Positions 1-64,000 of a DNA stretch of 64,000 nucleotides are shown one piece after another. Origin of the DNA: Escherichia phage vB_EcoM-E33. The position numbers and the translations under genes are program-made. The stretch lies in the sequence record OL780484.1. One strand, written 5' to 3'. The notes under the pieces were generated by a model, which worked only from the letters and a program-made list of their open reading frames with translations, did not search any database and was not told where the DNA came from. Position 1 is the stretch's first letter; each line of letters opens with the position of its first letter.

Positions 1-33
1 TTTACCCTGAAGACATCTGATTTAACAGGCGAA

Positions 34-510
34 ATGAAGGTCAAGATTAAGGATACCGTATTGTATTCCTTAAGCCAAGACCCGTCCCAAGATAAGAAAG
101 AAGTATTGACTCGGTGTGTCATTGCAACGTATGCCGAGTACATGGTTGCTGATTGGTTGAAAGGATATGTTAACAGTGGTCTGGAAGACCATGACGACCC
201 TTATACCTATGCATGGGATGTTTTAGCTCATCCTATGTATTGTGGACTACGTGTAGAGGTCAAGACCCATCAGTCGGATTCTAAGTGGATTTCCTGCACT
301 ACAGGATACTCCGGTGACTTCCCTTATGGAACAGGGATTAACCTGGGCCCGCTCTTGAATCATAAAGTTGCAGATTGTATAATTATATTCGACACTTCGG
401 TAAATGAGGCAGGCGATGTCCTGTTCACTCCTAAGTTCTCTGGTGACAGAGAAGCCATCACAAAGCTAGTCCGTAAGAGCAATTACAACGGCTGGTATCT
501 CGCCTTATAA
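34..510 (+). CDS. hypothetical protein, 158 aa, in the denB/ndd.x slot upstream of ndd
   Basis: ORF track; position only; no motif recognised. Confidence 0.5.
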   Translation: MKVKIKDTVLYSLSQDPSQDKKEVLTRCVIATYAEYMVADWLKGYVNSGLEDHDDPYTYAWDVLAHPMYCGLRVEVKTHQSDSKWISCTTGYSGDFPYGTGINLGPLLNHKVADCIIIFDTSVNEAGDVLFTPKFSGDREAITKLVRKSNYNGWYLAL

Positions 511-525
511 ATTTTTTAAATAAGT

Positions 526-555
526 GTTTACATACACCAAGGATGGTGTTACTAT
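526..555 (+). promoter_or_regulatory. T4-type early promoter (GTTTACA -35, 17 nt spacer, TACTAT -10), spacer has inverted repeat acacca/tggtgt
   Basis: motif read directly from sequence. Confidence 0.5.
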
Positions 556-583
556 CTTCCTATCAACTTGAGAGGAAAACAAA

Positions 584-841
584 ATGAAATTCTATTACGC
601 CAAACATAAAATTACCCGTGAGTTTGTATCGTTTTCAACCTTTTCAGATGAAGAAGACTTTTGCATCACTGGTCTGGATTTATCTAAATATGAAACCGAC
701 CAGCCTTATTTGACCACTCATGACGAGATTCAACGTTTGGTGAACGGTGAGCTAAATAATTCTTACTGCACTCAAATTTACCCTGCTTTGAAAAAAGCTA
801 TCAATGCTAATCAGATTGAAATCATTGAGGTGGAATTGTGA
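584..841 (+). CDS. hypothetical small protein, 85 aa; paralog of the next ORF
   Basis: ORF track; shares YYAKHK-T N-terminus and IEI-EV C-terminus with ORF 838..1104. Confidence 0.55.
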   Translation: MKFYYAKHKITREFVSFSTFSDEEDFCITGLDLSKYETDQPYLTTHDEIQRLVNGELNNSYCTQIYPALKKAINANQIEIIEVEL

Positions 842-1104
842 ATATCAAATTATATTACGCTAAACACAAAGTTACGGGTACGGTTGTTGCCGCCATGTAT
901 GACGCGTCAGGTGAAGGTGATGATGTTACTACAGAGTTATCTCTTTCTGATTGTAAATTTCTCCGTCCCTTAATCGCATCAAAGGAAGATTTAGAAAAGC
1001 TTATTGATGGAAAACTGGATAATGTTGACGGCATAGATATTCTTTATGACCTCCGCACGGCATTGTACAGGGGATTGATTGAGATAAAAGAGGTGGTGTT
1101 TTGA
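838..1104 (+). CDS. hypothetical small protein, 88 aa; paralog of the previous ORF
   Basis: ORF track; ATGA start/stop overlap with upstream ORF. Confidence 0.55.
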   Translation: MNIKLYYAKHKVTGTVVAAMYDASGEGDDVTTELSLSDCKFLRPLIASKEDLEKLIDGKLDNVDGIDILYDLRTALYRGLIEIKEVVF

Positions 1105-1194
1105 GTAGCAAAACGTGGTGCCTTATTTGGATGGCCTGTATCCCAGTGATTTGCGTGTGTTTTAGTTTATTGTTGTGGAAATTGGCATAAATCA

Positions 1195-1223
1195 GTATAC
1201 ATCTCCATTAATCATGATATTAT
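1195..1223 (+). promoter_or_regulatory. T4-type early promoter (GTATACA -35, TATTAT -10) followed by conserved TATAGACCTATCAACTAATGGAG initial transcribed region
   Basis: motif read from sequence. Confidence 0.45.
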
Positions 1224-1249
1224 AGACCTATCAACTAATGGAGATGATT

Positions 1250-1360
1250 ATGAAAAACTTACTTAAAGCAATTTGGAACATGTTTGTGTTGTTAATGGTA
1301 TTGAGCATTTTCCCAATCGTTTTTATGATTGACCATGTACGTGTATTCTTTAACTTCTGA
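1250..1360 (+). CDS. hydrophobic micro-protein, 36 aa
   Basis: ATG 9 nt after GGAG; sequence MKNLLKAIWNMFVLLMVLSIFPIVFMIDHVRVFFNF; below the ORF-track size cutoff. Confidence 0.3.
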   Translation: MKNLLKAIWNMFVLLMVLSIFPIVFMIDHVRVFFNF

Positions 1361-1370
1361 GGAAAATATT

Positions 1371-1583
1371 ATGAAACTTTTTAAAGATGTGGTAGTCGGC
1401 GAGAGCTTTGTATTGCATAATGGCCAACAACTGATTCGCATTTCTCCTTTGCAAGTTGGGACCGAATTACAACCTGTTAATGCTACAGACCTTTATGATT
1501 CAACTAAGCGTTTTTGTGTAGGCCCTAGTGTGCAATGCCTTACTGTTGATGAGTTGATGGCTATTTCTGTTGACGCTGAATAA
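1371..1583 (+). CDS. hypothetical protein, 70 aa
   Basis: ORF track, start moved to ATG preceded by GAGGAAAATATT RBS. Confidence 0.5.
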   Translation: MKLFKDVVVGESFVLHNGQQLIRISPLQVGTELQPVNATDLYDSTKRFCVGPSVQCLTVDELMAISVDAE

Positions 1584-1593
1584 GGAAAATATT

Positions 1594-1938
1594 ATGTCTA
1601 AATTATTTTTTGGTAATCGCAACATTATGTTCTTTGAGCAACTCAGTCTTAAAGAGGCATTGAAGGCCTTCAATCAAGAACTGGTTACTGGGCTAGATTC
1701 AAAAACTATGGCAAGTGCGGATTTCGTTTTCGTTCAAGACCCGGATACAGGTTTTTATCGATTCATCAAATTCCGTATGAGCATGGACCCTGACTATCGT
1801 AGTGCTTACTACGTGAGTTATGAAAACGTTATCAAAGAATTACGTGATACCTATGGACGCGCTTTGAACCCACTGAACAAGGTTTATAATGCTTCTTTTT
1901 ATACGAGCGGATTTATTTTAGAACAGCTACAAAAATAG
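1594..1938 (+). CDS. hypothetical protein, 114 aa
   Basis: ORF track, start moved to ATG preceded by AAGGAAAATATT RBS. Confidence 0.5.
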   Translation: MSKLFFGNRNIMFFEQLSLKEALKAFNQELVTGLDSKTMASADFVFVQDPDTGFYRFIKFRMSMDPDYRSAYYVSYENVIKELRDTYGRALNPLNKVYNASFYTSGFILEQLQK

Positions 1939-1966
1939 TTTACAACCTCGAGAATCATGTTATAAT
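1938..1966 (+). promoter_or_regulatory. T4-type early promoter upstream of ndd (GTTTACA, 16 nt spacer, TATAAT)
   Basis: motif read from sequence. Confidence 0.55.
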
Positions 1967-2015
1967 GGTTCTCGTTGACTGGATAACAAAACATTAATCT
2001 ACTGAGGAAATTGAT

Positions 2016-2465
2016 ATGAATACTTATATGACTCGCCGTAACGTTCTGTCTGCTGGTGCTACTACTGTTGCTTATGTTAAGAACGGTGAATACCAAAATG
2101 GCAAACCTTCTAAAGAAATCTCTGCTCAGCCAGGCTTCTACTTCTTTGTTAAAGGTGAAGCGGATTCTCGTGTCGTAGCTGCACGCTTTTATGTCGGTAA
2201 TCAACGTTCGGCTCAAGGTCTCGATGGTATCGTGGCTAACATTCGTAAGAAACGTTCTCAATCAGCCCGCACTATGGCAGTGAACGGTGTTGTGTATGAA
2301 GTTCTTTATGTACCAGCTTCTAAGATGAAACCTCTGACTACAGGTTTTGGTAAGGGTCAAATTGCAATGGCTTTCACTCGTAATCATAGTTCCGACCTCC
2401 AGACACTGGAAGAAATGAACCGTATGTTGGCTGATAACTTTAAATTCATCCTGCAGGCTTACTAA
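2016..2465 (+). CDS. ndd: Ndd nucleoid disruption protein
   Basis: 149 aa; strong remembered similarity to T4 Ndd, including the C-terminal [17 protein letters not shown] and [17 protein letters not shown]. Confidence 0.85.
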
Positions 2466-2542
2466 TGAGTAATTTCCATAACGAGCATGTGATGCAGTTC
2501 TATCGTAACAATCTTAAAACTAAAGGCGTCTTCGGACGCTAA
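2465..2542 (+). CDS. stp: Stp peptide (25 aa), activator of the host PrrC anticodon nuclease in T4
   Basis: translation [25 protein letters not shown] matches remembered T4 Stp; start overlaps ndd stop (TAATG). Confidence 0.8.
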
Positions 2543-2552
2543 TGAGGAAAAT

Positions 2553-2714
2553 ATGGTTATCCTAGTTTTTATTGAACTTATTATGGCTATAGTCTGTTCA
2601 GTTTGCTTCTTTTTAGGAGTGTGGGCCCCTGGTCCGATATTCTTAAGTTTTCTGCTTATTGGTTGGGTTCTTTCTACTTTTGTCGGTTTACTTAAGACGA
2701 TTAAAAATGATTAA
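2553..2714 (+). CDS. ac: small membrane protein, 53 aa, in the position of T4 ac
   Basis: hydrophobic 53-aa ORF after GAGGAAAATATGG; synteny stp-ac-52.1-52. Confidence 0.45.
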   Translation: MVILVFIELIMAIVCSVCFFLGVWAPGPIFLSFLLIGWVLSTFVGLLKTIKND

Positions 2715-2847
2715 TAAAATCCTGGGCTACTCGTTAGCCCTTGCTGCTTTATTAGTAGCGCTGTATTACGGAGTAATGTTCGGACTTATCCAAGTTGTGC
2801 TTTTTATTTCCGATGTTATTATGGCTATTCATTCACTAGTATGGTAA
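2707..2847 (+). CDS. small hydrophobic protein, 46 aa, in the position of T4 52.1
   Basis: internal ATG of ORF 2659..2847; size and position match T4 52.1. Confidence 0.4.
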   Translation: MINKILGYSLALAALLVALYYGVMFGLIQVVLFISDVIMAIHSLVW

Positions 2848-2851
2848 AATT

Positions 2852-4231
2852 ATGGCTGATGTAATTGATACCCTTTTTAAACAGGCTTTAGATGTTTACG
2901 ATGATTCTTTCACTCGTCGTGACTTAAAAAGTATTATCGACAACGAAGCATTGGCTTATGCAATGTATACTGTCGAAAACCGAGCCATTCCAAATATGAT
3001 TGATGGCTTTAAACCTGTACAACGTTTTGTAGTGGCTCGTTGTCTTGATATGGCTCGTGGTAATAAAGAAAAATTCCACAAACTGGCTTCTATCGCTGGT
3101 GGTGTAGCCGACCTCGGATATCACCACGGTGAAGGTTCTGCTCAGGAAGCAGGGGCTTTGATGGCTAACACATGGAACAACAACTATCCATTGTTAGACG
3201 GTCAAGGTAACTTCGGTTCTCGATTGGTTCAAAAGGCTGCAGCCTCTCGTTATATTTTTGCTCGTATCGGAAGTAACTTTGCAAAAGTTTATAAGGACAC
3301 AGAATATGCTCCGGTTCATGCGGATGTCGAACATAAGCCACCGGCTTTTTATCTGCCTATTATTCCTACTGTTCTTCTTAATGGCGTTTCCGGTATTGCA
3401 ACTGGTTATGCAACTAATATTCTTCCTCATAGTTTTGATTCTGTTAAGAAAGCTGTACTGCAAGTTCTTCAGGAAAAACGAGTAACCAAACCCAAAGTGG
3501 CTTATCCTGAATTCCGTGGTGAAGTTGTTGAGATTGAACCTGGTAGTTATGAGATTCGTGGAACGTATAAGTTCACATCTCGAACCCAAATGCATATCAC
3601 GGAAATCCCATACAAATACGACCGTGAAACATATGTGGCTAAGGTATTAGACCCTCTGGAAGACAAAGGGTATATCACATATGATGATGACTGTGACGAG
3701 AACGGTTTTGGCTTCAAGGTTAAGATTCGTAAAGAATACGAATTGCCTACTGATGAAAACAAGAAGCATGAAAAAATCATGAAGGACTTCGGGTTAATCG
3801 AACGTCGTTCACAAAACCTGACTGTCATTAATGAAAAAGGTAAACTTAAGGTTTACGAAGATGCAGTTGAACTGATTCGTGATTTCGTTGAGGTCCGTAA
3901 GACCTTTGTACAGAAACGTATTGATGGTAAAATCATCGAAACTGAAGAAGCTTTCAAACTGGCATTGGCTAAAGCCACATTTATCAAAGATGTTATTGAT
4001 GGTGTAGTGGTTATCCAAGGTAAGACCCGTAAGGTTTTAACCGAAGAATTGACCGGTAATAAAGTCTATGGCGAATATGCCGATAAACTAGTGGCCATGA
4101 ACATTTTCCATATCACTTCTGACGAAGCCAAGAAACTGGCCCTCGAAGCCAAGGCTAAGAAAGAAGAGCATCAATATTGGAAAACCACTGATGTTGTAAC
4201 TGAGTATGTTAAAGATTTGGAGGCTCTATGA
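2852..4231 (+). CDS. 52: DNA topoisomerase II medium subunit gp52
   Basis: 459 aa; long collinear similarity to remembered T4 gp52 (RDLKSIIDNEALAYAMYTVENRAIPNMIDGFKPVQRF). Confidence 0.9.
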   Translation: MADVIDTLFKQALDVYDDSFTRRDLKSIIDNEALAYAMYTVENRAIPNMIDGFKPVQRFVVARCLDMARGNKEKFHKLASIAGGVADLGYHHGEGSAQEAGALMANTWNNNYPLLDGQGNFGSRLVQKAAASRYIFARIGSNFAKVYKDTEYAPVHADVEHKPPAFYLPIIPTVLLNGVSGIATGYATNILPHSFDSVKKAVLQVLQEKRVTKPKVAYPEFRGEVVEIEPGSYEIRGTYKFTSRTQMHITEIPYKYDRETYVAKVLDPLEDKGYITYDDDCDENGFGFKVKIRKEYELPTDENKKHEKIMKDFGLIERRSQNLTVINEKGKLKVYEDAVELIRDFVEVRKTFVQKRIDGKIIETEEAFKLALAKATFIKDVIDGVVVIQGKTRKVLTEELTGNKVYGEYADKLVAMNIFHITSDEAKKLALEAKAKKEEHQYWKTTDVVTEYVKDLEAL

Positions 4232-4332
4232 GCCTTGGAGTCGAGTTCTTGTTACTCTGTATCTTTGCTGTTATCCTAGGCCTGGCGACAGGCTTAGCTA
4301 TAGGTTTAATAGCAGCCCACTTTAAAAAGTAA
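4228..4332 (+). CDS. hydrophobic micro-protein, 34 aa, overlapping the gp52 stop (ATGA)
   Basis: translation MSLGVEFLLLCIFAVILGLATGLAIGLIAAHFKK; directly followed by a terminator. Confidence 0.3.
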   Translation: MSLGVEFLLLCIFAVILGLATGLAIGLIAAHFKK

Positions 4333-4356
4333 GGAACCTTCGGGTTCCTTTTTTGG
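4332..4356 (+). terminator. intrinsic terminator, stem aggaacc/ggttcct with UUCG loop and T-run
   Basis: hairpin plus TTTTTT read from sequence. Confidence 0.6.
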
Positions 4357-4373
4357 GTTTAGTGCAAAAAAGT

Positions 4374-4403
4374 GTTTACATCTGCTTTAAACATGATACT
4401 ATA
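4374..4403 (+). promoter_or_regulatory. T4-type early promoter upstream of motA
   Basis: GTTTACA, spacer, GATACTATAG. Confidence 0.55.
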
Positions 4404-4440
4404 GACCTATCAAATAAATGAACTGAAACGGAGATACAAA

Positions 4441-5073
4441 ATGTCTAAAATTACTTATATCATCAAAGCTTCTGAAGACGTCCTGAATGAAAAAACTGCT
4501 TCGATCTTAGTACATATCATCAAGCATAACTTCATCACTTCAGGCGAAGTCCGTGAAGCCCTGAGTGAGCATTTTAGTGCTGCGGTAGTTAACTCTAACA
4601 TCGGTGTATTGATTAAGAAAGGATTCATCGAAAAATCTGGTGACGGTTTAGTGGCTACAGGTGAAGCAATGGACCTAGTTCAAAAAGCCGCCGACCTGTT
4701 CGCTTCTGAAAATGCTCCAGAGATGTTGGAAAAACGTAAAACACGTAGCTCACGTGGTGTTACTCCTGAAATGGTAACCATGGCCGATGAAGTTAAAGCT
4801 TTATTAGAAGATCGTATCGAGATTCGTGAAATTGCTGAAAACCGTAGCAACCTTGAAGTTCGATTCGCCAAACGTACCAATGGTATTCGTCAAATTGAAG
4901 TCCGTCGTGACGGAATGATGCGTATCTTCGGTTATAATATGACTGATAAAGAAAAACAAGTGTTTACTTCCTTGAATCTTGATGTTAAGATTAAGACTGG
5001 TGGTAAGAATACTTATATCGACTTCCAAAATGTATCATCTGAAGTTATCAAAACCGTAACCAACGCAATTTAA
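4441..5073 (+). CDS. motA: MotA middle-transcription activator
   Basis: 210 aa; N-terminus MSKITYIIKASEDVLNEKTASILVHI and NSNIGVLIKKGFIEKSGDGL match remembered T4 MotA. Confidence 0.9.
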   Translation: MSKITYIIKASEDVLNEKTASILVHIIKHNFITSGEVREALSEHFSAAVVNSNIGVLIKKGFIEKSGDGLVATGEAMDLVQKAADLFASENAPEMLEKRKTRSSRGVTPEMVTMADEVKALLEDRIEIREIAENRSNLEVRFAKRTNGIRQIEVRRDGMMRIFGYNMTDKEKQVFTSLNLDVKIKTGGKNTYIDFQNVSSEVIKTVTNAI

Positions 5074-5091
5074 CTGACTGAGGAAATTATT

Positions 5092-5421
5092 ATGAACAAG
5101 CTTAATATTGTTAATGAACTTCGTCGTTGTGCAGAACCTACTCAAGAAGGTTGGGACATTTGGTACCACGGTGCTTATCTCGGCACTATTGTTAAGATTA
5201 AAGCAGGTAAATACTTAATCATCCGTGGTGGTTCTGAAGCTTCTATGGGAATTCGCAAAAACTTTATGGCAGCAATCAGCACCTTTGTTCCGGCGGCCTA
5301 CGAAGTTTATAAAGCGGACTACAAAGAATACCAGGAATCACAGCCGGTTATTCGTTCAATTGGTGTTAATAAAGCTCAACAGAAAACTTTATGGCAACGT
5401 GTTAAAGGATGGTTCAAATGA
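5092..5421 (+). CDS. hypothetical protein, 109 aa
   Basis: ORF track; RBS GAGGAAATTATT. Confidence 0.5.
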   Translation: MNKLNIVNELRRCAEPTQEGWDIWYHGAYLGTIVKIKAGKYLIIRGGSEASMGIRKNFMAAISTFVPAAYEVYKADYKEYQESQPVIRSIGVNKAQQKTLWQRVKGWFK

Positions 5422-5756
5422 TTCCGATGGAACTTGACTGGGACGGCGAAGGCCATTCCCTTAAATTAATCGAAGAGCAGCGTAATGATTGGGACGAGCG
5501 TGTAGCTCTGGTAAACGGTATTAAGAAAATTTATCAACTCAATCTCCAGATTGATAACGTTCATCTTGAATTTGGTATGCAGTTATTACGATTTCTTGAG
5601 ATTATTTTTATTGAAAAGGTAAATATAACTTCGTATGGCGAGGGCCAAACAGTTGATATTAAATTATCATCCTATTATAAAGGTGATTTAATTGAAACTG
5701 CCACCAAAATTCAAGAATTTGCTAAAGATAATGGCCATAAGGTGATTTTCAAATGA
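5409..5756 (+). CDS. hypothetical protein, 115 aa
   Basis: ORF track; overlaps neighbours. Confidence 0.5.
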
Positions 5757-6241
5757 ACCCATTAAAAGGTAAAGAATTATCCTTTAAAGACCGTATGGCC
5801 TTGTTGGATAAAGCTCTTTCTCGCGAGACTCCTGAAAGTCTAGCAGCTAAATTACAGGCCTATGGTGATTACACCGAATATACAGAAGAGGATGTTTTAG
5901 AAGAGGTTCCTGAAATCTGTTGGCAAGTGGCCCATTGGTGTGAAGACCAAAAATTCCAGCGTCGAATTGTGTGTGCTGCAAACCGTTTTAAGTTAAAAGA
6001 TGGTGGAACTCTGGTTATTCCTGCGACACGTCATTACTCTAAAGATATGGGTGCGGTTATCAAGGCAGTTGAAGATAAATTGGTAACACGATTTGTCTGT
6101 GATGATGACCAAGGCTTTGTCGACCAATATGGTAATTATTGGACTCGTGAAGAAGCAATGATAATTGCAACATATGCTAATCAGGTTCGTATTGAACGTG
6201 GTGGTAGTGAAAAAGAACTTTACTCTGAGGACCTTTACTAA
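5753..6241 (+). CDS. hypothetical protein, 162 aa
   Basis: ORF track. Confidence 0.5.
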
Positions 6242-6522
6242 TGAATCTTAAACAACTTCAAATCGATGCAATCGAAACCCATATTAATCATGTTAAACGA
6301 CTGAATGTCATGCTGGAAGACAACTGGGGAACTTATGTCAACCAACCGGCTTGGGATGCTTTAGACCACGAATATATAAAGAATATTAGTTCTAAGACAA
6401 TCCACGGGAATATGGAAGGTTTGAAGCCGTTCCTACGTGATATGTATATTGCAACTAATAAAGAAATTATCAGCTCTCTTGAATATCAATTAAGGAAATT
6501 ACGTGAACAATCTGGTAGCTAA
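6241..6522 (+). CDS. hypothetical protein, 93 aa, in the arn/arn.x cluster position
   Basis: ORF track; size and position near asiA; Arn identity not verifiable from memory. Confidence 0.45.
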   Translation: MNLKQLQIDAIETHINHVKRLNVMLEDNWGTYVNQPAWDALDHEYIKNISSKTIHGNMEGLKPFLRDMYIATNKEIISSLEYQLRKLREQSGS

Positions 6523-6611
6523 GCACGATTTCAATAAGGCTTCTGTCCATAAGGACAAGAAGAAAAATCTTAAAGAGTCTAAACGTAAACAGAAACATAA
6601 GGGTAAAGGCT

Positions 6612-6770
6612 ATGAGTCATAACTTAGAGAATACCGTAACAGGCATGCGTACGCGTGAGCAGGAGTGCTTTGAGGAATTCCTGGGAGCTGATTTTAAGTT
6701 CCAGGAACCAATAGAAGAGATGTATCAGGAATATGTTAAAAAGAACGAAGAACATGTTTACAATCCCTAA
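6612..6770 (+). CDS. small acidic protein, 52 aa
   Basis: ATG after AAGGCT; below the ORF-track cutoff. Confidence 0.3.
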   Translation: MSHNLENTVTGMRTREQECFEEFLGADFKFQEPIEEMYQEYVKKNEEHVYNP

Positions 6771-6784
6771 GGATATGTTAGTAT
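6756..6784 (+). promoter_or_regulatory. T4-type early promoter upstream of asiA
   Basis: GTTTACA, 16 nt spacer, TAGTAT. Confidence 0.45.
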
Positions 6785-6825
6785 AGCCCTATCAGATAAT
6801 GACGTACTGAATTGAAGAGAATATT

Positions 6826-7101
6826 ATGACTAAAATTGAAATTGTTTCCGAAATTGCTACTATTGTTTCCATTTTGATTAAAACGGATTGTGAAGACATC
6901 ATGCAACGTCGTGATGAGTTTATTGCCTTTTTGAATGAGTTGGGTATTCGTAATGAACATGGAAAGGAACTTAATGGTTTGTCTTATAACAAATTATTTA
7001 AGTCATTAACTGAAGATGAACGTGACACTCTTATTGAGCAATTTAATGAAGGGTATGAAGATATACACCGTTACTTAATGATGTATACCTCCAATTTCTA
7101 A
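6826..7101 (+). CDS. asiA: AsiA anti-sigma70 factor
   Basis: 91 aa; similarity to remembered T4 AsiA (ASILIK, FIAFLNE-G, LI-EFNEG-E, YRYL-MYT). Confidence 0.85.
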   Translation: MTKIEIVSEIATIVSILIKTDCEDIMQRRDEFIAFLNELGIRNEHGKELNGLSYNKLFKSLTEDERDTLIEQFNEGYEDIHRYLMMYTSNF

Positions 7102-7751
7102 CGTGTTCGACCTAATGTCCTCCCAGCCTGACCGCACATAGACGAAAGTCTAGGAAATCCTAAATCCGGTTTGATATCATACCAGTACAACGATATCGAG
7201 CCGGCGTAGACGTTATCCAAATTAAAAAACGGGCACGAAAACATATACGTGAATTGTGTTTTCTTCTTTGTAGGAAGGAACACAGTTTCGGTACTTGATT
7301 CAAAATAGTTCCCGTTAACTCCCGCCATATATTCTACTGACGTTTTGTCAATTGGAAACCCTCCCGTGTTTTTTGCGTCTACCGTTTCCGGTAATTTACC
7401 CTCGTAAGCCACCATATCCACAAAATAATTCATGTTGGTCGGTCTAAAAGAATATATTGCTGTGAAGTCTGCGCCTGAAGAAGAATGCACTATTCGGAGC
7501 TGCTCGATAGCCGCAATTTTAAATCTATTGTCCTGGTCTTGTCTAATCATTTCAGTATAAGAGGCATAAGTAGTCTCTTTATAAAAGTTTAGAATATACT
7601 CGCCTTTATACCAAACCAATGCCATAAAGAACAATAATATTACGACTAGGACCCGGGAAAAAACTACTTTCCCGGAAGAAGTATCTTTAAAAATTCTATC
7701 AAGAAGTCCAAAAAGTAGGTCTGATAATGATATTCCTACTTTTGGTTCCAT
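7098..7751 (-). CDS. t: holin T
   Basis: 217 aa; collinear similarity to remembered T4 holin t (DLLFG-LDR-FKD, VVILLF-MA-VWY, YSFRP-N-NYFVD-AYEGKLP). Confidence 0.9.
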   Translation of the reverse strand: MEPKVGISLSDLLFGLLDRIFKDTSSGKVVFSRVLVVILLFFMALVWYKGEYILNFYKETTYASYTEMIRQDQDNRFKIAAIEQLRIVHSSSGADFTAIYSFRPTNMNYFVDMVAYEGKLPETVDAKNTGGFPIDKTSVEYMAGVNGNYFESSTETVFLPTKKKTQFTYMFSCPFFNLDNVYAGSISLYWYDIKPDLGFPRLSSMCGQAGRTLGRTR

Positions 7752-7769
7752 ACTTTTCTCCTTTAAAGA

Positions 7770-7777
7770 TATTTATA
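7770..7777 (-). promoter_or_regulatory. T4 late promoter TATAAATA for gene t
   Basis: plus-strand TATTTATA about 19 nt upstream of the t start codon. Confidence 0.6.
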
Positions 7778-7788
7778 GAGCTTATGCA

Positions 7789-8583
7789 CTATAGCCAGGA
7801 ACCGTAGATAACACCTGTATTATGCCAAGTAGGAGAACTTCCAGCAACAGCAGCTCCTGCGCCGCCGCCAGCGCCGACTTTTAGAACTTTACCACCATCA
7901 TTCCATGCGTTCTGGCCTGCGGCGCCAGCATCACCGCCATGACCTGAGTGGGCGTTACCATAATTGTATCCACCGCCAGGGCTTTCATAAGAAGCACCAC
8001 CGCCAGAGTATCCACCGCCGCCACCAGGGCCAAATGGACGTCCACCACCACCACCGATATCTTGCCAGTTAGCACCTGAGTGAGGACGATACGCAATGCC
8101 GCCACCGCCGCCGCCACCGCCACAGATAACCCCACCATTATTAATTCTTAAACGACCACCAATATCATTTACAATACAAGTTCCACCCCATTGGCCGTTG
8201 CCATCGCCACCCGAGTGGGTCCAACCACCTTGACCACCTCGGCCCCATATATGAACCCCACCACCAATATTCAATTGAACATATTCGTTTGGAGTATCCC
8301 CATACATAAAGAACAATGGAACATCACGGGTATAAGATACTAATGTACCTGTAAGATTAAACACAATAGGCGCACTACCAGCTTCAAAGCAACGGTCGCG
8401 GAACCACTGCCCATTAAAGTTATGGTCCCCACCTAAAGTATGAATAACTTCAACAGACCGGCCGTTCATATTACTCATCCAAAATGGGACACCCATTCTT
8501 AATCTTACAGCGGCTCCTGCCATCCAAGGGTCTCCTGTCTGCGCCCTTGCAGAAGTTCCTATCCACGGTCCTGCTACTGCCAT
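7789..8583 (-). CDS. 38: gp38 receptor-binding adhesin, T2-type with glycine-rich motifs
   Basis: 264 aa from the internal ATG preceded by GGAGG; poly-Gly blocks ([22 protein letters not shown]) separated by variable segments. Confidence 0.8.
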
Positions 8584-8614
8584 ATAAACCTCCAAGGGGC
8601 CGAAGCCCCTCTTA

Positions 8615-11600
8615 TTATTTTAACAATGATTTAATTAATGCTTTAAGTTCTTCAATCTCTGATTTCAATTCTGCTATTTCTGCAGTGTGCTCATTGATTG
8701 CAGCTGTATTTAAACCAATTACACCGTTATAGTTCAAACGAAGTAAAGCTTCACCATCAGGGTCACCTTCAACTAATTCTGGTAAAATAGCTTGAACTTC
8801 TTGAGCTATCAAACCGGCGTTAGGTTCCCATTTCTGATTGCCTTCTTCATCTAGGCCTCGCTTCTGCATATAAGTGTAACCATTAATTTTAGAAAGTGTT
8901 TGTGAAGCATTTTCAAATTTAACGAGGTCTTTTTTAACGCGAATATCAGAACGGACATAAACATCACGGACAAACGTTGAATAGGCATCACCCTGTTGGA
9001 CTAAATGACCATGAGAAACAATTGCTTTACCGACTTCTGTCCAAAAAGCACCGGATGAATCCCATAACCCCTCATGTGCCAGACGTTGAGATCCCCATGA
9101 CGCAATATGAACACTATCGGCAAACATGTTAATACGGCCGTCACCGCCCCAGACTAAACCAGTATCATTATCACCAATAACAAGACACGGCCCGGGCCAT
9201 GCAGGGTCTCCACCACCAGCTGATAATCTTGCTCCAGTTTTAACCATATTAGGAACATACAGAACTCCATTGTGATGGAATTCATAGATAGCTTGTGGGT
9301 CTTGACCATTTTCCTGGTTACCTACACGAATAATACCTTGCGCCCAAGTATTAGTAATGCGTCGCATACCAAAATCTACACCCGATATGTATCCTTCGTT
9401 AGTAATACCAGATTTTCCTTTGATAATCGGGTAATAACTATCATTACCAACATTACCAAAATCTACAAACACCGGAGCTTCTTGTCGCCATTGATTACCC
9501 CAATCGCCAGCTTGGTGTGCAGCCCATTGTGAACCCTTTATATAAAGACGGTCCCTATTAAAATAAAAAGTATCCGCCCCTTGAGGAGCTAAACCAACTT
9601 CTCCACTATTATGAATATTAACGCCTGAATTAGTTTGGAAACTATAAAACGATAAGTTGTTATCAGCGCCGCCATTACCAACATACCAGTTATTAACGCC
9701 TGCTTTTTGTCCTTTCACATAACCAGATTCGGTTGCAGCACTGTTAATAACAATAGCATCCGAGTTTGCATTGATAGTTAAGCGGCCGGTCATCGTGTCG
9801 CCTTCTTTAGCCACACGGGAGGCAATAGCATCATGAATGTTAGTTATATCACCAGCAGAGGTAAATACGTTCCAAATGTTGGAGAAGATATTACCATTTC
9901 GAGCAATAGTAGCTTCACCGCCGCCAACCTGTACGTTATCCGGGAAATTAACTGTACCATCAGCATTAAATCTTGATGTATGACCTTGGGTCCCGTCTTC
10001 TTTGTAATGATGCAAAACAAAAGTCCCGGAATTAATTTCAGTACCTAAAGACCAAACAGCTTTTCCTTGTAAGAATTTCTGCTTAACAATAGGATAATAT
10101 TTACTTACCGCGTCATCATCAATTTCTTGGAAAACAGGAGCTGCTTGTGCATATTGAATATCGTAACCGCCTGCACCTGCACCATGTCCACCGAATTTAA
10201 TATAACCGTTTGCTGCAAAAAAAGCATAACTCAAATCTAGGTCAGGAATAACAACCTTACCGGTATCCAATGCCAAACTAAATGGACGAAGTGGTCCGAT
10301 ATCACCATTTTTACCTTCACCGTAAGCAGTTGGAATAATATGAAGACTTCCTTCTGAACGTCTAAAAATGGCACCGTAATCATTGTTCCAAATACGAAGA
10401 CCATTTACAGCATTTGTCGCGATTTCACCGGCTGCGCTGATTGTACCGTCAAATGTAGCATTTTTTACTACAGTCAAGTTTTCATTAACAATCTGGGTGC
10501 CATTTAGAACCGATTCGACTTTACCAGCAGTTGTTCGTTGAATATATTGCATCCAGCTAGTAGCATCAGATATTTCCATTACGTTTTTACGGTCGCCATC
10601 AACATTAGTAAAGGTATTACCCCAAACGCTGATAGTCATATTATCAACTGAACTACTTCCTGTAGTATTTCCTCTGAACATTAGTGTAGAAGCATTGTTG
10701 TGGCCATCAATATTAACCGAACCACCAACAACATCAATATTACCAGGAGTAACTAACAAACCACCAGCGGTGTTAACGTTTGTAGTACCCTTACCACGGA
10801 AATAGTGGTGATAATTGCCACCTTGATAATAACCTAAAAGAGTTTGACCGTCGCCATACGCGTTATTATCATGATAAGTGACAACCGTCGCCAAAGCATA
10901 GTTTTCCGACGGAGGAGTGGTTAAATCGGTACCGTTTACAGAATAACCCATAACCATTTTTCTAAGACTGGTGGTTTCTGCAGGGCCGTACAGGAAAGTT
11001 CTCGTGCCGTTATTAACGCTGAAATAATATCCATCCTGATGCCATTTTAACCCGGTGTCATTATCGCCAAGAGCAATTGAAGCCGTTCCTAATTCAGAAT
11101 ATCCTTTAGAGTTACCTGGGGTGCCTACAGAAATAGAATGGCCTGCTTTCAATCCACCGGACCAGGTAAATGACCAAAGATAAGCTTCTAAGCCGTCGCC
11201 GGCATACCAGGTTATTCCGTCATTATCTTTAACTTCATGGAAAATGCTCGAACTAACGGCATTTCGCATAACACGAAGGTGGTTAATAGCTGTTTCACTT
11301 TCTGCCAATGGGGTATTATCGGCCATTGAATAGATATCATAATCACCTTTAACCTTTTTATTAGTAATAACTTTATTGGTATAAATTACCGGAGTTGATA
11401 CAGATTTCCATCCAAAAACTTCAGGGGAAGAAAACACACCATTGCCTGAAAACGCGTAGGTGCTTTCGCCACTTGTCGCATAATCTTGTACGCGAATATT
11501 AACTACCTGAGTGGTCGCTCCAGCATTATTTGGCGAAAAGATAATGCCACGTTCGCGGGATGCGCCGTCAAAAAATCTCAAATGGGACGTCGATGCACTC

Positions 11601-11941
11601 TTAGAAATAAGCTCGCCACCTTCGGTCATTATCTGGCCAGCGGCAATAATGTCACGAGTTACACGAGCAATACCGGTTAAATTAAAATCACCTGTTTGGG
11701 TAAAGGTACCATTTAGGGTGTAATCGCCAGTCTGGTTGTAGTTACCGGTATGAATAACATTGCCGTCAATATTACCACCTTTAGCAAAGCCAAGGTCGAT
11801 AATCGCTCCAGTATCGTCTTTAGTAAAAAGTAAACGGTCCTTTAAGTTAATAGCCAGTTCGCCTTCAGCCAACTGGGCCGGTGCTGGACGTACACCGGCT
11901 ACTTTACTTCTTTTAAATTGGATTTGCTTTAAAGTAGCCAT
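8615..11941 (-). CDS. 37: gp37 long tail fiber distal subunit with C-terminal intramolecular chaperone-like domain
   Basis: 1108 aa; N-terminus [18 protein letters not shown]; C-terminus [15 protein letters not shown] followed by a coiled-coil tail. Confidence 0.9.
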
Positions 11942-11949
11942 AATGCCTC

Positions 11950-12597
11950 TTAATAATAACCAAAATCTTGAATAGAATCTTTAATAACAATCTGGTCAAA
12001 ACGAGGAACGTGTCCTGCGTCAGAGGCCGGATTCAGCGAAATAAAGTTAGGAGCAGCAAGTACCCCGGTCATTGTTTGCATGTTAGTATTATTTATTTGG
12101 ACTTGTTTTGCGTTATCTACTAACGATAATCCTACTTGAGCTTTAGTAGGGGTGTTGCCTGGGCTGAATACACGACCTGATTCGTCATAAACTTGACGGG
12201 ATAATGAATCACCCATTACTGTGAGGCGTTTAGCACCCACTACTGTACTTGGGTCAAATATAACGAACGGTGTACCGTCTTCCGTTTCATATCCAAAAGC
12301 ACCTTTAATACGGAAAGAAGCCGTGAACGGGGCCCCGCCAGTTCTTGCTCCTAATTTAATACCATATCCATTGGTATCATTAAAGGTCAGGCCTTTTTCA
12401 AAATACACGTTATTCTTATAATTACCACCATTTGCTTTTGAAACAAAGTCGTTATCAGCGGCTTGTGGTTTATTATATTCGGTGTAAACTTTATACGTTT
12501 TGTAAAGAAGGTCATTTGATACAGGCGTTAAGGGGAAATTACCTTGGTGCCATAATACTGAACCTCCTGCTGTAGAACCTAATTTTAAATCTGCCAT
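11950..12597 (-). CDS. 36: gp36 long tail fiber hinge (knee) protein
   Basis: 215 aa; synteny 34-35-36-37-38. Confidence 0.8.
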   Translation of the reverse strand: MADLKLGSTAGGSVLWHQGNFPLTPVSNDLLYKTYKVYTEYNKPQAADNDFVSKANGGNYKNNVYFEKGLTFNDTNGYGIKLGARTGGAPFTASFRIKGAFGYETEDGTPFVIFDPSTVVGAKRLTVMGDSLSRQVYDESGRVFSPGNTPTKAQVGLSLVDNAKQVQINNTNMQTMTGVLAAPNFISLNPASDAGHVPRFDQIVIKDSIQDFGYY

Positions 12598-12630
12598 TTG
12601 AGTTTCCTTTGGGAGTTATAGCCTTTTATA

Positions 12631-12638
12631 TATTTATG
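12631..12638 (-). promoter_or_regulatory. possible late promoter for gene 36 (CATAAATA, one mismatch to TATAAATA)
   Basis: near-consensus motif about 35 nt upstream of the gene 36 start. Confidence 0.3.
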
Positions 12639-12640
12639 GC

Positions 12641-12672
12641 CGTAGAAAACGAAAAAGGAACCCGAAGGTTCC
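12641..12672 (-). terminator. intrinsic terminator after gene 35 (ggaacc-CGAA-ggttcc stem plus U-run on the minus strand)
   Basis: hairpin immediately 3-prime of the gp35 stop, followed by TTTTTCGTTTTC on the minus strand. Confidence 0.5.
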
Positions 12673-13794
12673 TTAATATTTTTCTCTAAATTCAGCGACC
12701 CAAACCTGACCAGGTTTAGTGCCTGTTTTATCATATAGCTGGGCTATGGTAGTACCCATATTTTTAGTTTCTGTACCAAAGTTCATACGAATACCGTTAA
12801 CACCAAATTCAGCGGGTTTTGGCTGAGGTTCTGATTCAGATATCTCACCGAACATAACATTTCGAACTCCACCTTGTCCGGCCGAAGCTGTTTTTCTGGC
12901 ATAAAGGGTAAAGTCTGTAGTACCTTCAGGAACCATTACTACCCGTTCAAATGTCATCCATGCACCAGCAGGAACGTTGGAAGGAACGTCCATATTAACT
13001 GTCCCGGTTAAAGCACCTGAGGCATTAAAAAATCTAACAGACATCTGAGAGGTCCCGACGTCTTTTAAAGCTTGGTCGCGCATTAATTGAAACTTAAGGT
13101 AAAAGAATTCACCTGGTTTCATATTATAATCTGTTAATGGGGTTGTAGGAGATTCGGTAGGAAATCGCTTAATTTCATCTCCATCATTGCTTAGATAAGT
13201 GCTTTCGTCTTCAACAATTCTGACAGGATATCCTGTACCACCAACGTCGCTGATATCATCAAATACCACTTCTAATGGGGTAGAAACATCTTCGACCAAT
13301 ACCCCATCATTATAAAGCACATGTTCCATTACTATAGCATTCCTTCCTGAAACATAAAATGCCGAATAAGACGGCTCGAAGCGGTCTATTAGCCATTTAG
13401 ATGGAAATGCGGTACTTCCTGCTGCACGGAACCAATCGATAAGTTTTTGTGAAGCATTTAATCTACCAGAAGATACTAAACAAACTATTCTATTAGCCGG
13501 TATAGAATTTATATACGTTATAAAAGCTTCAGAAATAACATCAAAATCTTTTGTAAAACTATAAGTTTTGTTAGCCACTATTTTGGGTTCAGCACTAACA
13601 TCGATTTCTATAAGGTTTAATCCATTTTGAAAATTCTGGGAACCGAAGTTCCCATCTTGAAATTTAACATATGCTTTTGTGGTAGACTTAGTACAACTAC
13701 CAGCTATACTAAGTTTATACCTCACAGCATTGTTTTCAGATAATGTAGGAACCTGGACATATCCTTGTCCAAATTCTGCCATAAATCTTTCCAT
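12673..13794 (-). CDS. 35: gp35 long tail fiber hinge protein
   Basis: 373 aa; synteny and size. Confidence 0.8.
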   Translation of the reverse strand: MERFMAEFGQGYVQVPTLSENNAVRYKLSIAGSCTKSTTKAYVKFQDGNFGSQNFQNGLNLIEIDVSAEPKIVANKTYSFTKDFDVISEAFITYINSIPANRIVCLVSSGRLNASQKLIDWFRAAGSTAFPSKWLIDRFEPSYSAFYVSGRNAIVMEHVLYNDGVLVEDVSTPLEVVFDDISDVGGTGYPVRIVEDESTYLSNDGDEIKRFPTESPTTPLTDYNMKPGEFFYLKFQLMRDQALKDVGTSQMSVRFFNASGALTGTVNMDVPSNVPAGAWMTFERVVMVPEGTTDFTLYARKTASAGQGGVRNVMFGEISESEPQPKPAEFGVNGIRMNFGTETKNMGTTIAQLYDKTGTKPGQVWVAEFREKY

Positions 13795-13802
13795 AATACC
13801 TC

Positions 13803-16800
13803 TTATTCAATCCACTCAAACTTAACGGATTTAGTGACCGGGTCAGGAATAATACGAACGTTACCAATACGTAACCAATCAAGGATTGTAATGTTACCCA
13901 TTGTAGCGTTATCAGCAGGCAATGCACCAACCTCTTCAGCAGAAGGAGGGTTATCTGCCGTATAGACCATAGAGAACGTAGTCCATGCGTTTTTATTTTT
14001 CTGCCAGGTACGTGTATAACGAATAGTACCACCATTCAGTCCTGTAGGATAGCACACCCAATCCTGATAACATGAATCCAATGTATTACCAAACTGAGTT
14101 AACGTACCAGGATATTTAACTTCCTTATCACGAACAGAATAATCAAACCAAGTACCACGTAATTTCTGACCTGATGTACCGAGAACCTCGTCACCAAAAC
14201 TACCGTCTTCGTTACGATAACGAATAGCCGGAGAACTAAATGCACCTGTTTCTGTTAACCAACCAGAAGCATTCCATATCTCGTCAGAAACACCGGCAGG
14301 TTTAGTTTGGACCGTATCAATATTAACCTGACGTTTAGTTTTCATCGTCCAATAACCAGGGAACAGGTTAAATGTAGCCGAATCATCGATATCGACAGAC
14401 CAGAAGCCAACGGTTTCTGCAGTAGGGGCCTGGGATGCTAATGTAGGTTTAACACCAACAGAACGGACGTATTTTTGAGCAACCAAACCATTATTTGCCG
14501 ATACCTGCCCGGTGGAAACGATAGTACCTGAAGTAGTTACGTTTTGCAACGAAGACAGAGCAGAAGCATTTAGTGTGGTTGTAGAAACACCGTTAGAAGT
14601 GGTTATACCTGTGATATTAGCATTCTTAGAAATACTAATGGAACCACTATTAACAGCAAAGTCACCAGTCGTATTAAAGGTCCAGTAGAAAGATTCTAAA
14701 GAACCCGGCGATGGAAGATAATGTATTTTAAAATCACGAGTTCCGTCGTTTACAGTGCCTAAAGAGAATGTACCTTGCCCTAAACGTTGTTTAACAATAG
14801 GATGGAACTTGGCATCCGGGGTCGAATTTATCTCGGCAAAAATCGGAGCTAAAGTATCACCTTGAGAGTTCCAAGTACCTGCACCAGATTGGGGTCCTAC
14901 AAATTTAATAGATTTACCTGAGCTAACAGATACATCATTTTTAAAAGTAGAATTTCCAGTTACTTCTAGAGAACCTAAAATAGTGTTGCCGGTAATATTA
15001 GCCGTACTAGAAGACACCAGAGGAGCGGCCAGGTTCAATTGTTTTGTCAACGTTAAAGAACCATTAACCGTTTGGTCAACGTCTCTACGAATGAACTGGA
15101 GTGAATCTAGGCCATCCAATTTCTCGGAGTTCACAGCCGTAGCATTTATAGGTAAAAAGTTCTGTAAAGTTTTATTCATCTCGTAAGATGAAACAGCATA
15201 ACCTGTTTTAGGGTAGTTAGCTGCGTTCAGAACAGTATCGTCATTCTCATAAAGGCCTGTACCTGAGTTAAATTTAACACCAGAACCAGTAACTTTATTT
15301 CCTGAATAGGTTAAAGCACCTTCGGTTAGTTTAACAAATCCACGACGAAGTGCAGTAGCTTCCCAAGTGGTTTCAGTTTGTACTACATATTTTAAACCAG
15401 AAGGGCTTACAGCCAGAACTTTAGAAGTTCCTGCGGTTGTTTCGGTATTCGTTGCAACACGAATAATACCTTCAGAACTTTCAGTAGATTTTTTATAATG
15501 CAATTTCAAAGGAGTGATGATAGTTTTATCATCGGTACCAACGTTGACTTCGGTCTGGGTCGCCAGGCGAGCAGTACCACGTTGTGTCTCATTTGCTTCT
15601 CTAATATCTAGTGTATAATGGTTCCATAAGGTTCCTGATTCAATCAAACCACTGGCTGCTGAGACAGAAGTTCTAGCAGTATCATTAAATCTTGTTTTAA
15701 CTTTCAACGGAGTTGAAATAACATTATCTAACGTACCAGCATCAAATTCTACCTGTGTTGCAATTCTAGCAATACCAGTCAATCCTTCCGTAGCTTTCCT
15801 ATCATTTAACGTCTTAGGCGTTACCGCACGAGTATAATCTGTTCCAGTATCAGTTTCCTGTTGCGTAGCAATTTCAATTAACCCTGTACGAGTATCAAGG
15901 GCCACACGAGCATGTAATGTTTCCGGAGAAACAGCACTGTTGGCAAATCCACTTGCAGTTTGACCTGCGTTAACTTCAGATTGGTTAGAAAGATATACTG
16001 TACCCTGTTGAACTTGGGTAGCTTTATACTGGTCGAGAGCTTTAGGAGAAATAACCAAATTGCCTACGTTCTTATTATAAACGTTAGTACCTACAGTGTC
16101 TCTAGCAGTCGCAGGAGTGGTTCCTACAGTAGAGGTATATGTTACAATACCTGAAAGACTTTCCGAACCCTGGCGTGCTTGTAGCTTCTTAGGAGTGATG
16201 ATTGTAGTATCATCTGTACCCGTGTTAGTTTCAACTTGCGTAGCAATTTCAGCAACACCACGGCGAGTTTCGGTTGCAGTACGTTCGTTTAATTTCTTAG
16301 GAGAAATAATCAAATCGTCCTGGAATGCGAAGGTTGTGTCCTGGTTCACCTGAGCAGTAGTAGCAATACGAGCAATACCACGACGAGATTCAGTCGCTAC
16401 ACGATTAGCTAAAGTCTGTGGAGTAATTGCAAGTTCTTTCTCAGGGTTATTTTCATGGTCAACGTTTGCCTGAGTCTGCGACGCAAGGGCAATAACACCT
16501 AAACGAGCACGAGTTAAATCATCTTTAGAATCTACACGTTCTATAGTAGGAACGTTCTGAGCAACAACCCAATATTTGCCACCTGTAGTGGTGTCTTCGA
16601 TATAACTCAGTTCAATAACCGGAGTATAACTTATATTGCCATTAAAGGTCAGTACGTCATTCAATACCCATTCGGTTTCTGGTGGATATTCTGAACGTTT
16701 AGGGAATTGAAGCAACTGGACGGATGAAGCAATCTTATCTCCTACGGCAGCCTTAATATTTACTGTCTGAGCTTTACGGAGATAGTTCAGAGCAATCTTA

Positions 16801-17852
16801 ACGACATCACCCTGGGCCACACCGGTAGGTAATGTGATATTAATTGTCTGGGGTGTCGTGTTATTAGGACCAAAAACAATAACACTTTCGTTAGCCAAGA
16901 GTTCAACATCGTCACGAATTACACGTAAACGAGTTTGTCGGTCGCCGTCCCAAACATACCATAATTTTTCGGTAGAGTTATAAACAAAGAATCCATCACC
17001 TGAAGTACGGAATTCCATGCTATGCTGGCCAGGCTTACCTAATGAAGATGACGCATCAAATGTTTCAACGATTAAGTGGAATTTACTTCCTAAACCATCG
17101 ATATCAACGGTTTTAATAATATCACCTTGGTTCGCATACTTAGGAAGAGTAAACTTAATTACTGCACCTGAAGTATAACGACGTAAAACGTTATCACCCG
17201 CTTGTGATTGGAACTGGGCGGTGTTCGGTTCTACACGAATACCACGTTCTTCATTAGCTGCTTCCCAGAAATGCCATAAACGGTTGGCAAAGATAATCAT
17301 ATTATAGGAAAAAGGCTTCGTAATTAAGGTCTCAGTGAACTGGTTACCGAAACGGACAATTTTCTGATTACCACCACCTGGAGCAGAACTAGACTGGAGC
17401 TTAATTTCATTATAACCTACACGGCCACCAATATCCTTGATTACGATGGTATCACCATCAGTAGGGTTAGGAGGCAGGGTAAACGTAGTAAAGCTAGCAG
17501 CAGAATCCACAGCAATATATTCACCGGAAGCCAGCTGGCGTGTAGGAGATGCTACGGTAATCCATTTAGGGTCAGTACGGGTAGCAGTCCAATAACCTGG
17601 TACAAAGGCTCCTGCCGGAGCATCGATATCACGTTGAGCAACCCAGATACGTTGGTCATGGATTACGGCAAACCCTTTCTTATATCCGCGCGTCTCGTCG
17701 TACGCCTGGATGGTGTTCTCATCTATAAAGAATTCAACGTTGACGCCGTCGTCTAATACATTGTAATCGGCTTTGGCAACATTGATAACTTTCTCGCCTG
17801 CAGCATCGAGTCCGGATGTAGCACGGAAGGCAGGTTTTAAAATATCGGCCAT
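13803..17852 (-). CDS. 34: gp34 long tail fiber proximal subunit
   Basis: 1349 aa; extensive collinear similarity to remembered T4 gp34 (ARLGVIALA, TATETRRG-ARIAT repeats, C-terminal GNVRI-PDPV-K-VKFEW-E). Confidence 0.9.
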   Translation of the reverse strand: MADILKPAFRATSGLDAAGEKVINVAKADYNVLDDGVNVEFFIDENTIQAYDETRGYKKGFAVIHDQRIWVAQRDIDAPAGAFVPGYWTATRTDPKWITVASPTRQLASGEYIAVDSAASFTTFTLPPNPTDGDTIVIKDIGGRVGYNEIKLQSSSAPGGGNQKIVRFGNQFTETLITKPFSYNMIIFANRLWHFWEAANEERGIRVEPNTAQFQSQAGDNVLRRYTSGAVIKFTLPKYANQGDIIKTVDIDGLGSKFHLIVETFDASSSLGKPGQHSMEFRTSGDGFFVYNSTEKLWYVWDGDRQTRLRVIRDDVELLANESVIVFGPNNTTPQTINITLPTGVAQGDVVKIALNYLRKAQTVNIKAAVGDKIASSVQLLQFPKRSEYPPETEWVLNDVLTFNGNISYTPVIELSYIEDTTTGGKYWVVAQNVPTIERVDSKDDLTRARLGVIALASQTQANVDHENNPEKELAITPQTLANRVATESRRGIARIATTAQVNQDTTFAFQDDLIISPKKLNERTATETRRGVAEIATQVETNTGTDDTTIITPKKLQARQGSESLSGIVTYTSTVGTTPATARDTVGTNVYNKNVGNLVISPKALDQYKATQVQQGTVYLSNQSEVNAGQTASGFANSAVSPETLHARVALDTRTGLIEIATQQETDTGTDYTRAVTPKTLNDRKATEGLTGIARIATQVEFDAGTLDNVISTPLKVKTRFNDTARTSVSAASGLIESGTLWNHYTLDIREANETQRGTARLATQTEVNVGTDDKTIITPLKLHYKKSTESSEGIIRVATNTETTAGTSKVLAVSPSGLKYVVQTETTWEATALRRGFVKLTEGALTYSGNKVTGSGVKFNSGTGLYENDDTVLNAANYPKTGYAVSSYEMNKTLQNFLPINATAVNSEKLDGLDSLQFIRRDVDQTVNGSLTLTKQLNLAAPLVSSSTANITGNTILGSLEVTGNSTFKNDVSVSSGKSIKFVGPQSGAGTWNSQGDTLAPIFAEINSTPDAKFHPIVKQRLGQGTFSLGTVNDGTRDFKIHYLPSPGSLESFYWTFNTTGDFAVNSGSISISKNANITGITTSNGVSTTTLNASALSSLQNVTTSGTIVSTGQVSANNGLVAQKYVRSVGVKPTLASQAPTAETVGFWSVDIDDSATFNLFPGYWTMKTKRQVNIDTVQTKPAGVSDEIWNASGWLTETGAFSSPAIRYRNEDGSFGDEVLGTSGQKLRGTWFDYSVRDKEVKYPGTLTQFGNTLDSCYQDWVCYPTGLNGGTIRYTRTWQKNKNAWTTFSMVYTADNPPSAEEVGALPADNATMGNITILDWLRIGNVRIIPDPVTKSVKFEWIE

Positions 17853-17884
17853 TTTATTTCCTTTTCGTTTTCAGGGTATAGAAC

Positions 17885-17892
17885 TATTTATA
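17885..17892 (-). promoter_or_regulatory. T4 late promoter TATAAATA for gene 34
   Basis: plus-strand TATTTATA about 33 nt upstream of the gp34 ATG. Confidence 0.6.
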
Positions 17893-17899
17893 GCAAAGT

Positions 17900-17928
17900 G
17901 TTTACTTCTTCTAGGGTCGTGATATAAT
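17900..17928 (+). promoter_or_regulatory. T4-type early promoter upstream of rnh, divergent from the gene 34 late promoter
   Basis: GTTTACT, spacer, TATAAT; downstream hairpin gaacctct/agaggttc covers the rnh SD. Confidence 0.5.
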
Positions 17929-17959
17929 GAACCTCTACACTAATTGGACAGAGGTTCAT

Positions 17960-18907
17960 ATGAACGATTTAGATTTTTTACTTCCTGAAGAAGACCAACA
18001 AAAAGATGGATTTTTACTCCTAGATTTCAGCCAAATCATTATGGCTGCAGCTTTCCAAGAGTTTGGTGAGAATGCTGGATTTCCTAAAGTAACTACAGCA
18101 ATGCTTCGACACCTCGTGTTGAATTCAATTAAGAAAAATATTAAAGACTTTAAAAAACAGGGGTACAACCAACTGGTTATTTGTGTTGATAACTCTAAAT
18201 CAGGTTATTGGCGTCGTCGCTATTCACCTTATTATAAGAAAAACCGTGCTAAGGCACGTGACGAATCACCATTTGATTGGGAAGGTTTATTCACAGCAAT
18301 GCATATTATTGTTGATGAACTGGAACAAAACATGCCTTATATTGTTATGAATATCGATACAATCGAAGCTGATGACCATATTGCTGTTTTAACCCGAATC
18401 CTCACGGCTTTAGGCCATCCAGTTATGATTGGTTCTTCGGATGGCGACTTTACTCAACTCCATAAATTCCCTGGGGTAAAACAATGGTCTCCAATGCAGA
18501 AAAAATTCGTCAAAACAAAATCTGGCGATTCATTATTAGATTGTGTAACTAAGGTTGTTAAAGGCGACCGCAAGGATAACGTCGCGAGTATTAAAGTTCG
18601 TGGTGATTACTGGTTGACGATGGTTGAAGGCGAACGTACTCCTAGCACTCGTGCCAAGGAACTTGAAGCAATTGCTCTGAATTATTACGACCATGATATA
18701 ATTAAAACACTTCTTACTGAAGAACAATATGAACGTTTCTGTGAAAACCAAATCTTAATTGATATGGACTTTATTCCAGATGATATTGTTGCTTTAATTA
18801 CTGAAAGATATAATACGTATAACAAACCTTCGAAATCTAAAGTTTATCCTTATTTCGTTAAATCTGGTTTGTCTAAACTAACTGCTACAGTAGCTGATTT
18901 TTATTAA
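17960..18907 (+). CDS. rnh: RNase H (5-prime to 3-prime exonuclease, FEN family)
   Basis: 315 aa from the second ATG; similarity to remembered T4 RNase H (DFSQI, GYWRR, YKKNR-KAR-ES-DWEG, EADDHIAVL, SSDGDFTQLHK-P-VKQWSPM). Confidence 0.85.
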   Translation: MNDLDFLLPEEDQQKDGFLLLDFSQIIMAAAFQEFGENAGFPKVTTAMLRHLVLNSIKKNIKDFKKQGYNQLVICVDNSKSGYWRRRYSPYYKKNRAKARDESPFDWEGLFTAMHIIVDELEQNMPYIVMNIDTIEADDHIAVLTRILTALGHPVMIGSSDGDFTQLHKFPGVKQWSPMQKKFVKTKSGDSLLDCVTKVVKGDRKDNVASIKVRGDYWLTMVEGERTPSTRAKELEAIALNYYDHDIIKTLLTEEQYERFCENQILIDMDFIPDDIVALITERYNTYNKPSKSKVYPYFVKSGLSKLTATVADFY

Positions 18908-18917
18908 GGTGAATATA

Positions 18918-19187
18918 ATGGCTAAAGAAAAAGTGAAAGTTGAATTCAATCAAGAAGAACATGGTAACACATTGGCACAACTGATTAAGTCTGCTTCCGA
19001 TACTAAATTAAAAATGGAAGCTTACGGTGACGAAATTAAAGATATCAAAGACCGTGCTAAGACTGAACTTGGTGTAGACGGTAAAATGTTTAACCAACTG
19101 TTCTCTCTGTACCATAAAGGCACCCGTGAACGTTTCGAAGACGAAAAAACTGAAGTGGTAGAACTGTATGACACAATCTTTGAATGA
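18918..19187 (+). CDS. dsbA: DsbA double-stranded DNA-binding protein (late transcription)
   Basis: about 89 aa from the ATG; similarity to remembered T4 DsbA (ELGVDGKMFN, VVELYDT-F). Confidence 0.75.
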   Translation: MAKEKVKVEFNQEEHGNTLAQLIKSASDTKLKMEAYGDEIKDIKDRAKTELGVDGKMFNQLFSLYHKGTRERFEDEKTEVVELYDTIFE

Positions 19188-19470
19188 TTTTGATGGAGCG
19201 GTTAATACCGCTTCCGAACCTGTCCATGTGCTCGTAAACAAACAACAGAATGGCCTTGATATTGAGGCCTTTGTTGAAGCTGAAGGTTGTAGTTACCTCG
19301 AAGCGGCTACCGCATGGTTGGAAGAGAACAGCATCCCTGAAGGTAACTTTGCTCGTTATTTGCCTGCAGGAATTATTGATAAAATTATGAACGAAGCCAT
19401 TGATGATAACTTGCTTCGACCTTCAATGGCTCGAACGCAAAAAACTAATACTCTGGATTTCTTGTTATGA
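19168..19470 (+). CDS. 33: gp33 late transcription co-activator
   Basis: 100 aa; synteny dsbA-33-59; size. Confidence 0.6.
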   Translation: MTQSLNDFDGAVNTASEPVHVLVNKQQNGLDIEAFVEAEGCSYLEAATAWLEENSIPEGNFARYLPAGIIDKIMNEAIDDNLLRPSMARTQKTNTLDFLL

Positions 19471-20120
19471 TTAAGATTCGCATGCCACCAAACAATAACC
19501 GTATGGTGAATGGTAAGAGCGTATATTCACTATACTTAATGCTCAAACATCACTTCAATGCCAAATACGACGTTATAAAATATAACTGGGTCATGCGAAT
19601 CTCTGATACGGCTTATCAAAAACGTCGTGACAAATATTTCTTTGAGAAATTGAGTGATAAATACACTTTGAAAGAGCTTGCTCTTATCTTCATGAGTAAC
19701 TTGGTGGCTAACCAAGACGCATGGATTGGCGACATCAGTGATGCTGACGCCTTAGTCTTTTACCGAGAATATATCGGTAGACTTAAAAGAATAAAACAAG
19801 TTTTTGAGGATGATATCAAAAACATTTATTATTTTAGTAAGAAAGTGGAAGTTCAAGCGCTTTCTGAAATTTTTGATTATAATAAAAAAGTTAACTCGAG
19901 CTATATTTTTAAGCTCCTTCAATCGAATGTGATTTCATTCGAAACGTTTATTTTGCTTGATTCATTTATGGATATAATAAATAAACATGATGAACAGACC
20001 AACGATTTAGTATGGTCTAAGTATTCGACTAAATTAAATGCTTATAAGAAAATTCTTATAATCGATAATTTAGAAGCTCGTAAATGGTTCATTGAAACTA
20101 TCAAATCTTGTAAGTTTTAA
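19467..20120 (+). CDS. 59: gp59 helicase loader
   Basis: 217 aa; high collinear similarity to remembered T4 gp59 (KYDVIKYNW, AYQKRRDKYFF-KLS-KY-LKELALIF-SNLVANQDAWIGDISDADALVFYREYIGRLK). Confidence 0.9.
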   Translation: MIKIRMPPNNNRMVNGKSVYSLYLMLKHHFNAKYDVIKYNWVMRISDTAYQKRRDKYFFEKLSDKYTLKELALIFMSNLVANQDAWIGDISDADALVFYREYIGRLKRIKQVFEDDIKNIYYFSKKVEVQALSEIFDYNKKVNSSYIFKLLQSNVISFETFILLDSFMDIINKHDEQTNDLVWSKYSTKLNAYKKILIIDNLEARKWFIETIKSCKF

Positions 20121-20148
20121 TGCTTCAAACCAACTGTGTTAATATACT
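20119..20148 (+). promoter_or_regulatory. MotA-dependent middle promoter of gene 32 (MotA box TGCTTCA, about 12 nt spacer, TAATAT)
   Basis: motif and spacing read from sequence. Confidence 0.5.
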
Positions 20149-20209
20149 AACTCAATCTGTTAAAAACTGTTAATAAAATATAACTGCTAAATCTGCTAAG
20201 GTAAATAAT

Positions 20210-21115
20210 ATGTTTAAACGTAAAGACCCTTCCCAACTGGCTGCTCAACTGTCTGCAATGAAAGGTGGTTCTTCTTTCTCTTCCGATGATAAAGCTGAAT
20301 GGAAATTGAAAGATGACAATGGCGTTGGTACTGCGGTAATTCGTTTCCTACCTTCGAAAAACGAAGAAAATCCATCTCCATTCATTAAGCTCGTTAACCA
20401 CGGCTTTAAGAAAAATGGTCAATGGTACATTGAAAACTGTACGTCTACACACGGTGATTTCGATTCATGTCCTGTATGTAAATACATGAACCAGAATGAT
20501 ACCTTTAATACTAATAATGCCGAATACAAACTGATGAAACGTAAAACTTCCTTCTGGGCTAACATCCTTGTTATTAAGGATAGTGCAGTGCCTGCTAACG
20601 AAGGTAAAGTGTTTAAATTCCGTTTCGGTCAGAAAATTATGGATAAAATCAACCAGATGGTTGAAGTTGATACCGATATTGGTGAAGTGCCGGTTGACGT
20701 AACATGTCCGTTTGATGGTGCGAACTTCGTACTGAAATCTAAGAAAGTTGGCGACTTCAAGAACTATGACGATTCCAAATTCATGGGTCAGTCTGAAATT
20801 CCTAACATCAATGATGAAGCTTACCAAGCTAAATTGATGGAAGAAATGCACGACCTTTCTAAACTGCTCGATTTCAAATCATTCGAAACTAACGAAGCCA
20901 AGTTTAAGAAAGTTGTTGGTACAGCTGCTCTTGGTGGTGCTGCCGCTAAAGCTTCTGCAGCCGCTGATAAGATTGGTGATGACCTGGACGCATTCAGTGC
21001 AGACCTTGATGCATATGATTCTAAACCATCTACACCGACTCGTTCCACTACTCCTGAGCCGTCAGTAAGTCCTTCTGATGACGATGGTCTGGACGACCTG
21101 TTAGCTGGTCTATAA
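20210..21115 (+). CDS. 32: gp32 single-stranded DNA-binding protein
   Basis: 301 aa; strong similarity to remembered T4 gp32 ([51 protein letters not shown], acidic Ala/Asp-rich C-tail). Confidence 0.95.
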
Positions 21116-21131
21116 GTTATTGATTTATAAT

Positions 21132-21157
21132 GGGAAGACTTCGGTCTTCCCTTTTTG
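21132..21157 (+). terminator. intrinsic terminator after gene 32 (gggaagac-UUCG-gtcttccc plus T-run)
   Basis: hairpin plus TTTTT. Confidence 0.65.
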
Positions 21158-21167
21158 GCATTTAATG

Positions 21168-21196
21168 GTTTACAACGCCTTTAAACGTGATACTAT
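21168..21196 (+). promoter_or_regulatory. T4-type early promoter
   Basis: GTTTACA, spacer, GATACTATAG. Confidence 0.55.
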
Positions 21197-21224
21197 AGAC
21201 CTATCAACTACATGAGGAAATAAA

Positions 21225-21614
21225 ATGGAAATCGGTAAAACTTATGAACTTCGTCCTGAATGCATTAAAGACTTTATTGAAATGGACGAATATGAAAATA
21301 ATAAAAGCATGGTCGACCTTATCCAAGACAACGGAGGTTGGTTTGAAGTAAAGGATATGTTGACTATGGATGGCGACAAATTTGTGACTGAAATCGAATG
21401 TGCAAATGGCGAGATTTATAATGCATTTGGGTTGGTGCCAAATTATTTTGAGTTGCATGAAGATGAGTTCTATTGCTTCTGTGAATATGTTGTGGAAGAT
21501 AAAGAAATCGATGAGCCTATTGCTAAGGCCGGTGTGACTCAAATCCATTGCATTGTCACCGAACAGAACGTTGACCAAATCATTGAACTTTTGCAAAAAA
21601 CTTTTAAGGCCTAA
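21225..21614 (+). CDS. hypothetical protein, 129 aa (32-frd accessory cluster)
   Basis: ORF track; RBS GAGGAAATAAA. Confidence 0.55.
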   Translation: MEIGKTYELRPECIKDFIEMDEYENNKSMVDLIQDNGGWFEVKDMLTMDGDKFVTEIECANGEIYNAFGLVPNYFELHEDEFYCFCEYVVEDKEIDEPIAKAGVTQIHCIVTEQNVDQIIELLQKTFKA

Positions 21615-21615
21615 T

Positions 21616-21876
21616 ATGACTAAAGATGATTTCCTGGATGCAGTAGAAAAAGCCAGTGAGAAATTTGAAGTGATGGGTGTACGAGTTCATAAAGACCGAA
21701 ATTACGGGCTCGATATCCAAACTTATTCATTATGGCTTGTAGGTGAACATAGTCTTGTAACCACCTTAGTTATGGGTGTTGATGCCCAACCTTTACTGGT
21801 TAAATTTAGAAGTATGGAAAAAGCTACCAAAGAAATGATTAAGCTTGGTAAATGGCTTGATAAAATTCAAAAATAA
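21616..21876 (+). CDS. hypothetical protein, 86 aa
   Basis: internal ATG immediately after the upstream stop. Confidence 0.45.
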   Translation: MTKDDFLDAVEKASEKFEVMGVRVHKDRNYGLDIQTYSLWLVGEHSLVTTLVMGVDAQPLLVKFRSMEKATKEMIKLGKWLDKIQK

Positions 21877-21877
21877 G

Positions 21878-21907
21878 TGTTTACAATGCCTTTAAACATG
21901 ATACTAT
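21878..21907 (+). promoter_or_regulatory. T4-type early promoter
   Basis: GTTTACA, spacer, GATACTATAG. Confidence 0.55.
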
Positions 21908-21939
21908 AGACCTATCAACTAATGAGTGAGGAAAATAAA

Positions 21940-22167
21940 ATGGCTAAGGTTAATATTGATATCGTTGATTTTGAATACACTTACGAAGTTATCCGTAATC
22001 GTTATCCTTCTTTAGTTATGACCCATATTAAAGATACCCAATTCTGTAGTATGCAAATTGAAGTCCAAGGTCCTCTTGAAGACCTTACCCGCTTTATGGC
22101 TGACGAGTATTGTGACGGTATGCACCTGGAAGACGCTAAATTTTATATGGGCCTAATTCAAAAATAA
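21940..22167 (+). CDS. hypothetical protein, 75 aa
   Basis: ATG preceded by GAGTGAGGAAAATAAA. Confidence 0.5.
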
Positions 22168-22197
22168 GTTTACACCAGGCTATGGTAGTGATACTAT
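22168..22197 (+). promoter_or_regulatory. T4-type early promoter with spacer inverted repeat (ggctat/atagcc)
   Basis: GTTTACA, spacer, GATACTATAG. Confidence 0.5.
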
Positions 22198-22222
22198 AGC
22201 CTTATCAACTAAGGAGAATAAA

Positions 22223-23905
<1,683 letters not shown>

Positions 23906-23966
23906 AAATTCAAATAATCTGTACTCTGTTTTTGGTTATTATGGTTGGGCTGAATTTGGTGCTATA

Positions 23967-24260
23967 ATGAGAGTTTGCAGAGTTGTTAACAAGTATAAAG
24001 AAGACTTTGATGTCAATATCCAACGTGGAACTATGTGGGGTAATCCATTTAAAGATGGAACCCGCGAGGAAAACATCAAGAACTTTAAAGAATACTTTAT
24101 TGCTAAAATAAAATCGGGCGAAATTAAAAGAGAACATCTTGAAACCCTTAGAGGTATGCGTATAGCGTGTACCTGTAAACCTAAGGACTGTCATGGGGAT
24201 GTGATAGCCCTGGTTGTTAACAAACTTTTCAAAGACACGTTCTCATTAGAAGACCTATAA
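23967..24260 (+). CDS. hypothetical protein, 97 aa, with a C-x-C-x5-C-x-G motif
   Basis: ORF track. Confidence 0.5.
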   Translation: MRVCRVVNKYKEDFDVNIQRGTMWGNPFKDGTREENIKNFKEYFIAKIKSGEIKREHLETLRGMRIACTCKPKDCHGDVIALVVNKLFKDTFSLEDL

Positions 24261-24269
24261 ATATCAGTC

Positions 24270-24296
24270 CATGCTTAACAGGTTCTATGATAGAAT
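24270..24296 (+). promoter_or_regulatory. possible MotA-type middle promoter upstream of nrdA (TGCTTAA then TAGAAT); a TATAAATA late-type motif also lies at 24256..24263
   Basis: motifs read from sequence. Confidence 0.35.
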
Positions 24297-24326
24297 AATT
24301 ATAGAACCTAACATATTGAGGAAATT

Positions 24327-26582
24327 ATGCAAGTACAAAAAAGTAGTGGTGTATCCCAAGATTTTGACGCACAAAAAATTATTAAAGTTCTGACTTGGGG
24401 CTGTGAAGGAACCCAAATCGACCCCTATGAATTATACGAAGAAATCAAATCCCATCTTCGTGACGGTATGACTACCAAAGATATCCAAAATCTGACTGTT
24501 AAGGTAGCAGCCAACCTTATCTCGGTTGAAGAGCCTGATTACCAATATGTTGCTGCAAAAGAATTGATGTTTGCACTGCGTAAAGAAGTTTATGGGCAGT
24601 TCGAACCACGTAGCTTTATCGACCATATTTCCTATTGTGTTAACGAAGGTAAATATGACCCTGAATTGTTGTCTCGATATTCTGCAGAAGAAATTACTTT
24701 CTTAGAATCTCATATAAAGCATGAACGCGATTTCGAATTGACTTATGCTGGTGCGATGCAGCTTAAAGAGAAATATCTGGTTAAAGATAAAACAACCGGT
24801 AAAATCTACGAAACCCCTCAGTTCGCTATCATGTGTATTGGTATGGCCTTACACCAAGACGAGCCGGGTAATCGTTTAGCACATATTATTCGTTTTTATG
24901 ATGCTGTAAGTACCCGTCAGGTTTCATTACCAACTCCTATTATGGCTGGAGCACGTACACCAACCCGTCAATTTAGTTCTTGTGTGGTTATTGAAGCAGG
25001 CGACTCACTGAAATCTATTAACAAAACTGCTAACTCAATAATTGAATACATTTCTAAACGTGCCGGTATTGGTATCAACGTTGGTATGATTCGTGCTGAA
25101 GGTTCTCGTATTGGCATGGGCGAAGTCAAGCATACCGGTGTTATTCCATTCTGGAAACATTTCCAGACTGCTGTTAAATCATGTTCACAAGGTGGAATCC
25201 GTGGCGGCGCTGCTACTGCTTATTATCCTATTTGGCATTTGGAAGTTGAAAATCTGCTCGTTCTGAAAAACAACAAGGGTGTCGATGAGAACCGTATTCG
25301 TCATATGGACTATGGAATCCAGTTGAACGACCTGATGATGGAACGTTTCGGTAAGAATGATTACATTACTCTGTTTAGTCCTCATGAAATGGGTGGTGAG
25401 CTTTACTATTCTTATTTCGAAGACCAAGACCGTTTCCGTGAATTGTATGAAGCCGCAGAAAAAGACCCTAGTATTCGTAAGAAACGTATTAAGGCACGTG
25501 ACCTCTTTGAATTGTTCATGACTGAACGTTCAGGCACTGCACGAATTTATCCTCAATTCGTTGATAACACTAACAACTTCACACCATTTATTCGTGAGAA
25601 AGCTCCTATTCGCCAGAGCAACTTGTGTTGTGAAATTGCTATCCCGACTACTGACGTGAATAGTCCTGACGCTGAAATTGGTTTGTGTACGTTGTCTGCA
25701 TTCGTATTGGATAACTTCGATTGGCAGGACCAAGACAAAATCAACGAGCTGGCTGAAGTACAAGTACGTGCACTTGATAACCTGTTGGACTATCAAGATT
25801 ATCCTGTTCCTGAAGCTCTGAAGGCTAAGAAACGTCGTAACCTGGGTGTTGGTGTTACGAACTACGCCGCTTGGTTAGCAAGCAACTTTGCTTCTTATGA
25901 AGACGCTAACGATTTAACTCATGAATTGTTTGAGAGATTACAATATGGACTTATCCGAGCATCCATCAAGCTGGCCGAAGAAAAAGGACATTGCGAGTAT
26001 TATTCAGACACTAAATGGTCTCGAGGCGAATTACCTATCGACTGGTACAATAAAAAGATTGACCAAATCGCAGCCCCTAACTATGTTTGTGACTGGACGT
26101 CGTTGCGGGAAGACTTGGCTAAACATGGCATCCGTAATAGCACATTATCAGCACTTATGCCGTGTGAATCAAGCAGCCAGGTTTCCAACTCTACAAACGG
26201 TATCGAACCTCCACGTGGTCCGGTAAGTATTAAAGAATCTAAAGAAGGTAACTTCCGTCAGGTAGTTCCTAATGTAGAACATAACCAAGGACTCTACGAT
26301 TACGCTTGGACCCTTGCTAAGAAAGGTAATAAACCTTATCTTACCCAAGTGGCAATAGCGTTGAAATGGGTGTGTCAATCAGCATCAGCGAATACATATT
26401 ACGACCCACAGATTTTCCCAAAAGGAAAAGTTCCGATGTCGGTAATGCTTGATGACCTGCTGTATTTCTGGTACTACGGCGGTAAGAACCTTTACTATCA
26501 TAACACCCGTGATGGCTCTGGTACTGATGACTACGAAATCGAAACTCCTAAAGCCGACGATTGTGCAGCTTGTAAGCTTTAA
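24327..26582 (+). CDS. nrdA: ribonucleotide reductase large subunit
   Basis: 751 aa; very high collinear similarity to remembered T4 NrdA. Confidence 0.95.
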   Translation: MQVQKSSGVSQDFDAQKIIKVLTWGCEGTQIDPYELYEEIKSHLRDGMTTKDIQNLTVKVAANLISVEEPDYQYVAAKELMFALRKEVYGQFEPRSFIDHISYCVNEGKYDPELLSRYSAEEITFLESHIKHERDFELTYAGAMQLKEKYLVKDKTTGKIYETPQFAIMCIGMALHQDEPGNRLAHIIRFYDAVSTRQVSLPTPIMAGARTPTRQFSSCVVIEAGDSLKSINKTANSIIEYISKRAGIGINVGMIRAEGSRIGMGEVKHTGVIPFWKHFQTAVKSCSQGGIRGGAATAYYPIWHLEVENLLVLKNNKGVDENRIRHMDYGIQLNDLMMERFGKNDYITLFSPHEMGGELYYSYFEDQDRFRELYEAAEKDPSIRKKRIKARDLFELFMTERSGTARIYPQFVDNTNNFTPFIREKAPIRQSNLCCEIAIPTTDVNSPDAEIGLCTLSAFVLDNFDWQDQDKINELAEVQVRALDNLLDYQDYPVPEALKAKKRRNLGVGVTNYAAWLASNFASYEDANDLTHELFERLQYGLIRASIKLAEEKGHCEYYSDTKWSRGELPIDWYNKKIDQIAAPNYVCDWTSLREDLAKHGIRNSTLSALMPCESSSQVSNSTNGIEPPRGPVSIKESKEGNFRQVVPNVEHNQGLYDYAWTLAKKGNKPYLTQVAIALKWVCQSASANTYYDPQIFPKGKVPMSVMLDDLLYFWYYGGKNLYYHNTRDGSGTDDYEIETPKADDCAACKL

Positions 26583-26635
26583 TAAAATCTGATTATAATT
26601 GACTCATGGATGAGTCACTAACAAATGAGAATAAC

Positions 26636-27814
26636 ATGTCTACAGTTTTTAATACCACCCCAGTTGATGTTTTAGTCGAACCGATGTTCTTTGGTTCAGG
26701 ATTGGGTATTGCTCGTTATGATATCCAACGCCATAAAGTATTCGAAGAGCTTTGTGAGAAGCAGTTGAGTTTTTTCTGGCGTCCAGAGGAAGTTAACTTG
26801 ATGATGGATGCTGCCCAGTTTAATAAGCTTCCACAATTCCAGCAAAATATTTTTACCAATAATCTGAAGTATCAATCACTTCTGGATAGTATCCAAGGAC
26901 GTGCTCCTTCTGCTGCACTTCAAGCCTTGATTTCAGACCCTAGCCTTGATACATGGGTGGCTACATGGACCTTTAGTGAGACTATTCACTCTCGTTCATA
27001 TACCCATATCATGCGTAACCTCTATACAGACCCGTCAAAGGTATTTGATGAAATTCTGTTAGATGACGCTATTATGAAACGTGCTGAATCTATTGGTCGT
27101 TATTACGACGACGTTATTGAGAAAACTCGCTATTGGCAGAATGCTAAAGCTGATATCGAATACCAAAAAGAAATTAATGCAGACGAAGACGATATTGAAG
27201 ATGCTATTGAGCATGAGATGTATTGGAAGCGTGAGCTAATGAAATCCCTTTACCTTTGCCTTCATGTAATCAACGCATTGGAAGCTATTCGTTTTTATGT
27301 ATCTTTCGCATGCACCTTTAACTTCCATAAAAACATGGAAATCATGGAAGGTAATGCTAAGATTATGAAGTTCATTGCACGTGATGAACAGCTTCACCTT
27401 AAAGGTACTCAGTACATTATTCGTCAACTCCAACTTGGTACTGACGGTGACGAATGGGTTAAAATTGCTCAAGAGTGTGAACAAGAAGCAGTTGATATTT
27501 TCATGGAAGTTAACCGTCAAGAAAAAGAATGGGCTGCTCACCTGTTCAAAGATGGTACTTGCCCTGGATTAAATACTCAGAACATGGGTGCTTTTGTCGA
27601 TTACCTGACAGTTTCTCGTATGAAGCAATGTGGCTTACCGTGTCCTATTACTGATGCTCCTGCCCGCCATCCTTATCCTTGGATTCGCGAATACCTGAAC
27701 TCTGATGCTGTACAGGCTGCTCCTCAGGAAGTGGAAATAAGTTCTTACCTTGTAGCACAAATTGATAACGATGTCGATGAAAAAGTAATGGCATCGTACA
27801 AGAAATATTTTTAA
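26636..27814 (+). CDS. nrdB: ribonucleotide reductase small subunit, uninterrupted
   Basis: 392 aa from MSTVFNT; matches the remembered T4 NrdB N-terminus; no intron. Confidence 0.9.
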   Translation: MSTVFNTTPVDVLVEPMFFGSGLGIARYDIQRHKVFEELCEKQLSFFWRPEEVNLMMDAAQFNKLPQFQQNIFTNNLKYQSLLDSIQGRAPSAALQALISDPSLDTWVATWTFSETIHSRSYTHIMRNLYTDPSKVFDEILLDDAIMKRAESIGRYYDDVIEKTRYWQNAKADIEYQKEINADEDDIEDAIEHEMYWKRELMKSLYLCLHVINALEAIRFYVSFACTFNFHKNMEIMEGNAKIMKFIARDEQLHLKGTQYIIRQLQLGTDGDEWVKIAQECEQEAVDIFMEVNRQEKEWAAHLFKDGTCPGLNTQNMGAFVDYLTVSRMKQCGLPCPITDAPARHPYPWIREYLNSDAVQAAPQEVEISSYLVAQIDNDVDEKVMASYKKYF

Positions 27815-27841
27815 GGAATGGGGCTTCGGCCCCTTATTGCT

Positions 27842-28255
27842 ATGAAAGAAATCGCAGACGAATTTAGCTTTATCAAGTACGTCACCCTAGAACTCCAAGA
27901 TGACGCCACCATAGCTCCACTCACAGTACCAAATAAACAAAATGTCATATATGCTATAGCGGTTGATGATATACTAGTCTACGTCGGGAAGACTAAAAAT
28001 CTTCGTAAGCGCATCAACTACTACCGAACCGCTATTAATCGTAAGGACCAAACGTCGGATTCGACTAAGTCCATTCTGATTCATGAAGCATTAATGGCAG
28101 GTAAAAAGGTGGAGTTCTATGCACGGCAGTGCTTTAATCTGTCGATGACTAACGAACTTGGAACTATGTCAGTTGAGACCATGTCTCTTGAAGAGCCAAT
28201 GTTCATAAAGAAATTTAATCCACCTTGGAATACCCAACATAGGATAAAGCAATGA
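27842..28255 (+). CDS. denA: endonuclease II
   Basis: 137 aa from MKEIADEF; near-identical blocks to remembered T4 DenA (VYVGKTKNLRKRINYYRTAINRKD-TSDSTKS, FYARQCFNLSMTNELGTM). Confidence 0.9.
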   Translation: MKEIADEFSFIKYVTLELQDDATIAPLTVPNKQNVIYAIAVDDILVYVGKTKNLRKRINYYRTAINRKDQTSDSTKSILIHEALMAGKKVEFYARQCFNLSMTNELGTMSVETMSLEEPMFIKKFNPPWNTQHRIKQ

Positions 28256-29400
28256 TTGAATTATATGATAACTTGATGGCCCTGGTTAAAAACTCGACTA
28301 AATCTAAGTTCTTCTTTAAAGACTTTCAGAGTGCTCTAGGAGTCAACTATCGCATCTTTAGTTATAACTACGCATCATACAGTGATTGGTTGGAAGACGG
28401 CGCACTAGAGTGCCGAGGCATTATGTTTGAAATGGACGAGAAAGGTCCTGTACGTATTGCCGCTCGTCCTATGCAAAAGTTCTTTAACCTCGACGAAAAC
28501 CCTATGACTATCGGTCTGGATTTGTCGCCAGAAAATATCGACCTCGTAATGGCTAAGGAAGATGGTTCTCTGATTTCTACATTCATGGACCGACAGTATC
28601 TTTCTGTTAAATCTAAAGGCTCTATCCATTCATCAATGGTGCATGATTCTTTACGGTTCCTTCGTCTCCCTGAGAACGAGGCTTTTGCCGCACGTCTAGA
28701 AGAAATCACCAAAGCTGGGTATACCTGCAACCTTGAATATGTTGCACCTACCAACCGTATCGTGCTGGCTTACCAAGAAACAAATCTCATCCTGTTGAAC
28801 GTTCGTAATAATGAAACCGGTGAATATATTCCATATGCGGAATTGTTTAAGGACGGCGCACTGCGTAAGCATTTGGTTGAAAGCTATGAGCTCGCTGAGG
28901 GCGATTTCGTAGAAAACATCCGTAAGCAGGAAGGCATTGAAGGTTTCATCTTTGTACTGAAAGATGGTACGTTCTTTAAACTCAAAACCGCCTGGTACAG
29001 TGCACTGCATCATACCAAAGATTCCATTAACAACAACGAACGTTTGTTTGAAGTTGTAGTGGCTGGTGGAACTGATGACCTTCGTGGTCTGTTCAGTACA
29101 GATTCCTTTGCTATCGAGAAAATCGATGCCTTTGAACGCATCCATTTAGATTACCTAGAACAATCATTAGCCTTGTTAGAAGCAGCTTACTCTCAACTCA
29201 AAGGTCGCGACCGTAAAGACTATGCCGTTACTGGACAGCTAATCCTTAAGGACTTCCCAGGGTTGTTCTCTATTCTTATGCAGGCGTACGTAGGCGGTAT
29301 TAATTATGATACGGTCATGGACCAGATTAACTCTGTGTTCTTGAAAAATCATAAGGCCCAAATCCCTGAAAAATATTTGAAAGAAATTGTGGTAGAGTAG
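28252..29400 (+). CDS. rnlA: RNA ligase 1
   Basis: 382 aa; similarity to remembered T4 Rnl1 (YRIFSYNYASYSDW, ALECRGIMFEMD, APTNRIVLAYQE, LLNVR-NETGEYI). Confidence 0.85.
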   Translation: MIELYDNLMALVKNSTKSKFFFKDFQSALGVNYRIFSYNYASYSDWLEDGALECRGIMFEMDEKGPVRIAARPMQKFFNLDENPMTIGLDLSPENIDLVMAKEDGSLISTFMDRQYLSVKSKGSIHSSMVHDSLRFLRLPENEAFAARLEEITKAGYTCNLEYVAPTNRIVLAYQETNLILLNVRNNETGEYIPYAELFKDGALRKHLVESYELAEGDFVENIRKQEGIEGFIFVLKDGTFFKLKTAWYSALHHTKDSINNNERLFEVVVAGGTDDLRGLFSTDSFAIEKIDAFERIHLDYLEQSLALLEAAYSQLKGRDRKDYAVTGQLILKDFPGLFSILMQAYVGGINYDTVMDQINSVFLKNHKAQIPEKYLKEIVVE

Positions 29401-29429
29401 TTTACATCTCCTCATGACGTGTTAGTATA
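29400..29429 (+). promoter_or_regulatory. T4-type early promoter embedded in a stem-loop (tctcctcat ... atgaggaga) whose 3-prime arm is the SD of the alc-position gene
   Basis: GTTTACA, spacer, TAGTAT; inverted repeat read from sequence. Confidence 0.5.
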
Positions 29430-29458
29430 GACTTACCAACTAATGAGGAGAAAACAAA

Positions 29459-29959
29459 ATGAATATGCAAATGATTACTAACGAAATGGTTGTTAAGGCT
29501 TTTGGTGACTCTACTGACGGCATCCAAGTTTTTAAAGGTTCTCGTGCAGTAGGTTACCTGACCGATCTTCGTGTCACTTTAGCTAAAAATGCTAAAAAGA
29601 AAATCAAGCAAAAAGAATACTCTACCCGTTATGCAGAAGAAAAGCGTGAAGCAATGCCTCAAGCTGTTAACTCTATGGTCGAGTTTCTCCAAAACAACCT
29701 TTCCAAATACGATGCCGAGGTGTTTATTAATATTAGCCAACCTAATGTTAAAATCTCAGGCATCACGTTCTATTTGATTTGCGACCCATTAAGCGACAAG
29801 TTTAATCGCCTTGGCATTTCAAGTCCTTACCATACCGCTGAAGAATTGTGTTTTATGTTCGAAACGTACAAAATTCAGTGTGAAAATCCTAAAACAGTTC
29901 TTATTAATTCCCTGTCACGTGATGACATCATCGAGATTATTACCAAATGTCTAAATTAA
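29459..29959 (+). CDS. alc: Alc-like protein (inhibitor of host transcription), by position and size
   Basis: 166 aa; synteny rnlA-alc-pseT.x-pseT; sequence identity not verifiable from memory. Confidence 0.55.
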   Translation: MNMQMITNEMVVKAFGDSTDGIQVFKGSRAVGYLTDLRVTLAKNAKKKIKQKEYSTRYAEEKREAMPQAVNSMVEFLQNNLSKYDAEVFINISQPNVKISGITFYLICDPLSDKFNRLGISSPYHTAEELCFMFETYKIQCENPKTVLINSLSRDDIIEIITKCLN

Positions 29960-30300
29960 GTATTTACCTTTTAGCTGGAGCCATTGCAGTAGGTGCTTAC
30001 GGTTTTATTTCGTATCAATCAAGTCGTATTGATACCCTTACTGAAGAACTGAAAACTACCCAGCAAACGGCCAAACAGAATGCCGAAGCCGTAGAGGACC
30101 TACGTGGCCAATACTCGGATATTGAATTCCGTACTACTGAAATGAATGCCCGAATGGATAAAATTAAGGTAGAAAATGAAAAGCTCCGTAAAGATTCGAA
30201 GAAGGCGCACGTGGTGGCAAGTAAGCCAGGATTGGTCGAAAAACAAATCAACAAGTCCTTCGATTCCTTTACAGAAGACTTCAGGAGCATTACAGAATGA
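29947..30300 (+). CDS. i-spanin (inner membrane spanin; T4 pseT.3 position)
   Basis: 117 aa; N-terminal TMD LLAGAIAVGAYGFI then charged coiled-coil region. Confidence 0.7.
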   Translation: MSKLSIYLLAGAIAVGAYGFISYQSSRIDTLTEELKTTQQTAKQNAEAVEDLRGQYSDIEFRTTEMNARMDKIKVENEKLRKDSKKAHVVASKPGLVEKQINKSFDSFTEDFRSITE

Positions 30301-30587
30301 TTAAATTATCTGTGGTAGTATTATCTATTGGCTTGTTAGTTGGATGTGCCCAGGACATCCCTGTAGTGCCTAAGCAACAACTACATCCTTCATGGCCACA
30401 ACCTATTGCCAAACATAATGTTAAATGGCAGGTTAAGGTAATCGATGGTAAAGCTTGGGTTGGAATGCCATTTGAAGATTCCCAAGAACATCGTATTTGG
30501 TTGAATGACGTAAAAAGATATGTACAAGACCAGAAATCTATGTTATGTTATTATCGTTCTGGACTAAAAGAGGGGAAGTGCAAATGA
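30297..30587 (+). CDS. o-spanin (outer membrane lipoprotein spanin; T4 pseT.2 position)
   Basis: 96 aa; signal peptide with lipobox LLVGC; ATGA overlap with the i-spanin gene. Confidence 0.7.
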   Translation: MIKLSVVVLSIGLLVGCAQDIPVVPKQQLHPSWPQPIAKHNVKWQVKVIDGKAWVGMPFEDSQEHRIWLNDVKRYVQDQKSMLCYYRSGLKEGKCK

Positions 30588-30690
30588 TTGAGACATGCGT
30601 TTGCGGTTGGGATGCCGTTAGATTTGGCGCTGCATTCTTTTGTTTTGGGATTGTGTTCAGCATGTGTATGCATGGTCTTTTCGGAAAGTA

Positions 30691-30720
30691 GTTTACAAAC
30701 TCTTGGGAGCAGAGTATAAT
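30691..30720 (+). promoter_or_regulatory. T4-type early promoter (GTTTACA, 17 nt spacer, TATAAT), spacer inverted repeat ggagca/tgctcc
   Basis: motif read from sequence. Confidence 0.55.
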
Positions 30721-30754
30721 GCTCCTACGGATTATAAAAATTGAGGAAATTATT

Positions 30755-31958
<1,204 letters not shown>

Positions 31959-31959
<1 letters not shown>

Positions 31960-32156
31960 TGAATAATATCGAAAAGATTTTTCGTACAATCGAAGAAATT
32001 GAAAAACGTAAATGCTTTTTCTTCGGCGTATGGCCTTTAACTGATGGACGTATTGGCCTGGATGTTATGGACTATAAAGATGAAGACAAGGTCGATGGTG
32101 GTATTTTTAAATCCGCTCCTGAACTCCTTGCCTTCTTGGAAGAACATTATGTATAA
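31959..32156 (+). CDS. hypothetical protein, 65 aa (cd.x cluster)
   Basis: ATG overlapping the pnk stop (TAATG). Confidence 0.4.
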
Positions 32157-32364
32157 CAAACACCACGAAGTTGAAGAAGAAGCTTATAAAGAGCTTCAGA
32201 AACTGGTAGGTCAGAATATGTCTCCTACCCTCATTAACTCACTAGCAGCCCTTCGTAATGACCTCAATGAACGTTACAAAGGCGAGTACTATGTTGAGTT
32301 CGTTCCTCTGACTGAAGTCGTTGACCGGTTTATTGTTAACGTGAAGGTCCATACAGTACACTGA
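32149..32364 (+). CDS. hypothetical protein, 71 aa
   Basis: internal ATG of ORF 32044..32364. Confidence 0.4.
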   Translation: MYNKHHEVEEEAYKELQKLVGQNMSPTLINSLAALRNDLNERYKGEYYVEFVPLTEVVDRFIVNVKVHTVH

Positions 32365-32371
32365 GGTAATT

Positions 32372-32650
32372 ATGTTCCCTACTTATTCTGAAATTGTTAA
32401 AGTAGTTTTTAGTCAGATTGTATCTGATTACCTATACGAACCCGTCGACACGTCGACTGAACTAAAGGTGCATGGTCGTTTGTCTGCTATTCTGGAAATC
32501 ATGTTCCCGGATGCAGTTGATGCAATCACTGTTCAACTCACGCCTGGTGCAGCAATTGCAATTGTCCCATTTAAAATTGATAACCACATTTTGGCTATTT
32601 CATGCAAAATGGACTTCCAGAAACAAACGGTAGTTGTCGAAGCAATTTAA
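32372..32650 (+). CDS. hypothetical protein, 92 aa
   Basis: ORF track. Confidence 0.5.
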   Translation: MFPTYSEIVKVVFSQIVSDYLYEPVDTSTELKVHGRLSAILEIMFPDAVDAITVQLTPGAAIAIVPFKIDNHILAISCKMDFQKQTVVVEAI

Positions 32651-32652
32651 GT

Positions 32653-32682
32653 GTTTACACTATGGTAGGACTGTGGTATAGT
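32653..32682 (+). promoter_or_regulatory. T4-type early promoter with a stem-loop in the spacer (ggtaggact/agtcctacc)
   Basis: GTTTACA, 17 nt, TATAGT; inverted repeat read from sequence. Confidence 0.5.
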
Positions 32683-32712
32683 AGTCCTACCGAAACAAAT
32701 GAGGAAATCGAA

Positions 32713-33267
32713 ATGAGCCAGTTCTTTGAAGAGCGTAAGTTTTATAAGTTCGTTGGTGAATACACTAAAAACAAATTCACTAATAACGGTGCTTATGGCC
32801 TCAATACAGCTTTTGCTAAGTATGTGGGTATGAATCCGTTTGAAGTTGAAATTGATTACCATAACGGGAAGCCACGTGTAAGCCGAATTCGTGTATATGA
32901 CGAGATGATGTTTGTCGACCCGAGCAAAATGACAGGTGATCCTAATGATGCAAATAGTGTTCTTTTTAATTCATCAGGCTTTTTTAGCCATGAATTCGAA
33001 TACTTTATCGAAGTGGTAGACCCTAAAGAACTGCAGTTAGTTTTCCAGAACCCTGAAATCAAACCTATTAAAACTCCGGCCGATTGGAAAGTGCTTATTG
33101 TTAAAAATGGTAAGATTGAAGTTCATTCTCGCCATAACACAAAGGAACAAGCCGATCGTCAGGCTGAAGAGCTTTTGACTAAGTCGTTCCAACAAGTGTG
33201 TTATATTGTTAAAGGCGACGTTACCCAAGCTACCACTACCAAACAACTTAAGTTGGAGACCATCTAA
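32713..33267 (+). CDS. hypothetical protein, 184 aa
   Basis: ATG after GAGGAAATCGAA. Confidence 0.5.
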   Translation: MSQFFEERKFYKFVGEYTKNKFTNNGAYGLNTAFAKYVGMNPFEVEIDYHNGKPRVSRIRVYDEMMFVDPSKMTGDPNDANSVLFNSSGFFSHEFEYFIEVVDPKELQLVFQNPEIKPIKTPADWKVLIVKNGKIEVHSRHNTKEQADRQAEELLTKSFQQVCYIVKGDVTQATTTKQLKLETI

Positions 33268-33500
33268 TGCTGAGCGAACAACCTATTACTGTAGAGCAGT
33301 TCCAAGTTAAAGTTAAAGAATTTGCTCAGGCCCTGATTAATAAGGTTTCTGTACGTTTTCCTGACGCAACTCTGCGAGTAATTCAGGAATCACCACGTGC
33401 GGTATTGGTTATCGTTAATCCTAAAAATGGCGGCCAGATTACCCAGTTGAAACTTGGTTCTGATGGTCTGGTCGAAGCGCAGCGAGTGTTCATAGAATGA
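33267..33500 (+). CDS. hypothetical protein, 77 aa
   Basis: ORF track; start overlaps upstream stop. Confidence 0.5.
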   Translation: MLSEQPITVEQFQVKVKEFAQALINKVSVRFPDATLRVIQESPRAVLVIVNPKNGGQITQLKLGSDGLVEAQRVFIE

Positions 33501-34042
33501 AAGCAAGCACATACCTTCAGATTGCATATCTGATTTCTCAAGAATCAAAATGTTGTTCATGGAAAGTGGGTGCGGTTATCGAAAAGAATGGTCGCATTAT
33601 CTCTACAGGCTATAACGGTTCACCGTCCGGCGGTGTTAACTGTTGTGACCACGCTGTGGAACAAGACTGGACCCGTGTTGTGTATGACCCAGCGCGGATG
33701 TCGCATAAATCTGTTCTTCTTAAAGAACACCGCATGGCTCACGCTGCATGGTCATCTAAAAATGAAATCCATGCTGAACTGAATGCTATTTTGTTTGCAG
33801 CTCGTACCGGAAGTTCTATTGATGGCGCTACGATGTACGTGACATTATCTCCGTGCGCCGATTGTGCTAAGTCTATTGCGCAGTCTGGAATTAAAACATT
33901 GGTTTATGCTGAGCTCTATGACCGAAATCCTGAAGGGTGGGACGATATCCTCCGTGAATCAGGCATCGAAGTTATCCAGTATAATCGTACAGGTCTCCGT
34001 TCTTTGAACTGGGAATCAATTCAAAACTATTGTGGTGAATAA
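33497..34042 (+). CDS. cd: dCMP deaminase
   Basis: 181 aa; similarity to remembered T4 Cd (MKASTYLQIAYL-SQESKCCSWKVGAVIEKNGRIISTGYNGSP, HAELNAILFAAR, YVTLSPC-DCAK-IAQSGIK). Confidence 0.9.
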   Translation: MKASTYLQIAYLISQESKCCSWKVGAVIEKNGRIISTGYNGSPSGGVNCCDHAVEQDWTRVVYDPARMSHKSVLLKEHRMAHAAWSSKNEIHAELNAILFAARTGSSIDGATMYVTLSPCADCAKSIAQSGIKTLVYAELYDRNPEGWDDILRESGIEVIQYNRTGLRSLNWESIQNYCGE

Positions 34043-34275
34043 TGAAATTTCGTCTAGTTAAATTTTCAGGTCTGAACTCAAAAGGTGAAAACCTGATAGC
34101 CTATTCAGTAGAATATAAAAAGTACTTTTTCTCTCGTTGGAAATCGTACTATAAATCCGAGTGGGTTCGCGCTGAAATGAAATATAAAACGGTGCCTATT
34201 CTTGATAATTGCCATAGCCTATTAAGAGCTCTAAAAGAGCGTAATGCAACCACTATCAAAACTATTCTGGAATAA
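34042..34275 (+). CDS. hypothetical protein, 77 aa
   Basis: ORF track. Confidence 0.5.
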   Translation: MKFRLVKFSGLNSKGENLIAYSVEYKKYFFSRWKSYYKSEWVRAEMKYKTVPILDNCHSLLRALKERNATTIKTILE

Positions 34276-34277
34276 TT

Positions 34278-34577
34278 ATGATTTTAACCGAACAAGAAAC
34301 TATTCGTCTCCGTGAAAAAGTCAAGACTATTTTGTCTGTTGGTTTTCACGAAGTCCTGTTTGAAAAAGCCGATGGTAGCGCCCGTCGTATGACTTGTACT
34401 CGCGACTTAGACCTGCTGCCATATAAAGAAGTCCAGGCCCCTGGACCAGAAGCCAATAAAGAACCTGTTAATTATATCAGAGTATTTGATACTAAGGTTA
34501 ATGATTGGCGCTCATTCCGTTTCGATAAGCTGATTTCTATTAACGGCCTTCAGACTGAAACTCTGCTTGTCCTGTAA
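34278..34577 (+). CDS. hypothetical protein, 99 aa
   Basis: ORF track. Confidence 0.5.
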   Translation: MILTEQETIRLREKVKTILSVGFHEVLFEKADGSARRMTCTRDLDLLPYKEVQAPGPEANKEPVNYIRVFDTKVNDWRSFRFDKLISINGLQTETLLVL

Positions 34578-34635
34578 TATGCTTTAAGAATAGCGTGTTA
34601 TTATTAATCTATCAACAAAACAATATGGATTAAAT

Positions 34636-34959
34636 ATGGAACTTCCTATTAAAGCGGTCGGAGAATATGTTATTCTCGTTTCCGAACCAAAACAAGCTGG
34701 TGATGAAGAAACTACTGCATCTGGTATCGTTATTGGCAAACTTCATCAAGGTGAAATCCCTGAACTTTGTGAAATTTATTCTGTAGGACCTGATGTCCCT
34801 GAAGATTTTTGTGAAGTAGGTGATTTGACTCCACTTCCTGTTGGTAAGATTGCTAACGTGCCTCATCCTTTGGTTGCATTGGGTATTAAACAACCTAAAG
34901 AAATTAAACAAAAATTCGTTACCTGTCACTATAAAGCTATTCCTTGCCTTTATAAGTGA
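34636..34959 (+). CDS. 31: gp31 co-chaperonin (GroES analogue for capsid protein folding)
   Basis: 107 aa; very high similarity to remembered T4 gp31 ([32 protein letters not shown]). Confidence 0.9.
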
Positions 34960-34967
34960 TATAAATA
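34960..34967 (+). promoter_or_regulatory. T4 late promoter TATAAATA immediately after the gene 31 stop; about 140 nt leader before rIII
   Basis: exact TATAAATA. Confidence 0.5.
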
Positions 34968-35105
34968 ATAATATGGATTGGCTGCCGGACTAGTTAGTTA
35001 ACCGGAGAATCCTAAGCGGTGGACTACAACTGAGAGACTTGCCGAAAGGAAGTGAAATTCAGAAGAACGTGTCCACCAATCTTTATCTCGAATTGAGAAA
35101 CTAAA

Positions 35106-35354
35106 ATGAACAAACAATTGAATCACGCTCTTGAACTGCAACGCAACGCTTGGAACAACGGTCACGAAAACTACGGCGCATCTATTGATGTTGAAGCCGA
35201 AGCACTGGAAATCCTGCGTTATTTCAAACATCTGAATCCTGCTCAGGCTACTCTGGCTGCTGAACTGGAAGCTAAAGATGAACTGAAATTTGCTAAGCCT
35301 TTGGCTTCAGCAGCTCGTAAAGCAGTACGTCATTTTATTATTACCCTGAAGTAA
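35106..35354 (+). CDS. rIII: rIII lysis inhibition accessory protein
   Basis: 82 aa; synteny 31-rIII-30.x; size identical to T4 rIII. Confidence 0.7.
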   Translation: MNKQLNHALELQRNAWNNGHENYGASIDVEAEALEILRYFKHLNPAQATLAAELEAKDELKFAKPLASAARKAVRHFIITLK

Positions 35355-35616
35355 GTTAAATCGAGGAGCCGTCGAACTGTTTGATTAATGATTTGCGAAT
35401 CATTATAGTTTTAAGACCCCAACAGTTTTACGGTGTACCTCTTGAATGTATTTTGTACTATCACGCGTCAGAAAAAGGTTATCTGTCTAAGTCGTGGTTG
35501 GTATGATGACGAGGTTTATGGTTATCCTGTCGTTAAATATCCGAAACCTATGTTCCCCTTGAGGGCTTGCGCAGGCAACGCCAATAAGTCCTGCATCCTA
35601 ATTTAAGAGATTTAAA

Positions 35617-35778
35617 ATGGCTAAGAAAGAAGTTAAAGTAGTTGACGGTACCTCTAAACGCGCTGGTTACAAGCGTGCGTCCAACAAGCGTATCAATCAG
35701 GTAGTTGATAAGCTTCAAGCTCGTGCTCGTGCAGTATTGCGTGCAGATGCTGCTTGCTTTGGTAAGCCTCAGGCATAA
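35617..35778 (+). CDS. small basic protein, 53 aa
   Basis: ATG with good context; codon usage like highly expressed genes; followed by a terminator; below the ORF-track cutoff. Confidence 0.4.
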   Translation: MAKKEVKVVDGTSKRAGYKRASNKRINQVVDKLQARARAVLRADAACFGKPQA

Positions 35779-35783
35779 GTTAT

Positions 35784-35808
35784 GGGACTCTTCGGAGTCC
35801 CATTTTTG
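35784..35808 (+). terminator. intrinsic terminator (gggactc-UUCG-gagtccc plus T-run)
   Basis: hairpin plus TTTTT. Confidence 0.65.
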
Positions 35809-35830
35809 TTTCTAAATCTTTAAAAAAAGG

Positions 35831-35860
35831 GTGTACATCTCCGGTAGGCATGATACTATA
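35831..35860 (+). promoter_or_regulatory. T4-type early promoter heading leader-repeat copy 1
   Basis: GTGTACA, spacer, GATACTATAG; ctccggt/accggag inverted repeat pairs the spacer with the downstream SD. Confidence 0.5.
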
Positions 35861-35900
35861 GACATGTACCAAATAATACTAAAACAAACCGGAGAATAAA

Positions 35901-36233
35901 ATGAAAACTGTAAATCTGAATGCATCTGTTAAAGCTAAATGTTTCAACGGTGAATATCAAGAAACCATGTGGGTCCTGACTGCAGTTGAAGGTGATATCA
36001 TCGAAGTTGAAACAACTGAAGGTATGGGTACTGATTTTACATTCACCATCGAGCTTCACAACTTCTTTACAGGTTGGATTTATGAACTGAAAACTGTAAT
36101 TACTGGTCGTATTGAAGAAAACAAAAATGGTGAATTCTATTATGTTAATGCCCGTACACGTGCTGAACGTCTGATTGCTCAGATGAAAAAAGTTGGTAAA
36201 CTTGATATGAAAAATTGGAATGTTGTGAAATAA
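35901..36233 (+). CDS. hypothetical protein, 110 aa
   Basis: ORF track; RBS GGAGAATAAA. Confidence 0.55.
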   Translation: MKTVNLNASVKAKCFNGEYQETMWVLTAVEGDIIEVETTEGMGTDFTFTIELHNFFTGWIYELKTVITGRIEENKNGEFYYVNARTRAERLIAQMKKVGKLDMKNWNVVK

Positions 36234-36235
36234 AT

Positions 36236-36265
36236 GTTTTACTTTGGTACAGGTTGTGTTATTAT
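36236..36265 (+). promoter_or_regulatory. T4-type early promoter heading leader-repeat copy 2
   Basis: GTTTTAC, spacer, TATTAT; ggtacagg/cctgtacc inverted repeat. Confidence 0.45.
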
Positions 36266-36306
36266 AGACCTGTACCAAATAATACGAAAACAAACTGGAG
36301 AATAAA

Positions 36307-36672
36307 ATGAACTACATCAACTTCGAACGTAAATATGTTTCTAACGGTATCGCTGGTTCTTCTGAAGTTATTTGCCTGTGGAAACACAACAACGGCGCGG
36401 TGTGCGAAATCGAACAGTGCATGACTCCTAACTACGTTTATATGCGCTTTGAAAATGGTATTACGGTTTCAATCACAATGGAAGGTTCTACTTTTAAAAT
36501 CGCTTTAGATGATGATTTCCGTCAACGTGATTTAGGTACCCATCCTTGCTGGAACGGTGTTAATCGTAAGCTTCTGGTTAAAACTTGGATTCGACACATC
36601 CTGAGCAACCGAGCTAAACCTGAACACCTGGAAGCAATCTTTGATGTAGTTCTGAACGAATTCGACATCTAA
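36307..36672 (+). CDS. hypothetical protein, 121 aa
   Basis: ORF track; RBS GGAGAATAAA. Confidence 0.55.
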   Translation: MNYINFERKYVSNGIAGSSEVICLWKHNNGAVCEIEQCMTPNYVYMRFENGITVSITMEGSTFKIALDDDFRQRDLGTHPCWNGVNRKLLVKTWIRHILSNRAKPEHLEAIFDVVLNEFDI

Positions 36673-36713
36673 TCTTAAAAATGGAGGCTTCGGCCTCCTT
36701 TGAGGAAAATATT

Positions 36714-37001
36714 ATGTTTATGACCACTTATTTCGATACTCGTAAAAATTTCTGTGAAGTTGTTTTCTCTAAAGCAGGTAAAGACGTTCCTGCCGACAAA
36801 CAACCTACTCGTGAATCTATTAAGGCCTATGCTGATGTTGTATGTCCAGTAGAATTCCGTACTGTTAATGGTCGTGATACCTTAGCAATCACTAAGCTCA
36901 ACCGTGATATCAATATCGACCCTAGTGCCGCCCGTGAAGTCAACACCTCTGACATCTACGGCGGTAATGTTAAATCACACGGCTTTCAGATGAGGTTCTA
37001 A
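36714..37001 (+). CDS. hypothetical protein, 95 aa
   Basis: ATG after GAGGAAAATATT; upstream hairpin ggaggc-UUCG-gcctcc. Confidence 0.5.
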   Translation: MFMTTYFDTRKNFCEVVFSKAGKDVPADKQPTRESIKAYADVVCPVEFRTVNGRDTLAITKLNRDINIDPSAAREVNTSDIYGGNVKSHGFQMRF

Positions 37002-37195
37002 TGCAACTATTTTTATCGCAAACAGTCCAGTTAAAAGGTGTAGGTATTCCTGGAATGATTTCAAAGGTTCTACCTGCTTTTAAATTAGGTAATGTTACTA
37101 TTAAAGAAGCCTACACCGTCCTATGGGTCGATGGAACTGAAGATGTTCGCATGGGTGGTGAACTGTCTGTAATCAAATGTTTAAAGCGAGGATAA
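37001..37195 (+). CDS. hypothetical protein, 64 aa
   Basis: ORF track. Confidence 0.45.
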   Translation: MQLFLSQTVQLKGVGIPGMISKVLPAFKLGNVTIKEAYTVLWVDGTEDVRMGGELSVIKCLKRG

Positions 37196-37196
37196 T

Positions 37197-37409
37197 ATGG
37201 TTAAGAAATTGATTCAGAAATTATTAGGTACGGAAATGGTCGAAGTGACTTATCGTGTGACTGATTTATCTCCTGTGCATCCGCAAGATGAACCATATAC
37301 TAAAACAATTAAAATGCTGAAATCTGATGGCGGATTATCTATTGAAGACCGTCTACCTGGTTATGGTCATTGGGCTGATGTCGAAATTATAAGTGTCAAA
37401 GATGTCTGA
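37197..37409 (+). CDS. hypothetical protein, 70 aa
   Basis: ORF track. Confidence 0.45.
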   Translation: MVKKLIQKLLGTEMVEVTYRVTDLSPVHPQDEPYTKTIKMLKSDGGLSIEDRLPGYGHWADVEIISVKDV

Positions 37410-37860
37410 GTTAGAAATAAGAAGCAATTTTCCATGGCCATCGTGTGCATTAAGTAACTTTGCTAAATGGCCTTTCGTTATGGATGGTATCCAATTTGGA
37501 GGGCTCGAAGGATTCCTCCAAGGGTGTAAGGTGAGAAATCATGAACAACAAAAACGTATATTTGGGATGTCCGGTCTGGCCGCACAACAAACTGGAAGAG
37601 CTTATGCAAGAGCTGCGGACCGTGGGACGCTTTTCTGGCTTGGAATTCCCTTTTCAAGATACTCTACATCATGGAAAGAGTTGTATACAAATGCATATTT
37701 TGAAGCAGCGCTCCAAAACAAAGGATTCCGCGACGCATTACAAGCTACAAAGGGCAAAGTTTTAAAGCATTCGATGGCGAGCCACCTTACAGAATGTGAT
37801 ACAATACTAACTGAAAAAGAGTTTATCGACATCCTAAACAAATTGAGAGATTTATTATGA
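37393..37860 (+). CDS. NADAR-like (YbiA/DUF1768-like) protein, 155 aa
   Basis: SNFAKWPF ... DGIQFGGLEGFLQGCK resembles the NADAR N-terminal core motif; the C-terminal part is divergent. Confidence 0.45.
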   Translation: MSKMSELEIRSNFPWPSCALSNFAKWPFVMDGIQFGGLEGFLQGCKVRNHEQQKRIFGMSGLAAQQTGRAYARAADRGTLFWLGIPFSRYSTSWKELYTNAYFEAALQNKGFRDALQATKGKVLKHSMASHLTECDTILTEKEFIDILNKLRDLL

Positions 37861-38495
37861 AACCAGTTATCTTAACAGATATCGATGGAGTATGTTTAAG
37901 TTGGCAGTCCGGCTTGCCTTATTTCGCACAGAAATATAATTTGCCTTTAGAACATATTTTGAATATGATTCAGGACGAACGTTTCTTATCTCCTGGTGAG
38001 CTGTTTAATTGTGATAATGAATTAGGCGCTCGTTTAATCGAGAAGTACAATCAGTCAGATTTTATTCGTTATCTGTCTCCTTACATGGACGCATTAAAAC
38101 ATATCAACAAGCTCAAAAAAGACTTCGATTTTGTAGCCGTGACTGCGCTAGGCGACTCAATTGATGCACTGCTGAATAGACAATTCAATTTGAATGCTTT
38201 GTTCCCTGGCGCATTCAAGGAGATTCTGATGTGTGGTCATTCAGAATCAAAAGAAGACCTCTTCATAAGAGCTAAAAATACGTACGGTAAACGTATTAAG
38301 TTTTATGTTGATGATTTGGCTCACCACTGTGATGCCGCATCTAATGTTCTCATGGATATCCAAGTTTATTGGTTGGCTCGTGGTGAACGTGACTTTAAAC
38401 CTAATTTGGCCGTAAAGGTTAATTCATGGGACGATATCGCAGCAATCGAATCCCTTCGTAATAATGCCGCAGTTGAATGGATTGCTCGAGGTTAA
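37857..38495 (+). CDS. HAD-superfamily phosphatase, possibly a 5-prime(3-prime)-deoxyribonucleotidase
   Basis: 212 aa; N-terminal motif I LTDIDGV. Confidence 0.5.
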   Translation: MKPVILTDIDGVCLSWQSGLPYFAQKYNLPLEHILNMIQDERFLSPGELFNCDNELGARLIEKYNQSDFIRYLSPYMDALKHINKLKKDFDFVAVTALGDSIDALLNRQFNLNALFPGAFKEILMCGHSESKEDLFIRAKNTYGKRIKFYVDDLAHHCDAASNVLMDIQVYWLARGERDFKPNLAVKVNSWDDIAAIESLRNNAAVEWIARG

Positions 38496-38496
38496 T

Positions 38497-38646
38497 ATGT
38501 TTGTAGTTCATACAATTTCAGACTATGGTCCTACCACTACAATGGATTATGGTCATGTAAACCAGTTTATTCGTCATGTGAATCATGATTACTCATTTGA
38601 TGTAAATCCGGCTAAAGACCATCCTGTTTGGCGCGAATGCGTCTAA
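38497..38646 (+). CDS. hypothetical protein, 49 aa
   Basis: ATG after GAGG, overlapping the HAD stop. Confidence 0.35.
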   Translation: MFVVHTISDYGPTTTMDYGHVNQFIRHVNHDYSFDVNPAKDHPVWRECV

Positions 38647-38732
38647 CAGGGATTCATTTATGTCCACTTTATGTCCAAGTTCAAATCTGATGGGCGAATG
38701 AGATTTGTGTTCTCTTATCATAAGCGATTAGA

Positions 38733-38760
38733 CTTGCTTTTGGCTGATGTGGCTTATAAT
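38733..38760 (+). promoter_or_regulatory. middle/sigma70-type promoter upstream of DNA ligase (TTGCTTTT, 13 nt, TATAAT)
   Basis: motifs read from sequence. Confidence 0.45.
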
Positions 38761-38785
38761 AGAATCCATGACTAATGAGGTGATT

Positions 38786-40312
38786 ATGATTTTAGATATT
38801 TTAAACGAAATTGCTGCTATTGATTCTACTAAAGCTAAAGAAGCCATTATTGCTCGTGAAAAGGACAATGAGCTTCTGAAACGTGTTTATCGTATGGCTT
38901 ATACCCGTCGTCTGAACTACGGTATTAAAAAGTGGCCAGAACCTGGATTTACATCTCAATCCTTTGGTATGATTACTCTTGAAGACCTTCTTGATTTCGC
39001 TGAATTCACATTAGCCACACGTAAGATTACGGGTAATGCGGCTATTGAAGAACTGGCTCAAATCATTGCTGATGCCAAGGCCCCGGATGCCGAGGTATTA
39101 CGTCGTGTAATGATGCGCGACCTTGAATGTGGTGCATCGATTTCTATTGCTAACAAGGTTTGGAAAGGTTTAATCCCTGAACAACCGCAGATGTTGGCGA
39201 GTTCTTATGATGAAGCTTTGATTAAGAAAAATATTAAATGGCCAGCGTTTGCTCAATTAAAAGCTGATGGTGCTCGTTGTTTTGCCGAAGTTCGTAACGA
39301 TGGTGTGACATTCCTTACTCGTGGTGGTAACGAATATCAAGGGCTTAATCTTTTGGCGGCTGAATTAATGGCCATGACCGAAGAAGCTCGACAACGCCAT
39401 CCTAATGGCGTTATGATTGATGGCGAATTAGTTTACCATACTCCTAAGGTAGAACCTAAAGCATCTAATGATTTGTTTAGTATGTTTGACGAGGAACTTC
39501 CTGAATTAAGTAAGGCTAAGGAATTCCAAACTGCCGCCGATCGTTCTACGTCAAATGGATTGGCTAATAAGGCTCTTCAAGGAACTATTTCGGCTACTGA
39601 AGCCGCTGGTATGGTATTACAGGCATGGGATTATGTCCCACTGGATGTCGTGTATTCTGAAGGCAAAATTAAAGGCGATAAGTATGATGTACGCTTTACA
39701 GCCTTAGAACTTATGGTGGCTCATAATGTCGTATTGCATGGTACAACGCGGGTTGAAGCTATCGAAAACCAGTGGGTTAATAATCTTGAAGAAGCTAAAG
39801 TCGTTTATAAGAAATATGTCGACCAGGGCCTGGAAGGTATTATCCTTAAGAACATGGACTCCTACTGGGAAAACCGCCGTTCTAAGAATCTTATCAAGTT
39901 CAAAGAAGTAATCGATATTGCTTTAGAAGTGGTGGGTTATTATGAACACTCGAAGGACCCTAACAAGCTAGGTGGTGTCGAGTTGGTATCACGTTGTCGT
40001 CGAATTACAAGCGACTGTGGTTCAGGCTTTAAAGATACCACCCATAAGAAAGATAAATCAGGTAAAAAAGTATTGATTCCATTGGAAGACCGTCCTGATT
40101 TAGACCGTGAACTTCTTATGAAACAAGCTCGTGAAGGTAAATTGATTGGCCGTATTGCCGACTGTGAATGTAATGGTTGGGTTCATTCTAAAGGACGTAC
40201 CGATACTGTAGGTATTTTCCTTCCAATTATTAAAGGTTGGCGTTTCGATAAAACAGAAGCTGATACATTTGAAGATGTATTCGGGTCGTGGGACCAAACA
40301 GGACTTAATTAA
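38786..40312 (+). CDS. 30: ATP-dependent DNA ligase gp30
   Basis: 508 aa from MILDILNEIAAI; similarity to remembered T4 ligase (KDNELLKRVYR, FAQLKADGARCFAEVR, IDGELVYH). Confidence 0.9.
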   Translation: MILDILNEIAAIDSTKAKEAIIAREKDNELLKRVYRMAYTRRLNYGIKKWPEPGFTSQSFGMITLEDLLDFAEFTLATRKITGNAAIEELAQIIADAKAPDAEVLRRVMMRDLECGASISIANKVWKGLIPEQPQMLASSYDEALIKKNIKWPAFAQLKADGARCFAEVRNDGVTFLTRGGNEYQGLNLLAAELMAMTEEARQRHPNGVMIDGELVYHTPKVEPKASNDLFSMFDEELPELSKAKEFQTAADRSTSNGLANKALQGTISATEAAGMVLQAWDYVPLDVVYSEGKIKGDKYDVRFTALELMVAHNVVLHGTTRVEAIENQWVNNLEEAKVVYKKYVDQGLEGIILKNMDSYWENRRSKNLIKFKEVIDIALEVVGYYEHSKDPNKLGGVELVSRCRRITSDCGSGFKDTTHKKDKSGKKVLIPLEDRPDLDRELLMKQAREGKLIGRIADCECNGWVHSKGRTDTVGIFLPIIKGWRFDKTEADTFEDVFGSWDQTGLN

Positions 40313-40482
40313 TGAAAGTTTATTTAGAAACAATTGTTATATCAAATACAAATATTACGGCAGTCTCTCAAATCATCCTTGATTTTGAGGACGAAATAGC
40401 TTTTGCTGATTTTAAAGATACCTTCGATGGCTATGAAAAAGGCCCTACATTCGAAGTATATCGTACACTGTTACCACTTTAA
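40312..40482 (+). CDS. hypothetical acidic protein, 56 aa
   Basis: ATG overlapping the ligase stop (TAATG); stop lies within the terminator stem. Confidence 0.35.
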   Translation: MKVYLETIVISNTNITAVSQIILDFEDEIAFADFKDTFDGYEKGPTFEVYRTLLPL

Positions 40483-40499
40483 GGCCTTCGGGCCTTTTC
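40482..40499 (+). terminator. intrinsic terminator (aggcc-UUCG-ggcct plus TTTT)
   Basis: hairpin plus T-run. Confidence 0.5.
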
Positions 40500-40532
40500 T
40501 GGCATAAATAAGGTTATTAAAGAGGAATTATT

Positions 40533-42428
40533 ATGTCCGAACAATTGAATGAGGTATTTGATGGTGATATAAATTTATCTGCTGTCAATTTAAACCCTAA
40601 ACTTAAAGTCCCACAGATTTGGAATATAAAGGCTGAAGGTAACGAGAACCTTGTTGCCCGCATGGTTTCATATACTTCCGAAGGCGATGTAATTCGTCAG
40701 GTTAAGCCTGGTGACAAGTATGTTCATGTCGTTTTAATGAGCCTATCGGCTAAAGGTTCTCCTGCCGAACTCAAAGGTGGATTAGGTACCAATCCTATTT
40801 CCGCTATTCGTTCTATATTTGATATCGTCTATGAACAGGTCAAGGCCCTTCGTATGGACGCTGTTATGTTCCGTTTTCCTACCAAGAAAATGAAAGGGCA
40901 GGAAAAAGCTATACAGAGGGTATTGGCTAAATTAATAGCCTCTAGAGCAGGCGGACAGTTTAAAGTTCTTGATGCCTTGTATCAATTCACCGGTAAGCAT
41001 TCGTATGTTTTTATCTATCGTAAAAATAAAAATATAGAATCTATAAATGGTATTCCTAATATTAATTTAGAATTGTATACTAAAGTCGAATCTGAAGTCG
41101 GTGACGTGTATGTTTCAAAGAAAACAGGCGAAGATGTTACCAAACTAGAAGCTATAGCTAAGTCCATAGACGAAATAGAAAAATCACGTTCTGATAAAAC
41201 TGTTATAACCAAAACAAAGGTTTCTAAACGTGCTGCTATCAATGCTTTATATCCTACAGCAGAGCCTACAGGATTGAGTAAATTTTCGGCAGAGCACAAA
41301 AAAGCTTATGCAGATTATTCTGCTACTAGTTCCGTTCATTCTTCTGAAGATTCTAAAGAAAGCCAAATAGCTTTAGCCAGTAATAAAATATTAAAAGACA
41401 CCTCTAAAGAAATGGCAGAATATTTGGATTATATTTTTAACGGTGTTAATCCATCATTTGAAGTAGACGAGCGCAAACTTAAACTAATTGCTGATATAAA
41501 GTTTGCTTTAGAGGCATCAGATTCTTTAGATAAATCTAATAGTGTCATAGAGGCTTTAAAATCAGGTAAATCTCATGTAGACATTCTTAGACTAGTCGCT
41601 GCGGCCCTTTTAGATGATTCAGTTAAAGGTACTTGGGCTAGAGAATCTAAAATCAAGGAAGTAATAAAATCCTTAGTAGCAGTTTATACAAAATCTATCC
41701 AACCATTGTTTAAGATATCTGATAATCCTAATTTATCCAAACCTCAAGAAGAGGCAGTCAAAAAGTATACTCGTGGCGGCTACAACCATATAAACAACTT
41801 TTTGCTAGGTAAAACAGATACCACCGATGAAATGATAAAAATGATGGGTGAGTTGGATTCTACATTTGAAAATGGTACAAAACTTCCTAAAGGAACCATA
41901 GTGTATCGTTCTCAGATAATGCCTACCGAAATGGCTTTGAATTCTATAAAACATAAGGTGATGTATCTTCCTATTTTTGCATCAACTTCATTGGCTCCTA
42001 ATATTTTCGGTGAAATGGGTCATGCTCAATCCAACTTAGACCCTGAAGCTCTTTCTAGCGATATAGATAGTAATCTTGAAGACACCATTAAAAGTGCGAC
42101 CGGAAGTGCTAGAGATACCATTAAGCTAGGGTTAATTATTAAAGGTGCTGATAAAATTAAGGTTATTGTGCCCGGTGACTTGGCTAATTGGTCTACAGAA
42201 ACCGAAGTAATTCTTCCTCGTGGGGTTATGCTTAAGATTAATAAAGTATACGGTGCTTCCAAGGGACCTATGGGTTCAATTGGTAAATATGTTTTAGTGG
42301 AATGTGAAGTTGTAGCTACCGAGCAAATCACAGAGGAAAATTCATATAGCACCGGATTCTCGTTTGGAAATTATGATAGAATTATGTATGAAGATTCTAT
42401 GGAAAAATTAGCAAATTTATTTAAATAG
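40533..42428 (+). CDS. Alt-like ADP-ribosyltransferase paralog 1 (631 aa)
   Basis: about 230 aa N-terminus shared with the two downstream ORFs; C-terminal YRSQ ... ASTSL ... ETEVILPRG (R / S-x-S / E-x-E ART triad). Confidence 0.7.
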   Translation: MSEQLNEVFDGDINLSAVNLNPKLKVPQIWNIKAEGNENLVARMVSYTSEGDVIRQVKPGDKYVHVVLMSLSAKGSPAELKGGLGTNPISAIRSIFDIVYEQVKALRMDAVMFRFPTKKMKGQEKAIQRVLAKLIASRAGGQFKVLDALYQFTGKHSYVFIYRKNKNIESINGIPNINLELYTKVESEVGDVYVSKKTGEDVTKLEAIAKSIDEIEKSRSDKTVITKTKVSKRAAINALYPTAEPTGLSKFSAEHKKAYADYSATSSVHSSEDSKESQIALASNKILKDTSKEMAEYLDYIFNGVNPSFEVDERKLKLIADIKFALEASDSLDKSNSVIEALKSGKSHVDILRLVAAALLDDSVKGTWARESKIKEVIKSLVAVYTKSIQPLFKISDNPNLSKPQEEAVKKYTRGGYNHINNFLLGKTDTTDEMIKMMGELDSTFENGTKLPKGTIVYRSQIMPTEMALNSIKHKVMYLPIFASTSLAPNIFGEMGHAQSNLDPEALSSDIDSNLEDTIKSATGSARDTIKLGLIIKGADKIKVIVPGDLANWSTETEVILPRGVMLKINKVYGASKGPMGSIGKYVLVECEVVATEQITEENSYSTGFSFGNYDRIMYEDSMEKLANLFK

Positions 42429-42436
42429 GATAGATT

Positions 42437-44518
42437 ATGACCCAATTAAATGAAGTGTTCGAGTCCGAAGGTACACTGCCTGTTGTGAACTTGAACCCAA
42501 AACTTAAAGTACCTCAGATTTGGAAGATTGGAGACGCGGAGTCTCAGTTAGTAGCACGTATGGTATCCTATGCTTCTGAAGGCGATGCTATTAAACAGGT
42601 TAAGATGGGTGATAAATATGCCCACGTTATCCTTATGAGCCTTTCAGCTAAAGGTACTCCAGCAGAACTTAAAGGTGGCTTAGGCCCTACTCCTATTGAT
42701 GCTATTAATACCATTTTCGACGTAGTATTCGAACAGGTTAAAAAGCTTCGTATGGATGCCGTGATGTTCCGTTTCCCTACTAAGAAAATGAAAGGTCAAG
42801 GCCCTATCGTTCAACGGATTATCCAACGTTTGGTAGCACAGAAAACAGGTGGACGTTTTAAAGTAGTTCCGGCTATGTACCAATTTACCGGTAAACATAC
42901 TTACATCCTGGTAGTTCGTAAACAAGCTGATATAGAAGATATCAAAGGTATGCCTGGAATTAATGCTGAATTGTATACTAAGGTAGATTCTGATGTCGGT
43001 GAAGTTTATATTTCTAAAAAAGAAGGCGTGCAGGTTACTAAAGAAACTGCTATCGCCGGTAGTATTGCTAAGGTTGAAGAACGTCGCACTGATAAAATGG
43101 TTATAACCAAGACTAAGATTTCTCGACGTGCTATTGCAGCAAGTCAATCGTTAGAATCTTATCGTAATGAAAGTGAGCTGTTTAAGAAATATGAAGCTAC
43201 TGCAGTAGATTTTAATAAACCGGCAACAGTTCCATTAATCCCTGAGGCTCAGGAAATGGTTACTAATAACAATTCTCCTGCGGCTAAAAATAAGGTTGCT
43301 AATATAGTGGCTGAAGGCACTGCTGAAGAATTGCATTACGATTATAAAATGTTCCCACTTCACGGTATTGGCGAAATCCAAGAGAAAATTAAAGAGAAAA
43401 TTCTTACAGCAATAAAAAACGAACCTTTGACATCTGTTAAAGCTCTAGAAAAATATGCCTCTGCTATTAATACCATTTTCGAAGAATATAAAGGCGAGTG
43501 GCTGGCTATCCATAACAGAACTCGTAAAGGCCAACCTGATGACCTTTGGAACGAATTGACAGAGGCCAAGTGGAAAGCAGCCAAGACTAAGTTCATTAAA
43601 AAACGCGTGTATAGTTTTGCTGGTGTGGGTGGTGGTATTATGGTTGATATTACTATTGCTCGTGAAGGTTCTAAATATACTCCATCACAAAAGCGTGGTA
43701 TCAGAGAATATTGTGGTTCAGGATATACAGACATAAATAATCTTCTTTTAGGACGTTATAATCCTCAGAACTATGAGGTTATGAGCGAAAAAGATATCGA
43801 ATCCGCTGTAAATAATTTAGATTCAGCTTTTGAAAATGGTGACCGTATACCGGAAGGCATTACAGTTTATCGTGCCCAGAGTATGACTGCTCCTATATAC
43901 GAAGCACTAGTTAAAAATAAAGTGTTTTATTTTAGAAATTTTGTATCTACTTCTTTAACTCCTATAATTTTCGGACGTTTTGGTGTTACGCACGCTGGTA
44001 TTGGTCTTTTAGAACCGGAAGTTCGCAACGAATTGACAGTTGATAAAAATGAAGAAGGAATAACTATTAATCCTAATGAAATAAGAGCATATAAAGAAAA
44101 TCCTGATTATGTTAAAGTTCAAATAGGATGGGCTATTGATGGGGCCCATAAAGTTAATGTCGTATATCCAGGAAATCTCGGAATAGCAACTGAAGCCGAA
44201 GTTATTCTACCGCGTGGATTAATGGTCAAAGTTAATAAAATAACAGATGCTTCTAATAATGATGGAACAACATCTAGTAATACAAAACTCATTCAAGCTG
44301 AAGTTATGACAACAGATGAGCTTCAAGAATCTGTGGTATATGATGGTGATGTACTAATGGAAACCGGCGAGTTGGTCGTATATCAAGATGACTTCGATAC
44401 TTCCGAAAGCCCCTTATCTTTTGATTCATTTGTTAAATCTACACGGTTTGATGTACTGCCTCTTTTGGCTTCATGCATAGACCTCTATGACATCCCAGAA
44501 AAATTCATCCAAGGGTAA
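42437..44518 (+). CDS. alt: Alt ADP-ribosyltransferase (693 aa), likely the T4 alt ortholog
   Basis: C-terminal GITVYRAQSMTAPIYEALVKNKVFYFRNFVSTSL and EAEVILPRGLMVKVNKITDAS match my recollection of T4 Alt. Confidence 0.7.
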   Translation: MTQLNEVFESEGTLPVVNLNPKLKVPQIWKIGDAESQLVARMVSYASEGDAIKQVKMGDKYAHVILMSLSAKGTPAELKGGLGPTPIDAINTIFDVVFEQVKKLRMDAVMFRFPTKKMKGQGPIVQRIIQRLVAQKTGGRFKVVPAMYQFTGKHTYILVVRKQADIEDIKGMPGINAELYTKVDSDVGEVYISKKEGVQVTKETAIAGSIAKVEERRTDKMVITKTKISRRAIAASQSLESYRNESELFKKYEATAVDFNKPATVPLIPEAQEMVTNNNSPAAKNKVANIVAEGTAEELHYDYKMFPLHGIGEIQEKIKEKILTAIKNEPLTSVKALEKYASAINTIFEEYKGEWLAIHNRTRKGQPDDLWNELTEAKWKAAKTKFIKKRVYSFAGVGGGIMVDITIAREGSKYTPSQKRGIREYCGSGYTDINNLLLGRYNPQNYEVMSEKDIESAVNNLDSAFENGDRIPEGITVYRAQSMTAPIYEALVKNKVFYFRNFVSTSLTPIIFGRFGVTHAGIGLLEPEVRNELTVDKNEEGITINPNEIRAYKENPDYVKVQIGWAIDGAHKVNVVYPGNLGIATEAEVILPRGLMVKVNKITDASNNDGTTSSNTKLIQAEVMTTDELQESVVYDGDVLMETGELVVYQDDFDTSESPLSFDSFVKSTRFDVLPLLASCIDLYDIPEKFIQG

Positions 44519-44521
44519 ATA

Positions 44522-46645
44522 ATGGAAAATTTAAACGAAGTTTTTGATAGTGATTCCGCTAAAAACTATCCAGTAACAAATCTTAAACCGGGTTCCGGTA
44601 TTCCACAGATTTTCTCTATCCAAGCGCCAGGTAACGATAACCTGGTTGCTCGTATGGTATCTTATGCGTCTGAAGGCGATGCTATTAAAATGGTTAAGCC
44701 AGGCGATAAGTACGTCCATGTCATCCTAATGAGTTTATCTGCTAAAGGCGCCCCGGCAGAACTCAAGGGTGGTTTGGGTACCGATCCACTCGGTACACTG
44801 AACACCATTTTCGATACCATATATGAACAAATAAACAAACTTAAAATGGACGCGGTTTTGTTCCGTTTCCCTACTAAGAAAATGAAAGGTAAAGGTCCTA
44901 CCGTTCAGCGCGTATTAGCTCGCTTGGCTATGGCTCGTACCGGTGGTAAGTTTAAAGTTGTTGACGACATGTTCCAATTCAGCGGAAAACATACCTACGT
45001 TCTTTTAGTACGTCGTGGTGCTAATATTGAAGATATCAAGGGTATGCCTGAAATTAATGCCGATCTTTATACTAAAGTTGAGTCTAAAGTTGGCGAAGTG
45101 TATGTTTCTAAGAAAACCGGCCAGGCTGTAAGTAAGGTCGAAGCCGTAGCGGCATCTATTGCACAAGTTGAAGAGAAACGTACTGATAAGGCTGTCATTA
45201 CTCGTACTAAGATTTCGCGTCGTATGGCAGCGGCGGCGCAGTATTCTACTGCTGAGCCTGAAACTTTGTCCCCTAAAGAATTGCAGGTTTATAACGAGTT
45301 TGAAGCTTCTGTACCGGTTCACACGGCTGAAGGCCCTGAGAATGAAGGTATTGAACAGATTAGTCAGAACTTTAAAAAAGGTGCTATTACCAAAATGCGC
45401 CAGGCTTCTCAGTTTAAATCTAAGAGCGAGGACCTTGCCAACTTTAGATACACTATTGCTCTCACACACGCTTTAATGACTGATAGTAAATTTAAACTAA
45501 ATTATGCTAATAGAGATAAACAAGGGTTTGAAATTTACTCTAATAATATGGCATTTTTTAATACAGAAGTCGATAGACTTTTAAGTGGCCTTTCGCAAAT
45601 CAATACAACCAATAGTCTGGATATTATTAAGAAAATTGTTAATAACCTGAGTACCCGTTTTAAGGGTTCCCCTTCAGAGAAAGCATCTAGAATTGCTTTC
45701 GCTATGGAAGCCGTTTATAAACTGGTTAACGATTCTATTAGTGATGCATATGCTTATTCAGGCGAGCTCATTAAACCTAAGGACCTAACCAAAGACGAAA
45801 GCAATGCTATTATTGAATATTGCGCGGCTGAATATGCTCCTATGAACTTATTCCTTTTAGGTAAACCTGAATCCGAAAACAATACAACGGCTATTAAATT
45901 GATTAAGGATTTAGACTCGGCATTTACTAAGGGTATTAAACTTCCTAAGGGTACTATTTTGTATCGTGGTCAGGATTTGCCATACAAAATTCTGCGCCAT
46001 AATATCGATAACAAAACATTTTACTTTAAGAACTTTGTGTCAGCCTCACTAAAACCTAACATCTTTGGTGAATTTGGTAAAAATTATATGGCCCTCGACA
46101 ACCAAGCCGTTTTTGTTGGCGGTGAAGGTTCTTTGTCCTCAGCTGATGAGTTGTTTAAATTGGCTAGTGGTAGTTCATCTGATGTGGGTGAAGTCGATGA
46201 CGAAGAGGTAGAATGGGAAGAAGACGAGTTCGGTAATCCAATTGCACCTGAAGGTCCTGCGGATAGAATTGCTGAAATTGGTATGGTTATTCGAGGTGCT
46301 GAAGCAGTTAAAGTTATCGCTCCTGGTGACCTTACAGAATATGCCGAAGAAGCAGAAATTATCCTTCCGCGTGGATTATTGTTGAAGGTTGATAAAGTAG
46401 CGGCTTTTGCCATGAATGATAGAGTATCTCACAAATACCTTATGGAAGCTACCGTAACGCCTCCTTCAGAGCTCAGCGAATCTGTTTACGATGGCGACCA
46501 TTTGATGGAAACTGGTGAAGTTCGCCTGATGGATGGATTCAGTCAATTCTTGGTTAATGAATCCGTTTCTGAAAGCAACGAAGCTATGGAAATCCTTGCC
46601 GCGTCTTTGGATATCTCTTCTTTATCAAATAAATTCAAAATGTAG
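44522..46645 (+). CDS. Alt-like ADP-ribosyltransferase paralog 3 (707 aa) with an acidic insertion
   Basis: shared N-terminal module; YRGQ ... SASL ... EAEIILPRG; acidic segment DVGEVDDEEVEWEEDEFGN. Confidence 0.7.
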   Translation: MENLNEVFDSDSAKNYPVTNLKPGSGIPQIFSIQAPGNDNLVARMVSYASEGDAIKMVKPGDKYVHVILMSLSAKGAPAELKGGLGTDPLGTLNTIFDTIYEQINKLKMDAVLFRFPTKKMKGKGPTVQRVLARLAMARTGGKFKVVDDMFQFSGKHTYVLLVRRGANIEDIKGMPEINADLYTKVESKVGEVYVSKKTGQAVSKVEAVAASIAQVEEKRTDKAVITRTKISRRMAAAAQYSTAEPETLSPKELQVYNEFEASVPVHTAEGPENEGIEQISQNFKKGAITKMRQASQFKSKSEDLANFRYTIALTHALMTDSKFKLNYANRDKQGFEIYSNNMAFFNTEVDRLLSGLSQINTTNSLDIIKKIVNNLSTRFKGSPSEKASRIAFAMEAVYKLVNDSISDAYAYSGELIKPKDLTKDESNAIIEYCAAEYAPMNLFLLGKPESENNTTAIKLIKDLDSAFTKGIKLPKGTILYRGQDLPYKILRHNIDNKTFYFKNFVSASLKPNIFGEFGKNYMALDNQAVFVGGEGSLSSADELFKLASGSSSDVGEVDDEEVEWEEDEFGNPIAPEGPADRIAEIGMVIRGAEAVKVIAPGDLTEYAEEAEIILPRGLLLKVDKVAAFAMNDRVSHKYLMEATVTPPSELSESVYDGDHLMETGEVRLMDGFSQFLVNESVSESNEAMEILAASLDISSLSNKFKM

Positions 46646-46674
46646 TTTACAACACCACAAGGATGTGGTACTAT
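46645..46674 (+). promoter_or_regulatory. T4-type early promoter (GTTTACA, 17 nt, TACTAT), spacer inverted repeat ccaca/tgtgg
   Basis: motif read from sequence. Confidence 0.5.
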
Positions 46675-46702
46675 TACCTTACACAAACATGAGGAGAACA
46701 TT

Positions 46703-46993
46703 ATGAAATCTGCATTCCGTTTTAATGGTCAAGAACTGGTAGTTGAAAACGTTATCCCTGCTTCTGAAGAGTTTGACAGTGCAGTGGGTAATGAATTACG
46801 TCGAGTTTTCGGTGAAGACAAACAGTTTGATATCCGACCTGTTGAGAATTTTTCTTATCCAGAACAAACCGAAAACATTTTTAACGGTGTAGTGACAGGA
46901 CAACTCGAATCCGAAGCTCCTATTTCGGTTACGGTGTTTGTTAAAAAGCAACCACTAATGACCACAGCAGGTTTCATTTCGTTCCGTAAATAA
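46703..46993 (+). CDS. hypothetical protein, 96 aa, in its own promoter-to-terminator unit
   Basis: ORF track; RBS GAGGAGAACATT. Confidence 0.55.
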   Translation: MKSAFRFNGQELVVENVIPASEEFDSAVGNELRRVFGEDKQFDIRPVENFSYPEQTENIFNGVVTGQLESEAPISVTVFVKKQPLMTTAGFISFRK

Positions 46994-47002
46994 ACCCCTA
47001 AA

Positions 47003-47026
47003 GGAGAGCATATGCTCTCCTTTTTT
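47003..47026 (+). terminator. intrinsic terminator (palindrome ggagagcatatgctctcc plus TTTTTT) between convergent units
   Basis: perfect 18-nt palindrome plus T-run. Confidence 0.65.
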
Positions 47027-47027
47027 G

Positions 47028-47957
47028 TTATAACAACCTCGATATTCCACTATTAACCAATCCTGTTAATCCACTAGAAGCTCCTGAAAGTCGGCTTAAT
47101 TTAGCTACTGAAGAACTCAGGGAATTGCTCTCACTTATACCCGCCACGCCTTTAAGGACTTTATCTTCCAACCATTCATAAGCAGCTTGTTTGCCAACTG
47201 CACCAGTCTGTACACTTCTATAAGCAAATGTAACATCAAATGAAGCAATTTGGTTATCACCGTCGTAAGATAATTCCGGGGAAGATACGCTCATTGGAAC
47301 GCAACCATTAAGCATTACTACCGTATGTGGTAATCCATTACGGGAATGAAGGTTGACTTGAATGTCAGCTTCAACATCCTCCGGTAATGCTCTTAATTGT
47401 GTAATAGGGTCTTGAACACTATTGACCCAATCATTAAAAGCACGGTAGTTAGCAGCTTCAGAATCCATACGGAAGCTTAATACTAATGGAGAATATTCTC
47501 TTCCGGTAATTTTGATGTTAGGTGAGTTGTGGTTCAAATCCATTTCATAGTTCAAAGTATTATCCGGGATTTTAACGGCGTGGACTAAAAGACCTGCCGT
47601 AGGATAGGCCATATTGAAAAAATCCATCAGATATGTACCTACTTCAAACTCTCCTAGTAAGCTCTGCACAACCCTGGATGACATAGCTCCAATCAAATAT
47701 TTACTTATGCCTGACTTACGAATCAACTTCTGAGTGCCCGCTGTCACTAATGTCGTAACACCTTGGGTCAACTCTCCTTGTGTAATACCAAACAAATCGC
47801 TATTCAATGGGATATTGTTAAATAAAGCTCCACCGAACTGGTCGAGGAGCGTCTGAGATTTAGAAGAAGGAACTGTGGCAAATACCACACTAAACAGGTT
47901 ATTCCTTTGTAGGTCAATATTAATTGCCTGATTCTGAAATTCTTGTAAAGTATACAT
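47028..47957 (-). CDS. 54: gp54 baseplate tail tube initiator
   Basis: 309 aa; collinear similarity to remembered T4 gp54 (FQRNN-FS-VFAT, LIRKSG-SKYLIGAMS, DVEADIQVNLHSRNGLPHT). Confidence 0.9.
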   Translation of the reverse strand: MYTLQEFQNQAINIDLQRNNLFSVVFATVPSSKSQTLLDQFGGALFNNIPLNSDLFGITQGELTQGVTTLVTAGTQKLIRKSGISKYLIGAMSSRVVQSLLGEFEVGTYLMDFFNMAYPTAGLLVHAVKIPDNTLNYEMDLNHNSPNIKITGREYSPLVLSFRMDSEAANYRAFNDWVNSVQDPITQLRALPEDVEADIQVNLHSRNGLPHTVVMLNGCVPMSVSSPELSYDGDNQIASFDVTFAYRSVQTGAVGKQAAYEWLEDKVLKGVAGISESNSLSSSVAKLSRLSGASSGLTGLVNSGISRLL

Positions 47958-49045
47958 TAGAATCCTTCCGTATAAAGTGAGCCACGGTTCAGAGTAATAA
48001 TTTCACGGAAAGTAACTTCTAAACTAAACGTAGATGGTAAGTTAGGAGCAATAGCCAATCCGTTAAAATGGCCGTCCGGAGTTTTATCAAAACGGATACT
48101 CTGGATTTGGCATGGGCCAAAAATATCTTCACGACCATCATATGAACTGCTATCACCAAAGTTTCGGATATACCAAATGGTTGGGTTACTTACCACAATA
48201 ACATTAGAAAGGAAGCTTGTAATACTTTCCCCTAATAGCTTACCATCAAACTTGTCAATAGCTTCTTTTTTAAATGTAGAACGATACCAAGTATCAATCT
48301 TCTCTTTTAATTCACCTGCGAAAGCCGAATTACCCGTTTCGCCGTAAGAATAATAGTTGAAGATTTCGTATATTTTAATAATCTGGATAAGGTCTTGGGC
48401 ATTTCGTGGAGTCATTTCCCAAGTGAATACCTTAGTACGGTTATCCGGACCGGCGTACATACTACGAGCTGTAGTGTATATCTGTTCGCCTGAATCAGCC
48501 ATTACGCCGTTAGTCACAGATTCTAATGCACCAAATACCGCGGTACTAGCAACGTTACTTAAAATACCTGTAGCAGTACCACCGCCTTTAGTAATTAAGG
48601 ACTCACCAACATCATTAAATTTGTGTGATACGGAATCCACATCAGATTTAGAACGAGGTAAAAGGATATTAGCTAAGGCTTGGCTATCAAATTTAACGCC
48701 CTTAGTATTTCCACCAAATAAGTTTTTAACAGCACTATATGTTCCACTATTGCCTGTTAATTTGCTGGCTGCACTTGAGAACTTTTTAGTCATTTGACTC
48801 GAACGGTCGTTACGCAAATCCGGAGATACACGAGAACTAAAATTATATGCGGTAAAAAGCAATCCATTTTTATAGAGGTCGTTTAATACCATATCGGTTG
48901 AGGTATCATTACCTGAAGCCCGCTCAGCTGGATACTGAGCGGTTACCGTGGTTTTTATTGGTGGTGTTTTAGATTGACCTGCGGAGGTCTTTGAACCTCC
49001 TTTAAACAAGGAGGCTACATCAAAGTCAAGTTCTTTTACTTTCAT
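47957..49045 (-). CDS. 48: gp48 baseplate tail tube cap
   Basis: 362 aa; synteny 29-48-54. Confidence 0.8.
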   Translation of the reverse strand: MKVKELDFDVASLFKGGSKTSAGQSKTPPIKTTVTAQYPAERASGNDTSTDMVLNDLYKNGLLFTAYNFSSRVSPDLRNDRSSQMTKKFSSAASKLTGNSGTYSAVKNLFGGNTKGVKFDSQALANILLPRSKSDVDSVSHKFNDVGESLITKGGGTATGILSNVASTAVFGALESVTNGVMADSGEQIYTTARSMYAGPDNRTKVFTWEMTPRNAQDLIQIIKIYEIFNYYSYGETGNSAFAGELKEKIDTWYRSTFKKEAIDKFDGKLLGESITSFLSNVIVVSNPTIWYIRNFGDSSSYDGREDIFGPCQIQSIRFDKTPDGHFNGLAIAPNLPSTFSLEVTFREIITLNRGSLYTEGF

Positions 49046-49053
49046 TATTAATC

Positions 49054-50790
49054 CTAATTAACTTTAGTAGCTTGACGCATACCAGGAGCAGGAGTAGAGG
49101 ACTGTGGAGGCATATTATAGCTTGTCTTACTCGTTTTCTTGATATTCGTTTGCTGATTTATTTGAGTTGGAGCTTGCTGACTATATTTAGCATTTTCCTT
49201 TGCTCTCATTTGCTCATCAACCTTTTTAACCTGGGTATTTTCAGGAGATTCCGCTACAGAAGCAGGTTTAGGCTTTTCAGCTTCATTAAATTTCTCTAAA
49301 GATTTATTCATCTTATCAAGTAATTGCTGGATATTAAGGTCTTTCGGTGCCCCACCTTTAGCCATAATAGGGTCGGCCAATTGTTTCTCGATATCAGCTT
49401 TAAATGCTTTAGCATTTTCGATATCTTTAGAATCTGGCTTCATTATATTATCAGCGGTTTGTGTCAAACGAATAATATCAGCCTGAGCTTTATCACGTTT
49501 CTTGAAATACTCTAAACGTTCTTCTTCAGGGAGGTCACGGAAGCTTGTGTCAATTCCACCTGCGCGTAATTGGTCGGCTTGTTCTTTAGTAAGATTACCG
49601 TATTTCTCTGCCTGGTTTATAAGCTCAGGTTTATCCTTATACTTCTTATTCATTTTCTCGGCTGTTTCTAAAGCCTCGGCAGAACGTCTATCATGGTACT
49701 TGGCCACTTTAGTTTGGTCTTCATCGTCTAAAGTGGCTCCGGTATTTTGCTGATATGACATTAAAGCAGAAGCCTCTACGTTTTCAGCTAAATCACCCAT
49801 ACCAGGTATTTTACTTAAAATAGCAGAAATCAACTTAGAAATACCAAGCATTAAAAGTTGTGCCATATTTTTGGTAAGATTAACCATACCACGAATAATA
49901 GCTTCAGCCAGACCTAACCAGTTTCCTTCACTAAACATGGCTTCAGCATTCTTGGCCCATGTCATTAGCCCTTCAAGTAATGGTCCCCACTCTTTAAACT
50001 TATCGTTAAATTCTTTCCACCCTGACTCAAATTGGTCCATGAAATATTGGAAGTATACGCGAATGGCATCTATACCAAATATTAAAAGGACTAAACCTGC
50101 TGCGAGTTTAGCAGCTTCAGCGGCAGCGGTAATGGTATACTTAAAAAGCATGCCTGAAATTCTATCAGCGACGCCTATAGAAGCTTTAAATCCCTTTTCA
50201 GTTATTTTAGTAAGGGCTTCGATTTTCTCGGAAAGAGAAGTCTTATCACCTTCTTTACCTTCATCTGAATTTTTAGGAGGCTCAGGCATAAATTCGGCGT
50301 CAGGTTTATTATCTTCAGGTGGAAGAATATCTTCAACAACAGCAGGAACTTTAGGAGTTTCGGCCTTAGGTTCTTCTGGAATAGAGTCTTCAATAACCTT
50401 TAATGAGCTCCCTTCCGGTGGAATAGAAATACCAGAAAATTTAGCCTCCAACATATTAGAAAGCTTATTAATCTTTTCGTTTAATGCATCCGAAAGAGCT
50501 TTAGACTGTTGGGTTTGTTCTGATATGGCTTCGGCCGTTAATTCTGTTCCAGCGACAACATCTTGGACGCTTTTGTCTACTCGGTCTACAGAATTAATAA
50601 TCTGGTTAGACTTTGTCTCAACAACTTCAGAGAGCAATTCAGACGCCGCCTGGGAATCGGATAAAACATCTGATATATTTCCTAATTCGTCGTTCTGAGT
50701 TTGGGCTAGCGCCTCAGCACGACGCTGAGGAGCCATTTCTTCAATCAGTTTATTGCGACGAAAACTATTCTGATTAGATTCGTTCTTCAT
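49054..50790 (-). CDS. 29: gp29 tail tube length determinant (tape measure) / baseplate hub
   Basis: 578 aa; synteny 51-27-28-29-48-54. Confidence 0.8.
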   Translation of the reverse strand: MKNESNQNSFRRNKLIEEMAPQRRAEALAQTQNDELGNISDVLSDSQAASELLSEVVETKSNQIINSVDRVDKSVQDVVAGTELTAEAISEQTQQSKALSDALNEKINKLSNMLEAKFSGISIPPEGSSLKVIEDSIPEEPKAETPKVPAVVEDILPPEDNKPDAEFMPEPPKNSDEGKEGDKTSLSEKIEALTKITEKGFKASIGVADRISGMLFKYTITAAAEAAKLAAGLVLLIFGIDAIRVYFQYFMDQFESGWKEFNDKFKEWGPLLEGLMTWAKNAEAMFSEGNWLGLAEAIIRGMVNLTKNMAQLLMLGISKLISAILSKIPGMGDLAENVEASALMSYQQNTGATLDDEDQTKVAKYHDRRSAEALETAEKMNKKYKDKPELINQAEKYGNLTKEQADQLRAGGIDTSFRDLPEEERLEYFKKRDKAQADIIRLTQTADNIMKPDSKDIENAKAFKADIEKQLADPIMAKGGAPKDLNIQQLLDKMNKSLEKFNEAEKPKPASVAESPENTQVKKVDEQMRAKENAKYSQQAPTQINQQTNIKKTSKTSYNMPPQSSTPAPGMRQATKVN

Positions 50791-51301
50791 TTAAGATATC
50801 CATGATTTTAAGCAATCCTTTGATAGGACCATTAGGACCAGGGATAGCTACAGTAGAAGTTATATCGTCGGCCCATGTAGCAACAAAGGCAGGCATATCC
50901 AGAAAATCTGGTACATCATCACCAAGATAAAGAGATTGTAGTACACTATCAACAGGACCAAATGTTTGAAATGGTTCGTGTGATTTAAATTTAAATGTCT
51001 TACCTTGGAACTGGAATTCAAGTCGTTGGCAAATATAAAGGTCATTTAAATTATATGTGAATCCATCTTTAGTTACTTTTTCTTTTAATCGTCCGTTGAA
51101 TTCTAAAAGGTGTAAAGCAGCAAAATCTGTTTCTGCTGCAGACAGTCCTTTACAAATGGATTCCATTGTCATATAGAGGGCCTTGTAAGGGTCCTTTTCA
51201 TCTTTAACCAATTTCTGGTGTTTAAGACCCAATTTAGGAATGGAAATCTCTTTGTCACCCAGCGTTATTTTCTTGATCGGGAGTATCAGTTTTAAGTTCA
51301 T
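50774..51301 (-). CDS. 28: gp28 baseplate hub distal subunit
   Basis: about 175 aa from the internal ATG ([17 protein letters not shown]); synteny. Confidence 0.7.
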
Positions 51302-52424
51302 TTTTAACCTTCGGCGGTTCTTCAATCTTAATAGGCTTACCATTAGTAAACATATAAAGGTTTGTAATTGATGTATTGTTACTCACTTCATGAATAACTT
51401 CGTCTACATAAAAATCGTACTGGAATTGGTTTTTAGGGTCATAGAAATTAATCTTATCGCCTGGAGTTAGTTCAAAGTTACCATATACCTTACAATGAGC
51501 GTATCCATCGTATTGGGCCATAGTAACTAATCTATCGGCTTCTTCAAAACCGTTTCGGTAGGTATAATCAGAATATCCACCGGAGCGAGAAACCAATATA
51601 CTGTTTTGCCCGTCACCAAAAGTAATTCGTGTGGCGTTTTTGTCTAAGAAAGAGTGGGCGTATACAGTAGCGTTTTCATATGGTTTTCTGGAATGTTGGT
51701 TGGCTTTAGTTAACCATTCAAAATCAAATGCGATAGGTGTATCCATATCTTGAACGTATTGACCTATTAATCGCGGCTCACCCACTACAAAATTAATAGG
51801 CTCTTGGTTAACCATAAATTCGTAGTCCATGATAGAAATACCATCTATATCTTCCCAGACAAATACAAATTTATCAGATTCAACGGCCATACCTACTTCT
51901 CGTACAAATTCCATATAACGGTCCATTGAATCACACCAAGGAACATTAGGAACGTAAACGTTTATCCCGTTCAAAGGAGGAGCAAGAAGCGGACGGTCTT
52001 GATAAATAACACCAATCATTTCAGTTAATGTTTCTTGAACACTCGGGAAGAACATACGACTAAATTTAAGATTCTCTAAAAAGTGGATTGGGGCGAGTTG
52101 TATTGTTATGATATTGTCGCCCTTCGAATCCACTCCTACAGCAAAGTGTTTACTTCCATAAATTCTTGATTGGGTACGTTCAGAGTTAGCATTCTTAACA
52201 GAAATTTGAATAATCTGCTCACCGTCCATTTTAGTATGAAGGTTCTTTGCATCATAAAACTGAAGCAACCCTTCATTACTACCGTAAAGCCCATCTCGCA
52301 TTGTTAGAGTAGTAAATGTCGCGCCTAGTTCAACAAAACGATGCTCTAACCAGGCGTCATAATCTTCGTAAAGGCGTATACTAATATTAGGAAAGCCTTC
52401 ACGTTGCATAGTTTTTGAACTCAT
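51255..52424 (-). CDS. 27: gp27 baseplate hub subunit
   Basis: 389 aa; size and synteny match T4 gp27. Confidence 0.8.
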
Positions 52425-53173
52425 TTCTTAAGGTCCTTTTCAACCAAAGACAAAGCAATACCGCGTTCGATTGGAATCATCTGCATAATGCTTTCTAATG
52501 AATAATTGTTCTTTACCAATAAATGGTTTATTTGGTAAAATAAAAATATCTCATCCGGATTGACTATAAGCTTAAACACCTCTAAAATATCGGTATACGT
52601 AATTGTTCTACGATTACAGCACCCATATTTGAGTTCGAAATGAATAGGGCTAGTTTGTTTAACTATATCCTCTAAAGTGGATAAGTCTATAGCATCTATT
52701 ACGGCTAATTGGTCTTCTTCAGAAAGGTCAGTCCAATTATATTTCCCGTTTTCATCTTCCACGGTTTGGAGGGTGTTCAGAATCAATTCGGATTTGTCTT
52801 GATATTCTATTTCTGGAAATTTGAATGTTAGCTTCAAGCCGGCCACTTCAATTGTGGGATTATCTAACTTGGTCTGTTTCAAATTGAATAAAACTTGTCT
52901 ATCCTTTTCACACTTACTACAAGTGTATCGGATAGGAATTTTGGTCTTGCCGAGTGATGACGTATAAAGTTCAATGAACATATATGGGCGCCATGACATA
53001 GGATATTCACCGAAGTATTCTTCCAGTAACTCATCTAAAATTTGTTTTTGCTCTTCAGGCGATTTATTATTCATGTCATTTCGAATCAAAATAAAATCAC
53101 GATAATCAGCTACTGTAAAAGGTTTAAATCGGTGGACTCCATCAGGCATTTCACAACGTACTATATTAGCCAT
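52421..53173 (-). CDS. 51: gp51 baseplate hub assembly catalyst
   Basis: 250 aa from the internal ATG preceded by GAGGA (MANIVRCEM); synteny. Confidence 0.7.
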
Positions 53174-53193
53174 AGGGTGTCCTCTTATTGATG

Positions 53194-53201
53194 TATTTAT
53201 A
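53194..53201 (-). promoter_or_regulatory. late promoter TATAAATA (minus strand) for the gp51-27-28-29-48-54 operon
   Basis: part of the palindrome TATTTATAAATA. Confidence 0.55.
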
Positions 53202-53205
53202 AATA
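53198..53205 (+). promoter_or_regulatory. late promoter TATAAATA (plus strand) for gp26-gp25
   Basis: exact TATAAATA 19 nt upstream of the gp26 ATG. Confidence 0.6.
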
Positions 53206-53223
53206 AGCTTAAAGGAGAAGACA

Positions 53224-53847
53224 ATGAATTATACTTTTGACGTAAAAATTAAAAACAAAACCATAAAATGCAGAGCATTTACCCTCAGAGAGTATAAGGA
53301 CTTGCTCCAAGCTAAATTAGAAGGCAGAATAGAGTCCTTTATCAATGAACTCATTTCGAATTGCACAGATGCTCGTGATTTAAACAAGCAAGAATCTGAG
53401 CTCCTGGTGATAAACCTGTGGGCCCATTCATTAGCTGAAGTGAATATAGAACGTGAGTGGAGTTGTAGTTGTGGCCGCTCACAGGTTGTCCCTATGACAC
53501 TAACTCGAGCAACATTGGGTAAAGAGCCGGATGTTATTAAAGACTTTGGCAACTTTAAAATTGTTTTCAGATATCCTAAACTCTTTGAAGATAAAAATAG
53601 AGCTATGATGGTCGCAGGGTGTATCGATTATATTTTAACTTCTGCAGGCGAAAAGCTTCTTCTTTCCGATTTAAGCGATGCGGAACTTGATGACCTTTAT
53701 TCTGTGATAACAGAAAAAGATATAAAAGAAGTTTATGATGCACTAGTCGCCCCTAAGCCTATTTTGGCTATACCTATTTCTTGTGAATGTGGTGAACACA
53801 CCGTCCACGTTATTGAGGGACTTAAAGAGTTCTTTAAGGTGATGTAA
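53224..53847 (+). CDS. 26: gp26 baseplate hub subunit
   Basis: 207 aa; synteny 51 / 26-25. Confidence 0.75.
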   Translation: MNYTFDVKIKNKTIKCRAFTLREYKDLLQAKLEGRIESFINELISNCTDARDLNKQESELLVINLWAHSLAEVNIEREWSCSCGRSQVVPMTLTRATLGKEPDVIKDFGNFKIVFRYPKLFEDKNRAMMVAGCIDYILTSAGEKLLLSDLSDAELDDLYSVITEKDIKEVYDALVAPKPILAIPISCECGEHTVHVIEGLKEFFKVM

Positions 53848-54236
53848 TGAATATCAATAAAATGTATTCAGATTTAGACCCTGAAATGAGGACGTCTTGG
53901 AATAGAGACGTCGCTAAAGCTACAGGTGCTCGCGCAGTAAAAAATAGTTTGTTAGGCATTATTACTACTCGCAAGGGTTCGCGCCCTTTTATGCCTGAAT
54001 TCGGTTGTGACATCAGCAACCAATTGTTTGAGAATATTACTCCATTAATCACAGACACCATTAAGCGTAATATAGTTTCCGCAGTGCGGAACTTCGAACC
54101 TAGAATTTCTGCTCTAGCTGTAGGTGTGACACCTGTGTACGATGATAACTCGATTATCGTGACCGTTCAGTTTAGTATCGTTGATGACCCAGATACATTA
54201 GAGCAAATTAGAATCCAGCTCTCGCAGAGTGGTTAA
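53847..54236 (+). CDS. 25: gp25 baseplate wedge protein
   Basis: 129 aa; similarity to remembered T4 gp25 (INK-YSD-DPEM, SLLGIITTRKGSRPF-PEFGCD-S-QLFEN-TPL, AVRN-EPRI). Confidence 0.9.
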   Translation: MNINKMYSDLDPEMRTSWNRDVAKATGARAVKNSLLGIITTRKGSRPFMPEFGCDISNQLFENITPLITDTIKRNIVSAVRNFEPRISALAVGVTPVYDDNSIIVTVQFSIVDDPDTLEQIRIQLSQSG

Positions 54237-54263
54237 TTGCTGTTCAAATGAATAGTGTATAAT
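54236..54263 (+). promoter_or_regulatory. middle-type promoter upstream of uvsY (TTGCTGTTCA, about 12 nt, TATAAT)
   Basis: motifs read from sequence. Confidence 0.45.
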
Positions 54264-54294
54264 GGTCCTATGGTTATTACACAGGAAACATGCG

Positions 54295-54729
54295 ATGAGT
54301 AAAGAGATTGAGTACAAGTTGGAGTCGTTTCAAGATGCTTTGGATGAAGATTTAAAGATTGATGGAACTCGTTTACAATATGAAGTACAGAACAACGTTT
54401 TGCTGCACAGCAAATGGCTAAGGCTGTATACGAATTGTAAGAAAGAAATAATGAGATTAGAAATCCAGAAAAAGACCTCACTTAAGAAGCGATTAGATTT
54501 CTACACGGGACGTGGAGAGCCTGGTGATGAGGTTTGTATGGACCAATATGAGAAATCTGAATTAAAGACCGTTATGGCTGCGGATTCTAGTGTAATTAAA
54601 ATCGACACATCAATTCAGTATTGGGCTTTATTACAAGACTTTTGTAGTTCAGCACTTGATGCTATTAAGGCGCGTGGTTTTAACCTTAAGACCATGCATG
54701 AGATGAGACAATTTGAGGCGGGCAAATGA
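54295..54729 (+). CDS. uvsY: UvsY recombination mediator
   Basis: 144 aa from MSKEIEY; similarity to remembered T4 UvsY (T-LQYE, MD-YEKSE-KTV, DTS-QYW-L-DFCS-ALDAIK-RGF, FEAGK). Confidence 0.85.
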   Translation: MSKEIEYKLESFQDALDEDLKIDGTRLQYEVQNNVLLHSKWLRLYTNCKKEIMRLEIQKKTSLKKRLDFYTGRGEPGDEVCMDQYEKSELKTVMAADSSVIKIDTSIQYWALLQDFCSSALDAIKARGFNLKTMHEMRQFEAGK

Positions 54730-54830
54730 GTTATCGTAAACCAGTCATCAATAAATGCCCTAAACCATCTAAAGAGCGGATGGACGAACTCCAAAAATTC
54801 ATTAATGCTGCTTTAGCAAGTAATAAATAG
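54726..54830 (+). CDS. small basic ORF, 34 aa (uvsY.-1 position)
   Basis: ATGA overlap with the uvsY stop. Confidence 0.25.
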   Translation: MSYRKPVINKCPKPSKERMDELQKFINAALASNK

Positions 54831-54858
54831 GTATGTAAGTTAAACTAAGGAGACAATC

Positions 54859-55026
54859 ATGTCAGATAAGATTTGCGTTGTCTGTAAAACTCCAATCGAT
54901 GCTGCATTGGTTGTTGAAACAGAAAAAGGTCCGGTTCATCCGGGCTCATGCTATAATTACGTTCAAAGCCTGCCTGTTACGGAAAACACTGAAGAACAGC
55001 TGAACGAAACCCAATTACTACTTTAG
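54859..55026 (+). CDS. small protein, 55 aa, with CxxC and GSC motifs (uvsY.-2 position)
   Basis: ATG after AAGGAGAC; followed by a terminator. Confidence 0.4.
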   Translation: MSDKICVVCKTPIDAALVVETEKGPVHPGSCYNYVQSLPVTENTEEQLNETQLLL

Positions 55027-55055
55027 TCTAGTGTGTATAGCCATTTATGGTTATT

Positions 55056-55084
55056 GGCCCTTCCGAAAGGTTGGGCCTTTTTTG
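55056..55084 (+). terminator. intrinsic terminator (ggccc ... gggcc stem plus TTTTTT)
   Basis: hairpin plus T-run. Confidence 0.55.
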
Positions 55085-55085
55085 T

Positions 55086-55313
55086 TTAGAAATCTTCCTC
55101 TTCCTCGTCGTCCATCGACTCCAATTCAGCTCTCTTACCAGCCAATGCATCACGCACGCTAATATCGTCCGAATCACGAAGTTCAGCTTCCTTACTACGA
55201 GTTTTGTAATACTTCTCTAGTTCCTTCAGACCGTCCATAGTCTGACAAGAACCAATTTTAGCCATGAAGCTTTCAATAGATGCTTCTTGAATAACTTCTT
55301 TAAAGGTTTTCAT
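55086..55313 (-). CDS. uvsW.1: UvsW.1
   Basis: 75 aa acidic ORF overlapping the uvsW stop by ATGA. Confidence 0.7.
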   Translation of the reverse strand: MKTFKEVIQEASIESFMAKIGSCQTMDGLKELEKYYKTRSKEAELRDSDDISVRDALAGKRAELESMDDEEEEDF

Positions 55314-56806
55314 AAATCCACCTGTTTCATTACGTAATTAAATTTCTCATCAGCATAACGTTGAATACGTTCTAAAGCGTGTTTGAGGGCGTAGTTCAAA
55401 TGAACATATTTCTTTTTAGCCGTAGCTGATTTAGGCTTAACACCCATGTCGTCGATGATATCCCACACCTGTGCTGTTGATTTAGAGGCATGTTTACGGA
55501 GTACACGACCAATTGTCTGGAGTACAATGATTTTAGATTTTACTGGATGGGCAAATACAACGTGGTGAAGGTTCTTAACGGAAATACCAGTAGAGAACAC
55601 ACCATAACTTGCCACAACAATAATACCCTTACCATTTTCCGCCATTACTTTCAGAGCATTACGCGTTTCGGTATTAACTTCACCTGATACGTAATAAACT
55701 TCTTTATGTTGCTCTTTAACCATTTCAAAAAGAGTTTTACCGTGTTCGATGTTTTTAAACATCAGGAATACGTTCTCTTCTTTCTTAGCGAGTTTAACAG
55801 CTAAATTAGCAACCCATTTATTACGACGAGTAGCCTTAGTAATGACCTTGATTTCTGATTGGTAATCTTTACCTTTCATTTTAACCGTGAATTCGTCTGG
55901 GTATCGAAGGAAAATACTGTTGATTTTAAGGTCAGTAACCTGTCCTTCTTCCATTAACTGGGAGGTGGATACTGGCTTAAACACATCACCAAACAAACCC
56001 ATATATTGCATTAAATTAGCTTTACCATCTTTTAAAGAACCAGACAAACCGAATTTAAACATACAGTTGGTTAGGCCTTCGATGATAGTAGAAATAGATT
56101 TACCTGTAGCCAAATGGCATTCGTCGTTCATAAACATACCGAACTGAGCAAACCATTCTTTAGGTTGCTTGATAGCGGTTTGATAAGTTGAAACATAAAT
56201 CATTGCATCGGAATCACGAGCAGTACCTGAACGAATACCAAGCATTGCGGCTTTAGGGAACAGACGATAATCGATGAAGTCGTTAATCATCTGGTCGACA
56301 AGTGCAGTAGTAGGAACTAAGATGAGGATTTTACCTTCATAGTTCTCAACGTAATATCGACTCAGGAGCGCCTGGATTAATGATTTACCTGCGGATGTAG
56401 GTAAATTCAGAATTGCACGACGTTTTGTCAGGCCGTTGTATACGGCTTCATTCTGATACCAATGAGGCTCAATCTTGGTAGACCCTGAATAAATTTCTTG
56501 AGAAGCTACCCATGAATCAAAATCTTCACGAGAAATATCTTCCTGTTCAAGAATACGTGGGTCAATCCACAGAGAGTATTCAAATTGTTCAGCGAACTTT
56601 TTAATTTGAGGGACCAATCCATAAGGAAGTTTACGGTTGTAATCCAGAAGGCGAATACGTCCGTCCCATTGGCCATAACGAAATTTAGGGTTGAATTTAT
56701 ATCCATCAGCTTCAAAGCTAAAATAGTCTCTGAGTTCGTAGAATGTAGATTCATCGCATTCAATACGGACATGACTAAAATTATCAAAATGTACTTGAAT
56801 TTGCAT
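55310..56806 (-). CDS. uvsW: UvsW SF2 DNA helicase
   Basis: 498 aa; Walker A-like LNLPTSAGKS; helicase motifs; synteny. Confidence 0.85.
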   Translation of the reverse strand: MQIQVHFDNFSHVRIECDESTFYELRDYFSFEADGYKFNPKFRYGQWDGRIRLLDYNRKLPYGLVPQIKKFAEQFEYSLWIDPRILEQEDISREDFDSWVASQEIYSGSTKIEPHWYQNEAVYNGLTKRRAILNLPTSAGKSLIQALLSRYYVENYEGKILILVPTTALVDQMINDFIDYRLFPKAAMLGIRSGTARDSDAMIYVSTYQTAIKQPKEWFAQFGMFMNDECHLATGKSISTIIEGLTNCMFKFGLSGSLKDGKANLMQYMGLFGDVFKPVSTSQLMEEGQVTDLKINSIFLRYPDEFTVKMKGKDYQSEIKVITKATRRNKWVANLAVKLAKKEENVFLMFKNIEHGKTLFEMVKEQHKEVYYVSGEVNTETRNALKVMAENGKGIIVVASYGVFSTGISVKNLHHVVFAHPVKSKIIVLQTIGRVLRKHASKSTAQVWDIIDDMGVKPKSATAKKKYVHLNYALKHALERIQRYADEKFNYVMKQVDL

Positions 56807-56819
56807 AAGTAATTCTCAG

Positions 56820-56827
56820 TTATAAAT
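56820..56827 (+). promoter_or_regulatory. late promoter TATAAATA for inh-hoc
   Basis: exact motif about 34 nt upstream of the inh ATG. Confidence 0.55.
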
Positions 56828-56833
56828 ATAGTT

Positions 56834-56841
56834 ATATTTAT
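56834..56841 (-). promoter_or_regulatory. late promoter TATAAATA (minus strand) for uvsW, divergent from the inh promoter
   Basis: plus-strand TATTTATA about 27 nt upstream of the uvsW ATG. Confidence 0.5.
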
Positions 56842-56861
56842 ACACCAACAAGAGACTAATT

Positions 56862-57533
56862 ATGGATACTCAATATATTGAAGAGCTTCGTGCACTCGAA
56901 GATAAAAAAGAAGCTAAAGCTAAGTTAATCGAATACGGCGAACAGTTTGGTTTAAAACTTAAGAAAACCCGTTCGTTTGATAATTTGATTATCGATATCT
57001 CTGAAGGCCTTAAAGCCTTGGCTGACGAACCACTTCCGGAAACCGAAGGGTTGTCCATTTCTGATTTGATTGATGCTGCTGATGAACTCACTGGTGATAA
57101 AGATTTTATCGAAGGTGTAGAACCAGCTAAAGAAGAAGCAACCCTGTTGTTCGATGCCCCTGAGGCTGCAGTAGAAGTCGTTGAGGTAGCCGAACTTCCT
57201 AAGGTAGAGATTATCGAAGAGGATGTTCCATTTGACGAAGAGAAATTCAAAGGGGCTATAGCCAAGGTTGTTGAATCTGAAAAACCTGTATTCTCTTTAC
57301 CTGAAAACTTCAGTCCTAATCTTTTGCTTATCGGTAAGAACCCAGGTTATTGCACCGTTCCTTGGTGGATTTACCAATGGATTTCTGAGACTCCGGATTG
57401 GAAAGAACGTCCAACTGCTTTCCAACATCCTTCTGCCCACCAAACATTATTTAGTCTGATTTATTACATTAATCGTAATGGTTCAGTATTAGTACGTGAA
57501 ACTCGTAACTCATCTTTTGTCACTTTAAAATAA
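56862..57533 (+). CDS. inh: Inh-like protein (inhibitor of prohead protease), by position and size
   Basis: 223 aa; synteny uvsW-inh-hoc. Confidence 0.5.
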   Translation: MDTQYIEELRALEDKKEAKAKLIEYGEQFGLKLKKTRSFDNLIIDISEGLKALADEPLPETEGLSISDLIDAADELTGDKDFIEGVEPAKEEATLLFDAPEAAVEVVEVAELPKVEIIEEDVPFDEEKFKGAIAKVVESEKPVFSLPENFSPNLLLIGKNPGYCTVPWWIYQWISETPDWKERPTAFQHPSAHQTLFSLIYYINRNGSVLVRETRNSSFVTLK

Positions 57534-57542
57534 GGGTTTATT

Positions 57543-58391
57543 ATGGCTTATACCGTAGATATGGCTCCTTTGGCGGCTACGGCCGTTATTGGAGCAACAA
57601 CCAATTTCACTGCGACCGGTTCCGGTGCTGCAGCTGAAGGTACCGAATCATTTGTCTGGACCGTTGATGGCGTTCCTCAATCTTCTGTGACTGCTGCAAT
57701 GGATTATGTTGCTGTTGGCCCGGCAGGCAGCAAGACTATTAAAGTTGTTGCAACAACTACACCGGCGGACGGCGAACCAGAAACAGCTGAAGCCGAAACA
57801 ACTTTAACTATCCAGAATAAAACCATTTCCGGTGTTTCTGTGACATTAACCCCAGCTTCGATTAATGTTCCGGAAGGCACTCCAGCTTCTTTTAAAGCGG
57901 ATGTGGTCGGCGCTCCTGCCGGCGCTACTTTTGCCTATTCTTGGAAGAAAGACGGTTCTCCTGCAGTTGGCACCACGGATACTCTAGCAATCGACACAAG
58001 CACTGAAGGTTCACAGGTTATTGAAGTTTCTGTTGTGGTTTCGGCGACTGATTATGACCCTGCGACTGTCACAAAAACCGGTAATGTAACAGTCACGGCT
58101 GAAGTCGCACCAGTTCCGGATGGTGAACTACCTTACGTTCATCCGCTGCCGGTACGTAATTCGGCTTATATTTGGTGCGGTTGGTGGGTTATGGACGAAA
58201 TTCAGAAAATGACTCTTGCTGGTCAAGACTGGAAAACAGATAACCCAGATAGCCCGTATTATTTGCACCGATACACACTTCAAAAAATGATTACCGACTA
58301 TCCAGAGGTTGATGTACAAGAATCTCGTAATGGTCGAATTATTCATCGCACCGCTTTAGAAGCTGGTATTATATACGATTACGTTTACTAA
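57543..58391 (+). CDS. hoc: Hoc outer capsid decoration protein, short form
   Basis: 282 aa; C-terminus LPYVHPLP, AYIWCGWWVMDEIQKMT, DWKTD-PDS-YYLHRYTLQKM, YPEVDVQESRNG matches the remembered T4 Hoc capsid-binding domain. Confidence 0.85.
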   Translation: MAYTVDMAPLAATAVIGATTNFTATGSGAAAEGTESFVWTVDGVPQSSVTAAMDYVAVGPAGSKTIKVVATTTPADGEPETAEAETTLTIQNKTISGVSVTLTPASINVPEGTPASFKADVVGAPAGATFAYSWKKDGSPAVGTTDTLAIDTSTEGSQVIEVSVVVSATDYDPATVTKTGNVTVTAEVAPVPDGELPYVHPLPVRNSAYIWCGWWVMDEIQKMTLAGQDWKTDNPDSPYYLHRYTLQKMITDYPEVDVQESRNGRIIHRTALEAGIIYDYVY

Positions 58392-58395
58392 TTAT

Positions 58396-58415
58396 GGGCC
58401 GCAAGGCCCATTTTG
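58396..58415 (+). terminator. intrinsic terminator after hoc (gggcc-GCAA-ggccc plus ATTTTG)
   Basis: hairpin plus short T-run. Confidence 0.5.
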
Positions 58416-58435
58416 CATTAAAGTACAAAATTCCT

Positions 58436-58465
58436 GTTTACAAGTTAAAAATTCTATGTTAAGAT
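58436..58465 (+). promoter_or_regulatory. T4-type early promoter (GTTTACA, 17 nt, TAAGAT)
   Basis: motif read from sequence. Confidence 0.4.
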
Positions 58466-58494
58466 GGGTTTACCAACTCAACGAGAGAATTGAT

Positions 58495-58704
58495 ATGGAT
58501 AAGGTTAAAGTACATTTTTTACACGAATCTGGGTTGAATTTTATAGAAATTGCTAAAAAAATGGGCGGGACCGCTAAGGATATGGCCAAAGCATGGGTTG
58601 ATGTAGAACAAGCCAAGGCCAAATTTAAAGCGAAAGAAAAGGTTGTTTATCGTAAAAGATTGAACAACAAGGTTCGGCGCAAAGCGCGTTCTGGTTCAAA
58701 GTAA
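58495..58704 (+). CDS. small protein, about 69 aa, with a possible HTH and a basic C-tail
   Basis: internal ATG of ORF 58456..58704; ESGLNFIEIAKKMGGTAKDMAKAW then RKRLNNKVRRKARSGSK. Confidence 0.45.
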   Translation: MDKVKVHFLHESGLNFIEIAKKMGGTAKDMAKAWVDVEQAKAKFKAKEKVVYRKRLNNKVRRKARSGSK

Positions 58705-58732
58705 TATGCTTTAAATTTAGGTGTGATATAAT
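58705..58732 (+). promoter_or_regulatory. MotA-type middle promoter upstream of rnlB (TGCTTTA, 13 nt, TATAAT)
   Basis: motifs read from sequence. Confidence 0.45.
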
Positions 58733-58818
58733 GGGTCTAGGTCCTTCCGTTAAACCATTTGGCTTGGTGACAGAAGACTACTAGCTCTTCTATTTAATTA
58801 TATTTATTATGGTGATTT

Positions 58819-59826
58819 ATGTTCAAGAAATATAGCAGTCTCGAAAACCACTACAACAGTAAGTTTATCGAAAAACTCCGTACTAACGGTTTGACTGGTG
58901 GTGAATGGGTAGCACGTGAGAAGATTCATGGAACCAACTTTAGTTTAATCATAGAACGTGACGCAGTCACATGCGCCAAGCGCACTGGCCCTATCCTCCC
59001 TGCTGAAGATTTCTATGGTTATGAAATTGTACTTAAGAACTATGCTGATTCTATTAAATCTGTTCAACATCTAATCGAATCGATTAATTACCAGTCATAT
59101 CAGATTTACGGCGAATTCGCTGGGACAGGTATCCAGAAGAATGTGGACTACGGCGATAAAGACTTTTATGTGTTCGATATCCGAGTTACTAAAGAAGATG
59201 GCTCAGAATCTGTTCTAACCGATACATTGATGGAAGCCTTCTGTATTATCCATAAGTTTAAGGTAGCTCCATGTCTGGCCACTGGTAGCTTTGAAGACCT
59301 TATTAAACTTCCTAATGATTTTGATTCAGTTGTTCCTGATTATAATTTTGCAGTGGATAACGCAGGCTTAACTATTGCAAACTCAACCGATTTTATTCCT
59401 AAGGTAGAAGGTAAGGTATTCACGGCTGAAGGCTTTGTATTGAAACCTGATGTTCCTACCTGGCTTCCAAACGGAAATCGTGTGGCGATTAAATGTAAGA
59501 ACTCTAAATTCAGCGAGAAGAAAAAGTCTGATAAGCCTATTAAAGTTGCAGTGGTATTGTCCCAAGACGATATGGATTTGATGTGGCAATTCACCGATTA
59601 TGTGACTGTTAACCGCATTAACAATGTCATCAGTAAGATTGGCGAAGTATCGCCGAAGGATTTCGGAAAGGTGATGGGCTTGACAGTCCAGGATATCCTT
59701 GAAGAAGCCGCCCGTGAAGAATTGGAATTAACTGATGCGGAAAATCCCGTTGAAGTTAAAAAGCAGCTCGTTGAGTGCGTAAAAGAAACATTAAGACATG
59801 TATGGATTGAACTAGTATCCAAATAA
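58819..59826 (+). CDS. rnlB: RNA ligase 2
   Basis: 335 aa; very high similarity to remembered T4 Rnl2 ([58 protein letters not shown]). Confidence 0.95.
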
Positions 59827-59834
59827 ACGATAAA

Positions 59835-59860
59835 GGGACCTTACGGTCCCTTTTATTTTT
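59835..59860. terminator. bidirectional terminator between convergent rnlB and gene 24 copy A (gggacc-UUAC-ggtccc, T-runs on both sides)
   Basis: hairpin with flanking T/A runs. Confidence 0.55.
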
Positions 59861-61133
59861 CTAAAGGCGGTAATTTTACGCCGAGATAAGAACTCAATTG
59901 ACTTTGATTAGCCATTTTGTCCATATCAGAACCATCAATAATGCGGGCTTCTTTATCGTCCTTAGCGACGGTATAAGGGTTTGCAGTCAATGCATAACGA
60001 GCAAGCAATGCTACTGTAGGTTGTAAGCTTTCCGGGTCAACAATAACCTTAAATTCACCAACTGAAGTATCACCTTCTTCGTCAACCACATTCAAACCTT
60101 CCGTATAAGGCGCATAATATAAAGATGCGACCGTCTGTCCTTCACCCATCTGGGCATTTACACCAACAATAACATAATCACATGGACTATTCATATCAGC
60201 ATAAAGTGGTAGGCCATTCTTTAATATACCATAAGCCAATTCGTCCTGGTCTTCCTTTTTCTCAACCCAACCAGAGGCGGCGAGAATAGCAGCACAACGA
60301 GAACTAGCTACTGCATAAGTCCCGGCAAAAGAAGTCTGTCGTTGGACGGCAGAGTTCATCTCACACATATAATAATATAATGTGCGAGCACGGTCCTGGG
60401 CATTATCGTAGCGAGGGTTGGTAAGGTCTAATACACCCTTTTCAGAAACACCCCGGACTTTAAAACGAGAGCTCACGGTAATTAATGACTGTAATACATC
60501 CTTATTAATTTCTTCTGCCATTTGAATGCCTAGCAGATTTTCAACGAAATTAGGAGCATTAAACCCGTTAGATTCTAGGTCTTGGGCTAATTCGACTGTC
60601 AATGAAGTTTTCAGTTTACGTGATTTAACTTCAGATTGCCATTTGTCGATACGGAATCCGGTTTCAGCAATTTCAGGATGGCCTTGTTCAAATTTAGAAG
60701 TAATAGCAGCATCCGACACCATACGGATATGGCCGGCTGCCACTGCTTCAGAAATAACTTCGCTGAGGTTGGTTTCTGTGGTTCCGGCGAAAGGAGATGC
60801 TTCTAGAACTTTAAACACTACGCTTTCAAACTGGAACATATCACCGACCGCATAAGCTGTAGATGAATCAGTAAATTCTGGAATATTTTCACGTTCCGTC
60901 ATACCAATCTGGCCCGCAAATGTTGCTCCACCAAGATAAGTCATTTTGTCGTCAGGATTCAGTACACGTACCCCATACAGAGCAGCAACCGGTTGATTTG
61001 TTTTTTGTTCAGCAACTAGGGCTTTAAAGATTCGTTTATTAGTTGCTTGGGTGTATGAAAGAAGAGCAGGACGGCCAACCGAGCTGGCAGCCGTCAATGT
61101 GGATTCTTTAATTAGGTCTACAATCTTAGACAT
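59853..61133 (-). CDS. gp24-like head vertex protein, paralog A (426 aa)
   Basis: about 55-60 percent identical by eye to the adjacent gp24; shared blocks RKLKT-LTVELAQD-ESNGF-AP-F, EINKDVLQSLITVS, ANPYTVAKDDKEAR. Confidence 0.75.
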   Translation of the reverse strand: MSKIVDLIKESTLTAASSVGRPALLSYTQATNKRIFKALVAEQKTNQPVAALYGVRVLNPDDKMTYLGGATFAGQIGMTERENIPEFTDSSTAYAVGDMFQFESVVFKVLEASPFAGTTETNLSEVISEAVAAGHIRMVSDAAITSKFEQGHPEIAETGFRIDKWQSEVKSRKLKTSLTVELAQDLESNGFNAPNFVENLLGIQMAEEINKDVLQSLITVSSRFKVRGVSEKGVLDLTNPRYDNAQDRARTLYYYMCEMNSAVQRQTSFAGTYAVASSRCAAILAASGWVEKKEDQDELAYGILKNGLPLYADMNSPCDYVIVGVNAQMGEGQTVASLYYAPYTEGLNVVDEEGDTSVGEFKVIVDPESLQPTVALLARYALTANPYTVAKDDKEARIIDGSDMDKMANQSQLSSYLGVKLPPLEK

Positions 61134-62416
61134 TAATCAGCCTCGTAAATAATTGCCGGAAGTTTAACGCCAACCAGATAAGACATATTGCTCTGTCCAG
61201 CCATTAAATCCATATTGGTTGCATCGATAACACGAGCTTCTTTATCGTCTTTAGCCACGGTGTACGGGTTAGCTGATAGTGCATAACGAACCATCAGAGA
61301 AATAGAAGGTTGTAATGAATCCGGGTCAACAATAACCTTATAAGCACCGACGTGTTCTTGGTCATCTAAATCTAAGCCTTCGGTATAGGGAGCGTAGAAA
61401 ATAGAACCGACAACTTCATTACCGCCGTAATTCTCTTTAACACCAACGGTAACATAATCTAATGGACTGTTAACGTCACAAAACAGAGGCAGACCATTCA
61501 ACAAATATCCGTATGCAGTTTCCGGAAGCCAATTATTATCTTCGGGTTTATGTTTTAACCAGCCAGAACCTGCAAGCATTGCAGCCACACGACTTGAAGC
61601 CACAACAAACGTGCCAGAATAAGAAGTAGTTTTCTGGATTTCAGAATTCATCTCACAAACGAGTTCATAAAGTTTACGTGCAGATTCAGGAGCACTGTCA
61701 TAAGACAAATCGATGATGCCGTTATCAGATACACCAGTAACTTTATAACGTTTGGATACGGTTATTAGAGATTGCAGAACGTCTTTATTAATTTCATCTG
61801 CCATTACTGTAGCCAAGAGGTCTTCTAAGAACGCCGGCGCGTCAAAGCCATTTGATTCCATATCCTGCGCTAATTCTACAGTCAAAGCCGTCTTCAATTT
61901 ACGGGTCTTAACCGGAGCATTCCATTTATTAACCTGGAATACAGCATCAGAGATTTCTACATCACTCGCTTCAAATTTAGTGGTATGGGCAGCATCAGGA
62001 ACCAGACGACATGTTAATGACACTAAACCTTCTTGAAGAGCATCAGCCAATTCTGTGGCGCTAGTGGACGCGAGTGGGCTTGCTTTAAGAGCCTTATAAA
62101 CCACATTCTGGTACTTGAAATATTCACCCTGAGCAATCGCCTGGGCCTTATCTGTGAGTTCTGGGATAGTTTCACGGTCTTTAGAACCAACTTCACCACC
62201 ATAAGAGGCACCTGTCTGGAAACTAAATTCATTATCAGGGGTAAGATATTTGACACCATACAGTGCAGCAATAGGCTGGCTAGTACGTTGTTCGGCGATA
62301 ATATCACGGTAAATCAATTTGGTTGTAGCACGGGTCAAAGCAACAAGATTAGGGCGACCCAATGAGTTGCTGGAAGTAGTTGTTGACTCGCGCAGTAATT
62401 CGTTAATCTTTGCCAT
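61133..62416 (-). CDS. 24: gp24 head vertex protein (427 aa), closest to T4 gp24
   Basis: N-terminus MAKINELLRESTTT-SNS-GRPNLVALTRATTKLIY and long collinear similarity to remembered T4 gp24. Confidence 0.9.
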   Translation of the reverse strand: MAKINELLRESTTTSSNSLGRPNLVALTRATTKLIYRDIIAEQRTSQPIAALYGVKYLTPDNEFSFQTGASYGGEVGSKDRETIPELTDKAQAIAQGEYFKYQNVVYKALKASPLASTSATELADALQEGLVSLTCRLVPDAAHTTKFEASDVEISDAVFQVNKWNAPVKTRKLKTALTVELAQDMESNGFDAPAFLEDLLATVMADEINKDVLQSLITVSKRYKVTGVSDNGIIDLSYDSAPESARKLYELVCEMNSEIQKTTSYSGTFVVASSRVAAMLAGSGWLKHKPEDNNWLPETAYGYLLNGLPLFCDVNSPLDYVTVGVKENYGGNEVVGSIFYAPYTEGLDLDDQEHVGAYKVIVDPDSLQPSISLMVRYALSANPYTVAKDDKEARVIDATNMDLMAGQSNMSYLVGVKLPAIIYEAD

Positions 62417-62444
62417 TGCGCTTTCCTTATTGAGGGTATATGTT

Positions 62445-62452
62445 TATTTATA
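62445..62452 (-). promoter_or_regulatory. late promoter TATAAATA for gene 24
   Basis: plus-strand TATTTATA about 28 nt upstream of the gp24 ATG. Confidence 0.55.
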
Positions 62453-62458
62453 AAAGTT

Positions 62459-62488
62459 GTTTACAGCAAGATTCTCACATGTTACTAT
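62459..62488 (+). promoter_or_regulatory. T4-type early promoter on the opposite strand, abutting the gene 24 late promoter
   Basis: GTTTACA, 17 nt, TACTAT, then TATAGACATATCAAAACATGAGGAG. Confidence 0.5.
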
Positions 62489-62517
62489 AGACATATCAAA
62501 ACATGAGGAGATTAAAA

Positions 62518-62784
62518 ATGAACAAGTTAAACTTTATTCGTACTACTCTTTCCGCTCTTGATAAAGACATCAAAGCTCTGGTAGAAAAATTCGGTAACAA
62601 TCCTAATGGTAATGCAGTGAATGCCTTAGTTAAGAAATACGAAGCCATGGCTTATGCTACCGACTTCTGGTGGAACGGTGAATACTCTACCCATACCAAA
62701 GACAAATCTGGTAACTGGCTGAAAATCCAAGAAAATCGTATTGACTTCCGTGATATCATCAACCGCCGAGTTAAGATTGCATAA
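62518..62784 (+). CDS. hypothetical protein, 88 aa, between genes 24 and 23 where T4 has segD
   Basis: ATG after GAGGAGATTAAAA. Confidence 0.5.
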   Translation: MNKLNFIRTTLSALDKDIKALVEKFGNNPNGNAVNALVKKYEAMAYATDFWWNGEYSTHTKDKSGNWLKIQENRIDFRDIINRRVKIA

Positions 62785-62799
62785 TACAGAAACAAGAAT

Positions 62800-62817
62800 G
62801 GGAGACCGAAGTCTCCC
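62800..62817 (-). terminator. terminator hairpin downstream of gene 23 on the minus strand (gggagac-UUCG-gtctccc)
   Basis: hairpin 17 nt after the gp23 stop, followed on the minus strand by a U-rich tract. Confidence 0.5.
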
Positions 62818-62833
62818 ATAATAAGGTTATATC

Positions 62834-64000
62834 TTAGATACCTTTAACATATACGCGACGGAAGTAACCATTCAGACCAAGGCTGTTAACGATGTCAGGC
62901 ATACCATTCTGGATACGTTTGGTAGGAGCCTGAGCAGCAGGGTCAGCGAACGGGTTGATACCGATACCGTAACGAGTTTTGAAGCCCATTACCGGTTGGA
63001 AGTTCTTCGGATCGGAACCACGCAGCGGGGTCAGTGCAACGTACGGAGCATAGTAGATACCTGCGTCCATTTCGTTAGCGCCTTTATAACCGATGGTGAA
63101 GTAATCGGAACGTGCATACTGGTCGATGTAAACGCGATATTTACCACCAAGAACACCGGCAAATACTGCTTTGGTTGTGTCAACGTTGAAACCTTGACCC
63201 AGACCTTGAGCTGCATAACTTACAGAAGTATCAACTGCAGCCAGTACGTTAACTACGTTACGGGAAGCGATGATGAAGTTACCAGCACCACGACCGGTCT
63301 GACGAGCGATTTCGGCTGCTTCTTTATCAATCTGGAACAGAAGGGCTTTAAAGCTCTCACCGGCCCAACGAGCACCACGGATATCAATCGGGTCCTGGAA
63401 GTCAAACACACCAGCTTTAGCGCCAACGGTGTTGGTCATACCAGATTTACCAACCTGTGCAGAGTAGTTAATCCAATCGATAACTTCACGGTTGATTTCG
63501 AGCATAATTTCGGTAGCAAGGATACCGGACAGTTCAGCATCTGCATCCATACCGTGTACTGCACGAAGGTCCTGTGCCAGTTCGATAGAGTAGCTTGCTT
63601 TCAGCTGACGGGATTTAGCTTCGATAACTTGTTTGTCGATGCGGAAGCCCATTTCGTTCCACGGGTTATCGGTAGAACCGTTAAAGCCTTCCTGAAGTTC
63701 GGCGATAGAAGTAGCCATACCTTCAGCCAATTCAGCCAACTTACCAGCTTCAATCAAAGCGGTAACAGCAGCATCCAGTTTAGCGGCATCAGTAGCAGCA
63801 GCATCAACGGTTACGGCTTCAACAGCCTGGAAGTGTGCAGCACCGGTAGCTTCGAAGAAGTGAGAATAAATTTTACCAACTTCCAGAACTTTGCTTGCCG
63901 CCAGTGCTTCGAAAGTTTCAGCAGCACCCTGACCAGAGAACATAGCGTCTGGAGAATACATCGGATGGAAAGCTTCTTTAGCGCCAGAAGCGATAGGGTC
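62834..64000 (-). CDS. 23: gp23 major capsid protein, C-terminal part (5-prime end of the gene lies beyond the window)
   Basis: ORF open to the window edge; codon usage of a highly expressed gene; C-terminus GYFRRVYVKGI. Confidence 0.85.
   Translation of the reverse strand, partial: DPIASGAKEAFHPMYSPDAMFSGQGAAETFEALAASKVLEVGKIYSHFFEATGAAHFQAVEAVTVDAAATDAAKLDAAVTALIEAGKLAELAEGMATSIAELQEGFNGSTDNPWNEMGFRIDKQVIEAKSRQLKASYSIELAQDLRAVHGMDADAELSGILATEIMLEINREVIDWINYSAQVGKSGMTNTVGAKAGVFDFQDPIDIRGARWAGESFKALLFQIDKEAAEIARQTGRGAGNFIIASRNVVNVLAAVDTSVSYAAQGLGQGFNVDTTKAVFAGVLGGKYRVYIDQYARSDYFTIGYKGANEMDAGIYYAPYVALTPLRGSDPKNFQPVMGFKTRYGIGINPFADPAAQAPTKRIQNGMPDIVNSLGLNGYFRRVYVKGI

Follow-up and report, generated by a model that had tools for sequence, protein, structure and literature searches.

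The gene 24 locus of Escherichia phage vB_EcoM-E33 (record OL780484.1, of which a stretch of 64,000 nucleotides, referred to as the window, was analysed) contains two adjacent head vertex genes, and is best read as a conserved late bicistronic operon for two vertex proteins that would share the capsid vertices non-redundantly, an explanation to which, taken as a whole, we assign a probability of roughly 55%. Its parts differ in firmness: the two products are very probably functional, co-expressed members of the vertex protein family, both probably end up in the mature capsid, and a non-redundant division of labour between them, in which each would be position- or partner-specific, is put forward tentatively. 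The gene pair itself was already known and is annotated in more than 100 related phage genomes, and the window represents a further isolate of a described species group. What is added here to the existing annotation is the ancient split between both copies, the orthology of the upstream copy, the equal constraint on both, the retention of the protease motif, and the counts of the downstream copy alongside the upstream one.

Organization and expression signals of the gene 24 locus

Both genes are located on the minus strand, with the upstream gene (copy B, 61133..62416) encoding 427 aa and the downstream gene (copy A, 59853..61133) being an intact ORF of 426 aa, and a full-length BLASTP alignment of their products yielded 55% identity and 77% positives (E = 7e-177). 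The first-pass annotation had described two paralogous ORFs with exactly these coordinates and an identity of 55–60%, translationally coupled behind one late promoter, and this layout was borne out in each respect. Specifically, the stop codon of copy B and the start codon of copy A overlap by one base (TAATG at 61131–61135), and an exact T4-type late promoter motif (TATAAATA, 62445..62452, minus strand) is situated 28 nt 5′ of the copy B ATG (62416). No TATAAAT motif occurs within copy A or copy B, so that there is no internal late promoter for copy A, which lacks a promoter of its own and relies on that of copy B.

Since the TATAAATA motif was found nine times in the whole window versus 6.4 times expected (i.e., not above chance), the case for this promoter rests on its position and its conservation, the motif being present at the same position in 9/9 representative loci from six genera. 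Moreover, the locus lies directly downstream of gene 23, which together with the late promoter characterizes it as a late locus.

With regard to translation, copy B is preceded by a Shine-Dalgarno sequence read as AAGGA (62424..62428, minus strand; aaggaaag is kept in relatives), and copy A by GAGG (61141..61144, minus strand), located inside the last codons of copy B. In the loci examined, this GAGG is found 6–8 nt before the start of copy A (with gtgag or gagtg in F48 and Cronus), and the stop and start of B and A abut or overlap in every one of them. At the other end of the locus, an intrinsic terminator hairpin (GGGACC-gtaa-GGTCCC, 59835..59850) with T-runs on both strands is situated between the convergent copy A and rnlB genes, and in 9/9 loci a hairpin of the same kind comes immediately after the stop codon of A. 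A single mRNA from the one late promoter would carry both B and A, with copy A presumably being translated by coupling at TAATG with the help of its own GAGG ribosome-binding site.

The gene pair in related phages

The window belongs to Dhakavirus, being 99.7–99.9% identical to LQ5, QL01, and Bp7, and its gene 24 locus is 86–93% identical to those of JS98 and JS10, with an identical layout. Copy B matches the head vertex protein of Bp7 at 100% identity, and copy A is 97% identical to the 24b product of JS10 and 90% to that of JS98. In GenBank the pair appears as 24a/24b (JS98, JS10, and IME08), as 24(1)/24(2) (VR7), or as capsid or head vertex protein I/II (VR5, VR25, VR26, and CGG4-1), and the JS98 genome paper is said to have reported the gene 24 duplication. 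The window carries the Dhakavirus-type 24a/24b cassette, i.e., B and A in tandem with one promoter and one terminator, and with its copy A falling in the A clade discussed below.

A survey of gene 24 copy number in 1416 T4-like records revealed copy-A orthologs (66–100% identity) in 116 phage records, and the bicistronic B-then-A layout was identical in nine loci representing six genera (the Dhaka-, Gapriver-, Gelderland-, Kanagawa-, Marfa-, and Roskildeviruses). Since about 118 records had matches in two places (with band counts in agreement), and an A-type gene occurred as a single copy in 0/1416 records, A is seemingly never present without B, and about 1300 of the records hold one gp24 only. 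Because the pair recurs in 116 genomes deposited independently by many laboratories and from many hosts, an assembly artefact is excluded. More generally, the intact 426-codon ORF, the low dN/dS (see below), and the conserved signals leave next to no probability for a second copy that is either such an artefact or a decaying duplicate.

A literature search yielded no account of what the second copy does, nor any virion mass spectrometry in which a two-copy phage was reported to contain both products. Proteomics of Morganella phage MP1 was uninformative, its text mentioning "head vertex proteins" and its table listing one (gp169).

Similarity of both products to gp24

Both copies match Pfam PF07068 (above the gathering score) and phrog_138. 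In a PDB search, T4 gp24 (1YUE) was matched by copy B with 660 bits over residues 1–424 and by copy A with 505 bits over residues 1–423, versus 47 and 48 bits, respectively, for gp23, placing both far nearer to gp24 and the promoter-proximal copy nearest of all, as the first-pass annotation had stated. In alignments with T2 gp24 (used as the T4-type reference, and 94% identical to Mosigvirus gp24), identity amounted to 70% for copy B and 57% for copy A, the latter aligning end to end with small gaps only, and both copies were 25–26% identical to gp23. The HK97-like fold of gp24-type proteins, which carries an I-domain insertion, is probably adopted by A and B as well, given their 57–70% identity to the solved structure, gaps of just 1–4 residues, and the presence in both of the I-domain region (about residues 60–160); no A-type chain was among the PDB matches.

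The gp23 propeptide comprises 65 residues. From T4 gp24, 10 residues are removed by cleavage (PMC9546572), and residues 1–10 are likewise the predicted propeptide of copy B (MAKINELLRE, followed by S) and of copy A (MSKIVDLIKE, followed by S). The prohead-protease motif (L/I-x-E, with cleavage before S) is kept in 9/9 A and 9/9 B sequences examined. By their length (~427 aa) and this short putative propeptide with its gp21 protease motif, both copies conform to the gp24 type.

Age and origin of copy A

Since the A copies form a single clade (92% bootstrap, with an internal topology that broadly mirrors that of B), the A/B split is ancient, and A–B identity is 52–57% in every genus. Copy B clusters with the single-copy gp24 of the T4 group (74–87% bootstrap), and shares 10 derived states with it versus 1 with A (character counts of 10:1:3). 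These relationships indicate that T4 gp24 has its ortholog in copy B, which is closer to it than to its partner A, and that the copy A lineage branched off before the T4-group radiation. More specifically, this branching would predate the divergence between B and the gp24 found in T4, Mosigvirus, Moonvirus, Karamvirus, and Winklervirus, with the B+A cassette presumably being inherited as a unit in the six two-copy genera. The tandem duplication of gene 24 proposed in the first-pass annotation consequently stands as a paralog pair but not as a local or recent event in this phage, the pair being ancient, inherited as a cassette, and annotated since JS98. Moreover, the dS between A and B is saturated (>3), which rules out large-scale or recent homogenising gene conversion between them, and a single identical run of 21 nt was observed.

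Duplication in place might nevertheless not be how the pair arose, and a possible, though doubtful, alternative is that A was acquired during co-infection with a T4-like phage of a deeply diverged lineage, through unequal recombination beside the resident gene 24, after which the cassette spread by recombination. Such a capture would suit the finding that A is 63% identical to the single-copy Jiaodavirus gp24, the same as B, and only 55% identical to its own partner. It would also suit a gp24 tree that, with weakly supported deep nodes (26–47%), does not settle the position of A with respect to Jiaodavirus, Yersinia-phage, and Acinetobacter-phage gp24, and character counts likewise gave no clear placement of A as sister of Jiaodavirus-type gp24 (3:4:1 and 3:3:0). 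Furthermore, the gp23 and gp24 trees are discordant (by gp23, S16 and Moonvirus are sisters with 100% bootstrap, and their gp24s fall in separate clades), JS98 A and JS98 B have different nearest relatives, and the g23–g24 spacer is a homing-endonuclease hot spot. However, these data are also compatible with an ancient duplication at the locus itself and subsequent loss from some lineages, and, since no single-copy A-type gene exists among the 1416 records, there is no known donor lineage. A search of ten single-copy loci for pseudogenized traces of a former A gene found none at E ≤ 10, which favours neither origin. Because of its discordance with gp24, gp23 was dropped as a species-tree proxy, and the number of losses is not inferable from these loci.

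Selection on both copies and distribution of their differences

The dN/dS ranged from 0.025 to 0.095 for copy A and from 0.02 to 0.175 for copy B. In unsaturated pairs (dS of 0.24–0.35), values of 0.044 (B) and 0.055 (A) were obtained between the window and JS10, and of 0.020 (B) and 0.025 (A) within Kanagawavirus, indicating that purifying selection is equally strong on A and B. Since the split is ancient, the constraint equal, the protease motif retained, and A never found without B, both copies are very probably functional vertex proteins, and the functional second copy assumed in the first-pass annotation also draws strong support from the intact ORF and the occurrence in six genera.

A very unlikely alternative is that copy A acts outside the mature shell, in an assembly-only or non-virion role (e.g., acting transiently in the prohead, in nucleation or length control, or as a decoy for a vertex-targeting host factor). 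This would be consistent with A not being seen without B, with B alone sufficing in most T4-like phages, and with far more variation among A copies than among B copies in two segments, namely the propeptide (64% vs. 93%) and the loop spanning T4 residues 348–359 (52% vs. 81.5%). However, A aligns with gp24 over its full length, keeps the protease site, is under the same constraint as B across the whole fold, and forms part of a late structural operon with coupled translation.

Fixed derived residues number 22 in A and 11 in B. The fixed A/B differences amount to 35 and include, in T4 numbering, positions 27 (L/Y), 34 (L/R), 57 (Y/V), 204 (T/I), and 338 (G/A). Fixed A/B differences were enriched in residues 11–81, i.e., the N-terminal segment and I-domain linker 1 (12/35 eligible positions vs. 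23/170 elsewhere, p = 0.006 in a post hoc test with regions picked after viewing the data and with approximate domain limits), and I-domain linkers are known to make intra- and intercapsomer contacts (PMC9546572). A/B identity is lowest in the surface-exposed I domain (36%), and reaches 67–71% in residues 161–240 and 360–427.

This strong divergence at the surface could also speak for A and B being interchangeable at any vertex, either in mixed pentamers or in random homopentamers, and being kept as isoforms for dosage, robustness (pH, temperature, or protease stability), or surface/antigenic diversity, which we consider rather unlikely. In its favour, gp24 has been shown to influence how well T4 withstands acid, heat, and proteases (PMC10580926), and single-copy relatives are fully viable. 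Nevertheless, pure redundancy rarely outlasts saturated dS and 55% identity at a dN/dS of ~0.05 in six genera, and the fixed lineage-specific residues at conserved core positions of both copies suggest differentiated constraints.

Proposed sharing of the capsid vertices

In the preferred reading of two non-redundant vertex proteins, we infer that both products would enter the prohead shell and be trimmed to gp24*-like forms after residue 10, and that A and B would divide the 11 non-portal fivefold vertices, most likely as separate homopentamers that are each fitted to different local gp23-hexamer surroundings. Mixed vertices or a specialised role, as suggested in the first-pass annotation, are both hypothetical. 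Against the preferred reading, most T4-like phages build the same head type with one gp24, so that evolution can evidently do without the second copy. Moreover, among the gp24* subunits modelled for the T4 prolate head, the 11 symmetry-independent ones of the asymmetric unit superimpose well (PMC9546572), so that there is no obvious need for different pentons at different vertices. A more specific proposal, in which A and B would form distinct homopentamers at prolate-head vertices of different symmetry class, with penton identity encoding position, is speculative and unlikely. The vertex classes in that proposal would be the distal apex (one vertex), the distal shoulder (five vertices), and the portal-proximal shoulder (five vertices). 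To our knowledge, no tailed phage has been described with pentons specific to a vertex class; if such pentons did occur here, the single gp24 of T4 would represent a secondarily simplified state.

For the assembly of large prolate capsids, the T4 head serves as the reference, and all structural work on it relies on one vertex protein. With a second, equally constrained vertex paralog in about 8% of T4-like records (116/1416), two-copy phages constitute a natural experiment on penton specification and on the limits on vertex composition. If A and B are divided among the vertices, there would be implications for how head length is determined and for capsid engineering (e.g., vertex-specific display), and if they are interchangeable, they would provide a well-documented case of long-term retention of structural paralogs.

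Comparison with known systems

T4 gp24 (1YUE; capsids 5VF3, 7VRT, and 7VS5) is of the same family and length (427 aa), is likewise encoded downstream of gene 23 behind its own late promoter, and carries a propeptide of 10 residues that ends in L-x-E. In T4 and the majority of its relatives gene 24 is single, whereas a 55%-identical, translationally coupled second paralog is present here. The 24a/24b pairs of JS98, JS10, and IME08, and the pairs of VR7, VR5, VR25, VR26, and CGG4-1, are the same two genes, with no structural difference.

The gp24 of T4 itself stems from a duplication of the capsid protein gp23, with the copy being specialised for a subset of capsomer positions (PMC10580926), and this sets a precedent for specialisation taking place once more, as may be the case for A/B. 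The gp23/gp24 split, however, separates hexamer- from pentamer-formers and has a demonstrated function, whereas the A/B split appears to lie within a pentamer-type protein. Finally, in T4 bypass-24 mutants the vertices are filled by mutant gp23 (PMC10580926, PMC9546572), indicating that vertex occupancy in T4-type heads is not fixed and that capsid stability is influenced by which protein fills the vertices. These are laboratory point mutants in which the need for gp24 is removed, whereas A/B represents a natural and conserved addition of a vertex-type protein.

Tandem vertex genes in a late operon

The two adjoining minus-strand paralogs proposed in the first-pass annotation were confirmed at their coordinates, i.e., a promoter-proximal gene 24 copy B (61133..62416, 427 aa) and a downstream copy A (59853..61133, 426 aa) whose proteins align over their full length with 55% identity and 77% similarity (E=7e-177). 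Both match Pfam PF07068 and PHROG 138, and comparison with PDB sequences upheld the proposal that B is the closer relative of T4 gp24 (1YUE, 5VF3, 7VRT), with 660 bits for B vs. 505 bits for A. Both copies are far nearer to this capsid vertex protein than to the related hexamer protein gp23 (~47 bits), the partial gp23 ORF of the window (62834..63961) showing only 27% identity to B. An A-type protein was absent from the PDB sequences searched, in which the gp24 chains are of the T4 type only.

Coupling of both genes behind one late promoter, also proposed at first pass, was borne out as well. The B stop and A start share one base (gatTAATGtct), a Shine-Dalgarno GAGG for A sits within the last B codons, and an exact late-promoter motif (TATAAATA; 62445-62452, minus strand) is located 28 nt before the B ATG. 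This promoter lies downstream of a hairpin terminator trailing g23 (GGGAGAC-ttcg-GTCTCCC with a T-run; 62800-62817, minus strand, directly after the g23 stop at 62834), and the space separating A from the convergent rnlB holds a GGGACC/GGTCCC hairpin after the A stop. When the layout was compared in nine representative loci from six two-copy genera, all nine had one such promoter motif 26–29 nt before B, with no TATAAAT inside either vertex gene. The stop and start abut or overlap throughout (TAATG, TAAATG, TAATATG, TGATATG or an ATGA overlap), a GAGG-type Shine-Dalgarno within the B C-terminus is common to the nine loci, and a terminator hairpin lies directly 3′ of A. Because these promoter, stop/start, Shine-Dalgarno and terminator signals are shared, we infer that the A and B products come from a single late mRNA with coupled translation.

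The g23-g24 spacer also carries an antisense 93-aa ORF (62503-62784, plus strand) that belongs to phrog_6003 (function unknown) and has no Pfam match. Antisense ORFs of similar size and position are annotated in JS98 (orf173), JS10, VR7 (whose record cites JS98 orf173 as similar) and Mosigvirus GADS24. The 55-aa ORF called at 62652-62819 is likely not a real gene. That the spacer is an insertion hot spot follows from the homing endonucleases located there in other phages, namely segD in IME08, an endonuclease of this kind in IME341, and HEGs in Serratia 4S and Yersinia MHG19. Elsewhere in the window, two exact, outward-facing TATAAATA motifs 6 nt apart (56821-56842) form a compact divergent late-promoter pair, one (56821-56828, plus strand) 33 nt before an inh-like ORF (ATG 56862) and the other (56835-56842, minus strand) 28 nt before uvsW (ATG 56806).

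Distribution of one and two copies

The 3.3-kb locus is 99.7–99.9% identical to that of Escherichia phages LQ5, QL01, vB_EcoM_FB, PSD2002 and Bp7, 92.6% to JS10 and 86.3% to JS98. Judged by these identities, the window belongs to Dhakavirus and is simply one more Bp7/QL01-like isolate.

A survey of gp24 copy number in relatives, suggested in the first-pass annotation, was carried out by tblastn with A as query and located homologs at 1534 places in 1416 phage records, so that about 118 records have two copies. A-type matches (cut-off at least 66% identity) occurred in 116 records, spanning Dhakavirus, Gaprivervirus, Gelderlandvirus (S16, STML-198, Melville), Kanagawavirus (Enterobacter and Kosakonia phages), Marfavirus (Klebsiella F48, Marfa) and Roskildevirus (Erwinia Cronus). 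Because the identity-band counts of B-type and A-type matches agree and ca. 118 records hold two places, the survey agrees with A being present only where B is. A single copy was found in one locus each of Jiaodavirus, Karamvirus, a Winklervirus-like Serratia phage, Moonvirus, Tequatrovirus, Mosigvirus, Yersinia phage MHG19, and Acinetobacter, Krischvirus and Aeromonas phages, and none of these loci (one representative for each of ten groups) contained a second-copy remnant. GenBank MG010123.1 (32 kb, 'Staphylococcus phage SAJK-IND') carries a T4-type gp24 with 70% identity to B, as Tequatrovirus matches do, and probably bears a wrong label or contaminating sequence.

A collagen-repeat 'tail fiber protein' ORF, which may be an extra head decoration, lies directly upstream of the Hoc-like gene in the comparison loci of JS10 (6585-7592), VR7 (7034-8317) and Cronus (4827-5840). 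It is not in the annotated hoc region of JS98, no comparable ORF is present in the window hoc region (JS98 layout), and its presence does not correlate with two vertex genes.

Age, origin and exchange of the pair

When 28 gp24 sequences were placed in a neighbour-joining tree with gp23 as the root, the nine A sequences formed one clade (92% bootstrap) whose branching order is broadly the same as among the B sequences. B grouped, apart from A, with gp24 of the single-copy T4, Mosigvirus, Moonvirus, Karamvirus and Winklervirus group (74–87% bootstrap). A character count, serving as a cross-check independent of distance methods, yielded 10 conserved positions with a derived state in B and this T4 group and the outgroup state in A, one position uniting A with B, and three uniting A with the T4 group. 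Since tree and count agree, B is, on these data, the ortholog of T4 gp24, and the A lineage branched off earlier than the split between B and T4-type gp24. The T4 group would then have lost A, unless A was acquired from some deep-branching lineage; such capture rivals in-place duplication as the origin of the pair. A–B identity is 52–57% within every genus, and Jiaodavirus gp24 is 63% identical to A and 63% to B. Sequence comparison marks the pair as an old cassette that several genera have retained.

Trees of gp23 and gp24 conflict: gp23 of S16 and of Moonvirus CF1 are sisters (100% bootstrap), and their gp24 fall in different clades. S16 (Gelderlandvirus) has two vertex genes and Citrobacter phage CF1 one. 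Moreover, JS98 A pairs with A of Gaprivervirus VR7 (97% bootstrap) and JS98 B with JS10 and window B (99.7% bootstrap); nucleotide identity between window and JS98 is 87% in B and 81% in A. This pattern points to a putative recombination breakpoint between genera within the JS98 B-A pair (2220-4784 of its locus). Because of the gp23/gp24 discordance and the differing JS98 groupings, we conclude that the vertex cassette moved by recombination, and its exchange seems to be independent of g23.

Constraint and divergence

Pairwise NG86 estimates of dN/dS were 0.044 (B) and 0.055 (A) between the window and JS10 (dS 0.35 and 0.24), 0.020 and 0.025 within Kanagawavirus (dS ~0.25), and 0.025–0.175 in the remaining pairs, showing, by this measure, strong and equal purifying selection on A and B. 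The conserved late operon is shown to hold two vertex-family genes, both intact, coupled to each other and under equal constraint. A pseudogene or assembly artefact was excluded for A. Relative rates indicate that A is at most modestly accelerated; gp23 and Krischvirus gp24 show the same identity to both copies, and A falls 4–5 points below B when compared with gp24 of Acinetobacter and Aeromonas phages. The gp21 prohead protease trims 10 residues off T4 gp24 (PMC9546572), and an L/I-x-E|S motif at residues 8–11, kept in all A and B sequences, corresponds to a predicted counterpart of this cleavage site.

With a dS above 3 between A and B and third positions matching at close to the background level, the paralogs give no indication of homogenising gene conversion that was large-scale or recent. 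A single identical run of 21 nt stands out (TAAGGTTATTGTTGACCCGGA, encoding KVIVDP; aligned nt 1065-1085, ~60049-60069 in A and ~61343-61363 in B), near which third-position identity is 0.60–0.65 vs. about 0.35 elsewhere. This run could be due to micro gene conversion or nucleotide-level constraint.

In T4 numbering (approximate region limits from PMC9546572), A–B identity is lowest (36%) in the I domain (about 82-142) plus I-domain linker 1 (60-81), and highest (67–71%) at residues 161-240 and 360-427. Fixed differences make up 35 of the 205 positions conserved within both groups, and their enrichment at residues 11-81 (12/35 eligible vs. 23/170 elsewhere; Fisher p=0.006) is a lead only, because the regions were chosen once the data had been seen. 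I-domain linkers make intra- and intercapsomer contacts (PMC9546572). Since outgroups mostly match the B state at diagnostic positions (95 vs. 41), A is the copy with more derived changes (22). B of two-copy phages has 11 fixed states of its own as well, which fits adaptation of both partners after the split.

Possible roles of the two products

Both products would enter the prohead, be trimmed by gp21, and divide the 11 non-portal vertices non-redundantly, and we favor separate A and B homopentamers, each adapted to different hexamer surroundings. Assignment to specific vertex classes is nevertheless improbable (roughly 0.2), as the same head is built with one gp24 in most T4-like phages, and the 11 symmetry-independent T4 gp24* subunits in the prolate-head asymmetric unit superimpose well (PMC9546572). 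Rival explanations are that A and B are interchangeable isoforms (serving dosage, stability or surface diversity) or that A acts in assembly only; no report of a second-copy function or of both products in virions turned up in the literature searched. The pair would be of high interest only if vertex-specific placement were demonstrated, and of moderate to low interest otherwise.

Relation to annotated vertex gene pairs

The duplication itself is an already known feature, since GenBank records annotate the pair as "24a/24b gp24 head vertex protein" (JS98, JS10, IME08), "24(1)/24(2)" (VR7), "capsid vertex protein I/II" (VR5, VR25, VR26) or "head vertex protein I/II" (CGG4-1). The JS98 genome paper by Zuber et al. 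(2007) reportedly mentions it too. What appears to be added here is that the pair is an ancient cross-genus cassette in which B, not A, represents T4 gp24, both copies are equally constrained, and A apparently never comes without B.

Follow-up and report, generated by a model that had tools for sequence, protein, structure and literature searches.

Why does a gene with an early promoter lie within a block of late capsid genes on the opposite strand, and what might its product do? The first-pass annotation of Escherichia phage vB_EcoM-E33 placed an early promoter and an 88-aa plus-strand ORF between the minus-strand late genes 24 and 23, in the intergenic slot where T4 carries the homing endonuclease gene segD, and read the slot as a permissive insertion site now holding a different cargo. 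We analyzed this locus in a 64,000-nt stretch of the phage genome (sequence record OL780484.1), referred to here as the window. Over its last 4.2 kb, the window shared 99.8% identity with QL01, 99.5% with Bp7, and 89-94% with JS98 and JS10, all of which belong to Dhakavirus (Tevenvirinae), and the window phage is a JS98-like T-even phage. As listed in Table 1, the ORF was indeed located on the plus strand inside the minus-strand late capsid block, between genes 24a and 23.

Table 1. Features of the slot between genes 24a and 23 and of its surroundings, in window coordinates.
Feature	Position	Strand	Basis or remark
rnlB	58819-59826	+	local gene order
Gene 24b	59853-61133	-	gp24 paralogue adjoining gene 24a
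Gene 24a, head vertex protein, 427 aa	61133-62416	-	ORF list; so annotated in QL01, Bp7, and JS98; left border of the slot
Late promoter of gene 24a, TATAAATA	62445-62452	-	direct reading and pattern search
Predicted T-even early (sigma-70 type) promoter	62460-62488	+	promoter scan and position weight matrix (PWM)
-35 element, TTTACA	62460-62465	+
Extended TG	62480-62481	+
-10 element, TACTAT	62483-62488	+
Post-promoter box and short leader, AGACATATCAAAACATGAGGAG...	62489-62517	+	box common to other early promoters of the window
Predicted transcription start	~62494-62496	+	distance to the -10 element
Shine-Dalgarno sequence, GAGGAG	62505-62510	+	7 nt upstream of the ORF ATG
88-aa ORF, phrog_6003	62518-62784 (ATG at 62518, stop codon 62782-62784)	+	PHROG match, dN/dS, AlphaFold2
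9-bp G+C-rich hairpin, common to the convergent units	62798-62819	both	terminator scan, folding
Gene 23, major head protein, 3' part	62834-64000, continues past the window end	-	ORF list and annotation of relatives; right border of the slot

Two further observations were made on the surroundings of the slot. The gp24 (head vertex) paralogues 24b and 24a are arranged in tandem, abut at 61133, and are 55% identical to each other; the duplication is also annotated in JS98, VR7, and STML-198, and a single copy is present in Mosigvirus HX01, CHI14, and T4. At another position in the window, uvsW (55310-56806) is a single 498-aa ORF, and in Bp7 it is annotated as two pieces, the larger of which adjoins an HNH homing endonuclease gene. 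Judging from this comparison between the window and Bp7, the uvsW locus is another variable site.

At the left border of the slot, the plus strand reads TATTTATA and the minus strand accordingly gives TATAAATA from 62452 to 62445, an exact late-promoter match 29 nt upstream of the gene 24a ATG (62416). The motif was not enriched in the window as a whole (nine copies found versus 6.4 expected), and the copy in front of gene 24a was kept at the same place in all seven phages compared (T4, T2, JS98, HX01, VR7, STML-198, and CHI14). The -35 hexamer of the early promoter starts seven bases beyond TATAAATA on the plus strand, confirming that the two promoters abut each other on opposite strands, as the first-pass annotation had stated.

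The early promoter, which had been assigned to 62459-62488, was recovered to within one base. Its TTTACA and TACTAT hexamers, 17-nt spacer, and extended TG agree with a T-even sigma-70 promoter, for which a TTTACA-type -35 and a TAnnAT -10 hexamer at a spacing of 16-18 nt and an extended TG were required. Because bare matches to the sigma-70 consensus were not above chance in this region (two found versus 3.0 expected), class membership was tested with a PWM. The matrix was built from 15 other plus-strand promoter-like sites of the window, extended from 4 nt before to 18 nt after the -10 hexamer, and left out the promoter of the ORF. Under this leave-one-out scheme the ORF promoter scored 28 bits and ranked 8th of ~128,000 positions, background sites scored no more than 11 bits, and every high scorer was located on the plus strand. 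When only the leader was scored, the ORF promoter ranked 10th of ~128,000 positions. These results indicate that the predicted promoter belongs to the phage's own early promoter class. The conserved leader that had been claimed for it held in substance, since the box TACTAT-AGAC(C/A)TATCAA(C/A)-A...GAGGA was common to the ORF promoter and five others, at 4375, 21169, 21880, 22169, and 29401; the exact 25-mer, however, had no second copy in the window, even with three mismatches allowed. Folding of the leader RNA revealed no significant structure (z = 0.01).

The window holds a whole family of plus-strand early promoters, in which the conserved box runs past the -10 element (TGnTACTAT-AGACCTATCAACTA...). 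The -10 hexamers of this family start at 550, 1218, 4397, 6779, 17923, 21191, 21902, 22192, 29423, 32677, 34599, 36260, and 46669; the sites at 1218 and 34599 were added by the PWM and had been overlooked by a simple hexamer pattern.

The ORF encodes a hydrophilic protein of 10.2 kDa with a pI of 9.6. A mechanical ORF list starts it five codons upstream, at an ATG that no ribosome site precedes. Within Dhakavirus, pairwise dN/dS was 0.05-0.11 at a dS of 0.14-0.45, and the ORF is a real gene under purifying selection. It matched phrog_6003 of PHROGs v4 (function unknown) with an E value of 6.8e-50, residues 1-88 aligning to positions 1-88 of the 90 profile positions, which places it in that family. 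Entries 100% identical to it are present as "hypothetical protein" in Bp7 (EpBp7_0229), IME540, and ABTNLS3, and JS98 orf173 (YP_001595302) and VR7 ORF190c, both annotated as hypothetical, are 97.7% and 67% identical, respectively. The ORF is thus a gene already catalogued as hypothetical, at a plastic spot of a known kind.

Apart from phrog_6003, the homology and structure searches that the first-pass annotation had proposed for the 88-aa protein returned no characterised relative and no match to a solved fold. Pfam, NCBIfam, and PADLOC gave only sub-threshold noise, as did a profile search against PDB sequences; DUF5380 of Pfam reached 12.8 bits (E = 0.11), below its gathering threshold of 29 bits, and none of the PADLOC defence-system models matched at E values up to 10. 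Neither sequence nor fold similarity to characterised anti-defence inhibitors was found, and the window contained no paralogue of the protein. AlphaFold2, run with a nine-sequence alignment, produced a confident model (mean pLDDT 90) predicting helices at residues 3-25 and 31-48, a beta-hairpin formed by strands 52-61 and 67-71, and a C-terminal helix at 77-87. Foldseek found no structural match to this predicted fold in the PDB, and its only match in BFVD was a member of the same family. In sequence and in modelled fold, the 88-aa protein therefore resembles nothing characterised. A profile search recovered 29 members of the family, and K3, F6, N30-G31-N32, and Q71 were invariant among 21 of them. 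From the helix-hairpin topology of the model, one would expect the invariant NGN, at the beginning of helix 2, and the beta-hairpin tip (K/D-G) to share one end of the protein and perhaps to make up a binding surface there.

Seven proteins came up when 1.8 billion representatives were searched exhaustively with phmmer, and in IMG/VR the family profile hit isolate-like Dhakavirus and Gaprivervirus genomes and nothing else. Several candidates from these comparisons were set aside. P0009 (E = 2e-18) and P0013 are metagenomic repeat proteins of 1633 and 772 aa, with five to nine Ig-like repeats that each weakly match NGN...W.dG..St.t.D.SGNW. Both were rejected as homologues because each repeat matches the same ~38 residues at no more than ~34 bits, which is insignificant alone in a library of 1.8 billion; because the whole-protein score sums nine repeats; and because helix 2 of the model falls within the matched stretch, while the repeats resemble Ig-like beta domains. 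P0010, a 160-aa protein 88% identical over residues 32-64, is apparently a chimera called from a 701-bp metagenomic contig and was uninformative. A seemingly different C-terminus in the segD-bearing phages (tblastn coverage of residues 1-72) was a masking artefact; the translations are full-length, and only the last two residues differ.

On the 3' side of the ORF, the hairpin carries a UUCG loop and a U-rich tail on the minus strand, where alone it was called by the terminator scan, and because of this loop and tail it is the predicted terminator of gene 23. The plus-strand form presents a CGAA loop without a U tract and was not called, although it folds at -16.4 kcal/mol; folding energies on the two strands were -16.4 and -15.9 kcal/mol, with z of about -3.6 to -4. 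An equivalent hairpin was found in JS98, HX01, CHI14, T2, and T4. Dhakavirus, Mosigvirus, and Winklervirus share the same minus-strand core of the gene 23 terminator, GGGAGAC-UUCG-GUCUCCC, although the rest of the gap differs among them; T2, T4, and STML-198 have the variant core GGGA(A)CC-UUCG-GG(U)UCCC.

Comparison with other T-even phages bore out the claim that the slot is permissive. As read from the genome sequences, the gap between genes 23 and 24 occurs in at least four natural states, with five arrangements seen. The slot is empty, with the late promoter followed directly by the hairpin, in T2, ~90% of Tequatrovirus records, Winklervirus CHI14, and Gelderlandvirus STML-198, the last of which keeps a possible remnant of the -35 element. 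Late promoter, early promoter, and hairpin without any gene are present in Dhakavirus dhabil, a clean deletion that lacks exactly 62491-62784 (the leader and the ORF to its stop codon, ~294 bp) and joins the promoter to the terminator hairpin. The phages dhaeg, CLB_P2, and CUA3 also lack the ORF; the junction was read in dhabil alone. Early promoter, ORF, and hairpin make up the slot in the window, JS98, Gaprivervirus VR5, VR7, and VR20, HX01 and other Mosigvirus, and metagenomic T4-like lineages, and in IME08, IME341, PNJ-9, the LF82 series, and vB_EcoM_005 segD is added between the ORF and the hairpin. In T4, the early promoter is followed by segD and the hairpin; only 53 matched Tequatrovirus records carry segD. 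The late promoter and the hairpin were present in every state examined, and the early promoter was present wherever cargo sits and, in addition, in dhabil.

The ORF is not conserved as a core gene in all relatives, being absent from T4, T2, ~90% of Tequatrovirus records, Winklervirus (CHI14), Gelderlandvirus (STML-198), and some Dhakaviruses. This distribution across genomes indicates that it is a dispensable, accessory gene, gained or lost as a unit. Identity to the window ORF was 64-67% in Gaprivervirus, 33-36% in Mosigvirus, and 58% and 27% in the metagenomic T4-like lineages. Having diverged so far while remaining syntenic in at least four lineages (Dhakavirus, Gaprivervirus, Mosigvirus, and metagenomic), the ORF looks like an old resident that was often lost rather than a recent insertion, and the description of it as a different cargo was not supported: it is syntenic in the three genera and in a fourth, metagenomic lineage, at 27-66% identity. 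Because its regulatory frame is largely conserved while its contents come in at least four natural states, the gap would lend itself to the insertion or exchange of early-expressed genes when T-even phages are engineered.

A promoter-like site was found at the same position in JS98, IME08, HX01, VR7, dhabil, and T4. Like the late promoter and the hairpin, the early promoter does not look specific to the 88-aa ORF, because the same position would drive segD in T4 and no gene in dhabil. This raises the question of whether the promoter matters more than the gene. In such a reading, the ORF would be a passenger, and early transcripts running across the gap and, in antisense, into gene 23 would hold down capsid gene expression that is premature or leaky, or else clear the region. 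Read-through into gene 23 is plausible given that the plus-strand hairpin lacks a U tract, and both the retention of the promoter in dhabil after loss of the ORF and the T4 promoter in front of a different cargo are in keeping with a role of the promoter itself. However, T2, most Tequatrovirus, and CHI14 have nearly identical capsid genes without the promoter, implying that phages can do without such regulation; purifying selection on the ORF is strong; and the ORF is kept in phages where it does not lie opposite capsid genes. We regard the antisense explanation as improbable.

T4 does carry segD in this slot, as the first-pass annotation had stated, and in the same orientation as the window ORF, on the strand opposite genes 23 and 24. 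The best promoter-like site upstream of T4 segD, TTTACA-17-TGaTATTAT at 107253-107281 (minus strand) of NC_000866 (10 of 12 matches plus the TG), occupies the position equivalent to that of the window's early promoter. A 2010 review considered the segD promoter not identifiable and its transcript levels probably vanishingly low (PMC2988022). In contrast, time-resolved omics data from 2022 class T4 segD RNA as early and the protein as middle (PMC9697503, supplementary files 4-6), and the T4 promoter found by slot comparison would explain this early RNA class. The early class of T4 segD in turn supports activity of the promoter at that position. Early transcription in vB_EcoM-E33 is inferred from the promoter class and from T4 as a proxy.

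The ORF could also have been thought to stand in segD's place. In IME08, IME341, PNJ-9, the LF82 phages, and others, however, both genes are present in tandem, with segD beginning 3 nt past the ORF stop on the same strand. Because the two coexist in this way in many phages, the ORF is, on genome comparison, not a replacement for segD, and this part of the first-pass annotation was not supported. SegD of IME08 and SegD of T4 are orthologues with 56% identity. The last residues of the ORF product are ...RRVKAA in IME08, IME341, and vB_EcoM_005, the three phages with segD that were read, and ...RRVKIA or ...RRVKIV in phages lacking segD. The nucleotide sequences of IME08 and JS98 diverge from ~12 nt before the ORF stop onward, which places the boundary of the segD insertion inside the last codons of the ORF. 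segD is probably a later addition downstream of the ORF that uses the same promoter.

The same observations would be compatible with the ORF being part of a segD mobile element, as a partner, an immunity factor, or a landing site, so that phages with the ORF only would carry the element minus its nuclease. The invariable position of segD immediately downstream where both occur, 3 nt after the stop, the ...VKAA ends with a divergence that starts inside the last codons, and the orthology of the two SegD proteins can all be read in this way. On the other hand, each gene also occurs without the other, segD in T4 and the ORF in Mosigvirus, Gaprivervirus, and many Dhakaviruses. No nuclease is annotated next to the homologues in Vequintavirinae and in a ~50-kb phage (described below), and the ORF product has no similarity to SegD: BLASTP against T4 SegD gave a best E value of 0.6, and no Pfam domain, GIY-YIG included, was found. 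Membership of the ORF in a segD element thus seems unlikely to us.

Family members were also found outside the T-even slot. The Vequintavirinae phage ABPH49 encodes a member with 61% identity to the metagenomic member P0012, within an array of small same-strand genes; members on a 141-kb Vequintavirinae-like contig and on a 35-kb contig are likewise embedded in arrays of small genes that share one strand and have no known function; and in a ~50-kb phage the member is located beside a primase-polymerase gene and an Ead/Ea22 gene. By gene context, the homologues are surrounded by small early genes in unrelated phages, a distribution as expected of a horizontally exchanged early accessory gene.

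These contexts bear on a capsid-related role, in which the protein would be an assembly helper or a regulator of the duplicated vertex protein. The position of the ORF between genes 23 and 24 invites such a role, and many carriers also have two gp24 paralogues. The occurrence of family members outside the T-even slot argues against a capsid-specific function, however, as they are found in early, non-structural regions of other phages. Moreover, the ORF has an early promoter on the opposite strand, Mosigvirus carries it with a single gp24, STML-198 and dhabil have two gp24 genes without it, and natural deletions of the dhabil type already suggest normal capsids and burst size in its absence. 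A capsid-related role is therefore very improbable.

In our opinion, the region between late genes 24 and 23 is probably an early transcription unit complete in itself, with a dispensable, host-directed product. Right after infection, sigma-70-bearing host RNA polymerase would initiate at the early promoter and synthesize a transcript consisting of a ~23-nt leader and the 88-codon gene, which would then meet the hairpin that terminates gene 23 from the other side. The product would be a small, basic, soluble phrog_6003 protein, whose model has two long helices followed by a beta-hairpin and a last helix at the C-terminus. Synthesized within the first minutes after infection, it may act on a host component, in takeover or counter-defence. 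With moderate confidence, the protein is most likely a dispensable, host-directed early accessory protein of one of these two kinds rather than one acting on the capsid. More specifically, it might be an early orphan-fold effector that neutralises the host immune system or hijacks a host factor, a suggestion that we make only tentatively and that has less than an even chance of being right. The presence of the gene in three unrelated enterobacterial phage groups, together with its repeated clean losses, would fit a gene useful only on hosts with a matching defence.

Small early genes in plastic regions of T-even genomes are generally host-takeover or counter-defence factors. The window ORF resembles these genes in its early promoter, small size, lack of an enzymatic domain, patchy distribution, and dispensability, and also in how fast it diverges (33-36% identity between genera, even though megablast still aligns their neighbouring capsid genes at the DNA level). 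It differs from them in lying alone within a late structural block and not in a long early cluster. By itself the ORF matters little, being one more uncharacterised small early T-even phage gene. From phrog_6003 as represented by JS98 orf173, Bp7 EpBp7_0229, and VR7 ORF190c it showed no difference: it is the same gene in the same slot, on the same strand, and in the same promoter context. The T4 segD unit shares with the window's ORF unit the slot, the orientation, the terminal hairpin, and a sigma-70-type promoter back to back with the late promoter of gene 24. The cargo, in contrast, is unrelated, since SegD is a 223-aa free-standing homing endonuclease of the GIY-YIG type, whereas the window protein has 88 aa and no nuclease motif.
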